Of a stretch of DNA of 64,000 bases, positions 1-64,000 are shown piece by piece. The stretch covers positions 96,001 through 160,000 of the forward strand of contig CAWJPJ010000005.1 of NCBI GenBank assembly GCA_963844715.1. Reading direction: 5' to 3'. The stretch comes from an uncultured Phycisphaerales bacterium (GTDB lineage: Bacteria; Planctomycetota; Phycisphaerae; Tepidisphaerales; Tepidisphaeraceae). Each line of letters begins with the position of its first letter. Position 1 is the first letter of the stretch. The translations under genes were made by a program, and so were the position numbers. The notes under the pieces are model-generated. The model saw only the letters and a list, made by a program, of their open reading frames with translations, ran no database searches and was not told where the DNA came from.

Positions 1-720
1 TCAATCTTAATCGACGCCCCGGTGATAAACGCCCCCTCCGGCCCGGCCAAAAACGAAACCAAGGCCGCGATCTCTTCAGGCTTTCCGAACCGCCCCAATG
101 CCATGACTTGTCTCAATCCGGCCGCGTTCGGCCCACTGGCCGGATTGAGATCCGTATCGATGGGTCCCGGCTGAATATTGTTCACGGTGATCCCGCGGCC
201 CCAAATCGCGAGCCAGGCCATGCGTAAATCCCGCAATCGCACCCTTCGTCATCGCATAAATCGAACCCCCTGGAAACGGCATCACATCGCTGTTGACGCT
301 TCCGATATTAATAATCCGCCCGCCGTCGCGCATCTGCCGTGCCGCTTCCCGCGACGCATAAAAAACCGCCCGCACATTCACGGATAGCATGCGCTCGAAT
401 TGTTCATCCGGAAATCGCGCGATTTCCGCCACGAACAGCATCCCCGCGTTGTTGACCAGGATGTCCAGCCCGCCAAATTCGGCGGTCGTGCGTTGGACGG
501 CACCTTGCACGGCCGCGGGGTCCGATGAATCCGCGGCTATCGCCATCGCCCGCCCGCCCTCGGCGCGCATGGAGGCAACAATATCTTGCGCGTTTTTCGC
601 CGACGCGCCATAGGTAATCGCCACCATCGCCCCATCCGCCGCCAATCTTCTGGCGATTGCCGCCCCGATCCCCCGCGAGCCCCCGGTCACCAACGCCGCC
701 TTACCCTTCAGATCCGACAT
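1..720 (-). CDS. Short-chain dehydrogenase/reductase (FabG-like); frameshift near 195; runs off window start
   Basis: TGGSRGIG Rossmann motif, NNAG, YAMTK catalytic motif; C-terminal GAFITGASIKID in another frame at 1-40. Confidence 0.9.
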
Positions 721-863
721 GGCCGCTCCTCTTTTGGGTCGCGATGACCCGTGCAAATATACCCACGCTTCGCGGCGCAAAGACAATGAAAAATATTTTC
801 CTCGCCTCCCTTGCCGCGGCCGCGCCTATCATTTTCAAATTACTTTTTGCGGAAAGGACGCGC

Positions 864-1533
864 ATGCAAGACTGGCTGACCCCGGCTGAGATTTCGGGAA
901 TTTTTGCCCAGGAGATCGCCGCCACCGGCGGAAAAGTGCACGAGGCGTTCCATGACGAGGCCCGCCTGTTTATGCGCTCGGTCCTCCCGCCATCCCTCGA
1001 CGTGGCTCCGGGTGACCGATTGCACGCCGGCGTGGCCCTGCGCCAACGACACGGATATCCTGATCCATCCCTACGTCTTCCGCGTGGTCTGCGGCAACGG
1101 TGCAATCATGGCGCAAGCCGTGCAGACACGGCATATCGCGCGCGACAGCGCGAGCCCGTTTAGCATTGAGGCCGAGGTCCGCCAGGCCATCCGCTGCTGC
1201 TGCGAGCCGGAGGCGTTCACCTTCGCCGCCGATCAGATGCGCACCGCCAAACAATCCCAGGCCGACATGCTGATTAACATGTCGGCTTTTTTGGGAACTC
1301 ACCGCATTCCAGGGGAGATCGCGAGCCGGATTCTTCGCCAATACTTTGAGATGGAGGAACGATCCGCCTACGGCTTCATGAACGCCGTAACCGCCGTTGC
1401 CCGCGACACCAAAGACCCCGAAACCAAATGGCGCCTGGAATCCCTCGGCGGCGCGATTCCTACCCAAGCCAATCCGCCATCATCCCCAAGACCCTCGCGT
1501 CGTGAGCGCCTGATCCCAGTCGAAGCAACGTGA
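864..1533 (+). CDS. DUF932-like protein (frameshift near 1045)
   Basis: ATG 864 after AAAGGA; joined frames give GD-x-HAGVALR...FRVVCGNGAI and SAYGFMNAVT, resembling DUF932 motifs. Confidence 0.55.
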
Positions 1534-1713
1534 CCGAAACCGCGCCGTCTCGCCTATTGCGTCTCGTACGACTGGATCGGAATCTTAAAAGACGGCCAGC
1601 GCGTCTGGATCGATTCCAATTCTCGCAAGACATTGAGCCGCTTATCGATCGAACGCACGAAGGAAAAATCTCTTGCTCCCAGGCTGGGATCATGCGATAC
1701 TATACGGTAAGGG

Positions 1714-2013
1714 ATGAGGATTATATCGCGTAAGCGACTTCGGCAGTTTTGGCAGCGGCCCGGATACGGTGACGCCGAGCAGCCGCTTAGAGCATGGTTT
1801 CGCGAGGCCTCGAAGGCCGAATGGGACAATCCGGCGGCCATCAAGGCGATATATCGCAGTGCGAGCATCATTGGAGACAGCCGAGTGGTCTTCAACATCG
1901 CCGGAAACAAATACCGTCTGGTGGGGAAGGTGAACTATCCTTATCGAGTTATCTATATCAGGTTTGTCGGCACGCATCGGCAATACGACTCAATCGATGT
2001 GAAGGAGATTTAG
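1714..2013 (+). CDS. higB: HigB-family toxin
   Basis: MRIISRKRL...VVFNIAGNKYRL...FVGTHRQYD. Confidence 0.9.
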   Translation: MRIISRKRLRQFWQRPGYGDAEQPLRAWFREASKAEWDNPAAIKAIYRSASIIGDSRVVFNIAGNKYRLVGKVNYPYRVIYIRFVGTHRQYDSIDVKEI

Positions 2014-2014
2014 A

Positions 2015-2387
2015 ATGAAGATAACACCCATCAAAACCGAGCGGGACTATAGCCGTGTGATGGCGGAGATTGATTCGCTGATGGACGCGAAGCCGAACAC
2101 CGTGGCTGGCGATCGACTCGATGTGCTGGTGACGCTTGTTGAAGCGTGGGAAGAAAAACATCACCCCATCGAGCCCCCTGACCCGGTCCAGGCGATCCTT
2201 TTTGCCATGGAGCAGCGCGGGTTGACCCGCCGCGACCTCGAGCCATTCATCGGAACCCGGGCCCGCGTGGCCGAAGTGCTCAACGGCAAGCGCCCCTCAC
2301 TTTGTCCATGATTCGACGATTGCACGAAGGTTTGGGAATCCCGGCCGATGTGCTGATCCGTGAGGGTCGGTACCGCCGCGCGGATGA
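2015..2387 (+). CDS. higA: HigA antitoxin (HTH); frameshift near 2295, 3' end uncertain
   Basis: PIKTERDY...PDPVQAILFAMEQRGL...EVLNGKR then SMIRRLHEGLGIPADVLI in next frame; directly after higB. Confidence 0.85.
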
Positions 2388-2421
2388 GCCGCGTTTTTGC
2401 CATGCCGATGAAGTGGGAAGG

Positions 2422-3236
2422 TCAAGCGTATTCACCGGCGATGGAAACCAGTTGGCCTCGCATCGTAGTGATAGCCTTTCCCAGCAAGTGAACGCGATCG
2501 CCGTGCAATTCAAGCCGGAGTTCACCTCCTCGTGTTGAAAGCTGCCGCGCCGTGAACGCGCGCCGATTCAATTGGTCTGCCCAGTACGGCGCGAGTGTGC
2601 AGTGCGCGGATCCCGTCACCGGATCCTCCGCTATCCCAGCCGCCGGCGCAAAAATCGGCTCACGAAATCGACTCCGGGCTGGTCCCCCTCCGCTGTCACG
2701 ATCACCCCCACCGGATGCCAATTCGCCAGCGCGCCAAGGTCAGGCTTGCACGCGCGCACCTCTTCCGCGCTCGCCAGGCGCAGGGTCAAATTCATTGTCG
2801 TCTGCCCAACGCAGACAATCGGCCCCGAAACCCCAAGCACGCGCGCCGCCCCTTGGGGCAGCTCCGCCGCCCGCGGAGGCGTCGCCGGGAAATCCATCCT
2901 GATCCACTCGTTCACCCGATCACAAACCAGTTCCCCACTATCTCGCGTCACAAACCGGATCGGCTTTCGCTCCTCAACAATTTTCATTTCCCACAGCGCA
3001 TGAGCCGCCCCCAGCGTCGCATGCCCGCACAGCGGCACCTCCCGAGTCGGCGTAAACCATCTCAATTCAAATCGCCCATCATCAAGGAGGCGCGCAAACG
3101 CCGTCTCCGCAGGTTAAACTCGCCGGCGATCGCCTGCATCGTGCGCGTCATCCAATGCCGCATCCAGCGGTACGACCGCCGCGGGATTGCCCGAAAATGG
3201 TTTGGACGCGAACGCGTCCACAATCACGTAGTTCAT
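2422..3236 (-). CDS. PhzF-family epimerase/isomerase (several frameshifts)
   Basis: MNYVIVDAFASKPFSGNPAAV start, RWFTPTREVPLCGHATL, EDPVTGSAH motifs in successive frames. Confidence 0.9.
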
Positions 3237-3496
3237 AATTCAAGCCGCATAATCAATTGCCCGTTATCAACGCCGCGAGGTTCCATTTTTCGAAAACTCA
3301 TGACCACTCACCATCCCGCGAACCCTGCGGGCTATCGGCAATTCCTGCACCAGAAATCCGCCGAAAGCAAAGCCCGTCGCATTCACCAAACGTGCGGGAA
3401 ATAAAGGAATGCTAAGAGTCCAAGGCGTTATACACTAACGGCTTATAGATCATTCTCCTCGTGCGCATCATATATCGGACTTAAAATCTTACTCCC

Positions 3497-3512
3497 TGGC
3501 ACGCCCCTTGAT
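3497..3512 (+). promoter_or_regulatory. Putative sigma54 (-24/-12) promoter of flgF operon
   Basis: TGGCACG-CCCC-TTGAT, one mismatch to TGGCACG-N4-TTGCW, ~40 nt before flgF. Confidence 0.7.
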
Positions 3513-3551
3513 CTAGCCCCGGTTGCTCTTTGGCGCTTGCGGAGTAACTAC

Positions 3552-4307
3552 GTGCTCTACGGACTCTATCTTTCAGCGACTGGTGTGGTGACTAACAGTT
3601 ACCGCCAGGACGTCATTGCCAACAACATCGCCAACTCCGAAACCATCGGGTTCAAGCGCGATCTGGCCCTGCTCCAGGAGCGACCCACCGCCGCCCAGGA
3701 ATTCGGCGAATCCGTTCCCGATTCCATCATCGGAAACATGACCGGCGGCATGATGGCCGTCCCCACCCAGGTCGACACCAGTCAGGGCGACCTTCAGCCG
3801 ACCGGAAATCCCCTGGATGTCGCCATCCAAGGCAACGGCTATTTCGCAGTCAATGCCAACGGAAAATTCCGCCTCACGCGCAACGGGCAGTTCGTTATGG
3901 ACCACGCCGGACGCCTGGCGCTTTTCGATGACAACGGTCCCGACGTCCTCGATAACAAGCAAACCCCCATTTATCTCTCCCCCGGGGCTCCGGTTTTGAT
4001 CTCCGAAGACGGCACGATCACCCAGAAAGGCGAGGTTGTCGCCAAGATCGGCCTGTTCGACGTGCCAAACTCGACGGACCTGAAAAAAGAAGGCAACACC
4101 CTCATGTCCGTGCAGCAGGGCGCGCAGGTTTCCACTGCCTCGGCTAAGTTCCACACTTCGTTTCTCGAACGTTCCAACGTTGATCCCGCGACAGAGTTGA
4201 CGGCTCTCATGGACGCCCAGCGCCAGCTCGAAGCCAACGCCAACATGATTCAGACTCAGGACGAAACGCTCAGCAAACTCGTCAGCGACGTAGGAAAAAT
4301 TAGCTAG
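3552..4307 (+). CDS. flgF: Flagellar basal-body rod protein FlgF
   Basis: IANNIANSETIGFK, TGNPLDVAIQGNGYF, LERSNVD; GTG start after GGAG; precedes flgG. Confidence 0.85.
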   Translation: MLYGLYLSATGVVTNSYRQDVIANNIANSETIGFKRDLALLQERPTAAQEFGESVPDSIIGNMTGGMMAVPTQVDTSQGDLQPTGNPLDVAIQGNGYFAVNANGKFRLTRNGQFVMDHAGRLALFDDNGPDVLDNKQTPIYLSPGAPVLISEDGTITQKGEVVAKIGLFDVPNSTDLKKEGNTLMSVQQGAQVSTASAKFHTSFLERSNVDPATELTALMDAQRQLEANANMIQTQDETLSKLVSDVGKIS

Positions 4308-4321
4308 GAAGACCCAACCTT

Positions 4322-5130
4322 ATGGCTATAACCGCACTTTATTCCGCTTCGACCGGCTTACGGGCCTCTCCACAGACATCGACGTCATCGCCAACAACCT
4401 ATCCAACGCCGAAACCACGGCGTTCAAAGCCAGCCGCGTCAATTTCGAGGATTTGTTCTACCAAACTATCAGGGAGCCCGGCACCACCAGCGGCAACGGC
4501 GAGATCTCTCCCGCCGGCATCTACGTCGGGCTCGGAACCAACATCGCCAATACCCAGCTCGACCTCACTCAAGGCAGCCTCGAAAACACAGGCCGTGATC
4601 TCGACGTCGGCATCCAGGGCACCGGTTTCTTCCGCGTCAAAGTCCTCTCGACTCTCGGCGACGGAACCGCCTACACCAGAAACGGGAACTTCTTTGTCAA
4701 CAATGTGGGCCAGCTGGTGGTCGGCATGGGCGACGGTTACACCCTCATCCCGCCCATCACCGTCCCGACCGGCGTGACCAACATCACGATCAGTCAGGAC
4801 GGCATCATCACCGGCCTCAAACCCAACGCCACCACGCCGTCGCAGATCGGGCAAATCACCGTCAACCAGTTCGTTAACCCGCAGGGCCTCACGCTCCTCG
4901 GCGGAAGCTTGTACCAGGAAACCCAATCCTCGGGGCCGCCAATCACCAGCAATCCGGGCGATCAAGGCTCCGGCGTCCTCCTTCAGAATTATCTCGAGTC
5001 CAGCAACGTCGATCCGGTCACCGAACTGGTGACGCTCATCCAGACTCAACGCGCGTTTGAATTGAACAGCCAGTCCATACAAACCGCCGACCAGGCGCTG
5101 CAGACCATCACCAATCTGCGGCGCGGATGA
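4322..5130 (+). CDS. flgG: Flagellar basal-body rod protein FlgG (frameshift near 4365)
   Basis: FEDLFYQT, AYTRNGNF, YLESSNVDPVTEL...QRAFELNS. Confidence 0.9.
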
Positions 5131-5153
5131 TTTTCCCGCGACATGGAGGTCGC

Positions 5154-6502
5154 ATGAACAATGGCAGGCCGTTAGGCAAGAAAAAAACCGTGCAACTGCT
5201 GATCCTGCTGACCGTCCTAGCGTGGGCCACGCAGACCCTCATTCACCAATGGGGCTTCGGCGACGAAACCGATGCCACCCCCGACGCCGCGAACGCGCCC
5301 GCCGCGATCAACGCTCCCGCCCCCGCCCCCGCCCCCGATCCGGACGCCGTCGGGCCCGAGCAATTCGTCAGCGGCGGATCGTCCGAAGCCGTCGTGGCCG
5401 CCACCTTGGAATTGAAGTCCGAGGCCACGATCGTTGGGTCCGACGTCAAATTGAAGCAGGTCTGCCGCTGGAACACCACGGATGACACGATTCTCGCCCC
5501 CATCGCCGATCTGACAGTTTACCACATCGATGGCCCCACGCCGTTTCATTCCCTCAGTGTCGATGACATTCGCCAGACGCTTCACGACGCCGGCATCAAT
5601 CTCGCCACCATCAACTTTGTCGGCGCCGCCTCCTGCACTGTGACGCGCAGCGATGTGCAAACCGATCCGCAAAGCGCCCTCGCGATTGGATCAATTCCCG
5701 TCAATCCGCCGGTGGCGCGACGCAGCCGCTTGCCAACCCCCAAGCCACCGATTCCACTCCGGCCGCAACGCCCGCGGCCGCGATCGTTCCATCTTCCACG
5801 CCCATCGCCCCAACCGTCGATTCAACCGTAGACCGCAAACCTTTCCATACTCTGCGCGATTTGCTGACCGCCGACGCGTGCCAAACTCTCGGCGTCTCTC
5901 CCGACGCCATCCAGATGACCTTCAGCCCGCAGGACGAAAAGGTCCTCAATCTCACTGACGTCGCCTTCCAATTCGACATTCAAGCCACGCGGCTTCACAA
6001 CCTTGGGCGCGTCGCCTGGGATGTGGGGATTTTCAGCGGCCCTGAAAGCAAAAGGGTTGACATTGAAGCCCGCGCCCAGATGTGGGAAGACCAGGTCGTC
6101 GTCGCCAAGCCGCTGGCGCAAAAGGAAATCCTGCAGGATTCCGATTTCCAGACCCACCACGTGCTGGTCGATTCGCTGCCCGACGAGACGCTGCTCACCC
6201 TCGCCCAGTGTGAGGGCCAGCAAGCCGCCAGCGATTTGAAACCCGGCCAGATCATGGGCGGGCGTCTGGTCGATCCCGTGCCGCTCGTTCGCGCAGGTCA
6301 ATTGGTGACGATCACCCTGACCGAAGGCACAGTCGAAATTCGCGAAGTCGGCCGGTCCATGGAGTCCGGCGTCCTCGGCGAATCCATCAAAGTACGCAAC
6401 GAAACGACGCGCGATGTGTATGACGTCGTAGTTACCGGCGAGCAGGAGGCCCGCCTCGGATCCACGTCCGCGAGCGCCGGAAGCGTCTCGCAGGGCTATT
6501 GA
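5154..6502 (+). CDS. flgA: P-ring chaperone FlgA with long N-terminal extension (frameshift near 5690)
   Basis: C-terminal PLVRAGQLVTI...GRSMESGVLGESIKVRN; position between flgG and flgH. Confidence 0.8.
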
Positions 6503-6516
6503 TCGGAGCAGCTTTC

Positions 6517-7315
6517 ATGCTCGAAAAATTGTTCGCGCGCTGGCGCCCGTCCTCGTCGTGACGCTCCTTGGGGGAGTTGCGGCGCTCAGACCGACTCGGC
6601 GGCCGCCGTACCGGACGGGCAGACGGACGGGCAAAACCAGACTACCTCCTCCGATCTGGCCGGCCAGTCTCTTCCCATCGGAGAACTGGTCGAGCGCAAC
6701 GGCGGCTCCCTTGCCCGCGCCACACTCGGTTCCCGCACCGACGCGGCCGGCGCCACCACGCCGATGACCGCCGCCAGCTACTTCGCCGTTCCCGAACCGC
6801 CCGCCAAACTCCTGCACAAGCACGACCTGGTCACCATCATCGTCAACGAGCAAAGCGCCTACAGCACCAACGGCGTCAACGACCTGGAAAAAGCCGCCGA
6901 TTTCGACACGCAAATCGCCGACTATCTCAACATCGATCCCTCGCGCTTGCGGGTCAGCCCCCAGCAGCCGTCCAATCCCCTCGAGTTTAAATCCGTCGCC
7001 TCGCGCGATCTAAAGGGAACCGCGCAGGTCAACCGCACCGATTCGGTGACCGCGCGCATCACCGCCACCGTCGTCGACGTGAAGCCGAACGGAACGCTCG
7101 TCCTTCAGGCTGCCGAAACCATCAAGACCGACGACGAATTGCAGATGATGAGCCTCACCGGCACCTGCCGCGTCGACGACGTTACTCCCGACAACAGCGT
7201 CCTCAGCACGCAGCTTTTCGATTTGCATTTAACGAAAGTTCACAAGGGTCAGGTTCGCGACACAACCAAGCGCGGCCTCATCCCCCGATTATTGGACTGG
7301 ATCGACCCATTCTGA
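6517..7315 (+). CDS. flgH: Flagellar L-ring protein FlgH (5' frameshifts)
   Basis: DLVTIIVNE, ITATVVDVKPNGTLVL, LTGTCRVDDVTPDNSVLS, C-terminal DPF. Confidence 0.9.
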
Positions 7316-7344
7316 CGATTGGGTTATTGGCCGTTGGATAAGTC

Positions 7345-8508
7345 ATGATGCGCTCGAGCACTACTGATCGCCCGTCACAAAATGCCGCCCCATTTAGCGG
7401 CGGTGCGCAGCGCCGAGGGACCCACTGGCTCAAGACTCGCGTCACCCTGACTCTGTTCTCCCTGATGACCCTCCTGGTTATCGGACCGACCAACGCCTTC
7501 GCCGTCAAAGTCGCCGACATCACGCGCATCGGCGGCGAACGCACCAACATCCTCACCGGTCTCGGACTTGTGTACGGACTCAAAGGCACCGGCGACGGCG
7601 GCGCCTTCGCCGCCGCCATCAATCCCCTCCGAGCCATGCTCGCCAAATTCGCCGACCCGGTCACCGTCACCCAGCTCTCCAACGCTTCCAACGTCGCGGT
7701 CGTCATAGCCACCGCCACGGTCCCTGGCGACGGTGTTCGCGACGGCGACCATCTTGACGTCTACGTCACCAGCGTCGGCGCCGCGGCCAGCCTTCGCGGC
7801 GGAAGACTCTTTGTCACGCCCATGCAAGGCCCAATTCCAGGCGGGCCGCTCCTGGCCCTGGCTGAAGGGCCCGTTAACCTCGAAGATCCCAGCACGCCCA
7901 CGGTCGGCGTCGTCAAAGGCGCCGCCGGCGGGGCGGTCATGGAGGCGGATCTTCCCGCCCACGTCATCGATTCCAGCGGCCGATTCACGCTCATTCTCGA
8001 CGATCCGTCCGCGAGCTGGGCCACCGCCAGCCGCATCGCAAAAATCATCAACGACTCCGAAGCCCTCGACGGCGAAACCCTCGCCATCGCGATCGACGCA
8101 AAAAATATCATCGTGACCATTCCCACCAACGAGCGCCAGCATCCCGACAGTTTCATCGCCAGGATTCAGCAGCTTCCCGTTCAGCTTCTGTCCACCGAAG
8201 CGCGGGTCACCATCAACGAACATACCGGCACCATCATCATGACCGGCGACGTCGAAATCAGCCCCGTGGTCATCTGCCACAACGGGCTGTCCATTTCGAC
8301 CGTCACTCCACAGCCCATTCCGACGATGCGGAATCCCCTGGTCACCGAGCACGACACCGTCGCCGTCTCCACCGACGAAACCAACGGCAATCTCCAGGAC
8401 CTCGTCAACGCCATGGAGCAATTGAAAGTCCCCGCGCAGGACCGCATCGACATCATCAAAGAGTTGTACAAAACCGGGAAACTACACGCGAAACTGATCG
8501 AGGAGTAA
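7345..8508 (+). CDS. flgI: Flagellar P-ring protein FlgI (start may be later)
   Basis: LTGLGLVYGLKGTGD, NVAVV, SLRGGRLFVTP, ARVTINEHTGTII, GKLHAKL. Confidence 0.93.
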   Translation: MMRSSTTDRPSQNAAPFSGGAQRRGTHWLKTRVTLTLFSLMTLLVIGPTNAFAVKVADITRIGGERTNILTGLGLVYGLKGTGDGGAFAAAINPLRAMLAKFADPVTVTQLSNASNVAVVIATATVPGDGVRDGDHLDVYVTSVGAAASLRGGRLFVTPMQGPIPGGPLLALAEGPVNLEDPSTPTVGVVKGAAGGAVMEADLPAHVIDSSGRFTLILDDPSASWATASRIAKIINDSEALDGETLAIAIDAKNIIVTIPTNERQHPDSFIARIQQLPVQLLSTEARVTINEHTGTIIMTGDVEISPVVICHNGLSISTVTPQPIPTMRNPLVTEHDTVAVSTDETNGNLQDLVNAMEQLKVPAQDRIDIIKELYKTGKLHAKLIEE

Positions 8509-8511
8509 CCC

Positions 8512-8977
8512 ATGGACGTATCCACGAATCTTTGGCAAGCCCGCGAGCAGATGGAAAAATGCGCAGCCGACAAATCCTGGGGCCACAACATCGGCCAGGC
8601 GGTCGGCCGCTCCAAGCGCCATGACGCCCTCGTCAAGCAAACCCGCAAATGGGTCGCCCAGACTTTCTTCGGACCCATCCTCAAGCAAATGCGGCGAAGA
8701 CCCGTTCCACAGCGACCTACTAGACGGCGGCAGGGGAGGCCAGGCGTTTTATGAACTCTACGACCAGGAATTGACCAGCCACCTGACCCGCGGCACCGGA
8801 AGCAAGCTCATCAACGCCATCGTCAACCGCATCGAGGCCAAGAATGCTTACGCCAAACAGAGCATGAACGCGATCAATTCCGAACGCGAGGGCGCCGACC
8901 GCGTCCATGTGATCAGAAATGCTGAAGCCAATCTGTCCGTCGCCACACGGAGCAGCAATGTCCCGCCAGCTTTCTGA
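8512..8977 (+). CDS. flgJ: FlgJ-like rod-binding protein without muramidase domain (frameshift near 8695)
   Basis: FFGPILKQMR...GGRGGQAFYELYDQEL resembles rod-binding domain; position after flgI. Confidence 0.7.
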
Positions 8978-9450
8978 CCTCAAAACGGTCCTGGAACAAC
9001 TGATCGCCGAGCAGGGGAAATTGCTTGCGCTATTGGAGGCGCAGTACACGGCGATGAAGAAATGGGACGTCAAGGCGATCCTCGAACTGGGCCACGATCA
9101 GGAGTCGACGCGCTCTGCGCATCTTCTCCCTCGAACACCGGCGCCGCGCGATCGTCCGCCAGATCGCCGCCGGGGCCAAGCTCAACGAGGAGCCGAGCAT
9201 TTCGCGCCTCATCGAACTTTTTCCCCCGTTCGCGCCGGACCTGATTCGCCTCCGCGACCAGCTCCGCGCCGTCATCGGGAAGATTTCGCATCGCGCCTCG
9301 ATGGCCGCGAAACTATCGGCGGCGGTCCTGGGGCATCTGAACACCGCCGTTCGTCTTGTCGCCGGCGCCATCGAACGCGCCGGCGTGTATACGCGCACCG
9401 GCTCGCCCAAGGTCGCCGCACGAATCGGAAACATGGATGCAATCGGCTGA
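8958..9450 (+). CDS. flgN: Export chaperone FlgN (frameshift near 9115)
   Basis: Helical ~160 aa protein between flgJ and flgK ending GVYTRTG. Confidence 0.7.
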
Positions 9451-9462
9451 TCGGAAATTGAT

Positions 9463-11171
9463 ATGTCTCTAATTGGCGCATTGAACGTCGGACAGTCGGC
9501 CCTGGCGGTGAACTCCGCCGCGCTGCAAGTCACCGGCAACAACATCGCCAACGCCGGCAACGCCAATTACGCTCGCGAAGTCGCCGACGTCACCCCCGCC
9601 GCGGATCAGCAACTTGCCCCCGGTTTATTCGTCGGGACCGGCATCGATCTCACCGACGTCCAGCGCCAGGTCGACGAATCCCTGAATGGCCGCCTCAATT
9701 CCGCCATCAGCGACAACAACGCCGCCAACGTCAATTCCCAGTGGAGCGGGCAGATTCAATCGATATTCAACGCCCTGGGCAGCCAGAACCTCAGCACGGA
9801 CATGACCACTTTCCTGGGAAGTTGGTCCACGCTGGCCAACAATCCGCAGGATTCCGCCCAGCGGCAGGTCGTCCTGCAAGCCGGCCAGACCGTCACTCAG
9901 GACTTCAATAATCTCTCCACCCAACTCGGAACGATTCAGACCAACATCGGCCAGCAACTTACCACGCTCACCGGCCAAGCCAACCAATACGCGACTGAAA
10001 TCGCACAGCTCAACACCCAGATCGCCAATTCCCAGGGCGGCAGCGCCATCGAGCCTGGCGGCGACAACAGCCTCCTCGACCAGCGCGATCAGCTCGTCCA
10101 GCAGCTTTCGCAACTTGTCAACGTGCAGGCCGTTAATCAGGGGAACGGCACCGTCAACCTTTATGTCGGCTCCGAGCCGCTTGTCATGGCCGGAAGCACC
10201 CGCGGACTGACCGTCGTTCCGCAGCAGATGAACGGCCAGCCCAACTACCAGATCGTTTTCACTTCCGACAACAGCCCCGTTCAGGCCACCAGCGGGCAAA
10301 TCAGCGGCGCTCCTCAATTCCCAGACGCAGGCCGCCACCGTCTCGCAGCAATTGAGCAATCTCGCCGCCGGTTTCATCTCTTCGGTCAACGACATTCACG
10401 CCAGCGGGCAAGGCACGACCGGATTCACGTCCGTGACGGGAACCAATCAGGTTCTCGATCCCACCGCCGCGCTGAATAGCACCGCCGCCGGCCTCCAATT
10501 CCCGCCGAAAAACGGCAGCTTCGTTGTGAGTGTGACCGACACGTCGACCGGGCTCTCCTCCAGCACCCTCGTCCCGGTCTCACTTACGGGTAGCCCCGGC
10601 GACACAACGCTGAACAGCCTCGTCACCAGCCTCAACGCCATCTCCGGCGTCCAGGCATCCGTTGCCGGGGGACAGCTCACTATCGCCTCGACCAATCCCA
10701 ATCAAACCATTTCATTCAGCCAGGATTCCAGCAACGTCCTGGCGGCTCTGGGCATCAATACCTTTTTCCAGGGTTCCAACGGCGCAGAATATCGCCGTGA
10801 ATTCCTTCTTGCAGAGCAACCCGCAATTCGTCGCCGCCGCCCAAAACGGCAGCGCCGACGACAACAGCAACGCCCTCGCTCTGGCCAATGCCGGAAACGT
10901 CAGTCAGACCGTTTTGAACGGCCAGTCGGTCAACGACGCTTACAGTTCCATGATGAACGGCGTCGCCACCGCCGCTTCCACGGCCACCAACAACGCGTCT
11001 TCCACGCTCGACATCGTGAACACGCTGCAAGCCCAGCAGCAAGCGGTCAGCGGCGTCAGTATCGATGAGGAAACCATCAACCTTATCAAGCAGCAGCAGG
11101 CGTATGCCGGCGCCGCGCGGGTGATTTCAACCGTCGATCAAATGGTGCAGTCGCTTTTGGCCATTACTTAA
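9463..11171 (+). CDS. flgK: Hook-associated protein FlgK (frameshifts near 10310 and 10780)
   Basis: TGNNIANAGNANYAR, LLDQRDQL, VSGVSIDEETINLIKQQQAY. Confidence 0.93.
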
Positions 11172-11179
11172 AGGCAAGT

Positions 11180-13102
11180 ATGTCCGTCGTACCCGTTGGT
11201 CTTGTTCGCGTCAGCAACCTGCTGCAAACCAGCCTTGCGCAGGAGTCTATCGACAGCGTACAGAGCCAGCTTCTTCAGGTTCAGAACGAACTGACGACCG
11301 GCAAGCAGGTCAACCAGCCCAGCGACAATCCCGCCGCCGCGGCGTCCATCGAGACATTGAATCAAACCCTGGCCCAGCGCCAGACCTATTCCGACAACAT
11401 CAATTCAGCCAGCGCCCAGATGAGCGAGGCCGATTCCACCCTCGGCAATCTCACCACTCTGCTCCAGCAAGCCGAGACCATCGCCTCCAGCAACGTCGGC
11501 TCCGACGTCTCCGCCTCCCAGCAGCAAAGCGCCAGCTCCGTCGTGCAGAGCCTTTTCAATCAGGCCCTGAACGTCGGAAACACCCAGTACAACAGTATGT
11601 ATCTCTTCGGCGGCGCCGACGCTCAGCAGGCTCCGTTCTCGGCCACCAACGGCGGCGTGATGTTCGTCGGCTCGACGCAAACCCTACAAAACACCGCCGA
11701 TGCCGGACTTCTCGTCCCCTTCCAGATCGATGGCGCCAGCGTCTTCGGCTCCAACACCACCGGCGTAACCGGCACCACCAATATTTCCCCGCAGCTCACC
11801 GCCTCGACGCGCCTTTCCGATATCGCCGGCACCGCCGGTGACGGGATCCGCCTCGGCACCGTTCAAATCAGCGACGGAACCGTCACTAAAACCGTCGACC
11901 TGAGCAGTGCCTCCAGCATCGGCGACGTCGTCAACCTCATCAACAACGCCGGCGTGAGTTCCATCACCGCTTCCATCTCGGGCCAGGGTCTCACCCTTAC
12001 GGGCACCTCCGGCGAAAATATATCAGTCACCGATGTCGCGGGAACCGCCGCGGCCGACCTGGGCATCGCCACTCCCACCGGAGGAATGGGCGACGGCAAT
12101 CCCGACGTCGGCTCGTCCATGAACCCGCGCGTCACCGATCTCACCGCCATCTCCGATCTCGACGACGGCTCCGGAATCGACCCCTCCGGCATGATCATCA
12201 GCAACGGCAGCACGACCAAAACCATCACCTGGTCCGCCGGTGCGACGGTGGGGGATCTTCTCAACTCCATCAACGGCGCCGGCCTCGGAGTTCAAGCCTC
12301 GATCAACTCCGCCGGAACCGGCCTCAATATCGTCAACTCCACCCAGGGAACGACTCTTTCCATCGCCGAAAACGGCGGCGACACCGCGACCGAACTTGGG
12401 CTCCGCACCTACAGCCCGACCACGCTTCTGTCATCCATGAACAACGGCCAGGGCATCACCACCGCCGGCGCCGGAACCCCCGATTTTCAAATCACTGCCG
12501 CCAATGGAACCGTCTTCCCGGTCACCCTCGGCTCGGCGACAACCATCCAGGATGTCATCAACGCGATCAATAACGCCCCTGGAAACCCCGGCGTCACCGC
12601 CAGCTTCGCCACCACCGGCAACGGAATTGTCCTCACCGATACCACCGGTGGCAGCGGCTCGCTGGCCGTCAACGCCTTGAATAACTCCAATGTCGCCGCC
12701 GAACTCGGCCTGACCAATCCCCCGACCGGCAATACCGTCAACGGGGGCGACGTTAACCTCATTCAAAGCACCGGCGTCTTCGCCGACCTCCAGCAGCTCA
12801 TCACCGGCCTCCAGACCGGGAATTCCAAGATGATTACCGCTGCCGGAACGGGAATCCAAAACGACATTAATAACGTGATATCCGTCCGCGGCCAGGCGGG
12901 CGCCGTCGCCCAGCAACTGGCCAGCCAGCAGACCCAGATCACCCAGGAGAATACCGCGACCCAGTCGCTGATATCCCAGCTCCAGGACGTGAACATCGCC
13001 GACGCGGTCACGCAGTTCCAGCAGTTGCAGACCGCCCTGCAGGCGAGCCTGCAAACGACGGCGATGTCCCTGAGCCTCACCCTTTTGGACTTTTTGACAT
13101 GA
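11180..13102 (+). CDS. flgL: Hook-associated protein FlgL with large inserted domains
   Basis: LTTGKQVNQPSDNP, YLFGG, C-terminal LQASLQTTA...LTLLDFL. Confidence 0.92.
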   Translation: MSVVPVGLVRVSNLLQTSLAQESIDSVQSQLLQVQNELTTGKQVNQPSDNPAAAASIETLNQTLAQRQTYSDNINSASAQMSEADSTLGNLTTLLQQAETIASSNVGSDVSASQQQSASSVVQSLFNQALNVGNTQYNSMYLFGGADAQQAPFSATNGGVMFVGSTQTLQNTADAGLLVPFQIDGASVFGSNTTGVTGTTNISPQLTASTRLSDIAGTAGDGIRLGTVQISDGTVTKTVDLSSASSIGDVVNLINNAGVSSITASISGQGLTLTGTSGENISVTDVAGTAAADLGIATPTGGMGDGNPDVGSSMNPRVTDLTAISDLDDGSGIDPSGMIISNGSTTKTITWSAGATVGDLLNSINGAGLGVQASINSAGTGLNIVNSTQGTTLSIAENGGDTATELGLRTYSPTTLLSSMNNGQGITTAGAGTPDFQITAANGTVFPVTLGSATTIQDVINAINNAPGNPGVTASFATTGNGIVLTDTTGGSGSLAVNALNNSNVAAELGLTNPPTGNTVNGGDVNLIQSTGVFADLQQLITGLQTGNSKMITAAGTGIQNDINNVISVRGQAGAVAQQLASQQTQITQENTATQSLISQLQDVNIADAVTQFQQLQTALQASLQTTAMSLSLTLLDFLT

Positions 13103-13106
13103 GGCG

Positions 13107-13122
13107 TGGCACGCGGATTGCA
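13107..13122 (+). promoter_or_regulatory. Consensus sigma54 promoter; predicted TSS ~13133
   Basis: TGGCACG-CGGA-TTGCA, exact match to TGGCACG-N4-TTGCW, 5 nt after flgL stop. Confidence 0.8.
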
Positions 13123-13132
13123 AGGAAAGTGG

Positions 13133-13478
13133 TGCGATGTAGATTGCGACAGTATTATAAGCAATCGAACGCATAGGAGCGCAGAAAATTCTGCCGGGAG
13201 AGGCGGAAATTGCCGGCCGGGGACCGTGTGAAAAAACGCGGCCGGTCGGATGAATGAAAGGGACCGCGGAGACGGTCCCCGGCGCGGCGGAGCCGCGCCA
13301 CGACGCCTTTGGGGCCTTGGAGGCCCGGGCGAACCTCCGTTCTGCGGAGGGGTGAATGGATTCACGCGCGGCGGACGCCGCGCAGCAAGCCGACGGTGTG
13401 TCGCCGGCGGCGAAGGAGTCGCAAACCGGACGGTCCTCCCGTTATGGAGACGCCGGTCCATGCTGCATAGGAGCACTC
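13133..13478 (+). ncRNA. Putative CsrB/RsmZ-like GGA-hairpin array (fliW leader or sRNA)
   Basis: ~16 GGA, 11 in loops of short hairpins, e.g. gggaccg-CGGAGA-cggtccc, ggcgcggc-GGA-gccgcgcc, gggcc-TTGGA-ggccc, gtgaa-TGGA-ttcac, gcgcggc-GGAC-gccgcgc. Confidence 0.7.
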
Positions 13479-13929
13479 ATGGAAATCGAAACTTCCCGTT
13501 TCGGAGTACTGTCGATTGACGACCAGCGAATCATGACTTTCCCAAAGGGACTCCTCGGATTCCCGGGTCAGTCCAGATTCGCACTGATCAAGGCCGGCCA
13601 GAACAATTACTTCTTCTGGCTGCAAAGTGTTGACGATCCCCACCTCGCCTTCGTGGTGACGGATCCGAGCACTTTCTTCAAGGACTACGACGTCGCCCTT
13701 GCGCGATGAAACGATCGCGGACCTCGAGTTGGTCGACCCCGCCGCCATGCAGGTCTTCGTGATCTGCAACAAAGTCGGCGAATGGCTGACCGGAAATCTG
13801 CTCGGCCCGATCGTCGTCAACACCGCCAGCCGACTTGCCCAGCAAATCGTGCTGACGGAAAAGAAGTGGACGACCCGGCAGCCCCTGCTGCGGCTGCAAG
13901 CCGAGGTGCAACTGGCCAAATCGGCGTGA
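13479..13929 (+). CDS. fliW: Flagellar assembly factor FliW (frameshift near 13700)
   Basis: IETSRFG...FPKGLLGF...[34 protein letters not shown]. Confidence 0.93.
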
Positions 13930-14053
13930 GGGTGTTCAGGGGGCACGCCGGACGGTTGCGATTGCGCAACCGCGAGGCTTCGTGACAGGGATGTCATGCG
14001 ACATCGCCCGCGCCTGTTCAACAGGTCCGCGGGCTGACAGGAAGGAGCCTGAA

Positions 14054-14305
14054 ATGTTGGTTCTGTCCCGGCAGCGCGACGAAACGATCATGATCGGCGA
14101 CGACATCGAAGTGACCGTCGTCGACATCCGCGGCGATAAGGTTCGCCTCGGAATTAACGCACCAAAGGAAATCAGCGTCCACCGCAAAGAGGTCTATGAC
14201 GCTATCCGCCGCGAAAACAAAGCGGCGGCTCAAGTGAAACCCGAGGATCTTTCGGGATTAGGAAAGATCGGTTCCAAGAACCCTGACCAGGAACCTAAAC
14301 CGTAG
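14054..14305 (+). CDS. csrA: Carbon storage regulator CsrA with C-terminal extension
   Basis: [20 protein letters not shown]...[19 protein letters not shown]. Confidence 0.97.
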
Positions 14306-14372
14306 GCGGCAAAGGCTATGTTGATGTCCCGCCCAAATCGTCTATCGCCAGACACAATCATGGAGGATTGAC

Positions 14373-15806
14373 GTGTCCGTTATTAACACAAATGTCGCGG
14401 CCCTTATCGCGCAAAACGGCCTGGCAAATTCAGAGACTTCTCTAAATCAGGCGTTGCAACGCCTCAGCACCGGTCTACGCATTAACAGCGGCGCGGATGA
14501 TCCCGCCGGGTTGATCGCAAGCCAGTCGCTTCAAAGCGAGATGGCCGGTTTACAGGCGGCGATCAGCAACAGCGCCACCGCCACCAACGTGATCTCGACG
14601 GCCGATGCCGCCCTTTCCGAGGTATCGTCCCTTCTGCAAAACGTAAAGGGTCTGGTTGTCGCGTCCGCCAACTCCGGCGCTTTGTCTCCGCAGGAACTCC
14701 AGGCGAACCAGCTCCAGGTCGATTCCGCGGTGCAGAGCATCACGCGAATCGCCTCGACCACCAGTTTCGCCGGTCTCAACCTGCTCGACGGCAGTCTCGA
14801 TTACATCACCAGCGGCGTGCACAGCAGCGCCATCGCGGCGCTGAGCATCTCCCAGGCCAATCTCGGCACCGCCGTCAGCATGCCCGTCAATATCAACGTC
14901 ATCAGCAGCGCCAAGCTCGCCGATCTTCGGTTTGTGGGCAGCTCCATCGGCACCAGCACCACGCTCTCCATCGGCGGAACCGAAGGCGTTCAGACTCTCT
15001 CCTTCGTCAGCGGAACCACCGCTTCGGCGATCGCCTTTGCCGTCAACAACATCTCCGACAGCACCGGCGTCTCCGCCAATTTGATTAATAGCGCCAGTCC
15101 GACTTCCGGCGTTAATTTCACCAGCACGACCTACGGATCCAAGTCGTTCGTCTCGATCCAGGCCCAGACCGGAACCTTCACGACCGAGGACCTCACCGGC
15201 GCCGTCAAGGCCCGCAGCACCGGCGCGGACGCCGTCGCCACCATCAATGGCGCCGTCACCGTCGGATCGGGTCAGGACCTCACTCTCAATACCTCGACCC
15301 TCGATCTGAATCTAACCCTGAACAACTCCTTTGGCATTGGCCAAACGAGCTTCGCCATCACCGGAGGCGGCGCCAACTTCCAGCTCGGCTCGCAGGTCGC
15401 CAGCGACCAGCAAGTCAGCATCGGAATTGGTTCCGTTGCCGCCAGCCAGCTCGGCAATAACGCCGACGGCTTCCTGAACGATATCGCAACCGGCGGCAGC
15501 GCCACCTTGGTCGGCGGGCAAGCCGAAACGGCCAGCACAATCATCGACGACGCCATCAACCAGGTCGCCGTTCTGCGTGGAAGACTCGGCGCTTTTGAAG
15601 CCAATACGCTGGAAACCAACTCCAGCGCCTTGCAGGTAGCGCTTCAGAACGTCACCAGCAGCGAAAGTGACATCACCGACGCGAATTTCGCCCAGGAAAC
15701 CAGCAATTTGACGCGCGCTCAGATTCTGGTCCAGGCCGGAACCAGCGTCCTGGCCACCGCAAATACCATCCCGCAGACCGCTCTGACGCTGCTCACCGGC
15801 CATTAA
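14373..15806 (+). CDS. fliC: Flagellin 1
   Basis: SVINTN...[18 protein letters not shown]-terminal [19 protein letters not shown]. Confidence 0.95.
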   Translation: MSVINTNVAALIAQNGLANSETSLNQALQRLSTGLRINSGADDPAGLIASQSLQSEMAGLQAAISNSATATNVISTADAALSEVSSLLQNVKGLVVASANSGALSPQELQANQLQVDSAVQSITRIASTTSFAGLNLLDGSLDYITSGVHSSAIAALSISQANLGTAVSMPVNINVISSAKLADLRFVGSSIGTSTTLSIGGTEGVQTLSFVSGTTASAIAFAVNNISDSTGVSANLINSASPTSGVNFTSTTYGSKSFVSIQAQTGTFTTEDLTGAVKARSTGADAVATINGAVTVGSGQDLTLNTSTLDLNLTLNNSFGIGQTSFAITGGGANFQLGSQVASDQQVSIGIGSVAASQLGNNADGFLNDIATGGSATLVGGQAETASTIIDDAINQVAVLRGRLGAFEANTLETNSSALQVALQNVTSSESDITDANFAQETSNLTRAQILVQAGTSVLATANTIPQTALTLLTGH

Positions 15807-15838
15807 TCGCCGGCTGAAGGAAAAATTTTTTCCGCGCT

Positions 15839-15872
15839 AAGGCGGCCCGATTTCGGGTCGCCTTTTTCTTTT
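15839..15872 (+). terminator. Rho-independent terminator after flagellin 1
   Basis: aaggcggcccga-tt-tcgggtcgcctt followed by T run. Confidence 0.85.
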
Positions 15873-15987
15873 GTGCCAATAAATCTCCCGCCGGCGCGGC
15901 TGATCGCCGCGACTCCGCCCTTCTCATCCGCGAACTCTGCCGCCACGTTTGGGTTGCTCTGAAAAAATTCACGCCATCCCTCACATC

Positions 15988-16015
15988 TAAAGTGCCCCTA
16001 TCTCGCCGTCGATAC
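15988..16015 (+). promoter_or_regulatory. Putative sigma28 (FliA/SigD) promoter of flagellin 2
   Basis: TAAA-N16-GTCGATAC vs consensus TAAA-N15/16-GCCGATAW. Confidence 0.7.
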
Positions 16016-16212
16016 GCGGAGTGAAGCCCAGTGCTGCTGAACAGGCTGTCAAGCACTTGGCCGACTTGCACGGTAGGGGGCGAGCTTTTGTGAAGTGGGA
16101 CCGCTTAGCCGGGTGGGTCCCATGCGGCGGCCTGATGACTGTCCGGTTTCCCCTGACCTGACAGCGTCCGCCAGAACAGGGAAGGCGTACATCGCCATGG
16201 AGCAAGTGTCTT

Positions 16213-17625
16213 ATGAGCGTCATTAATACAAACGTCAGTTCGTTGATCGCGCAAAACGCTCTTCAACAGAACAACCAGGCGCTGTCGACCAGCCTTGAAC
16301 GGCTTAGCACCGGTCTCCGCATCAACAGCGGTGCCGATGACCCGTCAGGTCTGATCGCCAGCCAATCGTTGCAGCAGGAACAGACCGGCATTCAAACCGC
16401 CATCAGCAACGCCAGCCTCGCTGGCAACGTCATTGGTACGGCTGAAGGTGGTCTGAATGAAGTCAGCAGCCTGCTGCTTCAGCTTCAAGGTCTCGTCGGC
16501 CAGGCAGCCAATACCGGCGGCCTCAGCTCCGACGAAGTCCAGGCCGACCAGTTGCAGGTGGACTCCATTCTCTCCACCATCAACCGCATTGCCGGCTCGA
16601 CGACTTTCGAAGGCCAGCAGCTCCTAAACGGCAATCTCGACTACACCACCAGCGGCGTCACCGCCTCGGCGGTCACCGCTCTTGAGGTGAACAGCGCCCT
16701 CGTGCCCGACGGCGGGACCGTCGGCGTCGCCGTGCAGGTCGTCAGCTCCGGCAAGACCGGAACCGTCACCTACACCGGCGGCACCGTCACCGGCAGCACC
16801 GTCACCCTCCAGGTCTCCGGCAACGCCGGTACGACCCAGTTGTCATTCGCGTCGGGAACCACGATCTCCTCGATCGTGACCGCCATCAACGGCGTCAAGA
16901 CCTCCACGGGTCTTTCCGCCCAGGTCAGCGGCACCGACATCCGAATCAACTCCACTGAGTTTGGTTCAACCCAGTTCGTCAGCGTCCAGGCGATTGAGGG
17001 CACCGTCAGCGGCCTCAGTTCGACGAACAAGCAGTTCGGAAGTGACGCCGACGTGACCGTCAACGGCGCCGCCGCCAACGTCAGCGGTCTGGCCGTCAGC
17101 TATCGTAACTCGAACCTCGACGTCAGCTTCGACGTGGCTCAGAAGTATGACAAGCCCGGTTCGCAGACCTTCTACATTACCGGCGGCGGAGCGACCTTCG
17201 CCCTCGGTTCCTCGGTCACCGCGACCAACAATGCCTCCATCGGTATTGCTTCGGTCTCCACCAGCAGCCTGGGTAACGTCAATGACGGATTCCTCAGCTC
17301 GCTGGGAAGCGGCGGAACCAACAGCCTCTCCAGCGGGAACCTGACCACCGCTCAGAATATTTTGAGCGATTCGATCAATCAGGTTAGTAACCTCCGCGGT
17401 CGTCTCGGTGCGTTCCAATCGTTGACCATCGGGTCGACGGTGAACAGCCTGGGCGTCGCGTACGAAAACGTGTCGGCCGCCGAATCGGCGATTACCGATA
17501 CCGACTTCGCTTCGGAAACCAGTAACCTGACCCGCGATCAGATCCTGTCTCAGGCGGCCACCACCGTCCTGGCTCAGGCGAACGCGGTTCCTCAGGAGGC
17601 CTTGACGCTCCTTCAAGGCCACTAA
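16213..17625 (+). CDS. fliC: Flagellin 2
   Basis: Conserved flagellin N- and C-terminal domains. Confidence 0.95.
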   Translation: MSVINTNVSSLIAQNALQQNNQALSTSLERLSTGLRINSGADDPSGLIASQSLQQEQTGIQTAISNASLAGNVIGTAEGGLNEVSSLLLQLQGLVGQAANTGGLSSDEVQADQLQVDSILSTINRIAGSTTFEGQQLLNGNLDYTTSGVTASAVTALEVNSALVPDGGTVGVAVQVVSSGKTGTVTYTGGTVTGSTVTLQVSGNAGTTQLSFASGTTISSIVTAINGVKTSTGLSAQVSGTDIRINSTEFGSTQFVSVQAIEGTVSGLSSTNKQFGSDADVTVNGAAANVSGLAVSYRNSNLDVSFDVAQKYDKPGSQTFYITGGGATFALGSSVTATNNASIGIASVSTSSLGNVNDGFLSSLGSGGTNSLSSGNLTTAQNILSDSINQVSNLRGRLGAFQSLTIGSTVNSLGVAYENVSAAESAITDTDFASETSNLTRDQILSQAATTVLAQANAVPQEALTLLQGH

Positions 17626-17667
17626 GCTTGGTCTGGTAAGCTATCAGCTTAGTCCAGAACGCTCATT

Positions 17668-17698
17668 GCCCCCGGTTCTCGCGAACCGGGGGCTTTTT
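17668..17698 (+). terminator. Rho-independent terminator after flagellin 2
   Basis: gcccccggttc-tcgc-gaaccgggggc-ttttt. Confidence 0.88.
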
Positions 17699-18198
17699 CG
17701 TTTCCCACTACCTTCCCGCCGATAAAAATTCCATTCCTCCCGTTTGACTCGCCCACTTCGCAAATTTCGGGTTCTTCTGCACCGCCGTATTTTCCCCCGC
17801 CCTATAACACACCGCGCCCAGCCGCGTCGTTTTGGCAAAAGATTCTTTGCTCACTCCGTCGATTCAGGGACGCAGCGGATTCGTTCCCGGCGGCGGCACG
17901 GCGCTGTCTGACCGCTCCTCCGCAGGAACAGGACCGCCTCGTGAGAAAGGAGTCGTCCTTCCACCATGAGGGAGCCACGGGCTCCCAATTCTCATCGCTC
18001 CGCTTCGGCGGCGGCGGTTGTTAACTGGAGCCCCTACATGGCCTCCAGCAGGCGATCGGTGAATGGAACCCTGACTTCCCGATCGTTTCGTATTCAGGGG
18101 ATGGAATCGCACGCCGCTCAAATTAGTTTCGAGCGGCTCATGTAAAAGGGATCGCAGCTCCCTCTTACGCGAGAAAACGTCATGGAGAGACAAATTTT

Positions 18199-19610
18199 AT
18201 GAGCGTAATAAACACCAACGTCAGCTCGTTGATTGCGCAGCGATCGCTGCAGCAAAACAACGAGGCGCTGTCCACCAGTCTTGAACGGCTCAGCACCGGT
18301 CTCCGCATCAACAGCGGCGCCGACGATCCGGCAGGTCTGATTGCCAGCCAACAGTTACAACAGGAACAAACCGGCATTCAGCAAGCCATCAGCAACGCCA
18401 GCCTCGCTGGCAACGTCATTGGCACCGCTGAAGGCGGTCTGAACGAAGTCAGCAGTCTGCTGCTTCAGCTCCAAGGTCTGATCGGCCAGGCCGCCAACTC
18501 CGGCGGCCTCAGCTCCGACCAGGTCTCCGCTGACCAGTTGCAGGTTGACTCGATCCTCACCACCATCAACAGAATTGCCGGCTCGACCACCTTCGAAGGC
18601 CAGCAACTTCTTAACGGCAACCTCGACTACACCACCAGCGGTGTCGTTGCCTCCTCGATCTCGGCGCTACAGGTCAACAGCGCCCTGGTCCCCGACGGAG
18701 GCACCGTCGGCGTCGCGGTTCAGGTCGTCACCTCCGGTAAGACCGGCACCGTCACCTACACCGGCGGCACCGTCACCGGCAGCACCGTGACCCTTCAGAT
18801 CGCCGGCAACACCGGGACTACCCAGTTGTCGTTCGCTTCTGGATCGACCATTTCCTCGATCGCCACCGCCATCAACGGCGTCAAAAATTCCACGGGTCTA
18901 TCCGCCCAGGTAAGCGGCACAGACCTGCGCATCAACTCCACGGAATTCGGATCGACCCAGTTCGTCAGCGTCGCTGCGCTGGCGGGAACTTTCTCCGGCC
19001 TCAGCTCCAGCAACAAGCAGTTTGGAGCCGACGCCGACATCACCGTCAACGGCGCGGCCGCTAACGTCGCGGGTCTGGCTGTCAGCTACCGCAACTCCAG
19101 CCTCGACGTCAGCTTCAACCTTGCCCAGAAGTATGACAAGCCGGGTTCGCAGACCTTCTACATCACCGGCGGCGGGGCGACCTTTGCCCTCGGTTCCCAG
19201 GTTACTGAAACCAACAAGGCCTCCATCGGAATCGCTTCCGTATCCACCGGCGATCTCGGAAATTCCGTCGATGGATACCTCAGCTCGCTCGGCAGCGGCG
19301 GCACCAACAGCCTCTCCAGCGGGAATCTGACCGTCGCTCAGACCATTCTGAACGACGCCGTCGATCAGGTCAGCAGTCTCCGAGGCCGTTTGGTGCGTTC
19401 CAATCGTTGACCATCGGGTCCACGGTGAACAGCCTGGGCGTCGCGTACGAAAACGTGTCGGCCGCCGAATCGGCGATCACCGATACCGACTTCGCGCAGG
19501 AAACCAGCAACCTGACGCGCGATCAGATCCTGTCGCAGGCGGCTACCACCGTCCTGGCCCAGGCAAACGCGACCCCTCAAGAGGCCTTGACCCTGCTGCA
19601 AGGCCACTAA
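18199..19610 (+). CDS. fliC: Flagellin 3 (frameshift near 19393)
   Basis: Close paralog of flagellin 2; C-terminus continues in next frame (19407-19610). Confidence 0.95.
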
Positions 19611-19653
19611 GACTTAGGCTGGTCTGGTAACGCACAACTTCTCACGAGACTCT

Positions 19654-19693
19654 AAGACGCCCCCGGCTCTCACGCCGGGGGTGTCTTTTTTTT
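19654..19693 (+). terminator. Rho-independent terminator after flagellin 3
   Basis: aagacgcccccggc...gccgggggtgtctt plus T run. Confidence 0.88.
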
Positions 19694-19863
19694 ATCCCTC
19701 GATCCGAACCACGATTCCTCCGCACGACGCCTGTTTTTCTCCTTATCGGGCCAAATTTTTATTCTCCCATGCCCCAAAATCCCCAACTCCGTTTCACCCA
19801 AGGTCGATAATCCATTTGGCGTCGCCGTCACATCGTCCGGCTAATGTGACCCGCCCTCATTTT

Positions 19864-21480
19864 ATGGACGTGCTCGATTCCAAAGGCCGAATCGTCGGAA
19901 CTTCCTCCGACTCCACCCAAGCCGAAAAAACCCCCGGCCTATTCGCCTGGTTGCGCGCCGTTTTCACGCGTCTAACTGCCGACCAATCCGATATCTCACC
20001 GCCCGCGCGCACCGCCCACCGCGCCGAATCCGCCGATTTCGTCATCGCTCCGGGCGGCTATCGAGTTCGCGTTCCCACCAAAAACGCCGACAACTCCGCC
20101 GAGCAGGCCATCCCTGCAATCCAAGATGCCCTCGCATCCGTTCCACCGCTCCCTCACGCCGCCCTTGCCCTCATCCGCGAAGTGCAAAAGCCCGCCAGCA
20201 GCGCCGCCAGCGTCGCCGATCTCGCCTCCACTGACCCCGCGATTTCGGCCGCTCTACTTCGCACCGTAAACAGCGCCGCCTGCGCTCTGATGCGGAAGGT
20301 CACCAGCGTAACCGACGCCGTCAGCTATCTCGGCTTCGCCACGGTCCGCTCAATCGTCGTCAAGGCCAATCTCGCCCACGCGCTCCCCGCCTCCAAAAGC
20401 GGAAGCGCCTCTGAGTCCGCCGACGCCCGCGATCTCTGGATCCACAGCCTGGCCGTCTCCTATATCGCCGACGTTCTAAGCCAGCGCATCGGCGGCGTCG
20501 ACCGCGGGTTCGCCTCGACTCTCGGCCTGCTGCATGACATCGGCAAGCTTGCCGTCATCGCGCACCTCGGTTCCAGCTCAATAGCGCCCGACTCTCCTGG
20601 CGAGCCGCTCGCCGCGCGCGAAGTCCGCGCCTGGGGCATCGATCACGCCGGCATCGGCGCCACGCTCGCTCATCATTGGGCACTCCCCGCCGATCTCGTC
20701 CAGGCCATTCGCTGGCACCATTTTCCCCAGCGCGCCTTCGAGCCGAGCGATCCGGCCCCGCTCCGAAAAGCCGCCTATGTCGTGCAGGTCGCCAACGAGT
20801 TGGCCAAATATGCCTATCCCTACGCGGACGAGATTGAACTCGACCCTGCCGCGCAATCCGCTTGTTCCGTTTTGGGATTGGATACGCCCATCGCCACTCT
20901 CATGGACGCCCCGGTCCGGGCGGCTGTTACGCACGCCATTCTATTCGGGTTCGAAGAATCTCACGGTGCGCTCCCCCACAGATTCATCCGCCTGCGCCGG
21001 CGATCTGACTCAAGCGCCTCGACCCAATCCGACGGCCACGCCCTCGGCCGCATCCGCGTCGATCAGGAACAACTCGCTTCCTTCTTCGACTCTGCCGACC
21101 CAAAGGACAAATTCTCCGCTTCCGCAACGCCCCAGGGCGTTTCCACTTTGCTCGCCTCCATGGAGCAACACCACGAATCGCTCGCCAGCCCCGTCGCCTC
21201 GCGCCCCGTAGTCCTTTTCACGGTAGGAGCCCTGCTAAGCAATCTCATCGAGTCCGGCGAACACCCGCCAAAAATCGAGATCGTCCAACGCATGCAGAAC
21301 CGCAAACTGGCCACCGCGATTCGCGCCGAAGGCTTGTCTTTTTCCGCGCGTCTTCCCAATCAAGCCGATTCAGGCCCGCGCATATTGGAAACCGAACTCA
21401 TCAGCGTGTTGAACCTGAACTGGTTTGACAGCATCACGGTCACCCCCGACGGCAAATCGATCCTCTTCATCGCCCGCTAA
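19864..21480 (+). CDS. HDOD-domain protein
   Basis: DPAISAALLRTVNSA, LWIHSLAV, GLLHDIGKL, DHAGIGATLAHHWALP, AIRWHH. Confidence 0.88.
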   Translation: MDVLDSKGRIVGTSSDSTQAEKTPGLFAWLRAVFTRLTADQSDISPPARTAHRAESADFVIAPGGYRVRVPTKNADNSAEQAIPAIQDALASVPPLPHAALALIREVQKPASSAASVADLASTDPAISAALLRTVNSAACALMRKVTSVTDAVSYLGFATVRSIVVKANLAHALPASKSGSASESADARDLWIHSLAVSYIADVLSQRIGGVDRGFASTLGLLHDIGKLAVIAHLGSSSIAPDSPGEPLAAREVRAWGIDHAGIGATLAHHWALPADLVQAIRWHHFPQRAFEPSDPAPLRKAAYVVQVANELAKYAYPYADEIELDPAAQSACSVLGLDTPIATLMDAPVRAAVTHAILFGFEESHGALPHRFIRLRRRSDSSASTQSDGHALGRIRVDQEQLASFFDSADPKDKFSASATPQGVSTLLASMEQHHESLASPVASRPVVLFTVGALLSNLIESGEHPPKIEIVQRMQNRKLATAIRAEGLSFSARLPNQADSGPRILETELISVLNLNWFDSITVTPDGKSILFIAR

Positions 21481-21669
21481 TTCGCATTTTGCTATTTGGG
21501 GATGACGCACCCGCGCCCGGGTTCCGCATTTCCCCCGCCCCCGGTGCGCCGGGGGAGCGATCCCTGTCCCCTTCCGCTGGTTTCGGCACGATGGGAGCGG
21601 GCGATCCGCGACGGTCGAGTGCGGTCGTAACGACGCGGCTCTGAACAGCGCGCCGCACAACTCTCAACT

Positions 21670-22929
21670 TTACGCCGCCCTCAACCCGCCGTTGTGCTTG
21701 CCCGTGCGCGTGCGATTCTGCCTCTTCGCCGCCGCCGCCGCCTTTGCCGCGGCGCGTTCCGCGGCCTTCGCCGCCGCTCGCGCCGCCGCCGCCGCGGCTT
21801 CCGCGGCTTCCGCCGCCGCGCGCTGTTCTTCCGCCGCCATCCGCATGCGCAGCGACTCGATCGACTCCTGCATCGCCATCAATTCGTCGCGTAATGCCGC
21901 GTTGGCGACCAGCTTGTTCTCGTCCCATTGCTTGCGAAGCCGGTTGAAAAACGCGGCCTGTGCCTTGATTGTCCGATCCATGCGCCGAACCTCCTGGGCT
22001 GTTAAATCCGTGGACTGAACCGGCGCAATCTTCAGCGCCGCGGGCTTGATACTGGGCGGCGCCGGCGTCTCGTGCCTCACCTCCGCCGGCGCCGCCTTGA
22101 TCGCCTCAATGACTGGTGCCTCGACCTTGGCCGGGGCTTGCCCGGGCAAGCTTGCCGAAACCGCCTGGGTGGCCGGGACCGCAGGCGGCTCGGCCGCTTT
22201 TTGTTCCGTCTTCAGTGGTTCCATCGGAACCTCTGTCCAGACCGGCGCGGCCGCCTCCTTCGTGGGCTGAGTGGCTGCCTTCGCGGGTTTGGCCACTTCT
22301 TCCTCCGGCTCCTCCGTCAAGCTCACGACCGCCTCGGTCTCTTCCGTCTTCTCATCCTTCTTTTCCTCTTCGGGCGTCGCAGCAAACAATGTCGAACCCG
22401 GCCTCGGATGCGGCGCGCTTTCCCCTGCCGACCGCGCATCTCCCTCCATCAATCGCGCCGCTTCCTCCTCCGTCAGCGCATCCTGCGGCAGGGCAGGCGG
22501 CGCGCCCTCGACGAACGTGCCGGTCGCAACGTACGCCGATTCCTCAAACCCGCCCGTTTCGCACGCCAAAACCAGGCACCAGATCGCAACGTGGTCCGAT
22601 TCGTCGTTCGCCTTGGGAATGTAAAGCCAGAATTGTTCCCCGCTCGGCAGCGGCCCGTCCACCAGCATCTCCACGCCCAGCGACGAAATCTGCCTCAGCA
22701 GCACCGGCACCTGAGGCGAGTCCGGTAACGCGGCTCGAATCGTCGCCCGAATCCCAATGCAGATCGGCGCCGTATGATCCGCCGCTTCCGTCGTCGCCCC
22801 GGGCGCTTCATGTTTGCCCGTGATTTCCGTGAGTAATTCCGGAGACAGAGAGCGCGCGGCAGGCGTCGTCGGACCGCCTCGCCCGCGCTGAAGTCCCACC
22901 ACTTTTTGTAGCAATCCGATTACTGACAT
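21670..22929 (-). CDS. Hypothetical protein: degenerate PilZ-like domain, acidic/Pro linker, C-terminal coiled coil
   Basis: 419-aa ORF with GGAAGG RBS; LRQISSLGV resembles D/NxSxxG. Confidence 0.55.
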   Translation of the reverse strand: MSVIGLLQKVVGLQRGRGGPTTPAARSLSPELLTEITGKHEAPGATTEAADHTAPICIGIRATIRAALPDSPQVPVLLRQISSLGVEMLVDGPLPSGEQFWLYIPKANDESDHVAIWCLVLACETGGFEESAYVATGTFVEGAPPALPQDALTEEEAARLMEGDARSAGESAPHPRPGSTLFAATPEEEKKDEKTEETEAVVSLTEEPEEEVAKPAKAATQPTKEAAAPVWTEVPMEPLKTEQKAAEPPAVPATQAVSASLPGQAPAKVEAPVIEAIKAAPAEVRHETPAPPSIKPAALKIAPVQSTDLTAQEVRRMDRTIKAQAAFFNRLRKQWDENKLVANAALRDELMAMQESIESLRMRMAAEEQRAAAEAAEAAAAAARAAAKAAERAAAKAAAAAKRQNRTRTGKHNGGLRAA

Positions 22930-23115
22930 AACTCAGCCTTCCACACGGCCATCCCCTCACTGCGCAACCGGCCGATGCTGAGAAATCGAATACATCAAAC
23001 CCAACGTCAAACTCCCAAACCCGTCTTTTCTCACCTTGCCCCCATTTTCCCCCGGTTATGGGACTCAAATTTTGTGCGATTGTGCGCGCCCCGTCATCAC
23101 CCTAATATTTCCCCA

Positions 23116-23499
23116 ATGGAATCGACCCAAATCGATGCTTGGCTGGCCCCATTCGCCCTCGACAAGGGTATCCACGCCCACGTCGCCGCCGTGCTGGGGC
23201 GACTGCCCGAGGATGTCCGTACCGACCTGATGGGCGATCCCTCGTTCACCGTATGCGATTATGCGCCCGGTCCAAACGTGACCCTTCATGTCCCCATGCG
23301 CCTCGAGACCCCCGGTCGCCCCGGGCGATCGGTGGTCCTAAAACGTACACTTTTATCGCGCCCAACTCCGTTCGCCCATTGGGTCATCGCCCACGAACTC
23401 GCCCACGCCTATCTCCGCCACGGCTCGCGCCATCCCCAGGAAAACCCCGAACAATCCGCCGACTTTCTGGCCGCCCAATGGGGATTCCCCAAGCCGTAA
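23116..23499 (+). CDS. Small HExxH zinc-metallopeptidase-like protein
   Basis: VIAHELAHAYL followed by EQSADFLAAQWGF. Confidence 0.6.
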   Translation: MESTQIDAWLAPFALDKGIHAHVAAVLGRLPEDVRTDLMGDPSFTVCDYAPGPNVTLHVPMRLETPGRPGRSVVLKRTLLSRPTPFAHWVIAHELAHAYLRHGSRHPQENPEQSADFLAAQWGFPKP

Positions 23500-23510
23500 T
23501 CGGACGCCGC

Positions 23511-24437
23511 CTATTGCTTCTTCGACTTCGCAGGCGCCTTCGTCCAGTAATGCACAAAAAATACCCCCATGCGCTTCACCCAACTCCAATCCCAAGCTAA
23601 AACCCGCGCCATTGGCCAAAGCGCCGCGCCTTCCTCCAATCCCGCCCCCAGCGCAAATGCACAAAATCGTCCAGCATCTCCCCAAACAAATCCCACCCGC
23701 AAATCGTCCAACAAGTCAGATATGCACGGTGCCTCAGCTCGCGCCGCCGCCCCGGCTCGACAAATTCCAATTGCGCCTCAACCACCCGGCAAAGATTCGG
23801 CGCCCATCTCAATTTATCCCTCGACGCATTGCTCTGGTGCTCCCGGTAATACAGCGACAACCGATCATGCAGCTCAACCTTCCCCACTCGGCTCAGCCTG
23901 AACAGCAAATCCCAGTCATCCGTTGCCCAAAGTTTCTCATCCAAACCTCCGATGGCCCGCAGCGTTTCCGCGCACACCAGCGTCTGCCCCGGCGAAGTGA
24001 TCGGGCACCGCTCAAATAACTTCTCGTGTGTGATCTCGGAAACACCTGCGCCAAACGCGCGCTCTTTTCTGCCGATATATTCCACTTTCCCGCTCACCAT
24101 CACCACATCCGGATGTCCCTCCAGCCATTCCACCTGCCACTGGAGCTTGTCCGCCGGCCACAAATCATCGTCGTCCAGCATCGCGATATATTTCCCTCGC
24201 GCCATGCGCGATCCCCGCGTTCCGCGCCGAAGCCTGCCCTCCATTCTCCTTGCGAAGAAAACGAATCCGCCCCGCATCCGTCAGCGGCTTAAGAATTCCC
24301 TCCGTCCCATCCGGCGACCCGTCGTCAATCACAATGACTTCAAAATCCCGATAAGTCTGAGCAAACACCGATTCCAGCGCAGCCAGAACAAATTGGCCAT
24401 GATTGTAAGTCGGAATGACAACACTCACGGTCGGCAA
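23511..24437 (-). CDS. Glycosyltransferase family 2 (frameshifted)
   Basis: VSVVIPTYNH, IDDGSPDGT, NGGQASARNAG, IAMLDDDDLW. Confidence 0.9.
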
Positions 24438-24507
24438 ATGGATTTAGTCTAATCGACCCCCAGTACTCACGCGATTTCTGCGACCCTCCCTCATCGAATC
24501 CCAAAAT

Positions 24508-24650
24508 CTAAAAATCCACCCCCACCCGAATCGTCCCCACCAGCGCATTGGATATCCCGGTGCCCCCGGATTCATGATGTATTGCAAATCCGAGTGCACA
24601 AACAATCCGTTCACGATCCGCAACCAATAAAACCCTTCGATCGTGACATC
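24508..24650 (-). pseudogene. C-terminal remnant of OprB-like carbohydrate porin
   Basis: TIEGFYWLRI...DLQYIMNPG and NALVGTIRVGVDF terminal strand; no upstream gene body. Confidence 0.6.
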
Positions 24651-24740
24651 CTTTCCATGCGCTGAAAACGAACCATTTGCGGCGACCCATCGCCGCAACC
24701 CCTTTTACTTTCAAGCTTTTAGCTCTACGGCTGTGTCATC

Positions 24741-24768
24741 TTAACGATGCCGCCATTCGCGCCGATAA
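24741..24768 (+). promoter_or_regulatory. Putative sigma28 promoter
   Basis: TTAA-N16-GCCGATAA before GGAGG RBS and ATG 24791. Confidence 0.55.
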
Positions 24769-24790
24769 TAGATCCGGAGGGAGACCTACC

Positions 24791-25018
24791 ATGCGGTTCT
24801 TTCTTGCAATCATCGGAAGTACGCTGATCTTCGTTTCGGTTCTGATTATTTCCACGCTGCTAACGCCGATCCTTTGCGAACAGCTAACGCAAACCTTCCA
24901 CCTCGGCCCCATCTACACCAACAACGTCTCCGGCGTCCTCCTCGCCCTGGTCTGCGCCGCCGCCGCCTTCCGCGATTCCCTCATGCGCAGAAAAACGCCG
25001 CCTGACCAAGCTCAATAA
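24791..25018 (+). CDS. Small two-TM membrane protein
   Basis: MRFFLAIIGSTLIFVSVLII...; GGAGG RBS; two hydrophobic segments. Confidence 0.6.
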   Translation: MRFFLAIIGSTLIFVSVLIISTLLTPILCEQLTQTFHLGPIYTNNVSGVLLALVCAAAAFRDSLMRRKTPPDQAQ

Positions 25019-25160
25019 ACTCCTGGCCAACTAATCCCCCGCGCCCGACGCCGCCTCAGCCCCCTCGTTTTCGCTCCCAATCATAATCTTAATCCTAATC
25101 CTAATCCGTCCCTGACCTTCAATTTGAATAACCCCACCCTTCCCCCGATGATTCCCCCCA

Positions 25161-26429
25161 ATGTGCGCCCGAACTCCCTCCGCCAGGACCGCCCGCCTCT
25201 CCCTCATTCTCCTGCTGGCGATTAATCTCTTTAATTACGTCGACCGCTACGTCCTGGCCGCAGTCGTTCCCAAAATCCGTGAAACCTTCTTCCCCGGCAA
25301 CGGCCCCAACGAACTCGGCCTCACCGGCACACTCGCCACCGCCTTCATCGTCTCCTACATGCTCGCGGCCCCGATTCTCGGGTGGCTCGCCGATCGAATG
25401 TCCCGCTGGCTCCTCGTCGGCATCAGCGTCATTATCTGGAGTCTCCTCACCGGCGGCTCAGGTCTGGCCCCAACTTTCGCCATCCTCCTCATCACAAGAC
25501 TATTCGTGGGCATAGGCGAAGCCGGCTACGGACCCGCCGCGCCCACCATCATCGCCGATCTCTACCCCGTCGAACGCCGCGGCCAGGTCCTCGCCTGGTT
25601 CTACATGGCCATCCCCGTAGGCAGCGCCCTGGGCTACGCCCTGGGCGGTCTCATCGGCGGCCACTTCGGCTGGTGCGCCGCCTTCTTCGCCGTCACCGCC
25701 CCAGGACTCCTATTAGGAATCCTCTGTTTCCTACAAAAAGACCCCCCGCGCGGACATCACCGCGAAGCCGGGGGAGCTAGCTCCCCCGGATCCCACACCG
25801 CAAAACTCGACGACTATTTCTCCCTCCTGAAAAATCCCTCCTATCTCTTCGACACCCTGGGCATGATGGCCATGACCTTCGCGGTAGGGGGGATCTCCTT
25901 CTGGATGCCAACTTACTTCCACGATTTCCGCCACGCCGGCTCCCTTGCCAACGTCAATCTCATCTTCGGCGCCATCACCGTCGTTTCAGGTTTCTCCGCC
26001 ACATTCGCCGGCGGCTGGCTCGGCGACAAACTCCGTCCACGCTTTCCCGGCTCCTACTTCACCGTCTCCGGAATCAGCATTCTCGCCTGCTGTCCCATGA
26101 TTCTCCTGATGGTTTATCTCCCCTTCCCCTGGGCCTGGGTCGCCTGCTTCGTGGCCGAATTCTGTCTCTTCTTCAACACCGGCCCCTCCAACACCATTCT
26201 CGCCAACGTCACCCACCCCAACATCCGCGCCACCGCCTTCGCCCTCAACATCTTTCTCATTCACGCCTTGGGCGATGCCCCCTCGCCCCCCTTGCTAGGC
26301 CACATCGCCGACCTCTTCGGCTGGAACGCCTCCTTCGGCCTTGTGACTGCAACAACCGCCGCCGGCGGAATCTTCTGGCTCCTCGGCGCACGCCACCTCC
26401 AGCGCGACACCGCTGCCGTCTCCGATTGA
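25161..26429 (+). CDS. MFS transporter (Spinster-like)
   Basis: NLFNYVDRY, GWLADRMSR, RLFVGIGEAGYGPAAPTIIADLYP. Confidence 0.92.
   Translation: MCARTPSARTARLSLILLLAINLFNYVDRYVLAAVVPKIRETFFPGNGPNELGLTGTLATAFIVSYMLAAPILGWLADRMSRWLLVGISVIIWSLLTGGSGLAPTFAILLITRLFVGIGEAGYGPAAPTIIADLYPVERRGQVLAWFYMAIPVGSALGYALGGLIGGHFGWCAAFFAVTAPGLLLGILCFLQKDPPRGHHREAGGASSPGSHTAKLDDYFSLLKNPSYLFDTLGMMAMTFAVGGISFWMPTYFHDFRHAGSLANVNLIFGAITVVSGFSATFAGGWLGDKLRPRFPGSYFTVSGISILACCPMILLMVYLPFPWAWVACFVAEFCLFFNTGPSNTILANVTHPNIRATAFALNIFLIHALGDAPSPPLLGHIADLFGWNASFGLVTATTAAGGIFWLLGARHLQRDTAAVSD
25760..25792. repeat. 33-bp REP-like palindrome, copy 1 (in-frame in MFS)
   Basis: ccgcgaagccgggggagctagctcccccggatc; one mismatch to 35636-35668. 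Confidence 0.85.
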
Positions 26430-26454
26430 TCGCTCGACTAAATTGCCAAACGGC

Positions 26455-26564
26455 ATTAGCACAGAGCACACAGAGAGCACAGAGAGCACGGAGAAGACAA
26501 ATCAAAAAAACTGAATTTGAATTTTCTCCGTGTCCTCTGTGTGCTCTGTGGTCTCTGTGCTAAT
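26455..26564. repeat. Solo periodic hairpin element (CACAGAG 9-bp units)
   Basis: attagcacagagcacacagagagcacagagagcacggagaa ... ttctccgtgtcctctgtgtgctctgtggtctctgtgctaat inverted arms. Confidence 0.9.
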
Positions 26565-26601
26565 TCTTTTGAGTTCCGACGTGGGACAAACAATCAATCG
26601 A

Positions 26602-27881
26602 CTACCGAAGTAGCGAGCTAACCGGCGTAGCCGGATCGCGAACTTTTCTTCAATCCCCTCGACAGGCAATCGCCGCTTAACCAGTTCCACCAATTCCGCC
26701 CGGCTGTCGCAATGCCCAACCGCGATCGTCTGCGCCATCCGCCCATCCGCGGCCACGCCGATCTCCACAAAACTGGGCGAATCCGCCGCCGCACCGATCG
26801 ACTCCCGATTGATCCGCCGATCCACCAGCTTTCCCTCGCCCCAAACATCCGTGCGCAGACCGAGCACATGCGTATGAAAATGGCTGACCGAATCGTAGAC
26901 CGCCGAGCCGCCGGCCATGTTGATTCCCGCGATCGCGCCGGTTTCCGCCGCGCTCTCCCAGTGATTCAGCAGCCGATGCTTCCCGAAGAGCGGATCGAAT
27001 AGCGCCGCGCAATCTCCCGCCGCGAAAATCGACGGTACATTCGTCTCGCACCGCTGGTCCACCAGCACCGCCTTCTCCGCCACGATCGGCGTTCCGCGCA
27101 AAAGTTCGCGATGCGGATCCAATCCCACCGCCGCCACCGCGAAATCCGCGTCGATCGAATCCCCGCCGGCCAGTACCACGCGCTGCACGCGCCCGTCGCC
27201 TTCGAGGTGCGCCACGCGATCCGCCGCGTGCACCGTGATCCCGTGCCGCTCGAGGAATCGCGCCATCCATTTCCCCGTCGCCTCACCCGCGAAATAGCTC
27301 CATGGATAATTCCCCGCCATCACCAGCGCAACGTGCAATCCAGCTTCAGAGAGCGTCCCCGCCAGCTCCACGCCCAGCAGCCCGCCGCCGATCACAACGG
27401 ATCGTCCGCGCCCGCGATGATGGGTCCGGCCCTCGCGTTTTGCCTTATCGATCGCGTGAACGAGCCGATCCGCGTCCTCGAGAGTTCTCAAATAAAAGAG
27501 GTTCGGCAAATCCGCCCCCGGCACGCGCAGCGCCCGCGGCGAACCGCCCGTAGCTATCAGCAACTGATCGAATGAGATCTCTTCCCCGCTCCCCAGCACA
27601 ACCGCATGACGATGCGCATCCAAATATGTTGCGTACTGCCCAGTGCGCAACTGAACATTGTGTTCGACAAACCACTCGGCCGGCAAAGTGAACACCTCGC
27701 CATGTCCGCGCTGTCCAAGCAAAAATTGCCGGCTCAGCGGCGGCCGATGGTAGGGCCGGTTGATCTCCTGACCCACCAGGAGCAAATCCCCGCGCGGATC
27801 GAGCTTGCGGATTTCGACCGCGGCGTGGCTTGACGCAACGCCACCGCCCACCAATAGATATTTCACGTGTAGCCGACTCAT
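26602..27881 (-). CDS. FAD-dependent pyridine nucleotide oxidoreductase (ferredoxin reductase-like)
   Basis: LLVGGGVAS, PYHRPPLS, ATGG, IGGGLLGVE, IFAAGD; likely true stop at 26602 after an indel. Confidence 0.9.
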
Positions 27882-28029
27882 AACGGCGACTCCTACTACA
27901 TAAAGACGCTTACCAAACGTCCATGTTCGCGCGTCTCTGCCGCCGCTTTGAGCGGAAAGACATCCCTAAATACTCCAGGTGCCTATAAAACGGCAATCCG
28001 TGTGCCGCACAATTTCACAATAAGAATAT

Positions 28030-28071
28030 TTGCATTCCCCTCGATCCTGAACTATCATTCCATGCGGATAG
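28030..28071 (+). promoter_or_regulatory. sigma70 promoter with overlapping palindromic operator (SahR-like)
   Basis: TTGCAT-N17-TATCAT; CTATC-N10-GATAG at 28052-28071 overlaps the -10. Confidence 0.6.
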
Positions 28072-28075
28072 ACGG

Positions 28076-29029
28076 ATGGATAAGCCCGCCCAAACCGAGG
28101 ATGTCGTCGAGCTGATGGGATCGCTCTCCGATCCTAAGCGCCTGCGCATCATGCACTTGCTTGAGGGGCAGGAACTGGGCGTGGTCGAACTCTGCGATGT
28201 GCTTCAATCCCCGCAGTCCACCATCAGCCGTCAATTGAAGGTTCTGGCTGATGCCGGCTGGGTGCGCAGCCGCCGCCAGGGCACCGCCCATTTATATCGC
28301 ACTATCCTCGACGAACTCGAACCGGCTGCCCGCAGCCTATGGCTGGTCGCGCGCCGTCAAACTCAGCAATCTCCCTCTGTCTTACAGGACCAGCTCCGCC
28401 TCCGCCGCCGGCTCGACGAGCGCACGCGCGACAGCCAATCCTTCTTCGCAGGCGCCGCCGCCGAGTGGGACAAATTACGCGCCGATCTTTACGGCCAAAC
28501 TTTTTCTTCCTCCGCCGCCCTCGCTCTCTTACCCAACACCGCCGTAGTGGCCGATCTAGGCTGTGGCACCGGCCAGATCGCCGGCTCCATCGCCCCCTAT
28601 GTACGGCAGGTCGTCGGGGTCGATAACTCACAAGCCATGCTTAAAGCCGCCGCCCGCCGATTAACCGGAGTAGAAAACGTGGATCTCCGCCGAGGCGACC
28701 TGACCGCGCTCCCCATCGACTCCGCCACCTGCGACGCCGCCTTGATGGTCCTGGCCCTCACTTATCTACCCGACCCCAAACAAGCCATCGCCGAAATGGC
28801 CAGAATCCTAAAACCCCAAGGCAAAGCCGTCATCGTCGATCTACTCCCCCACGATCGCGAAGACTTCCGCCGCCAACTAGGCCAGCGCCACGCAGGCTTC
28901 GCCCCCGAACAACTAAAAACCTGGCTCGCCGAATCAAACTTCGACGAGCAATCGTTTCGCCCGCTGCCAACGGAATCCGAAGCCAAAGGCCCGGCGCTAT
29001 TTCTGGCTTTCGGGATTTGTGGAAGATAA
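28076..29029 (+). CDS. ArsR-family HTH plus SAM methyltransferase domain (SahR-like regulator)
   Basis: LSDPKRLRIM...QSTISRQLKVL; VADLGCGTG; upstream of ahcY. Confidence 0.88.
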   Translation: MDKPAQTEDVVELMGSLSDPKRLRIMHLLEGQELGVVELCDVLQSPQSTISRQLKVLADAGWVRSRRQGTAHLYRTILDELEPAARSLWLVARRQTQQSPSVLQDQLRLRRRLDERTRDSQSFFAGAAAEWDKLRADLYGQTFSSSAALALLPNTAVVADLGCGTGQIAGSIAPYVRQVVGVDNSQAMLKAAARRLTGVENVDLRRGDLTALPIDSATCDAALMVLALTYLPDPKQAIAEMARILKPQGKAVIVDLLPHDREDFRRQLGQRHAGFAPEQLKTWLAESNFDEQSFRPLPTESEAKGPALFLAFGICGR

Positions 29030-29033
29030 AAGA

Positions 29034-29179
29034 ATTAGCACAGAGGGCACAGAGGGCACAGAGCACACAGAGAAGAAAGATGAGCAGTAAAAGAAAGCAA
29101 AAAATGAAGATCTCCATTACAAAAAAAGCATTTTCTCTGTGCCCTCTGTGGTCTCTGTGTCCTCTGTGCCAACGCTGTT
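29034..29179. repeat. Periodic hairpin element, left of GxxExxY gene
   Basis: attagcacagagggcacagagggcacagagcacacagagaa ... ttctctgtgccctctgtggtctctgtgtcctctgtgccaacgctgtt. Confidence 0.92.
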
Positions 29180-29214
29180 TCTCCTGTATTTTGGCGTTGC
29201 CCTAGGAAAGATCT

Positions 29215-29628
29215 ATGACGCAATCGCCCGAATATATCGATGACGAGATGGAGCCAGATCCGGAATTAAACCGCATCACCAACGCCGTCATCGGCGCAGC
29301 GATCGACGTGCACAAAGCCCTCGGCCCCGGATTTTACGAGTCGGTATACGAGGAGGCCCTCACAATTGCCCTGCATAAACGCGGGCTTCGATTCTCGCGC
29401 CAGCACTCATTTTCGATAATGTTTGAAGGCCAAGTCGTCGGAACCGGTCGTGTTGATTTTGTCATCGAAGAAAAAGTGGTTGTAGAAATCAAGGCGATCG
29501 AAGCGTTCAGTCCCGTGCACACAGCCCAGGCGATCTCGTACATGCGCGCCACGCACCTGAAATTAGCGATACTGATCAACTTCAACGTGAAGCGCCTGGT
29601 CGATGGAATCAAAAGAGTCGCGCTGTAA
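29215..29628 (+). CDS. GxxExxY protein (PD-(D/E)XK nuclease-like)
   Basis: VHKALGPGFYESVYEEAL, RVDFVIEEKVVVEIK, LINF. Confidence 0.93.
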   Translation: MTQSPEYIDDEMEPDPELNRITNAVIGAAIDVHKALGPGFYESVYEEALTIALHKRGLRFSRQHSFSIMFEGQVVGTGRVDFVIEEKVVVEIKAIEAFSPVHTAQAISYMRATHLKLAILINFNVKRLVDGIKRVAL

Positions 29629-29635
29629 AAAAAGC

Positions 29636-29755
29636 ATTAGCACAGAGGACACAGAGAAGAAAAATGAGGAGCTAAAAAAATCCGAAGTTGATTTTAAAAA
29701 AAAAGCATTTCTCTGTGCCCTCTGTGTTCTCTGTGCCCTCTGTGCCAACGCTGTT
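29636..29755. repeat. Periodic hairpin element, right of GxxExxY gene
   Basis: attagcacagaggacacagagaa ... ttctctgtgccctctgtgttctctgtgccctctgtgccaacgctgtt, same orientation as left copy. Confidence 0.92.
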
Positions 29756-29793
29756 GCTGTTGCCGTTTCTTAAAAATTTATAAGGAGCCACCC

Positions 29794-31272
<1,479 letters not shown>

Positions 31273-31287
31273 GAGGAAGTTGGGGCG

Positions 31288-31572
31288 ATGGACCGAATTG
31301 ACAAAGCGATTCGGCAGGCTGTGTCCGATGGTCGGTGGCTATTTACGGATCATGCGGACGAGCAGCTTGCCAATCGCGGAGTTGAAGGATGGCAGGTTGT
31401 CGCAGGAGTGGGTGACGGTGAGACCGTGGAAAGTCATCCCAAGGCCAAGCCGAATCCGAAGGTCCTCATTCGCCAAACGCTTCCCGATGGAACTTCCATT
31501 ATCGCGGTCTGGGGATTCATAAAATCCATCCGCTCCGCGACTCTAATTACGGTATACTTTGAGTTGCCATGA
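31288..31572 (+). CDS. DUF4258-like putative toxin
   Basis: FTDHADEQL...LITVY, short; overlaps downstream small ORF. Confidence 0.65.
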   Translation: MDRIDKAIRQAVSDGRWLFTDHADEQLANRGVEGWQVVAGVGDGETVESHPKAKPNPKVLIRQTLPDGTSIIAVWGFIKSIRSATLITVYFELP

Positions 31573-31814
31573 AAAAGCGAATTGACAAACCGAAGACTCG
31601 CCGCGGCACGATTCGAAAGACCATCGAAACGCCCCAAATGGTCGCCGTTCTCGAGGTGCCCGTGATCTACACGGCTGAGATGCCGCAGGAGCCGCTTTTG
31701 GACGCCAAAATCGTAAAATTTCTCGACGAGGCGCGCCGCCGAACCAAGGCCGGCGACAAGCGTTGGCTCAAAAAGCACGGCGCCGAAGTATTTGTCAGCT
31801 CGCCGGCCGCTTGA
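31569..31814 (+). CDS. Small protein, putative antitoxin partner
   Basis: ATGA overlap with upstream toxin-like gene. Confidence 0.55.
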   Translation: MKKRIDKPKTRRGTIRKTIETPQMVAVLEVPVIYTAEMPQEPLLDAKIVKFLDEARRRTKAGDKRWLKKHGAEVFVSSPAA

Positions 31815-31839
31815 GTCGTATGAGCGCCATCGATTCGGT

Positions 31840-31868
31840 TTGATTCGATGTACAGAATGATGTACAAT
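31840..31868 (+). promoter_or_regulatory. sigma70 promoter with paired TGTACA operator
   Basis: TTGATT-N17-TACAAT; TGTACA at 31849 and 31861 (12-bp spacing). Confidence 0.75.
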
Positions 31869-31885
31869 CAGCCGATAAGGGCTCT

Positions 31886-32179
31886 ATGACACGCAGTTCG
31901 GATATCACCAGTTTTACGGATTTCCGCACCCGTCTTCGCGACCATCTCGACGAGCGGAAGTCCACTAGCCGGCCCCTGTTTGTGACCAGCAACGGTCAAA
32001 CCGAAGCGGTGATTCTCTCCCCGGAAGCATTCGATGAATTGATGGAACAAGCCGAGATCGCCAAGAGTCTGTCCATCCTCGATCGAAGCGAGGCCGACAT
32101 AAAAATCGGTCGCACTCGAAATGCGAAAACTGCATTGCGCCAGATCGCAAAGGAATTCAAATTGAAGCTTAACAGATGA
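31886..32179 (+). CDS. Phd/YefM-family antitoxin
   Basis: SFTDFR...RPLFVTSNGQTEAVILSPEAFD. Confidence 0.88.
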   Translation: MTRSSDITSFTDFRTRLRDHLDERKSTSRPLFVTSNGQTEAVILSPEAFDELMEQAEIAKSLSILDRSEADIKIGRTRNAKTALRQIAKEFKLKLNR

Positions 32180-32505
32180 AATACGCGGTTCGGGTCACGG
32201 ACGCCGCCTATGAGGCTATCCGAGATCAAGCCCGGTATATCGCCGTTGAGTCTCACGCCCCGCTCAATGCCACACGTTGGCTGGAGAGAGTTTGGGATGT
32301 CGTTCACCGTCTCGAAACGCTGCCCAGGCGCTATCCCACAGCCGCCGAATCCGCGCTGAAGCCATATGAAATTCGGCGTGCCCTCGTCGACAACTGCCAT
32401 ATTTTGTTCTCCATCGACGATCGGAAGCATGGAGTTTGGGTCATCGCGTTCCGTCTTGGAAGCCGCCTTCCGCGCCCTGGCGAATTGCCCGAACGTGCCC
32501 CTTAA
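32176..32505 (+). CDS. RelE/ParE-family toxin
   Basis: YAVRVTDAA...LETLPRRYP...ILFSID; overlaps antitoxin stop. Confidence 0.85.
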   Translation: MKYAVRVTDAAYEAIRDQARYIAVESHAPLNATRWLERVWDVVHRLETLPRRYPTAAESALKPYEIRRALVDNCHILFSIDDRKHGVWVIAFRLGSRLPRPGELPERAP

Positions 32506-32571
32506 TCATGTCTAAGGTCCGACGCATCTCCTCGCCACAAAACGCTTTACCGACCAAGAATTTGCATCCCC

Positions 32572-32600
32572 TTGACCCCAATATCCTTACACCTTATCCT
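32572..32600 (+). promoter_or_regulatory. Putative sigma70 promoter of rpsO-pnp
   Basis: TTGACC-N17-TATCCT. Confidence 0.55.
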
Positions 32601-32762
32601 TCCTGCACTTCCGAAGAGTCACAAAAAATGCGATTCGATCGGAATTTGCCCAATATGACCGGCTGGCCGGAGCTTTTCCGAAGAACGGTTTTTCGGAAAA
32701 TGGATGTGCTAAAAATCTCTGGCCGCTAAGGTGTCTGGGATTGAGAGTTGGTTTAATTCATC

Positions 32763-33032
32763 ATGCCCGTTACCGCTGAGCAGAAGAAGCAAATCGTCGG
32801 CGACTTTCGAATTCACGAGAAAGATACCGGTTCTCCAGAAGTGCAGATCGCGCTCTTGACCACACGGATCAATGAGCTGCGCGCCCACTTCGACACGCAC
32901 AAGAAAGACCATTCGTCGCGACGCGGTTTGCTGAAAATGGTCAGCCAACGGAATCAATTGCTGAAGTACCTGACCCGGGAGGACCGCGCCAGGTATCAGC
33001 AGATCATCAACAAACTGGGCCTGCGCAAATAG
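32763..33032 (+). CDS. rpsO: 30S ribosomal protein S15
   Basis: [28 protein letters not shown]. Confidence 0.98.
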
Positions 33033-33105
33033 CGCTCCCCGGGGGGCATGGCGCGGCGTGGCCGCGACCGGCCCTTGCTTCCACTCGCCTTGCGATTCCT
33101 CCCGC

Positions 33106-33235
33106 CATTCGGCCCCGGCGGCTGTGGAATCCGGAGGTCAGCCACAGATGCACACATCCGCGGATTCAGTCGCACACGCGATCTGATTCAATGGATCTGT
33201 CCATCTGTGGCAAACTTTCCAACCGGGGCCGGATG
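33106..33235 (+). promoter_or_regulatory. Long stem-loop in pnp leader (probable RNase III site)
   Basis: cattcggccccgg pairs with ccggggccggatg; inner gccacagatg/catctgtggc. Confidence 0.6.
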
Positions 33236-33248
33236 AGGAAATTTCTCC

Positions 33249-35600
33249 ATGCAAGCCATCCGAGTTGAGCGCCAGATCGGCGGTCGCACCCTGGCGATCG
33301 AGACCGGCTCCTACGCCAAGCTAGCCGACGGGTCCGTCACCGTTCGTTATGCCGATTCCGTCGTATTTGGCGCCGTCGTCCGCGCCGCCCCGCGCGAAGG
33401 AATCGACTTCTTTCCCTTACAGGTCGACTACCGCGAACGCCGCGCCGCCGCCGGAAAATTCCCCGGCGGGTTCATGAAGCGCGAAGGCAGGCCCACCACC
33501 AAGGAAATCCTCACCGCCCGCCTCATCGACCGGCCATTGCGACCGTTGTTTCCCAAGGGCTTCATGGACGAGGTGCAAATTCACCTCAACGTCCTGGCCT
33601 TCGACGGCGAAAACGACCCGGACATCTTCTCCGGCATCGCCGCCAGCGCCTGCATCGCCATCAGCGACATTCCGTTCACAACCCCGACCGCCCATGTTCG
33701 CGTCGGCCGCGTCGAGGGTCAGTTTGTCATCAACCCCACCGTCGAGCAGCTTGAATACAGCGATCTCGATCTCGTCGTCGCCGGCACCAAGCACTACGTC
33801 AACATGATCGAACTCGGCGGCCGCGAAGTCCCCGAAAACATCGTCGGCGACGCCATCGAATTCGGCCACAAGGTCGTCGTCGAAATCGTCGGCATGATCG
33901 AGGAACTCGTCTCCAAGGCCGGTAAGCCCAAAGTCGGCGAGGTCAAGCAACCCGACGCATCCCTTGTCGAATCCGTCAGATCGCAGGTCACCGACAAAAT
34001 TCGCGAAGTCAAAGGCAAGCCCGGCAAGCAGGACCGCGCCCAGGCCGTCGAAACCATCCGCGACGAACTCATCGCCCAGCTCGCTCCCCCCAACACCGAC
34101 CCCAGCGCCAGCTATCAATCGCTCCTCTCCCTCCGCGAAAAGCAAAAGCAAATCAAAGCCGTCTTCGTCGAAGTCGAGGAGCAGGTCACTCGCGAGGCGA
34201 TTCTCAACGGCGTCCGCCCCGACGGGCGCGACTACCACAGCATTCGCCCCATTTCCTGTGAAGTCAGCATTCTCCCGCGCGTGCACGGCTCCGCCGTCTT
34301 CTCGCGCGGCGAGACTCAAGCCATGTGCACCGTCACCCTCGGCACCAGCCGCGACGAACAGCTCGTAGACGGCCTGATCGACGAGTACAGCCAGAAATTC
34401 ATGCTCCACTACAACTTCCCCAGTTACAGCGTGGGCGAAGTTCGCCCCATCCGGGGTCCCGGCCGGCGCGAAATCGGCCACGGCGCTCTGGCTGAGCGCA
34501 GCCTTATCCCGGTTCTCCCGGGCATCGAGCAGTTCCCCTACACCGTCCGCATCATCAGCGACATTCTCGAATCCAACGGCTCCAGCTCCATGGCCAGCAG
34601 TTGCGGCGGATGCCTCGCCCTCATGGACGCCGGCGTCCCCATTACCAAACCCGTCGCCGGAATTTCCGTCGGCCTCGTCAAGGAAGGCAACCGCACCGCG
34701 CTCCTCACCGACATCATCGGCGAGGAAGATCACTTCGGCGACATGGACTTCAAAGTCTGCGGCACCCGCGATGGCATCACCGCCATCCAGCTCGACATAA
34801 AAACCGAGGGCCTCGACTACCAGATCATCCGAGACACTCTGGTGCGCGCCCGCGAGGCACGCCTGACCATTCTCGACAAAATGCAGGCCGCTCTCCCCGC
34901 CCCGCGACCCGAGATCAGCAAATACGCTCCGCGCCTCCTCACCGTCAAAATCGACCCCGAAAAAATCGGCAAACTCATCGGCCCGGGCGGCAAGAACATC
35001 AAGAAGCTTCAGGAAGAGACCGGCGCCCAGATCGACATCGAGGACGACGGCACCGTCTTCATCAGCTCCGTCGATCAGGCGTCGGCAGAAAAAGCCCGCG
35101 ACCTCGTCGAGGCGATCACCGCCGAAGTCAAGGTCGGCAAGATCTACGCCGGCCGAGTCGTCAGCATCAAGGAATTCGGCGCCTTCATCGAGATCGCTCC
35201 GGAAACCGACGGCCTCTGCCACGTCTCCGAACTTTCCGATCGGTATGTCCAGAACGTCACCGACGTCGTCAACATCGGCGACGAAGTCCGCGTCAAAGTC
35301 ATCCTCATTGACGACCAGGGCCGCATCAAACTAAGCCGCAAAGCCGCGATGAAAGAAGAAGGTTTAAGCGACCCCGAACCCGTCGGCGCAGCCGCCGGCC
35401 CCGGCGATGACGCCGGCAACCAGGGCGGCGGCGGGGGAGGCGGACACTACCGCGGCGGCGGCCCGCGCGGCGACCGTGACGACCGAGACCGCGGCCCAAG
35501 AGGCGGCGGCGGTGGTGGACGTGGCGGCGACCGCGGCCCCCGAGGCGGCGGCGGCGGCCGAGGCGGACCCCCACGCCGAGAAGGCCGCCCCAACGACTAG
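33249..35600 (+). CDS. pnp: Polyribonucleotide nucleotidyltransferase with RGG tail
   Basis: FFPLQVDYRE, RREIGHG, SNGSSSMAS, KH and S1 domains. Confidence 0.98.
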   Translation: MQAIRVERQIGGRTLAIETGSYAKLADGSVTVRYADSVVFGAVVRAAPREGIDFFPLQVDYRERRAAAGKFPGGFMKREGRPTTKEILTARLIDRPLRPLFPKGFMDEVQIHLNVLAFDGENDPDIFSGIAASACIAISDIPFTTPTAHVRVGRVEGQFVINPTVEQLEYSDLDLVVAGTKHYVNMIELGGREVPENIVGDAIEFGHKVVVEIVGMIEELVSKAGKPKVGEVKQPDASLVESVRSQVTDKIREVKGKPGKQDRAQAVETIRDELIAQLAPPNTDPSASYQSLLSLREKQKQIKAVFVEVEEQVTREAILNGVRPDGRDYHSIRPISCEVSILPRVHGSAVFSRGETQAMCTVTLGTSRDEQLVDGLIDEYSQKFMLHYNFPSYSVGEVRPIRGPGRREIGHGALAERSLIPVLPGIEQFPYTVRIISDILESNGSSSMASSCGGCLALMDAGVPITKPVAGISVGLVKEGNRTALLTDIIGEEDHFGDMDFKVCGTRDGITAIQLDIKTEGLDYQIIRDTLVRAREARLTILDKMQAALPAPRPEISKYAPRLLTVKIDPEKIGKLIGPGGKNIKKLQEETGAQIDIEDDGTVFISSVDQASAEKARDLVEAITAEVKVGKIYAGRVVSIKEFGAFIEIAPETDGLCHVSELSDRYVQNVTDVVNIGDEVRVKVILIDDQGRIKLSRKAAMKEEGLSDPEPVGAAAGPGDDAGNQGGGGGGGHYRGGGPRGDRDDRDRGPRGGGGGGRGGDRGPRGGGGGRGGPPRREGRPND

Positions 35601-35635
35601 GATCTCCGCGAAGCGCAATCCCGCGAACCCCAATC

Positions 35636-35668
35636 CCGCGAAGCCGGGGGAGCTTGCTCCCCCGGATC
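35636..35668. repeat. 33-bp REP-like palindrome, copy 2 (intergenic)
   Basis: ccgcgaagccgggggagcttgctcccccggatc, preceded by partial ccgcgaa tandem copies. Confidence 0.85.
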
Positions 35669-35774
35669 TTTCGCTGCGCCCAACTCTCTTCCCCCCAACC
35701 CAACACAATGCTCAAATTGCACTAAGACCTCTCACCCCCTCAACCTCCCCGCGCACAATCTGTAAAATCCCCCC

Positions 35775-36827
35775 ATGCTCCCCGTCCGCCTCAGCCAAAT
35801 CACCAAGCAATTCCCCAACACAAAAGTCCTCGACAACATCTCCCTCGAGATCAAGCCCGGCGAACTCTTCTTCCTCCTCGGCCCCAGCGGCTGCGGAAAA
35901 AGCACACTGCTAAGAATCATCGCCGGCCTCCTCGACCCCACCTCCGGCCAAATCTTCTTCGCCGATCGCGACGTCACCGATCTCCCCACCCAGCGCCGAA
36001 ACGCCGTCATGTGCTTCCAGAATTACGCCCTCTGGCCGCACCTCACCGTCAGCCAAAACGTATCCTTCGGCCTCGACATCCGCGGCCTCCCCGCGCCGAG
36101 CGAAACTTCCGTCTCCAGGAATCCCTCAAGCTGGTCCAGATGGAAAAATTCGCCGACCGCAAACCCGCCGCTCTGTCCGGCGGCCAGCAGCAGCGCAGTC
36201 GCCCTCGCCCGCGCCCTGGCCGTCCGCCCCGACTGTCTCCTCCTCGACGAACCCCTCAGCAATCTCGACGCCAAGCTCCGCAACGACATGCGCACCGAAA
36301 TCCGCGCCATCTGCAAATCCGCGGGACTCACCACTATCTACGTCACCCACGATCAAAAAGAAGCCCTGAGCATCGCCGACCGCATCGCCCTGATGCAAGA
36401 CGGCAAAATCGCCCAGGTCGGCTCCGGCGCCGAACTCTACGATCATCCCCAAACCAGCTTCGTCGCCGATTTCCTCGGCGAAACCAATCTACTGAAGGGC
36501 GAAATCATCGCCCGGGACCAGAAAACTGTCCGAGTCCAAACCGCCATCGGCAACCTCCTCGCCCCCGCGCCCCAAACCTCTTCCGACCACGTCATCCTCA
36601 GCATCCGCCCCGGAAAAATCCGCTTCGCCGCCGACGATTCCCCCGGCAACGCCCAGGTCAACCGCCTCCCAGCGACAATCCTCCAATCCTCTTTTTTGGG
36701 AGAAGCCACCGAATATTGGGCCCAGATCGATTCCCATCGCATCAAGCTGGTCGCCGCCGCGGCGCCTAATGGTTCCCAGCCGAATGTCGAATGGCTCGTC
36801 GCCGACACCCTCGTTCTCCCGGAATGA
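35775..36827 (+). CDS. ABC transporter ATP-binding protein (Fe3+/polyamine type; compensating frameshifts)
   Basis: GPSGCGKST, LSGGQQQR in alternate frame, LLLDEPLSNLD. Confidence 0.92.
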   Translation: MLPVRLSQITKQFPNTKVLDNISLEIKPGELFFLLGPSGCGKSTLLRIIAGLLDPTSGQIFFADRDVTDLPTQRRNAVMCFQNYALWPHLTVSQNVSFGLDIRGLPAPSETSVSRNPSSWSRWKNSPTANPPLCPAASSSAVALARALAVRPDCLLLDEPLSNLDAKLRNDMRTEIRAICKSAGLTTIYVTHDQKEALSIADRIALMQDGKIAQVGSGAELYDHPQTSFVADFLGETNLLKGEIIARDQKTVRVQTAIGNLLAPAPQTSSDHVILSIRPGKIRFAADDSPGNAQVNRLPATILQSSFLGEATEYWAQIDSHRIKLVAAAAPNGSQPNVEWLVADTLVLPE

Positions 36828-36831
36828 CCCG

Positions 36832-38383
36832 ATGAAGAAATTTATCTGGCTCATCGCCTTCTTCCTCGTCCTCGCGCTTCCCATCGCCATGCGCAGCCTG
36901 GAGCGGCTCCTCGACCGAGACCATCTCCGCCAGCACCCCGCGGCTCGTCATCATCACCATGCAGAACCGCGACATCTGCAACGAATTCCGCTGGGCCTTC
37001 TCCGACTGGCACCAAAAACACTACGGCTACCCAGTCGAAATCGATTACCTCACCCCCGGCGGCACCAGCGATGTCAAACGCCAGCTCGATTCCATCTACC
37101 GCTCCATCCGCGCCGCTCACGGCGGGCAACTCCCTCCCGAATCCCAAACCGATTCCGGTATCCAGCTCGCCTGGGGCGGCGGCGATCAATTCTTCGAACA
37201 CGAACTCAAACCCATCGGCATCCTCCGCCCATTGGATCTCACCCAATCGCAATTAAAGGAGATTTTCCCCCAGCCCGTCCTCGCCGGTTCCAATCTCTAC
37301 GACCAGCAGCGCGACCCCTCCGGCAAGTTTCTCCCTCCAAGATGGGTCGGGGTCTGCCTTTCCAGCTTCGGCATCGTCTATAACCAGGACCTCTGCTCCG
37401 CCCTGGGCGTCCCGGCCCCCACAACCTGGAACGCCCTGGCCGATCCGCGTCTAGTGGGCGCCGTCGCCCTGGCCGACCCTACCCACAGCGGCACCGCCTC
37501 CGTCATGTACATGATCATTCTCCAGCGCGCCATGGCCGACGCCGAGGAGCAGTTTCTTCAGTCACCCGCCAATGCTGGCAAAGACCCCGTGAGCCTCAAA
37601 AAAACCCCTGAATATCAATCCGCCCTCGACACCGGCTGGAAACGCGGCATGCAAACCCTCACCCTCATCGCCGCCAACGCGCGCTATTTCGATTCCGATT
37701 CCCAGCGCGTCCCCACCGACGTCTCCCTCGGCGACTCCGCCATGGGAACCGCCATCGACTTCTATGGGCGGGTCACCGAAGAAACCGTCGGCCCCCAGCG
37801 CATTCAGTTCGTCGCCCCCAAATCCGCGACCGCCAGCAACCCCGACCCCATCGCCATCCTCTACGGCACGCAAGGCCAAAAGCTCACCCTCGCCAACCAT
37901 CTCATCGAATTCATGCTCAGCCCCCAAGGCCAGTGCCTCTGGATCCTGCGAGTAGGCCAACCCAACGGCCCGCGCGAGCACGCCCTCCGCCGCGCCCCCG
38001 TCCGCATGAGCGTTTACGCCGACCGCACCGGCTGGGCCGACGACATCAACTATTTCGCACAAGCCGGAAACTTCGCCCTCCGCCCCCAGTGGATGGCCTC
38101 GATGCCCATTCTCCGCCCCATCTGGGCCGCCGCCTGGATCGACGACGGCGAAGACCTGCGATCCGCCTACAGAAAAATCCTCGCCCTCCCCGACCCCGCC
38201 CGCCGCGCCAAGCTTCTGACTGAACTAGCCGATCTTCCCATCACCCGCGCCGAAGTCGACCACCCGACTCCCCCCGAAAAAACCACCGACCCCGATCTCG
38301 CCCGAGCCACCCAGCGCCTGAATTGGGCAAAAAAATTCCTGGCCCATTACCACAAAGTCGCGGGCGAAGCGGAGGCCCAATAA
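36832..38383 (+). CDS. ABC substrate-binding protein (FbpA/AfuA-like; 5' frameshift)
   Basis: Signal peptide MKKFIWLIAFF; AWGGG, FGIVYN, LADPTHSGT, DPIAIL. Confidence 0.85.
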
Positions 38384-40103
38384 ATGTCCCGCTCAAACGC
38401 CAACCTCTTTACTCACCGTCTGATGGCCCTGGCACTCTGCCTCTTCTTCGCCGTCTTCCTCATCTGGCCCATGTGGGAAGTCATCCACGCCGGCTTCATT
38501 CACAACGGCCACTTCACCGCCCAGTACATGCGCCTCATCTTCTCCGATCCCCAGCTCCTCCGCGGCCTGCGCAACGCCGCCCTCGTCGCCGTCACCGTCA
38601 CCTTTCTCTGCCTAATGCTCTCTTTGCCCCTGGCCGTCCTCTCTGTGAGATATAAATTCCCCGGCCAGGCCCTCCTCTCCGGTCTCTTATTGGCGCCCCT
38701 TGTCCTCCCTCCCTTCGTCGGCGCCATCGGCATCCGCCTCATCCTCGGCCGCTATGGACCCATCACCATGCTCCTCGGCCTCGGCAGCGGCGCGGGCTTC
38801 GATTGGATCGGCCGCTTCCGTCTCCTCGGCATCGTCCTCGTCGAGACCCTCCATCTCTATCCCGTCATGCTCCTCAATCTCCAGGCCGCACTGGCAAACA
38901 TCGACCCCGCCATGGAGCAAGCCGCCGCCAATCTCGGCGCTCCCCGTTCCCTCATCTTCAGGAAAATCACACTCCCGCTTTTACGCCCCGGCCTCTTCGC
39001 CGGCTGCACGCTCGTTCTCATCTGGAGCTTCACCGAACTCGGCACGCCCCTGGTCTTCGATTTCAACACCATTACCCCCGTCCAAATCTTCTGGCAGATC
39101 ACCGAAGTCGCCGCCAATCCGCTTCCCTACGCCTTGGTCGTCGTCATGCTCGCGGCGGCGGGGGGGCTCTATCTCATCGGCAAAGTCCTCCTCGGCACCG
39201 GCGCTTCCGCATCCGCCACAAAAGGAATGACCGCCGCCGACCCCAAACCCCTCCGCGGCTTCCGCGCCTTCGCTGCCGTCGCCTTTTTCGTCATCGTCCT
39301 CGCCCTGGCTCTTTTGCCCCACGCCGCCGTCATCCTCACCAGCTTCTCCGCCACAGGCCAATGGTACCGTTCCGTCCTCCCGCGCCAGTTTACCCTCAAT
39401 CACTACACGGCCGCGCTTCTGGACGACCTCGCCATCCCCAGCGTCCGCAACTCCGTCCTCTACGCCACCGCCGCGACAATTCTCGCCGTCGTCATCGGCA
39501 TCTCCGCCGCCATCCTCATCGTCCGCAGCCGCCTCCGCTCGCGCAGGCTTCATCGATCTCCTTTGCATGCTCCCCCTGGCTGTCCCCGGCTTGGTCCTCG
39601 CCTTCGGCTATCTCGCCATCAGCGTCTCCCTCAAACAAAAATTCGGCCCCCAACTTCCGACCTCGCTGGACGTCCTAGAGAAACCGACTCTCTTCCTCAT
39701 CCTCGCCTACGCCGTCCGCCGCCTCCCCTACGTCGTCCGCGCCGCCGCCGCCGGCCTCCAGCAGACTCCCGTCGATCTGGAACTGGCCGCCGAAAATCTC
39801 GGCGCAAGCCACGCCACGGTCCTAAGAAAATCACCCTGAAACTCATCGCCGGCAACCTCATCGCCGGCGCCCTACTGGCCTTCGCCTTCGCGCTCCTCGA
39901 AGTCAGCGACTCCCTAATCCTCGCCCAAAAAGCCGCCTATTTCCCCATCACCCGCGCGATTCTGGAACTCGCCCAACGCCTGGGCGACGGCCTCTACATC
40001 GCCAGCGCCCCTGGGCGTCTGGGCCATGCTGCTGCTAACCCTGTGCCTCCTGGCCGCCAACTCCCTGGTAGGCAAACGCCTCGGCCTAATGTTCCGCACC
40101 TAA
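38384..40103 (+). CDS. ABC permease, FbpB-like (frameshifts)
   Basis: PPFVGAIG, IDPAMEQAAANLGA, second EAA loop LELAAENLGA. Confidence 0.9.
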
Positions 40104-40129
40104 CCGAACATTTTCCCGCGCCTTGGATT

Positions 40130-40174
40130 TTATCCCCTCTCCCTGTACTCGGGGAGAGGGCAAGGGTGAGGGGC
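40130..40174. repeat. CCCTCTCCC-type palindromic repeat, copy 1
   Basis: ttatcccctctccctgtactcggggagagggcaagggtgaggggc; near-identical to reverse complement of 55569-55615. Confidence 0.85.
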
Positions 40175-40276
40175 CGGGGCCCAATTGATGTGGTTGAACC
40201 ACTCCGCTCGACATTCATTCAATTCCGACAACCCATCCAACCGAGTACAATACTGCATAGTCCGAAAGGTACCTGA

Positions 40277-41614
40277 ATGACCCATTGGCTCCGCCTGGCG
40301 CTGATATTTCCTCTAGCCTTCCTCTTCGCCTGCTCCTCCGACCATCCGCACCCTCTTTCAGCCGAGCAGTTCTATTCCAATAACCAGGGCATCGCCTCAT
40401 CTCCCCTCTCCCCGGCGGATCAACCCGGCGAAATTCCCTCCCCCGACACCCAGGCCCAGCCCCCATTGCCTCCCCTCGTTCCTGGCGGCTTTAACGAAAG
40501 CGCAGGCGCGCCCTCCGAGCCGGCGACCCTGCGCGAACGCACTCAGGGCGGCCTGGTCGTCCGCTCCTCCACGCGCACCGCCACCGCCCCCTCCACCGAA
40601 CCCGCCTTCCCAACCGAGCAATACCTCACCCTCGGCACCGTCGTCGCCATAGTGGGGGACACTCCGATTTATGCGAATGATGTGATCAGCCGCGACGCTC
40701 CGATTCTTCGCGAACTCGCCCACGAATACGACCCCGACCGCTTCGAAATCGCCGCGCGGGAGCGCATCGACGAAACCACCCGCGAATTGGAATACGACCA
40801 GCTCGAATACCAGGCCGCCCTCAAATCCCTCGATAGCTCCGACAAGGACGCCGCCGACCACTTCACCGACATGTGGCGGCAGCGCATGATCACGGAAGCG
40901 GGGGGGTCATTGGAGGTCGCCCGCCGGCGTGCCGAGGCCGAGGGGAAGGATTTCAACCAGGAAGTTCAGGATCAGCACCGCGCCTATCTCATCCAGATCT
41001 ATCAGGCCCGCAACGTCTACCCGCAGATCCAGGTCACCGCCTCCGACAAACGCCGTTACTACCAGGTTCATCTCGCCACCGAATTCAGCAAACCCGATCG
41101 TACCACCGTCTGGATCATCCACACCGACCCGGACGACCTCGGCCATGACCTCGCACTCTCCAAAATCCAGGAATTCCGCAAACGAGCCCTCGCCGGCGAG
41201 GATTTCGCCAACATGGCCAAGTCCCAGGACTCCTCCATCTTCACCGAGCCCAAGGACATCGAACGCGGCAGCTTCGCCCTCACCAACGTCGAGGCCGCCA
41301 TCTGGAAACTCTTCCCCGGCCAGATCAGCGACATCATCACCGACCGCGGCGGGTTCTACCTCGTCAAAATGGTCTCCCTAGATAAAGGCGGCGTCCGACC
41401 CTTCGAGGATGAAGCTGTCCAGGACGACATTACCCGCACCCTCCGCACCCAGCAGCTTCAAAAGCTGAATCAAGAGATGTTGAATCGTCTATTGGAAAAC
41501 GCCGTCGTCCGCACCGACCCCTCCATGATCGACGCCGCCGTCGAAATGGTCATGCAGAACTACACCGTCTGGTCCAAAAATAACTTCGCCGGAAATTTCC
41601 GCGAATTTCAATGA
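40277..41614 (+). CDS. Parvulin/SurA-like PPIase lipoprotein
   Basis: Lipobox LFAC; VVAIVGDTPI, GEDFANMAK, GQISDII...GFYLVK. Confidence 0.82.
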   Translation: MTHWLRLALIFPLAFLFACSSDHPHPLSAEQFYSNNQGIASSPLSPADQPGEIPSPDTQAQPPLPPLVPGGFNESAGAPSEPATLRERTQGGLVVRSSTRTATAPSTEPAFPTEQYLTLGTVVAIVGDTPIYANDVISRDAPILRELAHEYDPDRFEIAARERIDETTRELEYDQLEYQAALKSLDSSDKDAADHFTDMWRQRMITEAGGSLEVARRRAEAEGKDFNQEVQDQHRAYLIQIYQARNVYPQIQVTASDKRRYYQVHLATEFSKPDRTTVWIIHTDPDDLGHDLALSKIQEFRKRALAGEDFANMAKSQDSSIFTEPKDIERGSFALTNVEAAIWKLFPGQISDIITDRGGFYLVKMVSLDKGGVRPFEDEAVQDDITRTLRTQQLQKLNQEMLNRLLENAVVRTDPSMIDAAVEMVMQNYTVWSKNNFAGNFREFQ

Positions 41615-41687
41615 TGAATTGATCGCACCGACTTGCTAAGATCGTTGGTCGGATGGGAAGCGAATGATGGGCTGAAAGGAGTCTCCC

Positions 41688-41924
41688 ATGATCAAGCAGA
41701 TTAAGAGGATCAACTTTTCCGCCACCGACGAAGAATCCGGCACCACCTACGATCTTGTAGCCCAAGGCGATACCGACACTACCGAAGCCGCCCCCGACGC
41801 AAATCCCCTCTCCATCCATACCGCCACCGGCCAAAACGTCCGCACCATCGCCAAAGGCAAATACCAAATCGAAGGCGTCTTCGGCCCCGTAGAACTAACT
41901 AGCGACGACCCCAACGCGCCGTAA
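41688..41924 (+). CDS. Small hypothetical protein
   Basis: AAAGGAG RBS; 78 aa ending SDDPNAP. Confidence 0.6.
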   Translation: MIKQIKRINFSATDEESGTTYDLVAQGDTDTTEAAPDANPLSIHTATGQNVRTIAKGKYQIEGVFGPVELTSDDPNAP

Positions 41925-41927
41925 CTA

Positions 41928-42707
41928 TTACCCTTCCCCCTCATACTTCGATTTCTCGGGAAATGTCTCCGACAGAAATCTCCTGATCCCCTCCCCAAAC
42001 GCCGGATCGTCAAAATTAAAAAACATCTTCCCCTCGCACCCGCGCGCTACCTCTTCATAGTCCGGCTCTTTCCCCCAGAATCCGCAGCGCGAATTCTCCT
42101 CTGAGAGCTTCACCAGTTCGAACCGTTCCTTCTTATTCGCATGATTCAAAACCGCCGTCGGACCGAGTATGCCATCCCATCGCTCCTCCGCCGCGAAATC
42201 TTTCAAAGCTAAAAACGCCTCGATCACCCATTTCCGATTCAAATACGTCGGCGTATGCGTCTCGAAATTAAAACCCGAATACCCCTGACCCCGCAGCAGA
42301 TCGTAAGTCCGCCAAACCGCCTCGCGCCAAACTCCCTCCGCTCGCCGCTCGATCAGCGAGAGGTCCTCCAGATACCGAATCTTCCGCGCTTCCCCGATCG
42401 AAAAATCCCGCAGAAGAAAGAAATCATCCGAAAACAGCAGATACTCGAAAAACAATTCCGGAATCAGCGACGACAAAACCATCTGCAAAAAGAAATTCCG
42501 TACCGGCGTATTCACCCCTAGCACCGGCGCCGTGGTGCCATCCGCCACATGTTCGATTAATGAAGTGTCCCCGCTAATAAACCCCGGCCGATCCCCATAA
42601 ACCCAAACCTTCCGAACCCAAGGCGCAAACTTCCCCAAACTCCTCAGCGAATGCCGAATTTCAAAATCCCCATGCGGCGAGTGTTTATAAATATAAACAA
42701 CGTCCAT
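41928..42707 (-). CDS. Stealth-family (CR1/CR2) phosphotransferase-like protein
   Basis: MDVVY, EIRHSLRSLGKFAPWVRKV, YLLFSDDFFL, THTP, FFNFDD. Confidence 0.8.
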   Translation of the reverse strand: MDVVYIYKHSPHGDFEIRHSLRSLGKFAPWVRKVWVYGDRPGFISGDTSLIEHVADGTTAPVLGVNTPVRNFFLQMVLSSLIPELFFEYLLFSDDFFLLRDFSIGEARKIRYLEDLSLIERRAEGVWREAVWRTYDLLRGQGYSGFNFETHTPTYLNRKWVIEAFLALKDFAAEERWDGILGPTAVLNHANKKERFELVKLSEENSRCGFWGKEPDYEEVARGCEGKMFFNFDDPAFGEGIRRFLSETFPEKSKYEGEG

Positions 42708-42761
42708 GCCCCTCTTTTCCGCGATAACAAAACCAATGGATAGCCATCCATCGGCCCATTT

Positions 42762-44107
42762 TCAACCCCTCCTCCCGCGCCGCCGCCCCAGCCCCACCAA
42801 TCCCACCAGCCCCAGCACCACCGCGCTCCCCGGCTCCGGCACCGCCGTCGGAGCAAACGCAACCCCTTTAAAATTCTCGGATCCATCTCCGTTGGCCGTC
42901 TCAATTTCGTCAAACGACTCCCCACCCGGCAGCGTTGTCGCGGATAGCGAATCCGTGATCGAGTAAAGCCCGTTCGGATTGTCATCCCCCAGCGTATAGG
43001 AGCACGCGAACAGATCCACGTTCCCTCCCACAACTTCCCCAGTGATCGCCTCAAACCCGCTCTCCCCGCTGCTCCCCTTCCCGGTCGGGACCCAATCCCC
43101 ACCCGTCGGCGTCAATGTGTAGTCCAAACTCCACGTCGACCCGCTCAGCGACCACTTCTGAATCCCCCCGTCCCCCGTATTGCCCGACTTCGGCGATCCC
43201 GTGTCCGCGACATACAGCGTAGTCGAATTAGCAAAGAAAAAGCCTTCCGGACTGAAGTCGATTTCGCTCGAACCCGATTTCCCGTTCGTCGCCGGCAAAA
43301 TCTGCGTCGGCGTCGCCGCCGATGAGGTCGGCAATCCGCTGTACTCAAAAATTCCCGTCTTCGACCCGCCCGTATCCTCGGAATAATACAGATTCCCGTT
43401 ATAGGCGGTCACAAACCGCGTATCATGACTCGTCGCGATTGGCGTAGGAGTATTCCCCGGCCCCGAACTGAGCAGAAAAGTCCCCTGATCCGCGGTGCTT
43501 TCCCCCTGACCCGCCGTATAGAACGAACTCCCCGTGGCCGAATACGCGGATCGCGCGTTGTTGAGATTGTAAAGATCGTTCACCTCGGTGCTCGAATTCA
43601 CCGTTTCATTCGCAGTCACCGAAACGAAAATCCTGCGCACATCGGTATCCGCCGATTGCGCCAGCGGAATCGTCGAATGCGAAAATCCATCCCCGACGTC
43701 ACCGCTCTTTCCATTATCCGAGGCCGTCGTAGACTGAATGCCCTTGGCCGCATCCGTCGCGCTATATCCCGCAAAGGTCAGATACTGTCCATTCCCGGAA
43801 AGCTGAATATTGCCCTCCGACGACGATCCATACTCTCCGTCGACTCCGAGGTTATTACTCGCTCCCACCCCATCCGTCGTCGGAAGCTGAAACGAAAGCA
43901 GCCGCGACCCGCCCAATGGAGAAAACTCAACCAAAGTTATCGGCGTGGGCGCCCCTGCGCAATGCTCGTCCCCGGCCCCCCATACGACAACACGACCAAA
44001 TCCCCAGGCGTAAACGAAGCCCCCCGCACTCCGCCCGCTGCCGCTGCAATCGCCAATGCCGCCGACGCCGTACCTACCCTAAGCCTTGCTCTCCAGCGCA
44101 TTCTCAT
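42762..44107 (-). CDS. Secreted PEP-CTERM protein (frameshift near 43940)
   Basis: Signal peptide then FTPGDLVV; C-terminal VPEPGS-TM-RRR. Confidence 0.88.
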
Positions 44108-44245
44108 CTCCTCACCACCCCGGACCAACGAACATACGCCGGGATTGTGAGTCCCAATACTTAGGCAAGATCAATAATGCGCTAACCCCCAATTAAGATA
44201 TGCCGCAACCCCCGCCCCGTCCGCCCCCGCGTGCTCGGCTCCCCC

Positions 44246-44878
44246 TCACCTCGCCATCGGATCCGCCAATGTCGCCAGTTCATCCTCCTTCGTAAACTTC
44301 AGCGACTCCGAATTCACGCAAAACCGCAGCCCCGTCGGCCTCGGCCCGTCGTCAAACACATGCCCCAGATGACAATCGCACCGTGCGCACAAGATCTCCA
44401 CCCGCGTCATCCCATAGCTGTTGTCCGCATGCTCCACCACATTCTCCTTCGCCACCGGCTGGAAAAAACTCGGCCACCCCGTCCCCGAATTGAATTTGCC
44501 CGAAGACGAAAACAGCGGCAGCCCGCAGCACACGCACGAATAAATCCCCTCCAAATGATTATCCAAAAGATTCCCGCAAAACGGCGGCTCCGTCCCCTTC
44601 GCCCGCGCTATCGCATAAGTCTCCGCCCCCAGCAACTTCTTCCACTCCGCATCCGTCTTGACGACTTTCGCCATCTCGATCGGCCCAACCAATTCGCCCT
44701 TGCTGTTAAATACTTTCACGCTGACCATACCAGGCTCCTCAGTATCAACAATCGCCCTCTCGCCCGACCCATCGCCCAAATCTCCCCGATGACAACTCGC
44801 GAGCAACCCGCCGACCAAACAAGCGCCGCTCCATTTCAGTATCGATCGCCGGGTCACAATCGCCCTCCAGGGTGGCAT
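44246..44878 (-). CDS. msrB: Methionine-R-sulfoxide reductase with Tat/lipoprotein signal
   Basis: GTEPPF, CxxC, SGTGWPSF, HLGHVFDDGP, RFCVNS; TRRSIL...LASC. Confidence 0.95.
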   Translation of the reverse strand: MPPWRAIVTRRSILKWSGACLVGGLLASCHRGDLGDGSGERAIVDTEEPGMVSVKVFNSKGELVGPIEMAKVVKTDAEWKKLLGAETYAIARAKGTEPPFCGNLLDNHLEGIYSCVCCGLPLFSSSGKFNSGTGWPSFFQPVAKENVVEHADNSYGMTRVEILCARCDCHLGHVFDDGPRPTGLRFCVNSESLKFTKEDELATLADPMAR

Positions 44879-44915
44879 TCACACATTGTACGGGTGCAAA
44901 AGCCGTTTTGCTTGA

Positions 44916-45305
44916 TCAAATCCGCGCAAGCTGCGGCACGTGTTGAAAGTGCGGATTGCGCGAAAACAGTACAAGCTCGTGCTGGATTGCCAGCGCCGCG
45001 ATCCAGAGATCATTGGTGGGCACGGGAGTTCCCTTCCCGCGAAGCTGGAAATAGATCGCCGCGTAGTGATGGGTGGTGTCGCTGTCGGCGTATAACGCGC
45101 TCACCGTCGGCCGTTGAAGAATGCGAGTCAGCGTTGCCTCGTTTTCCCGCGCCCGAGCCCCGCAGGCAAATCCCGCCCGCAACTCCGCCAAGGCGACGAA
45201 CGGAATAAAAATCCGCGTTGCCCCCTGCATGGTTTGCACCACCGAGGGATCACCCCGCACAAAATCCGTGTACCGATTGGTGTCGAGCAGCAGGTTCATT
45301 TCCAC
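44916..45305 (-). CDS. vapC: VapC PIN-domain toxin
   Basis: LLDTN, AELRAG, NDLWIAA. Confidence 0.9.
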   Translation of the reverse strand: MEMNLLLDTNRYTDFVRGDPSVVQTMQGATRIFIPFVALAELRAGFACGARARENEATLTRILQRPTVSALYADSDTTHHYAAIYFQLRGKGTPVPTNDLWIAALAIQHELVLFSRNPHFQHVPQLARI

Positions 45306-45538
45306 AAATCCGGATCGATCTGCCGCTGATCGTTGATCGATTTCTCGAATTCAGGGTCTTCAATCCACGTCCCGATCGCGAAATCCAGATCGTGATTTTT
45401 TGCGATCTCCCCGTCGATTCCCGCTCCGCGTTTCAGCGCTTCGATGGCCACTTCGTTCAAGCTTCGCCCTTCTTTCCGCGCCTTCTGCCGAAGCGCCCTG
45501 TCCACCTCCCGCGGAATCTTTCGAAGCGTGTATTGCAT
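45296..45538 (-). CDS. RHH antitoxin (VapB/FitA-like)
   Basis: MQYTLRKIP...ARKEGRSLNE; overlaps vapC; 11-bp inverted repeat 45536-45569 over its start. Confidence 0.85.
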   Translation of the reverse strand: MQYTLRKIPREVDRALRQKARKEGRSLNEVAIEALKRGAGIDGEIAKNHDLDFAIGTWIEDPEFEKSINDQRQIDPDLWK

Positions 45539-45776
45539 GCCTACACGGTAGGCTGACAGTGTAGGCATGTCAATCCCCACAGCACAAAGCCATTCCAAGC
45601 CCCTTTCCACGAAATCCTCCACTCCATTTCCAGCGATTTCAGGGTTGCAGCGCCTCAAATCCGCGACCCCTTCAACGATCCCCTCTCGTCATCTCCAAAG
45701 GCGATCTAAACCACCCATCCACGAAGTCATAGAACCGCTGTGGCGGGAACGCGAACAAAACAAACAAAACCAATTA

Positions 45777-45892
45777 AACCGCGGATGTCACGGATAGGCG
45801 CGGATGAAAAAGCGGATTCTCCCTCCGTCTCGAAGTCCCTAAGTCTCCTCGCCTCTACCGAATTTGAATTTTCATCCGTGCCATCCGCGGTT
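45777..45892. repeat. Periodic hairpin element, CRCGGAT variant
   Basis: aaccgcggatgtcacggataggcgcggatgaaaa ... ttttcatccgtgccatccgcggtt. Confidence 0.75.
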
Positions 45893-45954
45893 AAAATTTT
45901 CTTCGCTTTCGAAGTCCACCCTCCGCGGCAGGCTTCTTCGCGGTGAAAAAAACC

Positions 45955-48413
45955 TTACCGCCGCCGTCCCTTCGCCTGCGGCTGTGCGGTCAACGGATCC
46001 TCCGGCCAGGAGTGCTTCGGATATCTCACCCGCAAATCCTTCCTCACCTGAAAATAAGTCGTCGACCAGAAACTTGTCAGATCATCCGTAATCTGCACCG
46101 GCCGAAAATTCGGCCCCAGCAGATGCAGCAGCAGCGGGGCTCTCCCTCCGGCTACCCGCGGCGTCTGCGTCCACCCGAAAATCTCCTGCAATCGAACCGC
46201 CAAAACCGGCGGCCCGTCGGCCGCATACGCAATCTCAATCCTGCTCCCGCTCGGCACCACAATCGCCTCGGGGGCTTCCCGATCCAGCATCCGATCCAGC
46301 GGATATTGCAGCCGCGCGAGCAGGGCATCGGCGAGCGAGGCGGTTTTCAAATCCTTCACACTCTTCACACCTTCGCACCTTTCACACAAAATATCGGCCA
46401 GTTCCTCCTGATCGAATTTCGGCCACGCCTGCTCCGGCATCCACCGCCGCAAAAACGCGACGCGATTCAAAACCGCCTTTGTCCGCTCATCGGACGCTAA
46501 AACTTCCGCCGCTCGCGGCCGAAGCGCCGCCGCCAAAACCTCTCCCGCCCTTTGCGGATCAACAGCCGAATCCCGCCGCTCGTCCATCGTCAAATCCAGA
46601 TACCGCGTCACCCGCGTGCAAGTCACCATTTCCTTCTGTTCATCAAACGCATAGCGACGCTCGCGCACGATCGACTCGGGAAACATCTCCTCGAGCCACT
46701 CGGACCGAATCGCGCTGGCGATCCAGACGGTCGCCTCGCGCGTCGCACTGCGCGGATCGTGGCGAAGGTCCAGCGCCAGAAAGAATTCCGATTTGCGAAC
46801 CACCGATTCGCGCGATAATCGCACTCCGCCCCCGCCGACGATCGCCGCGGCGGTGGAATTTCCGGCGCGGCGGCGGCAAACGCGATCGGGATAGGCGCAC
46901 AGCGCCAGTTTCAGCAAAGTTTCCTCCGAGGCGCGTTTCGCGGGCGCGTCGGAAAGTTTTTGCGCAGGCGGCGCAACTCGTTTCTCGCTTGCGCGTTTGC
47001 CCAGGATGAATTGCTCGCCAGGCGAATCAGCAAATCGCTGTCGGCGTGCACGTCCGTCATCGGCGGCGGCAACGTTCTTTCCGATAAAAGCGCGGCTAAA
47101 TTCGCCCCTTGATCGGCGCAGCCGATTTCAGCGGCGGCGATCAGCAATCGTCCCACGCGCGGATGAACGGGCAATCGGATCAGTTTCTTTCCGATCGAGG
47201 TCAGTTTCCCTTCCCGCAAAGCGCCCAGAAGATTCAGCAATCGCTCCGCGCCGGCGAGCGATTCCTCGGGCGGAGCATCGAACCAATCGAATTTCCGCGG
47301 ATCGGGTTTTCCCCAAGCGTGTAAATCCAGAACCGCCGAGCATAAATCGACTCGTTTCACCTCCGGCAATTCAAACTCCTTCAAATCCGCCTGCTCTTTT
47401 TGCGACCAAAGTCTCACGCATCTGCCGGGCGCGGTTCGTCCGGCGCGGCCGGCACGCTGCGCGGCGGAGGCTTGGCTTATCTTTTTCAATTCCAATCGAT
47501 CTAATCCGCGGCGTGGATCAAACGCGGCCACACGCGCAAATCCGGAATCGATCACCACGGTTACGCCGTCGATGGTGAGCGAGGTTTCGGCGATGTTCGT
47601 GGCCAGAATCACCTTGCGGTTGTTCGCCGGGCGCAAGGCGGCCATTTGTTCTTCGGCGCTCAGCGAGCCATGTAATGGCAACACGCTCGCGTCCGCGCCG
47701 CTTAATAGTCGCGCGGTGCGGCGAATCTCTTCTGCGCCGGGGAGAAAAACGAGGATGTCGCCGTCAGGGGTTTGCAATTCTTCGGAGATCGCATCGGCGG
47801 TGCGCTCGATGAGCGGATGGCCGGCGCACGGGTGGTATTGGATATCAATCGGGAACAAGCGACCCGGCACGCGAACGATCGGGCAATTCCCCAGGAAACC
47901 CGCCGCTTTCTCGGCGTCCAGCGTCGCGGACATGATGACGATCCGCAAATCCTCGCGCACCGACTCGCGCATCTCCTTCAGCATCGCCACGGCCAAGTCG
48001 CTGTGCAGGGACCGCTCGTGAAACTCGTCCAGGATCACCATCCCAACGCCATCCAGAAACGGATCCGCCAAAAGCTGGCGAGTCAGAATCCCCTCGGTCA
48101 GTATCCGCAATCGCGTCCGTGGCGAAACCTTCTTCTCAAACCGAATGTGATACCCCACCTCCCGGCCAAGCACCCAATCGTTCTCCTCAGCGATCCGAGC
48201 AGCCGCCGCCCGAGCGGCGACCCGCCGGGGTTGAAGCATGACGATATTCGGCTGGGCCGGGGTCAGGATTCCGGCACGCATGACTGCCGGCGGAAGCCGG
48301 GTAGTCTTGCCGGCGCCGGGCTCGGCGACGAGAACCAGGGAGGGATTGCGGTGCAGCGTCTCGATGATGCTGGGGAGGCACGAGTCTATTGGAAGGAAGG
48401 TCACGGGGGGCAT
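45955..48413 (-). CDS. hrpB: ATP-dependent helicase HrpB (frameshift near 46950)
   Basis: PGAGKTT, DEFHER, MSAT, QRAGRAGR, C-terminal FQVRKDLRVRYPKHSWPEDP. Confidence 0.95.
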
Positions 48414-48782
48414 TCTAGATGAGACACGGACTGACAGAGAGCTGGAGAGACGAAATGGGAGTGGCATGTGGGACCGGGATGCAAAAGTATGCGCAATCTA
48501 AATCTGGCTGACGCAATTAATGTGCCGTAAGGCTTTCGCGGATAATAGGTTATGGTTGTTGATGTGTTCGTTTCTGAAGTAGGCGCGCCTACCGGGCGTG
48601 GCGAGGCGTGGAGGCACTTAGGTACGAAGGATGGGGCGCGGCGTTGGGGTTTGAATCCGCAGTTCGAGAAGCCGTTTTTTTTTGATCAGCCGGAGGCCTC
48701 AAGCTTCCCATGCGAATTCGCAAAATGGGTGGCGAGCCCTCAGCTCCGCAGGGCGGGCTCTTTTGGAGTTCGATTTTACACC

Positions 48783-49352
48783 TCACAGCAAAGCCGCGAA
48801 CTCTCTGAATCGAGCTACAGTTTTCGGTAGTTGCTGGTTCGCGAGAATCGCGAGAAATTCTTCGACGGTTTTCGGCGGATTTTTGAGGCTTCGGCGCTGC
48901 CGCCGGGCGGCGGCGCAGACGGCGGGGGAATCCAAATCGAATAAGCGCGTTATGAATACGTCCGGGTGTTGGGGTTCGATTCCGCGCGGGTTGAGCACCT
49001 TCGCGGGGAAATCGTCCAGATTGTAGGTCACGATGACATCCGCGCGGGCGCGGATGGCGGCGGCCAATACGTGGCGATCGTTGGGATCGGGCAATTTCAA
49101 TTTGTCGATGAGGCCTTCGTATCCGGTGACGAGACAATCGAGTACATGGGCGTTCATCAGGCGGCGGGTTCGTTCAAGTTGGCGCCGCTTCAAGTCAGGG
49201 CGATTGATCGACAGGTTGCTTATCCATTCATCGTGAATCTGGTCGGTCCAGCGGGCTCGGAAAAGATCGGTCATGGCCAAGTGCATGAGCAAATCGCGGA
49301 GCGGAGCGGGGTAGAGGACGCAGGCGTCGTAAAGGGCCGTGAAACTTGGCAT
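48783..49352 (-). CDS. PIN-domain protein
   Basis: YDACVLYP...DPNDRHVLAAAI...IVTYNLDDFP. Confidence 0.9.
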   Translation of the reverse strand: MPSFTALYDACVLYPAPLRDLLMHLAMTDLFRARWTDQIHDEWISNLSINRPDLKRRQLERTRRLMNAHVLDCLVTGYEGLIDKLKLPDPNDRHVLAAAIRARADVIVTYNLDDFPAKVLNPRGIEPQHPDVFITRLFDLDSPAVCAAARRQRRSLKNPPKTVEEFLAILANQQLPKTVARFREFAALL

Positions 49353-49357
49353 GCGGG

Positions 49358-49807
49358 CTAATAGCCCATGTTAAGTTCTTGCGCCTGGGCGGCCAAATCG
49401 TCGAGGGCTTTCAGGCGTCCTCGATCGGTCTTTTGGCGGTAGGCGAGCAGATCGCTGAAGAGGAGGCGGCGATGAGAGCCGATTTTGCGGGAGGGGATTT
49501 TGCCGGCATCGAGGAGCTTAACGAGAAATGGACGCGAGACGCCCAGGGCATCGGCAGCCTGCTGGGTGGTGAGCTCGGCGTGAGTGGGAAGGAGCGAGAC
49601 GGCATTGCCGGCGGCCATCTCGCAGAGCATTCGGACCAGCAGCCGGACCGCCGAGGCGGGAAGGGTGATGAGTTCGCATTTTTCCCCCGCGATTTGGATT
49701 TTCAGGTCGCGCCGAGCATCAGCGCGCAGACGGCGGCTCGATTCACTTGCCAATTGGGCTTCGGCCCTGGTGGGGGGGACGGGTTCTCGCAGGGTTGCCG
49801 TGGACAT
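49358..49807 (-). CDS. Excisionase-like HTH DNA-binding protein (antitoxin partner of PIN)
   Basis: ELTTQQAADALGVSRPFLVKLL...HRR; ends QELNMGY. Confidence 0.88.
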   Translation of the reverse strand: MSTATLREPVPPTRAEAQLASESSRRLRADARRDLKIQIAGEKCELITLPASAVRLLVRMLCEMAAGNAVSLLPTHAELTTQQAADALGVSRPFLVKLLDAGKIPSRKIGSHRRLLFSDLLAYRQKTDRGRLKALDDLAAQAQELNMGY

Positions 49808-50157
49808 GGTTTGGCTCCGGTTTGTGTCCTCAAATATCATATCGGACAAACGAAACAAACGCAACAGTCGAAATAATCGAAATCATGCATATCTTCGCGC
49901 CTGGGGGAGCGAATTAAATCTCCAGAAATCCACCGCGCTTGAGCCAGCAGCGGCCATTTAGGGAAGTGACCCCTTTTCGTCCGCCCTTTGCGCCGTGGCA
50001 GGCGGAGAGTTGGGGCCGAAATTCGCATGGCAGCGCGGTGGGCGTTCGTTGGAGCGCGTCGAAAGTCCTTCTCCAAGCGTTCGATTGGAGGGGTATGAGG
50101 GGTCTTTGGTCGACAATATACGCCGCGCGAGCGCGGCGGCCAACGGGGGGCTTCGCT

Positions 50158-51840
50158 TCACACCTCCAGCGAATGGATAATCGCCTCCAGCTTATGGAAG
50201 TCGATCGGCTTGGTCAGATGCTGACAGAACCCCGCATCCGTGCTTCGCGCGATGTCGTCTTCCATGCCGAAGCCGCTCAGGCAGATGCCTCTCAGGCCGT
50301 GCTGATCTCGGAGCAGGCGCATGAGTTCCAGGCCGTTGCCGTCGGGGAGGCCTACGTCGCTGATGACGAGGTCGAATTCTTCTTGCTTCGCGGCGGCAAG
50401 CGCGGATTTTACGCCGGGGGCTTCGCGGACTTTGTGGGTGCGGCCTAGCAATCGGACCAGACTTTGCCGCGTGTCCTCGTGATCCTCGACCAGCAAAATC
50501 CTCAGCGGTCTGGCGGTGTAATTGGCGGCGGGGGGTTGGGCCTCGTCACGCCGTCTTTGCGGGGTTGCGACGGCGGGGAGCGTCAGGATAAAGGTGGCGC
50601 CGCGATTGGGGCCTTCGCTTTGGGCGATGATGGTTCCGCCGTGCATTTCGGCGAGGCGTTTGCTGATCGCCAGGCCCAGGCCCAGGCCGCCGAATTGCTG
50701 GGTGATCGCCTGGCCCGCCTGCTCGAAAGGGGTGAAGATGCGGCCGATGACTTCGGGTTCGATGCCGATGCCGGTGTCGATGATGGTGATGCAGAGTTTG
50801 TCCGCATCGTTATGAGATCGAATGATGATTTGCCCGCCGGCGGGGGTGAATTTGACGGCGTTTCGAATCAGGTTCCAGAGGATCTGCTGGATGCGCACGG
50901 CGTCGCCATTCACGTACGATTCGGTCGCGCGAAGGGCCTGAATGACTTCGAGGCGCTTATTGGAAATGTCGCTGCGGCAAATCTCCAGAGCATCGGCGAT
51001 CACGGAATGCACATCCACCATGCTGTTGCGAAGCTCGATTTTCCCGCGCACGATGCGGGTCAGATCGAGCAGATCGTCAATCAGGCGGGCTTCCAACTCG
51101 ATATTCCGGCGCAGCAATTCCAGTTGCTCGCGCACGGCAGGGGGAAGGGATGGGTCGGCGGCGAGTGAATCAGCGGTCATCAGGACCGGAGTCAGCGGAG
51201 TGCGCAGCTCGTGCGACAACGCGGCCAGGAAATTATCCTTGGCCTCGCTGGCGGCTTCGGCGTCCTGGCGGGCTTTGACCAGGGCATCGTTTTGCAATTG
51301 CAGTTGCGTCTGAACATCGCGCAGGTTTTCCAGCGCGGAGGCGAGTTCGCGCTTCTCCTCCTGCTCGGTGAGATCGGTCACCACCACGCAAATGGTCTCG
51401 ACTTCATCCACCGGCAGGCGACAAAACGCCAGCTGAGCCGGCACGAGCGATCCATCCGCGGCCTCGAGCACGTAGCGGACTTTGGTCTGGGACGGCTCGC
51501 GCAGGATTTGCTCCATCTCGGGCTGGTCGGCGGCACGAATGAACGACTTGATCTGCGAGCCGATCACCTTCTCGAGACGCGAATGGACCATTTCCGCGAA
51601 GCGGCGGTTGCAATAGAGGATGGTCCCATCGGTCGCGATGGTGACCGCGCCTTCGAGCATCTGCTCGACAAAGACGCGATAGGGCTGCTCGGCTCCCTTG
51701 AGGCTGAAGACCTGGTCGCCATTCGGGCCGGAAACAACGAGGGAATCGACTTCGCCATTGCGGATGGCGCTGAGGGTTTCTTCGGCCTCGCGAAGGCGAG
51801 TGCGAAGGTCTTCCAATTCGACCGTGGTGTACTTAGCCAT
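50158..51840 (-). CDS. PAS hybrid histidine kinase with receiver
   Basis: PAS, SHELRTPL, NAVKFT, GLGLGL, C-terminal REC (ISDVGLP, TKP). Confidence 0.93.
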   Translation of the reverse strand: MAKYTTVELEDLRTRLREAEETLSAIRNGEVDSLVVSGPNGDQVFSLKGAEQPYRVFVEQMLEGAVTIATDGTILYCNRRFAEMVHSRLEKVIGSQIKSFIRAADQPEMEQILREPSQTKVRYVLEAADGSLVPAQLAFCRLPVDEVETICVVVTDLTEQEEKRELASALENLRDVQTQLQLQNDALVKARQDAEAASEAKDNFLAALSHELRTPLTPVLMTADSLAADPSLPPAVREQLELLRRNIELEARLIDDLLDLTRIVRGKIELRNSMVDVHSVIADALEICRSDISNKRLEVIQALRATESYVNGDAVRIQQILWNLIRNAVKFTPAGGQIIIRSHNDADKLCITIIDTGIGIEPEVIGRIFTPFEQAGQAITQQFGGLGLGLAISKRLAEMHGGTIIAQSEGPNRGATFILTLPAVATPQRRRDEAQPPAANYTARPLRILLVEDHEDTRQSLVRLLGRTHKVREAPGVKSALAAAKQEEFDLVISDVGLPDGNGLELMRLLRDQHGLRGICLSGFGMEDDIARSTDAGFCQHLTKPIDFHKLEAIIHSLEV

Positions 51841-51874
51841 AGAACTCTATCCCTGGGGCTCGCTGAGCCGGATG

Positions 51875-52213
51875 CTATTGCAAGTTTAAACCGAGGAGGA
51901 TTTTATCCGCATCGGACAAATCGCCGACGAATTTTCGCAATGGTTCGGGGAGCTTTTTGATCAGGGTCGGGGCCGCGATAATTTGCTCGCGGCTGGCCAA
52001 AAGGGGCTGCTGGGAGATGTCGATGACTTCCAGGTCGTACCGGCCGGGCAGATGTTTTTCGCAAAGATGGCGCAAGTTTTCGATGGCCCGGCCGGACATT
52101 GGCGTGTTTCCGGTGATATAGAGGCGGAGCATATCGCGCTCGGCATGTTCTGAAGCGAATGCGACGGCCCGCTCAAAATACTTCGAGCGGTCTACGTCGC
52201 TGTGCTTCTTCAT
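51875..52213 (-). CDS. kaiB: KaiB-like protein 2
   Basis: LRLYITGNTPMSGRAIENL...APTLIKKLPEPLRKFVGDLS. Confidence 0.9.
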   Translation of the reverse strand: MKKHSDVDRSKYFERAVAFASEHAERDMLRLYITGNTPMSGRAIENLRHLCEKHLPGRYDLEVIDISQQPLLASREQIIAAPTLIKKLPEPLRKFVGDLSDADKILLGLNLQ

Positions 52214-52254
52214 TGAATCCGCCTGATGCCCTGGTGGGCCGCTTGATGATTTCC

Positions 52255-52593
52255 TTAATCGATGACCCGAATGTCCATGCCGACAAGGAACTTTTCCTTG
52301 TTCGAGAGATTCCCGATGATGCGCTTTAACGGAGGAGGCAATCGGCGCACCAGCGTTGGCAATGCGAAAATCTGGTCCGCCTTGGCCAGCTCCGGGTTCT
52401 GGACGAGATCGATAACCTCGATTTTGTAGCGCCCGGGCATAAATTCCTCGCACAGCCGCTTGAGATTGGCGAAAGCGGCAAACGATTTGGTGGTTTGACC
52501 CGCGACATATAGGTGCAGGCTGTACGACCGATTGTCGCTGTCGGGGGCACCGTGTTTCGGGTGGCCGTCCCCCTTGCGCGGTTGAGTTTGCAC
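52255..52593 (-). CDS. kaiB: KaiB-like protein 1
   Basis: [12 protein letters not shown]...[20 protein letters not shown]. Confidence 0.92.
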
Positions 52594-54339
52594 TCATCGC
52601 TTGATCCTTTCGGAAGCGTTTCCGTTGTCGCTGGGGAGGATGGTGTCGCCTTTTCTGCTCAGGAGCATTTCGTCGCGAAGATTCTGTATGGTCTTGCTTC
52701 GGTTTTGATCGAACCCGATTTCCCGCATCAAGGTTTCTTTTTCAGCGGCAAACTGCGCCTCGAGGGCGGAAATCTGGGCGTCTAGGGCCCGCTTCTTTTG
52801 GGCCAGTTCGGCCTGCTTGCGGGAGATTTCCTCTTCGCGGCGGCCCTGCTGGGCTTTTTCTTTCGCTTCCTGGGCGAGGCGCGCCGAGCCGGTGAGAACG
52901 CCTTCATCGCCGATATAAACATTGAGCAGATCGATGCCGGTTTCGGAAATGACGAACTCGCGGATCTGGTTGGAATGGGGCATTCCGCGGCTTTTAAGGA
53001 TGTAAATTCCGCGGTTGCGCTCGCCGCCGAGTTCGATGTCGCGCAAGAGAAGCCAGGTGTCGATGACGGAGGAGATTCCCATGTCGGTGGTTTCTTTGGC
53101 GTTATTGCCGGTGGTGAGATTGGTGAAGAGCAAAGTGATTTGGCGGCTCTTGAGAAAATCGACCAGCCGGATGAGCATGGCATGCACGTCGCGCTCGTCG
53201 GCGGCGGAACTGAAATTGCTGATGGGGTCGACGATGACGGTTTGCGGTTTGAACTGCTCGATGCGCTTGTGCATGACGCCCAGATGCATTTCCAGGCCGT
53301 AAAAGCTGGGCCGCGCGGAATAGAAATTGAGGAGGCCCTTTTTTATAAAGGGAGTCAGGTCCAATCCGATGCTCGCCATGTTTCGGACGATCTGGCTGCG
53401 GCTTTCTTCGAATGCGAAATATAAACAACGCTCTCCGGCGCGGCAGGTGGCGGCGGCGAAATGCGCGGCGATGCTGCTTTTGCCGGTGCCGGCGGTTCCG
53501 GTGACCAGGAGGCTGCTGCCGCGATAAAATCCCTCGCCGCCGAGCATGGCGTCGAGGCGGGGAATTCCTGAGGAAACGCGCTGGCTGCTGGCCTGATGAT
53601 CGAGGCCGACGGAGGTGACGGGCAGGACGGAAATGCCGTCTTCATCGATGAGAAAGGGATATTCGTTGGTGCCATGGGTCGAGCCGCGATATTTCACGAC
53701 CCGCAGGCGCCGCGTGGAGACTTGATTGTGCGAACGATGATCGAGCAGAATGACGCAATCGGAGACGTATTCTTCCAGCCCCTGGCGGGTGAGCTTGCCC
53801 TCGCCGCGCTCGCCGGTGATGACGGTTGTCATTCCGCGCTCTTTGAGCCAGTAAAACAGGCGGCGTATTTCCGATCGAAGGATCGCCTGGTTTGACAAAC
53901 CGGCGAAGAGGCTCTCGACGGTATCGAGCATGACCCGCTTGGCGCCGATTTGATCGATCGCATAGCCGAGGCGGATGAATAATCCCTCGAGGTCGTATTC
54001 GCCGTTCTCGTCGATCTCCTGGCGCTCGACGCGGACATGATCGACGGCAAGTTTTTTGCGGCGGATGAGGTCCTCGATGTCAAAGCCCAGGGAGGCGACG
54101 TTGGTTCGGATGTCCTCGCGGGTTTCCTCGAAGGTCATCAGTACCCCGGGCTCGTTATATTGAGTGGCGCCGCGGACGAGAAATTCGATTCCCATGAGGG
54201 ATTTGCCGCAGCCGGGGCCGCCGCAGATCAGGGTGGGCCTGCCGCGAGGGAGTCCGCCGTGGGTGAGTTCGTCCAGACCGGAAATGCCGGATGGGGCCTT
54301 GTCCAGCCCGCGCAGCTTTCGATTGGATGTCTTGGCCAT
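52594..54339 (-). CDS. kaiC: KaiC (KaiC2-type, double ATPase, coiled-coil tail)
   Basis: GGPGCGKS and GTAGTGKS P-loops, ISSVIDTW phosphosite region, GVLTGSAR. Confidence 0.95.
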   Translation of the reverse strand: MAKTSNRKLRGLDKAPSGISGLDELTHGGLPRGRPTLICGGPGCGKSLMGIEFLVRGATQYNEPGVLMTFEETREDIRTNVASLGFDIEDLIRRKKLAVDHVRVERQEIDENGEYDLEGLFIRLGYAIDQIGAKRVMLDTVESLFAGLSNQAILRSEIRRLFYWLKERGMTTVITGERGEGKLTRQGLEEYVSDCVILLDHRSHNQVSTRRLRVVKYRGSTHGTNEYPFLIDEDGISVLPVTSVGLDHQASSQRVSSGIPRLDAMLGGEGFYRGSSLLVTGTAGTGKSSIAAHFAAATCRAGERCLYFAFEESRSQIVRNMASIGLDLTPFIKKGLLNFYSARPSFYGLEMHLGVMHKRIEQFKPQTVIVDPISNFSSAADERDVHAMLIRLVDFLKSRQITLLFTNLTTGNNAKETTDMGISSVIDTWLLLRDIELGGERNRGIYILKSRGMPHSNQIREFVISETGIDLLNVYIGDEGVLTGSARLAQEAKEKAQQGRREEEISRKQAELAQKKRALDAQISALEAQFAAEKETLMREIGFDQNRSKTIQNLRDEMLLSRKGDTILPSDNGNASERIKR

Positions 54340-54578
54340 TGCTCCTCTGCCATGTGCTTGCGATTTCGACGCCCGGAACGAGCGGTCTCGTCCGTGGATA
54401 TTATCCGAAGGGCGTGGCTTATGGGTACGGGGAAATTTTTGAGCGAGCCGGAGTGTTGCGGATCGATTTTTGCGAGCTGGACGGAACGGCGTGGTGCGGA
54501 AGGAACGGGGCGGCGCGGTTGCGCCGTTCGTCGCCGACAAATGGGGGTTCCTTGGGATTGGGCGAAATCGGGGACGAG

Positions 54579-55643
54579 TTAATTCGTCAAAAAGCTGCGG
54601 GTTTTGAGCCATTGGGCGGCGAGTTTTGGCCAAGTGCTCAGCTCCGGGTCATCGCCGCCGAGGGCGAAGGCGTGTTTGCCGTGGTCGAAGATGTGGAGTT
54701 CGAATGGGACGCCGGCGGATTGGAGAGCTTGGGCGAACATCAGGCTGTTCTCAACCGGCGCGGTGTGATCATCCGTCGCGTGGACCAGGAAACAGGGGGG
54801 AGTATCGGAAGTCACATGTAACTCGTTGCTGGTTTCTTGTTCGAGATCGGGGTCGGGGTTGTCGCCTAGCAATTCCTGGCGGGAAATGTTGTGCGTGTAG
54901 GCGTCTAGCATGGTGATGACGGGGTAGACGAGGATGGTCAGGTCGGGGCGCGAGGATTGGCGATCGATCGGGTCCCAGGCGGCGGGGTCGCCGGGGTCGA
55001 AATGGGTGGAGACGAGGGCGGCCAGGTGTCCGCCGGCGGAGAAGCCGATGATGCCGATGTGATTCGGATTCAAGTGGAAGTCGCTGGCGCGAAAGCGGAT
55101 CAGGCGGAGGGCGCGCTGGACGTCCTGGAGTTGGACGGGGTAGTGATATTTTGGGCCGAGGCGATATTTGAGGATGAAGGCGGAGATGCCGAGAGAGTTG
55201 AGCCAACGGGCGACGGGTTCGCCTTCGCGGAGGCCGTAGTGGTTATAGGCGCCGCCCTGGCAGATGATGATGGCGGAATCGGTAGCGCGGTCGGGGGCCG
55301 GGAGGTAGGGGAGGAGTTTGGGGATGTCGGCGTCGGCGTCGCCGAAGGAGTTTGGGGCGGCGGTGGTCCATAAGGGGATGGGAGCGCCGGCGGTGGAAGA
55401 AGGTTCTGTTGTGGGCTGAGTGGCGGCCTGGGTGGTGGGCATCGTGGATTGGGCGCGGGCCGATTCGACGATCAAGCAGAGCGCCGTCAACAGAATGATC
55501 GCCGCGCTGCGCTTCGTCGCGGTGAGACGATGTCGGGAGTGGGCGAGCGGTTCTGCCTTTGAAGGATTGCCCCTCACCCTTGCCCTCTCCCCGGAGTACC
55601 GGGGAGAGGGGATAAGAGTGTCGGTGCTGGGTTTCGTATTCAT
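54579..55643 (-). CDS. Secreted alpha/beta hydrolase (esterase)
   Basis: GGAY, GFSAGGH, HATDD, GKHAF; hydrophobic signal ending ARAQ. Confidence 0.9.
   Translation of the reverse strand: MNTKPSTDTLIPSPRYSGERARVRGNPSKAEPLAHSRHRLTATKRSAAIILLTALCLIVESARAQSTMPTTQAATQPTTEPSSTAGAPIPLWTTAAPNSFGDADADIPKLLPYLPAPDRATDSAIIICQGGAYNHYGLREGEPVARWLNSLGISAFILKYRLGPKYHYPVQLQDVQRALRLIRFRASDFHLNPNHIGIIGFSAGGHLAALVSTHFDPGDPAAWDPIDRQSSRPDLTILVYPVITMLDAYTHNISRQELLGDNPDPDLEQETSNELHVTSDTPPCFLVHATDDHTAPVENSLMFAQALQSAGVPFELHIFDHGKHAFALGGDDPELSTWPKLAAQWLKTRSFLTN
55569..55615. repeat. CCCTCTCCC-type palindromic repeat, copy 2
   Basis: gcccctcacccttgccctctccccggagtaccggggagaggggataa. Confidence 0.85.
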
Positions 55644-56758
55644 TTCAGGTTTTCGGGGTTGAGGGGTTTTAGGGTCGGGAGCGTGAAGCGGCCGTTTTTT
55701 CTGATGAGGGTTTTGTCGAACCAGATTTCTCCGCCGCCGGCTTCTGGGGTTTGACGCATGACCAGGTCCCAGTGGATGGCGCTTTTATTTCCGTTGCTGG
55801 CTTCGTCGTAGCAGGCGCCGGGGGTGAAGTGGATGCTGCCGGCGATTTTTTCGTCGAAGAGGATGTCTTTCATGGGTTTGATGCAATACGGATTGAAGCC
55901 GATGGCGAATTCGCCGACGTATCTTGCTCCGGGGTCGGTGTTGAGGACTTCGTTGAGTTTGTCGGTGTCGGTGCTGATGGCGCGGATGATTTTGCCATTT
56001 TTGAATTCGAGTTTGACGTCGTTGTGGGTGGTGCCGCGGTAGATGGTGGGGCAGTTGAAGCGGATGACGCCGTTGACCGATTCGCGCACGGGGGCGGTGA
56101 AGACTTCGCCGTCGGGAATGTTCACTTTTCCGTCGCAGCAGATGGCGGGGATATTTTTGATGCTGAAAGTGAGGTCGGTTTCGCCGGGGCCTTTAAGGCG
56201 GACTTTGTCGGTTTTTTCCATGAGCTTTTTGAGCGGCTGCATGGCCCGGCTCATTTTGGCATAGTCGAGCGTGCAGACGTTGAAATAGAAATCCTCGAAC
56301 GCTTCAGTGCTCATCTCGGCCATCTGGGCCATCGACGGATGCGGCCAGCGGAGGACGCACCAGCGGGTTTTGGTGATGCGGACGTCGCGGTGGACTTTTT
56401 TCCAGACGGTGGATTCGTAGAGTTTCTGCTTGTCGGCGGGGACGTCGGAAAGTTCGGAGACGTTGGCGTTGCCTCGGGCGCCGATGTAGCAGTCGACGCT
56501 TTTCATTTGCAGGCGTTCGATCTTCGCGATGAGTTCCCACTGCTTTTTCGAGCCGTGGAGCATGAGGGCGCGATTGATCTGGTTGTTCTTGAGCATCACC
56601 AGGGGATTGCCGCCGGCTTCGGTGGCATGACGGATAAGAGCGGCGGAGAATTCATTGGGGACGTCGATGGCCTCGATGAGAATGTTCTCGCCTTTTTTTA
56701 CGGAGCAGGAATAGCGGATAAGCATTTTGGCTAGTTTGTCGATGCGGGGGTCTAGCAT
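55640..56758 (-). CDS. Aminopeptidase, peptidase M29 family
   Basis: NIPDGEVFTAP, VGEFAIG, LFDEKIAGSIH, SAIHWD. Confidence 0.93.
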   Translation of the reverse strand: MLDPRIDKLAKMLIRYSCSVKKGENILIEAIDVPNEFSAALIRHATEAGGNPLVMLKNNQINRALMLHGSKKQWELIAKIERLQMKSVDCYIGARGNANVSELSDVPADKQKLYESTVWKKVHRDVRITKTRWCVLRWPHPSMAQMAEMSTEAFEDFYFNVCTLDYAKMSRAMQPLKKLMEKTDKVRLKGPGETDLTFSIKNIPAICCDGKVNIPDGEVFTAPVRESVNGVIRFNCPTIYRGTTHNDVKLEFKNGKIIRAISTDTDKLNEVLNTDPGARYVGEFAIGFNPYCIKPMKDILFDEKIAGSIHFTPGACYDEASNGNKSAIHWDLVMRQTPEAGGGEIWFDKTLIRKNGRFTLPTLKPLNPENLK

Positions 56759-57041
56759 TTGAGTGAATGGCCTCCAAGAAAAGAATATGAATAAGGGTGA
56801 TCTTATACCGGATATTGGGAGTGGGATTAAGAGTATGCGGATTAAGAATTGGGTCGGGGGAGTTGGTGGTGCCGAGGAGATTCGCTGGCTCGAATATGAA
56901 TGGGCGTGGGCGATGTGGGGGCGATTGGCTGGCCTGATGGGGAAGGGGTGGGCTGTTTCGCGAGGGAGCCAAGGAGTCTCCGCCTTTGGCGGCAGATGTA
57001 TAAGGAATTTCGAGCTTCGCGCTCGACCTCAACCGTCCTAA

Positions 57042-57707
57042 GACACGGCCGCTTACCCGAACGATCCCAACCGCAATCCGTGCAAAGAAATCTCCCCGTT
57101 CGATGAGAATAAGGACCGTCGCCGCGTTCGCCGGGCGTTGACAGACAGCGAATTAGCCTTGTTATTTCAGGCAAATTCGAGCCGTCGCCTTTATTACATG
57201 TTCGCTTTCTACACTGGTTTGCGAGTCCGTTCATGTAAGGCGGCATTGTGGAACCATGTCGATTTTGACCATGCCACGATTACCGTTCCAGCCGCCAACA
57301 TCAAAGGCGGGCGTGAGCTAGTCCTTCCAATTCATCCCGTGCTGTTGGCTGAATTGAAAGCCGCCAAGCCGCCCTTTGCCGCCGCGACGGATTCAATCTT
57401 CCCCGTGGTCCCCAACGTCCTCACGTTCCACCGCGATTGCTACAAGGCTGGAATTGCCCGCTACGATTCAGCCGGGCGGCAGATAGACCGCCACGCACTA
57501 CGTACCACGTTCGGCACTGCCCTGGCCCTGGCAGGCGTTACACCGCAATTTGCGGCTCGATTGCTTGACCATCGGGATATCAATACCACCTTGAAGCATT
57601 ACACGGCGTTGACGCTGGCAGACAACGCCACTGCACTCTGCAAGATCAATGCACCGACAGCCGCCGGGCAAACAAATGGTCCCATCCCGACGACCAAATC
57701 AGCCTAG
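57042..57707 (+). pseudogene. Tyrosine recombinase/integrase C-terminal remnant
   Basis: TGLR, K, HALRTTF, LLDH, HY catalytic residues; in-frame stop at 57039, no N-terminal domains. Confidence 0.8.
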
Positions 57708-57799
57708 ATATTGCCGCCTTGAAACGATGGACGCCGGATGGACAGACTTGTTTCCCATCGTGTCCTCAGTTGTCCTCAATTGTCACCATGAAAATCTAA

Positions 57800-58693
57800 G
57801 AGCCTCTAACAAAAATGCACTTCCCCATGTTTATGGTTGATCGGACAATACGGCTTGGTCTTAGCCATGGAGGGCTTTATGACCAAGCCGTTGGTGACCG
57901 ACGAGCTTTGGGAGTTGATCCGACCCCTGCTTCCCAAGCACCGCAGTGGTCCAGGAAAGCGCGGCCGGCCGCCGCTGGACGATCGCGCGGCGTTGTCGGG
58001 TATTCTGTTCGTGCTCAAAACCGGCATTCCGTGGGAATACCTTCCCCAGGAGATGGGATGCGGCAGCGGCATGAGTTGCTGGCGTCGACTGCGCGATTGG
58101 AACCATCGTGGGGTTTGGACGAAGCTGCACGGACTATTGCTGAATCGATTGCGGCGGTCGAATGCCATCGACTGGTCGCGGGCCTTGGTGGATTCTGCTT
58201 CCGTGCGGGCCGTGCACGGGGGAAAAAAACGGGTCCGAGCCCGGTAGATCGCAGGAAAAACGGTTCCAAGCACCATGTATTGACCGATGGCAACGGCACG
58301 CCGATGGTTGCCCTCCTGACGGCGGCCAACCGCCACGACATCACGCAACTGCTGCCGCTGATCGATGCGATTCCAAAGGTCTCGGGCAAACCGGGCCGGC
58401 CGCGCTGGCGGTTCGAGGTGGTGCAGGGAGACCGGGCGTATCACTCCGAACCGCACCGAAAGGCGTTGCGTCAGCGTGGCAGCCGCCCGTTGCTGGCCCG
58501 ACGCAACCGCCCGCACGGAAGTGGTCTTGGCAAAACCCGCTGGCCGGTGGAGCGTACGCTGAGTTGGTTGCATCAGAATCGCCGACTGCGAGTCCGTTAC
58601 GAAAAACGGCCCGACATCCACGCCGCGTTCATGACCGTGGGTGAGGCAATGATCTGTTGGAACAGGCTTCATTCGCATTTTTGTTAGAGGCTC
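57800..58693 (+). mobile_element. IS5-family insertion sequence, 894 bp
   Basis: 19-bp perfect IRs gagcctctaacaaaaatgc, TAA direct repeats on both flanks. Confidence 0.95.
57879..58687 (+). CDS. IS5 transposase, two ORFs joined by -1 frameshift
   Basis: VTDELWELI...TGIPW; GGGGGAAAAAAAC slip site 58218-58230; GDRAY, RWPVERTLSWL. Confidence 0.92.
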
Positions 58694-58744
58694 TAAGCTA
58701 CGTCACGGCCAATCCGACACTTGCGGCACAGAAACCGCAACAGA

Positions 58745-58773
58745 TTGCGAAAATCGCCGATCCGCATTATCAT
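58745..58773 (+). promoter_or_regulatory. sigma70 promoter of tRNA
   Basis: TTGCGA-N17-TATCAT. Confidence 0.65.
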
Positions 58774-58784
58774 TCGGAAAACGC

Positions 58785-58858
58785 GGGCGATTAGCTCAGT
58801 TGGCCAGAGCGCACGGATCACACCCGTGAGGTCACAGGTTCGAGCCCTGTATCGCCCA
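58785..58858 (+). tRNA. tRNA-Val(CAC)
   Basis: Acceptor gggcgat/atcgccc, D arm, anticodon arm cacgg-atCACac-ccgtg, T arm acagg-ttcgagc-cctgt; no encoded CCA. Confidence 0.93.
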
Positions 58859-58909
58859 TGCAACGCAAATCTCGCGAAATGTGTGAGATATCTGCCTACG
58901 CTGCGCCAG

Positions 58910-60139
58910 TTACGCGAAATCGATTTGCATCATGCTGCAATCATCGGTCAGAAGTTGGCCGTCTCGCTGGCGGCGGGCTCGGTTCAGCGATTGATCCAGC
59001 AGGTCCCCGGCGTGGGATTTTGCGGTTACGAATTTTGTGAAGGCGGCCTGATCGAGGAGTTCGTCACTTGCTTTTGCGCCCTCTACGACGCCGTCACTAT
59101 ATAGAAGGAGTCGGCCGAAGGTCGGAATCTGGATTGTGGTGTTCGTGAAATGGGGTTCCTCGGCGATTCCGATGGGGGGGCCTGATGAGTGGAGTTCCAG
59201 GAGCTTGGCGTTGGAGGATGCGAGGCCCGCGATCAGCAGGGCCGGGGGATGGCCGGCGGCGCTGAAGGTTAGATTTCGGTCGCCGGTGGCGTAGACGCCA
59301 TACCAGATTGTAAAGAATCGGCCTCCATGTTTGTCGAAGCTGAACACGTGGTTCAAGCCGCGCATGACGGCGGCGGGGTCGCGGAAATCGGTTTGGGGAA
59401 GGGTTTGGTGGGACAGAGTGTTCAGCACGCTTACCGCGAGCAGGGCGGCGCCGACGCCGTGGCCGCTGATATCCATGAGGTAGAACGCGACATGCTGCGC
59501 ATCGAGCCATTGATATCCGAAGGCGTCGCCGCCTAATTGAGTCGAGGGGACGAAGCGCCAGTCGATTCGAATCGGTCCTTCTTTGACTGGGGCGGGTAGG
59601 AGTGATTCGACGTACGCTGCCGCTTGAATAATTTCAGCGGCCATTTGGCGCTCGCTTTGGGCTAAGTGTCCGTAGGCCTCGTTTCGTTCGACTTGCGCGA
59701 TGTACCCGCGCGAATGGTGACGAATGCGGGCGATGAGTTCGACCCGGTCGGGGAGCTTTACGAGGTAGTCATTGGCGCCGAGGGCAAAGGCTTGCGCCTT
59801 AATGAGGGGTTCCTCTTTTGCGGAAAGGACAATCATGGGGATGTCGCGCGTCCTTGGATTGGCGCGAAACTGTTTGAGCAAGGAAAGGCCGTCGATGCCG
59901 GGCATCGATAAATCCTGAAGGATGACGGTTGGCGCCAGGATTTCCGCCAGGGCGACGGCCTCCAATGGTTCGCGGCAAAAATGGAACTGGATGTCAGTCT
60001 CAGACCCAAGCATGGTCTCGATTGCCCGGCCCAGGATGGGCTGGTCATCCACGAGGAGCACGGCGATGGGGTGATTGACGCCGAGCGGCGCGATCGCATC
60101 CGCCCGCGCCGTCGTGTTTTCCCAATCGATTAAGTGCAT
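58910..60139 (-). CDS. Receiver plus PP2C/SpoIIE phosphatase
   Basis: LLVDDQ...ILQDLSMP; LGGD, DISGHG, YSDG, DDCS. Confidence 0.92.
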   Translation of the reverse strand: MHLIDWENTTARADAIAPLGVNHPIAVLLVDDQPILGRAIETMLGSETDIQFHFCREPLEAVALAEILAPTVILQDLSMPGIDGLSLLKQFRANPRTRDIPMIVLSAKEEPLIKAQAFALGANDYLVKLPDRVELIARIRHHSRGYIAQVERNEAYGHLAQSERQMAAEIIQAAAYVESLLPAPVKEGPIRIDWRFVPSTQLGGDAFGYQWLDAQHVAFYLMDISGHGVGAALLAVSVLNTLSHQTLPQTDFRDPAAVMRGLNHVFSFDKHGGRFFTIWYGVYATGDRNLTFSAAGHPPALLIAGLASSNAKLLELHSSGPPIGIAEEPHFTNTTIQIPTFGRLLLYSDGVVEGAKASDELLDQAAFTKFVTAKSHAGDLLDQSLNRARRQRDGQLLTDDCSMMQIDFA

Positions 60140-60159
60140 TGTTTGTGGAGGGATTAACC

Positions 60160-62052
60160 CTAGTCGGCGTGAATAATGCTGTTTAAATTATCCGCCAGGC
60201 GCGACAGCGCGAAGCAGGAGGGGAGGAGTTTGTGTTTGCGGCCGGCCAAAAGTTCCGGCTCCAACTTGAGATTGGCCAGCGGCGAAATGATGACCAGAGG
60301 AAGGGGACCCGCTCCGGCTTCGTTCTCGCGCTTTTTCAGGGTGTCGAAAAATGATGGCACCTCTTTCATGCTGGCCAGTTGCATGAAGGCGACGTTGGGC
60401 GGGCGATTGTCTGCCGGGTCTTTGAGCCGCTCGAGAAGGATTCGATACCCGTCTATTTCGGGGGAGGAACTGATATACAGCGGGCGAACCGGCGGGTTGA
60501 ATTTTTTCAAGGCGAGCAGGCGATATTCGGGACAGGCCTCGCATTCCTCGGACTGGAGCATCGCGTCCTTCATGTCCTGGGTCTGCTTGGGAATATTCTG
60601 CTCGATGAACTTTATCGCATCGGGCTTGAGTTCGAGAACGCGAGCGAATTCGTGGGTGGAGTATTGGCAATCGTTGCCGCTAAATCCAAGAAGTAACGCA
60701 TGGGCGAGTCGATCGGCCAGGGCCAGCGTGCAGGCCTCGGGGACCATGCCGGGCGAGAGTTTGGCGATCTTTTCGGCTGAAAGATGGTGCATGGCGATCG
60801 GCTCGATCAAAGACTTGGGGAATTTCCAGGCAATGAGAAGCCGATCCACCACATCCACGTGATTGACCTGCAACATGCGCGATTCCACCTGCTCCAGGGG
60901 GAATTGCAGGCGCGTGGCGGTGTCGATCACTCGCTTGTAGAGATCGTCGAGCTGTTGGACGAACACCATTCGGGCGACGTCGTGCAGGAGGCCCATCGTG
61001 AACGCGAGGTCTATCGCGTGCTGGCCGCTGCGACGGGATCGGGCGATTGCGGCGGCGATCAGGCCGGTGGCGATGGAATGCTCCCAGAACAATTCACTGT
61101 TGAAATTCTGACCCAGCCCGGAGAGATGGAAATTGTCGATCAGGGAGATATTGAGCACCATCTGCCGAATTTGTGAGAGCCCGATCCGCGCCAGCGCCTT
61201 TTGCACGGAGTCCACCGCGCCCAGGCGGCCGTAGACGACGGAATTGGCCATCTTCAGGACCTTAAGGACGATCGCTTGATCGCGCTTGATGACCTCGGCG
61301 ATTTGCTCAAGCGAGAAATTCGATTCGTCCGTCATTTTCAGAAGCTGGGCCGCGGTCGGCGAGAGCGCTTTTAATTCTGCGCATCGATCGACTTGCGCAA
61401 GAGTCTGGGCGCGGGTAATGATCGGCTTCAACGAACTGAGCAAATCGATCGGCGGGGGTTCCGTTTCCGGGCGATCCACGACGTTGGTTTTCCTATCGGC
61501 GTTGAAGCGGGCGTCGGTTGCTCGGGGTTTGGATGGCCGGGGCGCATCGACGCCGCGCGTATCCGCAGAGCGAGACTGGACAACCGTGGGATTCGCGGAT
61601 GACGGGGACTGGGCGTGTTGTGTGTGTCCCGGCAAGTATGCTTGAACAGCCGCCGGCAGCGGCGAGGCATTCCCCAACAATTGCTCGATGCGCGCCATCA
61701 GGCATTTTCGCGAGAACTGATGCTTGATCAGATAGCCCTGGACCCCCATTTGTGCGCACTGGAGAACGGTGTGGCGGTCCGAACGTCCGGTCAAAAGGAT
61801 GACAGGGAGTTCTTTCCCGCCGGGGCGGCCGCGCAGGGACATCAACAGATCAAGCCCGTTTTCGGTTCCCAGGCCGATGTCGAGGAGGAGAAGGTCCACG
61901 TGTCCGGAGATGATGCGCGCCAGCGCGTCGTGGGCCGTCCCGACCGCGACGGTTTCATAGCCGTGGTATTCCAGGGCCAGGGACAATAGCTCACGCACCG
62001 TGACATCGTCCTCGGCGATTAGGATCGTTGCGGTCATCGTTGCGTTAGTCAT
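60160..62052 (-). CDS. Receiver plus HDOD protein
   Basis: REC N-terminus; FWEHSIATG, GLLHDVAR. Confidence 0.9.
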   Translation of the reverse strand: MTNATMTATILIAEDDVTVRELLSLALEYHGYETVAVGTAHDALARIISGHVDLLLLDIGLGTENGLDLLMSLRGRPGGKELPVILLTGRSDRHTVLQCAQMGVQGYLIKHQFSRKCLMARIEQLLGNASPLPAAVQAYLPGHTQHAQSPSSANPTVVQSRSADTRGVDAPRPSKPRATDARFNADRKTNVVDRPETEPPPIDLLSSLKPIITRAQTLAQVDRCAELKALSPTAAQLLKMTDESNFSLEQIAEVIKRDQAIVLKVLKMANSVVYGRLGAVDSVQKALARIGLSQIRQMVLNISLIDNFHLSGLGQNFNSELFWEHSIATGLIAAAIARSRRSGQHAIDLAFTMGLLHDVARMVFVQQLDDLYKRVIDTATRLQFPLEQVESRMLQVNHVDVVDRLLIAWKFPKSLIEPIAMHHLSAEKIAKLSPGMVPEACTLALADRLAHALLLGFSGNDCQYSTHEFARVLELKPDAIKFIEQNIPKQTQDMKDAMLQSEECEACPEYRLLALKKFNPPVRPLYISSSPEIDGYRILLERLKDPADNRPPNVAFMQLASMKEVPSFFDTLKKRENEAGAGPLPLVIISPLANLKLEPELLAGRKHKLLPSCFALSRLADNLNSIIHAD

Positions 62053-62067
62053 TGCTCTGACCCCCTA

Positions 62068-62484
62068 TCAACCGAAATTCAGTCGCGCCTCCGGATCGAT
62101 CATCCCCGCCAGGAGGGCTCGCACGCTTGCGACGAGCGCCTGGATGGCGAATGGCTTATGGAACACCGTTACGTTTCGATATCTCGCAATCAGGGGACCA
62201 TACTCGACCGCGTGCCCGGTGAGGACGACGATGGGTATTTCGCTCTGGTTGCGGACCATGCCGACCATGCCGATGCCGTCGATGCCGGGCATGGCGAGGT
62301 CGGTGATGACGAGTTTGAATTCCCCGGTCTCGAAGTGGAGCATCGCCTCGCTGGTATTTTCGCAGGCGGTGCAGCAGCATCCAAGCTGGGAGAGCCGCAT
62401 GGTCAGGACTTCCCTGACATGACGGTCGTCATCCACAACGAGGACGTTTGCCGATCCGGGAATTATCTCGCTGTTAAGATTCAT
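62068..62484 (-). CDS. Single-domain response regulator
   Basis: LVVDDD, ITDLAMPGIDG, HKPF. Confidence 0.9.
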   Translation of the reverse strand: MNLNSEIIPGSANVLVVDDDRHVREVLTMRLSQLGCCCTACENTSEAMLHFETGEFKLVITDLAMPGIDGIGMVGMVRNQSEIPIVVLTGHAVEYGPLIARYRNVTVFHKPFAIQALVASVRALLAGMIDPEARLNFG

Positions 62485-62523
62485 GCCGGTCTCCAATTAA
62501 AGAAGGTTGATTCCGCGCAACGC

Positions 62524-63992
62524 TCACTGGCTGTTTATCATCGACTGATTCGTTCCGAGCTTGTGCCGGCAGGGCGATCCAGAAGGCTGCGCCTTGTCCG
62601 GGTTTGGATTCGATCCAGAGTCGGCCGCCGTGCATCTTGATAATGCGGACGACGATCGCCAGACCCATGCCGCTGCCTTCCTTGTCGGTTCGCAGGCGCC
62701 GGAACGGCTGGAGAATCTGGGCGTGATGAGCGGGATCGATTCCGTTGCCGTTGTCTCGTACAAAGATTCGATGCTCTTTCGCGTCGCTGACTGCTCCAAT
62801 GGCAATGCGGGGTTGGATTGTCGCACCCGTATTTCATGGCATTGGTAATGAGATTTTCGAAGACTTCGGTCAGCCAATGGGCGTCGGCGCGAACCATGGG
62901 GAGGTTGGATTCGATCTCAAGGGTGGCGCCGATCTTCTGGAGCCGGGGTTTGAATTCCTCGCCAATGGAACGGATCACGGAATTGGTGTCGACATCGGTC
63001 AATTCGAATCGCACTTTTCCGATTCGGCTCAGGTTCAGCAGGTCTTCGATGAGCTGCCGCATGCGGGTCATCGAGCGTTCGATGCGATTGACGGTGTCCT
63101 TCGTTTGCTCGACGCGGCCCGCCTGGAGATCTTCGCGAAGCACGCCGGCCAGGCCAAGGCAGGTCACCACCGGACTCTTGAGGTCATGCGAAACAGTGTT
63201 GAGAAACTGCTCCATTTCCTCGTTCTTGGCTGCCAGCTCGGCGGTGCGCAGCTCGATGACGCCTTCGAGTTCGGCATGCACTTGCCGCAGCTCGAGTTCG
63301 GTTCGGCGGCGTTGGACGATCTCGTGCTGCAATTCAGCGGGGCTGCGAAGCTTGAGGGCCTGGGGCGCCAGGGGAATGAGAACGCCGGCGGTGGCCAGGG
63401 AGATGACGGCGGCGGCCGCCTTGGTCAAGCCTGTGAGCCGATAGGCGGGCCACCAGAACATCAGGGAATCCAACAAGTGGGTCATCCCGCCGGCGAAAAT
63501 GAAAAGCGCGAGCAGCCAAAAGAGTTTGGCGTAGGGAATCCCGGGCCGCTTTCGGCAGAGATATATCACGGCTCCTGATATCAAGAAGTACGCGATTGAA
63601 ATGGCGAAATCGGACGTGATATGCAGCCAGACATGACCGGTGGTCCAGTTTTCACTCTGCCAGCGCGGTTGAAAAGCCGTCGTGTCGAGCGCGTTGCGAA
63701 TGAACGTGATGGCGGAGTTGCCGGCGTCGGCGAGGCCGAGGCGCCCAATTTCCAACTGGACGTGAGTCGGAGCGACCGTCACGGGCGATCCGTGCGCGCC
63801 AGAGCCGGAGGAAAGTGCGGCGGACAGGCCTACCATAAAGGCGATGATCCGCGCGATGCCTCGTATCGGCGGCAAATGGCGGCGAAATAATTCTCCGACC
63901 CCAATCATGTAGGTGCTTCTCAGGACCGTCTCAACTCGATCTACGCCGTGCTCGCTCCCTCTTCGGCAAGCCGATTCTCGATCGCCCCGCAA
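62524..63992 (-). CDS. Sensor histidine kinase with ethylene-receptor-like TM domain (frameshift near 62800; start uncertain)
   Basis: SDFAISIAYFLI...FIFAGGMTHLL; SHDLKSP; NAMKY; GMGLAIV in next frame. Confidence 0.88.
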
Positions 63993-64000
63993 ATTGCGGC

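Follow-up and report, generated by a model that had tools for sequence, protein, structure and literature searches.

A candidate CsrA-binding RNA array ahead of fliW and csrA in a soil planctomycete and its family

In E. coli, CsrA regulates its own synthesis by binding the csrA mRNA leader at several GGA sites, and in Salmonella the 5' UTR of the fim mRNA sequesters the protein; both systems are gammaproteobacterial, lack FliW, and have fewer sites and other promoters than the planctomycete leader described here. The flaA leader of Campylobacter jejuni, the subject of Dugar et al. 2016, is reportedly short, with two stem-loops, versus ~16 GGA over ~346 nt in the planctomycete case. CsrA is generally described as restrained either by sponge sRNAs, as in Gammaproteobacteria, or by FliW, as in most other flagellated phyla; these two means are anti-correlated, as are FliW and BarA-UvrY, according to the pertinent passages of PMC4682653. 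A 2020 review of Csr systems states, in its passages on this point, that joint action of FliW and sRNAs in any species was still to be determined (PMC7652899). A preliminary description of the locus treated here had proposed such a combination of FliW with titration by RNA. As an idea this is not unprecedented: to judge from the passages concerned, the C. jejuni flaA leader comes closest, being repressed by CsrA and also titrating CsrA alongside FliW (PMC4894983). For the Planctomycetota, in silico work has already placed predicted sigma-54 promoters at csrA (COG1551) in members of the Planctomycetia, Pirellula sp. strain 1 among them (passages of PMC12316311).

The locus lies in a 64,000-nt stretch of DNA, here called the window, from an uncultured bacterium of the family Tepidisphaeraceae. 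Its gene order, flgK-flgL-fliW-csrA-flagellin, is also that of the B. subtilis neighbourhood. The features are as follows, with loop bases in square brackets:

13107-13122, + strand: sigma-54-type -24/-12 promoter TGGCAC-N5-TTGCA, TGGCACGCGGATTGCA (direct reading)
13133-13478, + strand: non-coding 5' leader of ~346 nt with 16 GGA and 13 predicted hairpins (fold, shuffles, ORF and terminator checks)
13142-13232, + strand: sequence-conserved 5' module, a hairpin GAUUGC...GCAAUC and then GCGCAGAAAA..YUGCC..loop..GGCRGAAA..GC (alignment of 52 family leaders)
13479-13929, + strand: fliW, interrupted in the window by a single surplus base at 13699 (Pfam PF02623 halves)
13930-14053, + strand: fliW-csrA spacer with 4 GGA (direct reading)
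13983-13996, + strand: hairpin UGACA[GGGA]UGUCA in that spacer (direct reading)
14038-14049, + strand: csrA Shine-Dalgarno (SD) sequence CAGGAAGGAGCC (direct reading)
14054-14305, + strand: csrA, 83 aa with a C-terminal extension (PF02599, E 4.6e-26)
14355-14370, + strand: flagellin start-region hairpin CAAUC[AUGGAG]GAUUG (direct reading)
14373-15806, + strand: flagellin 1 (Pfam Flagellin_N, Flagellin_C)
15839-15874, + strand: intrinsic terminator, an 11-bp stem (15839-15864) plus a T run, the first + strand terminator 3' of the promoter

The promoter begins 4 nt after the flgL stop codon in the window, and the GG-N10-GC core inside TGGCAC-N5-TTGCW is present exactly at 13107-13122, as the preliminary description had it. 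The exact TGGCAC-N5-TTGCW pattern occurs three times in the 4.55-Mb genome, compared with 1+1 for the reversed control pattern. By itself, the site is not significant, since the window contains 2 sites with at most one mismatch against 1.4 expected; its weight rests instead on conservation. The family sample consists of 65 Tepidisphaeraceae flgL-fliW spacers, and 55 of these carry the promoter with 0-1 mismatch (27 of them exactly), located in each case at the spacer's 5' end, right after the flgL stop. The genome contains rpoN (PF04552, E 1.3e-59) and about 10 bEBP genes (20 PF00158 matches, with several genes split). In 73 family loci, no sigma-54 consensus occurs in the 450 nt that precede csrA, and sampled flgL-fliW spacers from planctomycetes outside the Tepidisphaeraceae lack it, with at least 3 mismatches. 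The second sigma-54-like site in the window lies 25 nt before flgF. Another exact site in the genome, at G000:C8:798735, is followed by CCCAUAGGAGCG and by a frame of 108 aa from its ATG, inside a 162-aa ORF.

The start of the leader, 13133, is inferred from the -12 element. From there to fliW the preliminary description had seen ~345 nt without a credible ORF, about 16 GGA and no terminator, and all three observations hold. No conserved frame was found among the leaders of relatives: six-frame pieces of the leader match them in several frames and on both strands, and these matches fall at identical nucleotide-conserved spots. There is no + strand intrinsic terminator between 13107 and fliW, and the sole one in 12900-16400 lies after flagellin 1. 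Over 13133-13482 there are 16 GGA; dinucleotide shuffles average 10.3 +/- 2.3, and 16 is reached by 2 of 300. Eighteen GGA lie wholly within 13107-13481, which corresponds to the 99.85th percentile of the window + strand (mean 5.4 +/- 3.2 per 375 nt), a strand on which TCC is overall the more frequent triplet (9.07 vs 5.44 for GGA per 375 nt).

The predicted fold of the leader is more stable than its composition would give, with an MFE of -175.0 kcal/mol versus -145.8 +/- 5.9 kcal/mol in shuffles (0 of 300 as low; z ~ -4.9), and it contains 13 hairpins versus 7.0 +/- 1.5. A loop GGA was defined as one with at least two of its three bases within an MFE hairpin loop. In the dinucleotide-shuffle comparison that the preliminary description had called for, the leader has 8 such GGA, a count that depends on the MFE predictions, compared with 1.3 +/- 1.1 in shuffles, none of 300 of which reached it. 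Eleven GGA hairpins had originally been listed; eight are found in the global MFE structure at exactly those coordinates:

13170-13181, + strand: CGC[AUAGGA]GCG, nearly identical to the fliW SD hairpin (MFE; GGA P(unpaired) 0.98)
13189-13208, + strand: UUCUGCC[GGGAGA]GGCGGAA (MFE; helix 94% paired in 5 aligned sequences)
13260-13279, + strand: GGGACCG[CGGAGA]CGGUCCC (MFE; -12.6 kcal/mol alone)
13281-13299, + strand: GGCGCGGC[GGA]GCCGCGCC (MFE; -16.2 kcal/mol alone)
13312-13326, + strand: GGGCCU[UGG]AGGCCC, whose GGA sits at the edge of the loop (MFE)
13352-13365, + strand: GUGAA[UGGA]UUCAC (MFE)
13366-13383, + strand: GCGCGGC[GGAC]GCCGCGC (MFE; -14.2 kcal/mol alone)
13464-13475, + strand: fliW SD hairpin UGC[AUAGGA]GCA (MFE; family consensus GAA[A(U/C)GGAG]UUC)

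The other three (13410-13422, 13425-13434 and 13440-13452) are weak alone (-0.7 to -2.8 kcal/mol) and fall outside the global MFE. Many of the loops are GC-clamped GGA triloops, which may be poor CsrA sites. A permissive genome-wide count (4-bp stems) failed to set the leader apart, many windows having 10-11 GGA-loop hairpins, and a stricter hairpin definition was adopted for that reason. By the strict definition, the leader has 6 GGA-loop hairpins per 350 nt compared with a genome mean of 0.51. A count of 6 is attained by just 3 of the 26,014 non-overlapping windows, while with a sliding window about 20 further peaks equal the leader, the highest at 7. Its GGA-hairpin density is thus extreme, though not unique in the genome. 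No direct repeats of at least 11 nt were found inside the leader, and the hairpin strings are not dispersed repeats: leaving aside one 10-mer and the two shortest cores, each has 1-3 genome copies.

In 13074-13224 and 13373-13482, the sequence is matched by independent short-read contigs with zero differences. Between these segments (13225-13372) the leader has scant short-read contig coverage, and the assembly carries indel errors. The same contigs lack 1 base at 13699, within fliW, and fliW is intact in 112 of the 112 other family genomes carrying it; the frameshifts that the window shows in fliW and flgK are indels of the assembly.

Conservation in related flgL-fliW spacers, which the preliminary description had named as a check, was found for the promoter, the loop GGA and the SD hairpin in the Tepidisphaeraceae. 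The family leaders are otherwise mostly unalignable, and GCGGAGCC-type hairpins are gained and lost among them. They contain 789 GGA versus 583 in shuffles and 240 loop GGA versus 83.5, with 58 of the 65 exceeding their own shuffle mean. GGA is the top trinucleotide in their hairpin loops (present in 213 of 587), and the GGA:TCC ratio is 789:181 (4.4:1), a strand-specific excess. Among other Planctomycetota, 22 of 29 spacers show this GGA trend as well. The array is conserved family-wide and, in weaker form, across the phylum. Compensatory change was also looked for. With the structure taken from one of the five aligned sequences, the leader hairpins are kept in four relatives (70.9% of cells paired vs 34-45% for slid partners), and 17 pairs are altered on both sides, a number that 3 of 500 shuffles reach. 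For the 5' module, RNAalifold gave no consensus structure from the 52 aligned sequences, and two hand-drawn structures, although 69-73% paired, did not rise above column shuffles; no structure is therefore claimed for the module, which may serve something other than CsrA.

The array leads into the ribosome-binding site of fliW. A GGA lies within the last 16 nt of 61 of the 65 family leaders, and 51 of 60 present the SD in an A[U/C]GGAG hexaloop on a GAA/UUC stem. In the window, too, a GGA overlaps the fliW SD and is displayed in a hairpin loop, as in a CsrA-repressed leader, and further GGA lie upstream of it at 13446, 13428, 13415 and beyond, with a spacing of 8-42 nt. These upstream sites fall within the distance that a CsrA dimer can bridge. 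The A[U/C]GGAG hexaloop is common to the fliW ribosome-binding site and the flagellin start region, the latter being a textbook CsrA target, and the flagellin start hairpin is present in 17 of the 17 family loci whose retrieved stretch reaches the flagellin start. Family fliW-csrA spacers (median 203 nt) contain 492 GGA versus 194 TCC; their SD is conserved, as is AGGAAGGAG in the csrA start region. The best solved relative of FliW is 5dmb chain A and that of CsrA is 5dmb_D (aligned residues 2-69); both proteins are canonical. Two PF02599 genes are present in the genome, one located 575 nt downstream on the same strand, the other unlinked to FliW. FliW, a CsrA with a C-terminal extension and a flagellin with a start-region GGA hairpin are all linked at this locus, the combination that characterises the partner switch.

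Together, these features favour, with moderate confidence, a multi-site CsrA-binding 5' leader that would place fliW under CsrA feedback and titrate CsrA in cis. The leader probably belongs to a sigma-54-dependent fliW-csrA(-flagellin) mRNA and would form a multivalent CsrA-binding platform; the CsrA binding, the transcription and the sponge effect are all predicted from sequence. The earlier suggestion that the array is built into the fliW-csrA leader fits the lack of a terminator ahead of fliW in the window and the finding of terminator-like sites in only 6 of the 65 relatives' leaders. Free CsrA dimers would bind the SD hairpin and the upstream sites and repress fliW translation, and csrA translation would probably be repressed as well, via its own spacer. 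The synthesis of FliW, CsrA and flagellin would then all answer to one flagellin-FliW-CsrA partner switch, and the FliW:CsrA ratio would therefore be held fixed. The ~16 sites would accommodate roughly 8 CsrA dimers per transcript, whereas 2-4 would be enough to occlude an SD. With this surplus, each transcript would also tie up CsrA in cis or in its vicinity and so serve as a buffer or timer once the sigma-54 flagellar gene class is switched on. In this soil planctomycete and its whole family, the flagellar switch thus probably controls its own repressor and may also soak it up. A plain cis role, in which CsrA represses fliW translation via the conserved SD hexaloop, is no less likely than the sponge role. 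It is possible, though doubtful, that the Planctomycetota have a two-tier antagonism of CsrA, in which FliW acts together with a sigma-54-driven decoy array of CsrB scale on the fliW-csrA mRNA. In that case, each burst of middle- or late-gene flagellar transcription would bring with it a CsrA sink of up to ~8 dimers per transcript, and the sink would set the timing and stoichiometry of the flagellin checkpoint.

The leader might instead be cut or terminated from the sigma-54 transcript and act in trans, beside FliW, as a CsrB-like decoy. Such a free RNA, which would draw CsrA (either paralogue) off flagellin and other mRNAs, is judged quite improbable. With 16 GGA in ~350 nt, the array is on the scale of CsrB and RsmZ in the number and density of its sites and unlike an ordinary operator, the turnover of GCGGAGCC-type hairpins resembles the evolution of sponge RNAs, and the genome has a second, FliW-unlinked CsrA. 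However, the window has no terminator ahead of fliW, and of the 6 family leaders with a terminator-like site, 2 have it overlapping the promoter. An Rfam cmscan of 12000-16500 at E up to 10 gave 9 weak unrelated matches, with no Csr/Rsm and no riboswitch family among them, and the CsrB, CsrC, RsmX, RsmY and RsmZ covariance models had no match to the leader at E up to 10; the label "CsrB-like" used in the preliminary description thus fails as a family assignment. In addition, the array runs into the conserved SD hairpin, which argues for cis action and against a free sponge.

A structured leader unrelated to CsrA, serving mRNA stabilisation, transcription pausing or another factor, is unlikely as well. 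It would accommodate the 5' module, which is conserved as sequence, contains a duplicated GCGCAGAA ~23 nt apart, and shows covariation not above shuffles. The block at ~+35 to +95 could even be a DNA enhancer for the flagellar bEBP, which may resemble the FlbD ftr enhancer consensus, located downstream of the promoter because flgL coding sequence fills the upstream side, the flgL stop being only 4 nt away. Yet G-U pairs are frequent in the proposed module helices (20 of 52 at pair 66-73), an indication of RNA over DNA, and the genome has a single copy of the extended motif GCGCAGAAAA..YTGCC, which is therefore not a shared flagellar enhancer. A role apart from CsrA also leaves unexplained why GGA is the top loop trinucleotide, the 4.4:1 asymmetry, and the A[U/C]GGAG hexaloop shared by the fliW and flagellin starts. 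That the array is a functionless, compositional feature of a GC-rich spacer is very improbable: such sequence folds easily, and many windows have 10-11 hairpins in the permissive count, but composition is accounted for by the dinucleotide shuffles, which 58 of the 65 leaders surpass, the positions of the promoter and SD hairpin are conserved, and 22 of 29 spacers elsewhere in the phylum follow the same trend.

If the preferred reading of a CsrA-binding cis leader is true, a large RNA array of CsrA-type sites sits on the message shared by CsrA and FliW, and fliW as a CsrA target, a self-buffered switch and a sigma-54 input become directly testable. If the two-tier reading is true, FliW and a dedicated RNA sponge would be cooperating throughout a lineage. 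In either case the leader is a concrete regulatory RNA candidate in Planctomycetota, where the literature search, in agreement with the preliminary description, found no paper describing such an element. In the Planctomycetia, the prediction mentioned above concerns promoters only; the word "FliW" is absent from the paper, and the passages listed on planctomycetes and CsrA contain no leader RNA or GGA array (PMC12316311).

Likeness to the B. subtilis Hag-FliW-CsrA system consists of the CsrA C-terminal extension and a GGA hairpin over the flagellin SD; in the passages of the review on that system, however, CsrA represses hag alone, and neither a GGA array nor control of fliW by CsrA is mentioned (PMC7652899). 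A search of the open literature found neither of these, nor any paper naming fliW mRNA together with CsrA. The leader resembles CsrB, CsrC, RsmX, RsmY and RsmZ in its many closely spaced loop GGA and rapid turnover of repeat hairpins. It differs in having no Rfam match and no terminator of its own, in being fused to a coding mRNA, in belonging to a host lineage that uses FliW, and in its sigma-54 promoter, whereas the CsrB/Rsm promoters are UvrY/GacA-activated. With the C. jejuni flaA leader, as the relevant passages present it, it shares the mRNA leader, the GGA hairpins, a FliW-bearing host without CsrB-type sRNAs and the flagellar regulon (PMC4894983). By the same passages, flaA encodes flagellin and is sigma-28-dependent, and its binding by CsrA has been demonstrated experimentally (PMC4894983), whereas the planctomycete array precedes fliW and csrA themselves, has a sigma-54-type promoter, and is a sequence-based prediction. 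What is new relative to these precedents is the CsrB-scale array, its placement on the fliW-csrA mRNA, and its sigma-54 drive.

The + strand of the window carries a flagellar cluster, identified by Pfam, within which a non-coding leader separates flgL from fliW and is contiguous with fliW. The features are as follows:

3537-4307, + strand: flgF (Pfam)
between flgF and flgK, + strand: flgG, flgA, flgH, flgI and the gene for a rod-binding protein (Pfam)
11180-13102, + strand: flgK and flgL (Pfam)
13479-13929, + strand: fliW (Pfam)
13930-14053, + strand: fliW-csrA spacer, with the csrA Shine-Dalgarno (SD) sequence at 14038-14049
14054-14305, + strand: csrA (Pfam)
14355-14370, + strand: flagellin start hairpin, CAAUC[AUGGAG]GAUUG
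14373-15806, + strand: flagellin 1 (Pfam)
16213-17625, + strand: flagellin 2 (Pfam)

Short-read contigs from four soil-metagenome runs of one study show zero differences from the window at 13074-13224 and 13373-13482, and barely cover 13225-13372. Because these contigs lack the one extra base that the window has at each of 10306, 10781 and 13699, the division of flgK and of fliW into two pieces each is due to assembly indels and not to pseudogenes. FliW is unsplit in all 112 of the other Tepidisphaeraceae genomes that have it, a tally that includes the unpublished G004. The same type of error probably lowers the completeness estimate of the genome (85%) and splits several genes for enhancer-binding proteins.

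As a candidate regulatory RNA, the leader is both real and conserved. Between its inferred start (about 13133) and the fliW start codon there are 16 GGA, compared with 10.3 +/- 2.3 in 300 dinucleotide shuffles, 2 of which reach 16. Its minimum free energy (MFE) is -175.0 kcal/mol (shuffles, -145.8 +/- 5.9 kcal/mol; 0/300 as low), and it folds into 13 hairpins rather than 7.0 +/- 1.5. The shuffle comparison proposed in the preliminary description also reveals the expected bias toward loops: 8 GGA place at least 2 bases in an MFE hairpin loop, as opposed to 1.3 +/- 1.1 in the shuffles (0/300). Of the eleven hairpins listed in the preliminary description, eight appear in the global MFE fold where they were placed, and those at 13410-13422, 13425-13434 and 13440-13452 are only marginally stable alone. 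The hairpin at 13170-13181 nearly duplicates the window's fliW SD hairpin, UGC[AUAGGA]GCA, and the leader hairpin strings are not dispersed repeats.

The GGA excess is strand-specific. Per 375 nt, the leader contains 18 GGA and 5 TCC, against + strand means for the whole window of 5.4 and 9.1, respectively. The sole richer + strand peak in the window (near 55026, about 54400-56700; 20 GGA per 375 nt) is antisense to the - strand ORFs 54579-55643 and 55640-56758, and is a codon-bias effect: the coding sequence there is rich in TCC, and the peak marks no RNA element. When hairpins are counted strictly across the genome (minimum stem 5 bp; GGA within a loop of 3-8 nt), the leader has 6, against a mean of 0.51 +/- 0.77 per 350 nt, a count of 6 being attained by 3 of 26,014 non-overlapping windows. 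However, about 20 sliding-window peaks genome-wide reach 6-7, and thus the leader is extreme, not unique.

The site TGGCACGCGGATTGCA at 13107-13122, four bases past the flgL stop, is an exact sigma-54 -24/-12 consensus, a pattern with 3 occurrences in the whole 4.55-Mb genome, which encodes rpoN and about ten enhancer-binding proteins. Since the window holds 2 sites with no more than 1 mismatch when 1.4 are expected, the weight of the promoter comes from its conservation. Taking a single fliW locus from each genus of the family (G004 left out) gave 73 loci; we dropped nine without a flgL match in the stretch and kept 65 flgL-fliW spacers of 73-600 nt, including that of the window. The consensus, with 0-1 mismatch, is present in 55 of these and exact in 27; in every case it sits at the 5' edge of the spacer. 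A second sigma-54-like site, TGGCACGCCCCTTGAT (1 mismatch), lies at 3497-3512, 25 nt before flgF; it heads flgF-flgG-flgA-flgH-flgI-(rod-binding)-flgK-flgL and, unlike the fliW promoter, has a short leader. Elsewhere in this genome, a further exact site (G000:C8:798735-798750, locus L003) has CCCAUAGGAGCG and a start codon no more than 30 nt downstream. The start codon opens a 108-aa frame, with no family assigned, within a longer ORF of 162 aa, and its SD context is similar to the GCAUAGGAGC hairpins in the fliW leader.

Within the family, the GGA content is conserved along with the promoter. Summed over the 65 spacers, GGA number 789 (583 in shuffles, 15 per spacer; TCC, 181) and loop GGA 240 (83.5 in shuffles), with 58 spacers above their own shuffle mean; GGA is the commonest hairpin-loop trinucleotide, present in 213 of 587 loops. 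Full-length alignment is confined to the genus, with 74% identity to relative G001 and parts aligning to G002; for two other genera only the first ~115 nt align. Apart from the tally of unsplit fliW genes, this alignment survey is the one comparison here that takes in G004. In the five leaders that can be aligned, pairing in the local hairpins of the window amounts to 70.9% (slid partners, 34-45%). The covariation check suggested earlier finds 17 pairs changed on both sides, a number reached by 3 of 500 shuffles, with the test structure taken from one of the same five sequences. The 29 flgL-fliW spacers from other Planctomycetota (76-372 nt, GGA-rich; loci L152-L189, from Planctomycetaceae, Phycisphaeraceae and Algisphaera MAGs) lack the sigma-54 consensus, with 3 or more mismatches, and follow this trend less strongly (22/29 above the shuffle mean; loop GGA 59 vs 25.8; GGA vs TCC, 227 vs 39). 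The GGA feature is older than the promoter and more widespread. Named loci among the closest CsrA relatives are not independent, because many probably duplicate genomes already sampled.

Predicted CsrA-type sites recur at the gene starts. GGA falls within the last 16 nt before fliW in 61/65 leaders, and among the 60 with GGAG near the start, 51 have an SD in the form of a hexaloop, A(U/C)GGAG, with GAA/UUC flanks that are 84% paired (36-61% for slid partners), conserved rather than covarying. The same hexaloop is found at the start of the flagellin gene after csrA in 14 of the 17 family loci whose sequence extends that far, mostly as CAAUC[A(U/C)GGAG]GAUUG with a 5-bp stem; a GGAG loop with all three flanking pairs is formed in 17/17. 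The window's copy, at 14355-14370, looks like a textbook CsrA operator. In 71 family loci, csrA has a nearly invariant SD, CCCAGGAAGGAGCC, after a long GGA-rich spacer (median 203 nt; GGA 492 vs TCC 194), suggesting CsrA autoregulation. Together, these elements place predicted CsrA-type sites at the ribosome-binding sites of all three partner-switch genes, to which fliW adds a long array.

A second CsrA paralogue (G000:C7:112309-112464, - strand, locus L109; 76 aa) is unlinked to fliW; its short leader contains ACGGAAGGAUG, and its SD is CCAGGAAGGUGA. Flagellin 1 is followed by a strong intrinsic terminator (15839-15874). At about 15989-16018, upstream of flagellin 2, is a sigma-28-like motif, TAAA..N15..CGATA, which leaves a leader of some 190 nt; the region between csrA and flagellin 1 has a similar but weaker motif.

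From its sequence, the leader is a candidate CsrA-binding leader or mRNA-borne titrator. CsrA probably, though by no means assuredly, represses fliW through it: CsrA would occupy the SD hairpin and upstream sites, csrA would probably be repressed as well, and synthesis of FliW, CsrA and flagellin would be tied to one feedback. Given the surplus of sites, every transcript would also serve as a local CsrA sink. That a free sponge is instead processed from the transcript is unlikely, as no terminator speaks for it; the first intrinsic terminator on the + strand from the leader onward is at 15839-15864, past flagellin 1, in keeping with the earlier observation that none precedes fliW. The leader contains no conserved ORF. 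The original CsrB-like label does not hold at the level of family, since Rfam families, including CsrB/Rsm, give no match.

Somewhat likelier than the sponge, though still a slim prospect, is a role independent of CsrA, as a structured leader or a downstream DNA enhancer; this could apply to the 5' module. This family-wide block of conserved sequence (13142-13232), just downstream of the promoter, has in common among 52 aligned leaders ATTGC..GCAAT, then GCGCAGAAAA..YUGCC..GCGCAGAA..GC. Duplicated GCGCAGAA(A), with copies about 23 nt apart, flanks a YUGCC...GGCR hairpin, and the central YUGC is able to pair with either GCGCAG copy. In these 52 leaders the module has no statistically supported structure and no covariation above shuffles; it may be an RNA switch, a site for another RNA-binding protein, or a DNA enhancer. 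Nevertheless, a role unrelated to CsrA leaves the GGA statistics unexplained, and chance is a very improbable source of the whole.

Sigma-54 promoters have been predicted earlier for planctomycete csrA genes (PMC12316311), and Planctomycetota are reported to carry CsrA widely (PMC13443453). Our literature search, which reached few subscription journals, turned up no description of fliW regulation by CsrA or of GGA arrays in Planctomycetota. FliW and BarA-UvrY-driven sRNAs are anti-correlated (PMC4682653), and a 2020 review leaves open whether FliW and sRNAs ever act together (PMC7652899). The leader falls outside the CsrB/Rsm families and has, as far as sequence can tell, the features of CsrA-repressed leaders. 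Among known cases, the C. jejuni flaA leader comes closest: CsrA represses it, and together with FliW it titrates CsrA (PMC4894983).
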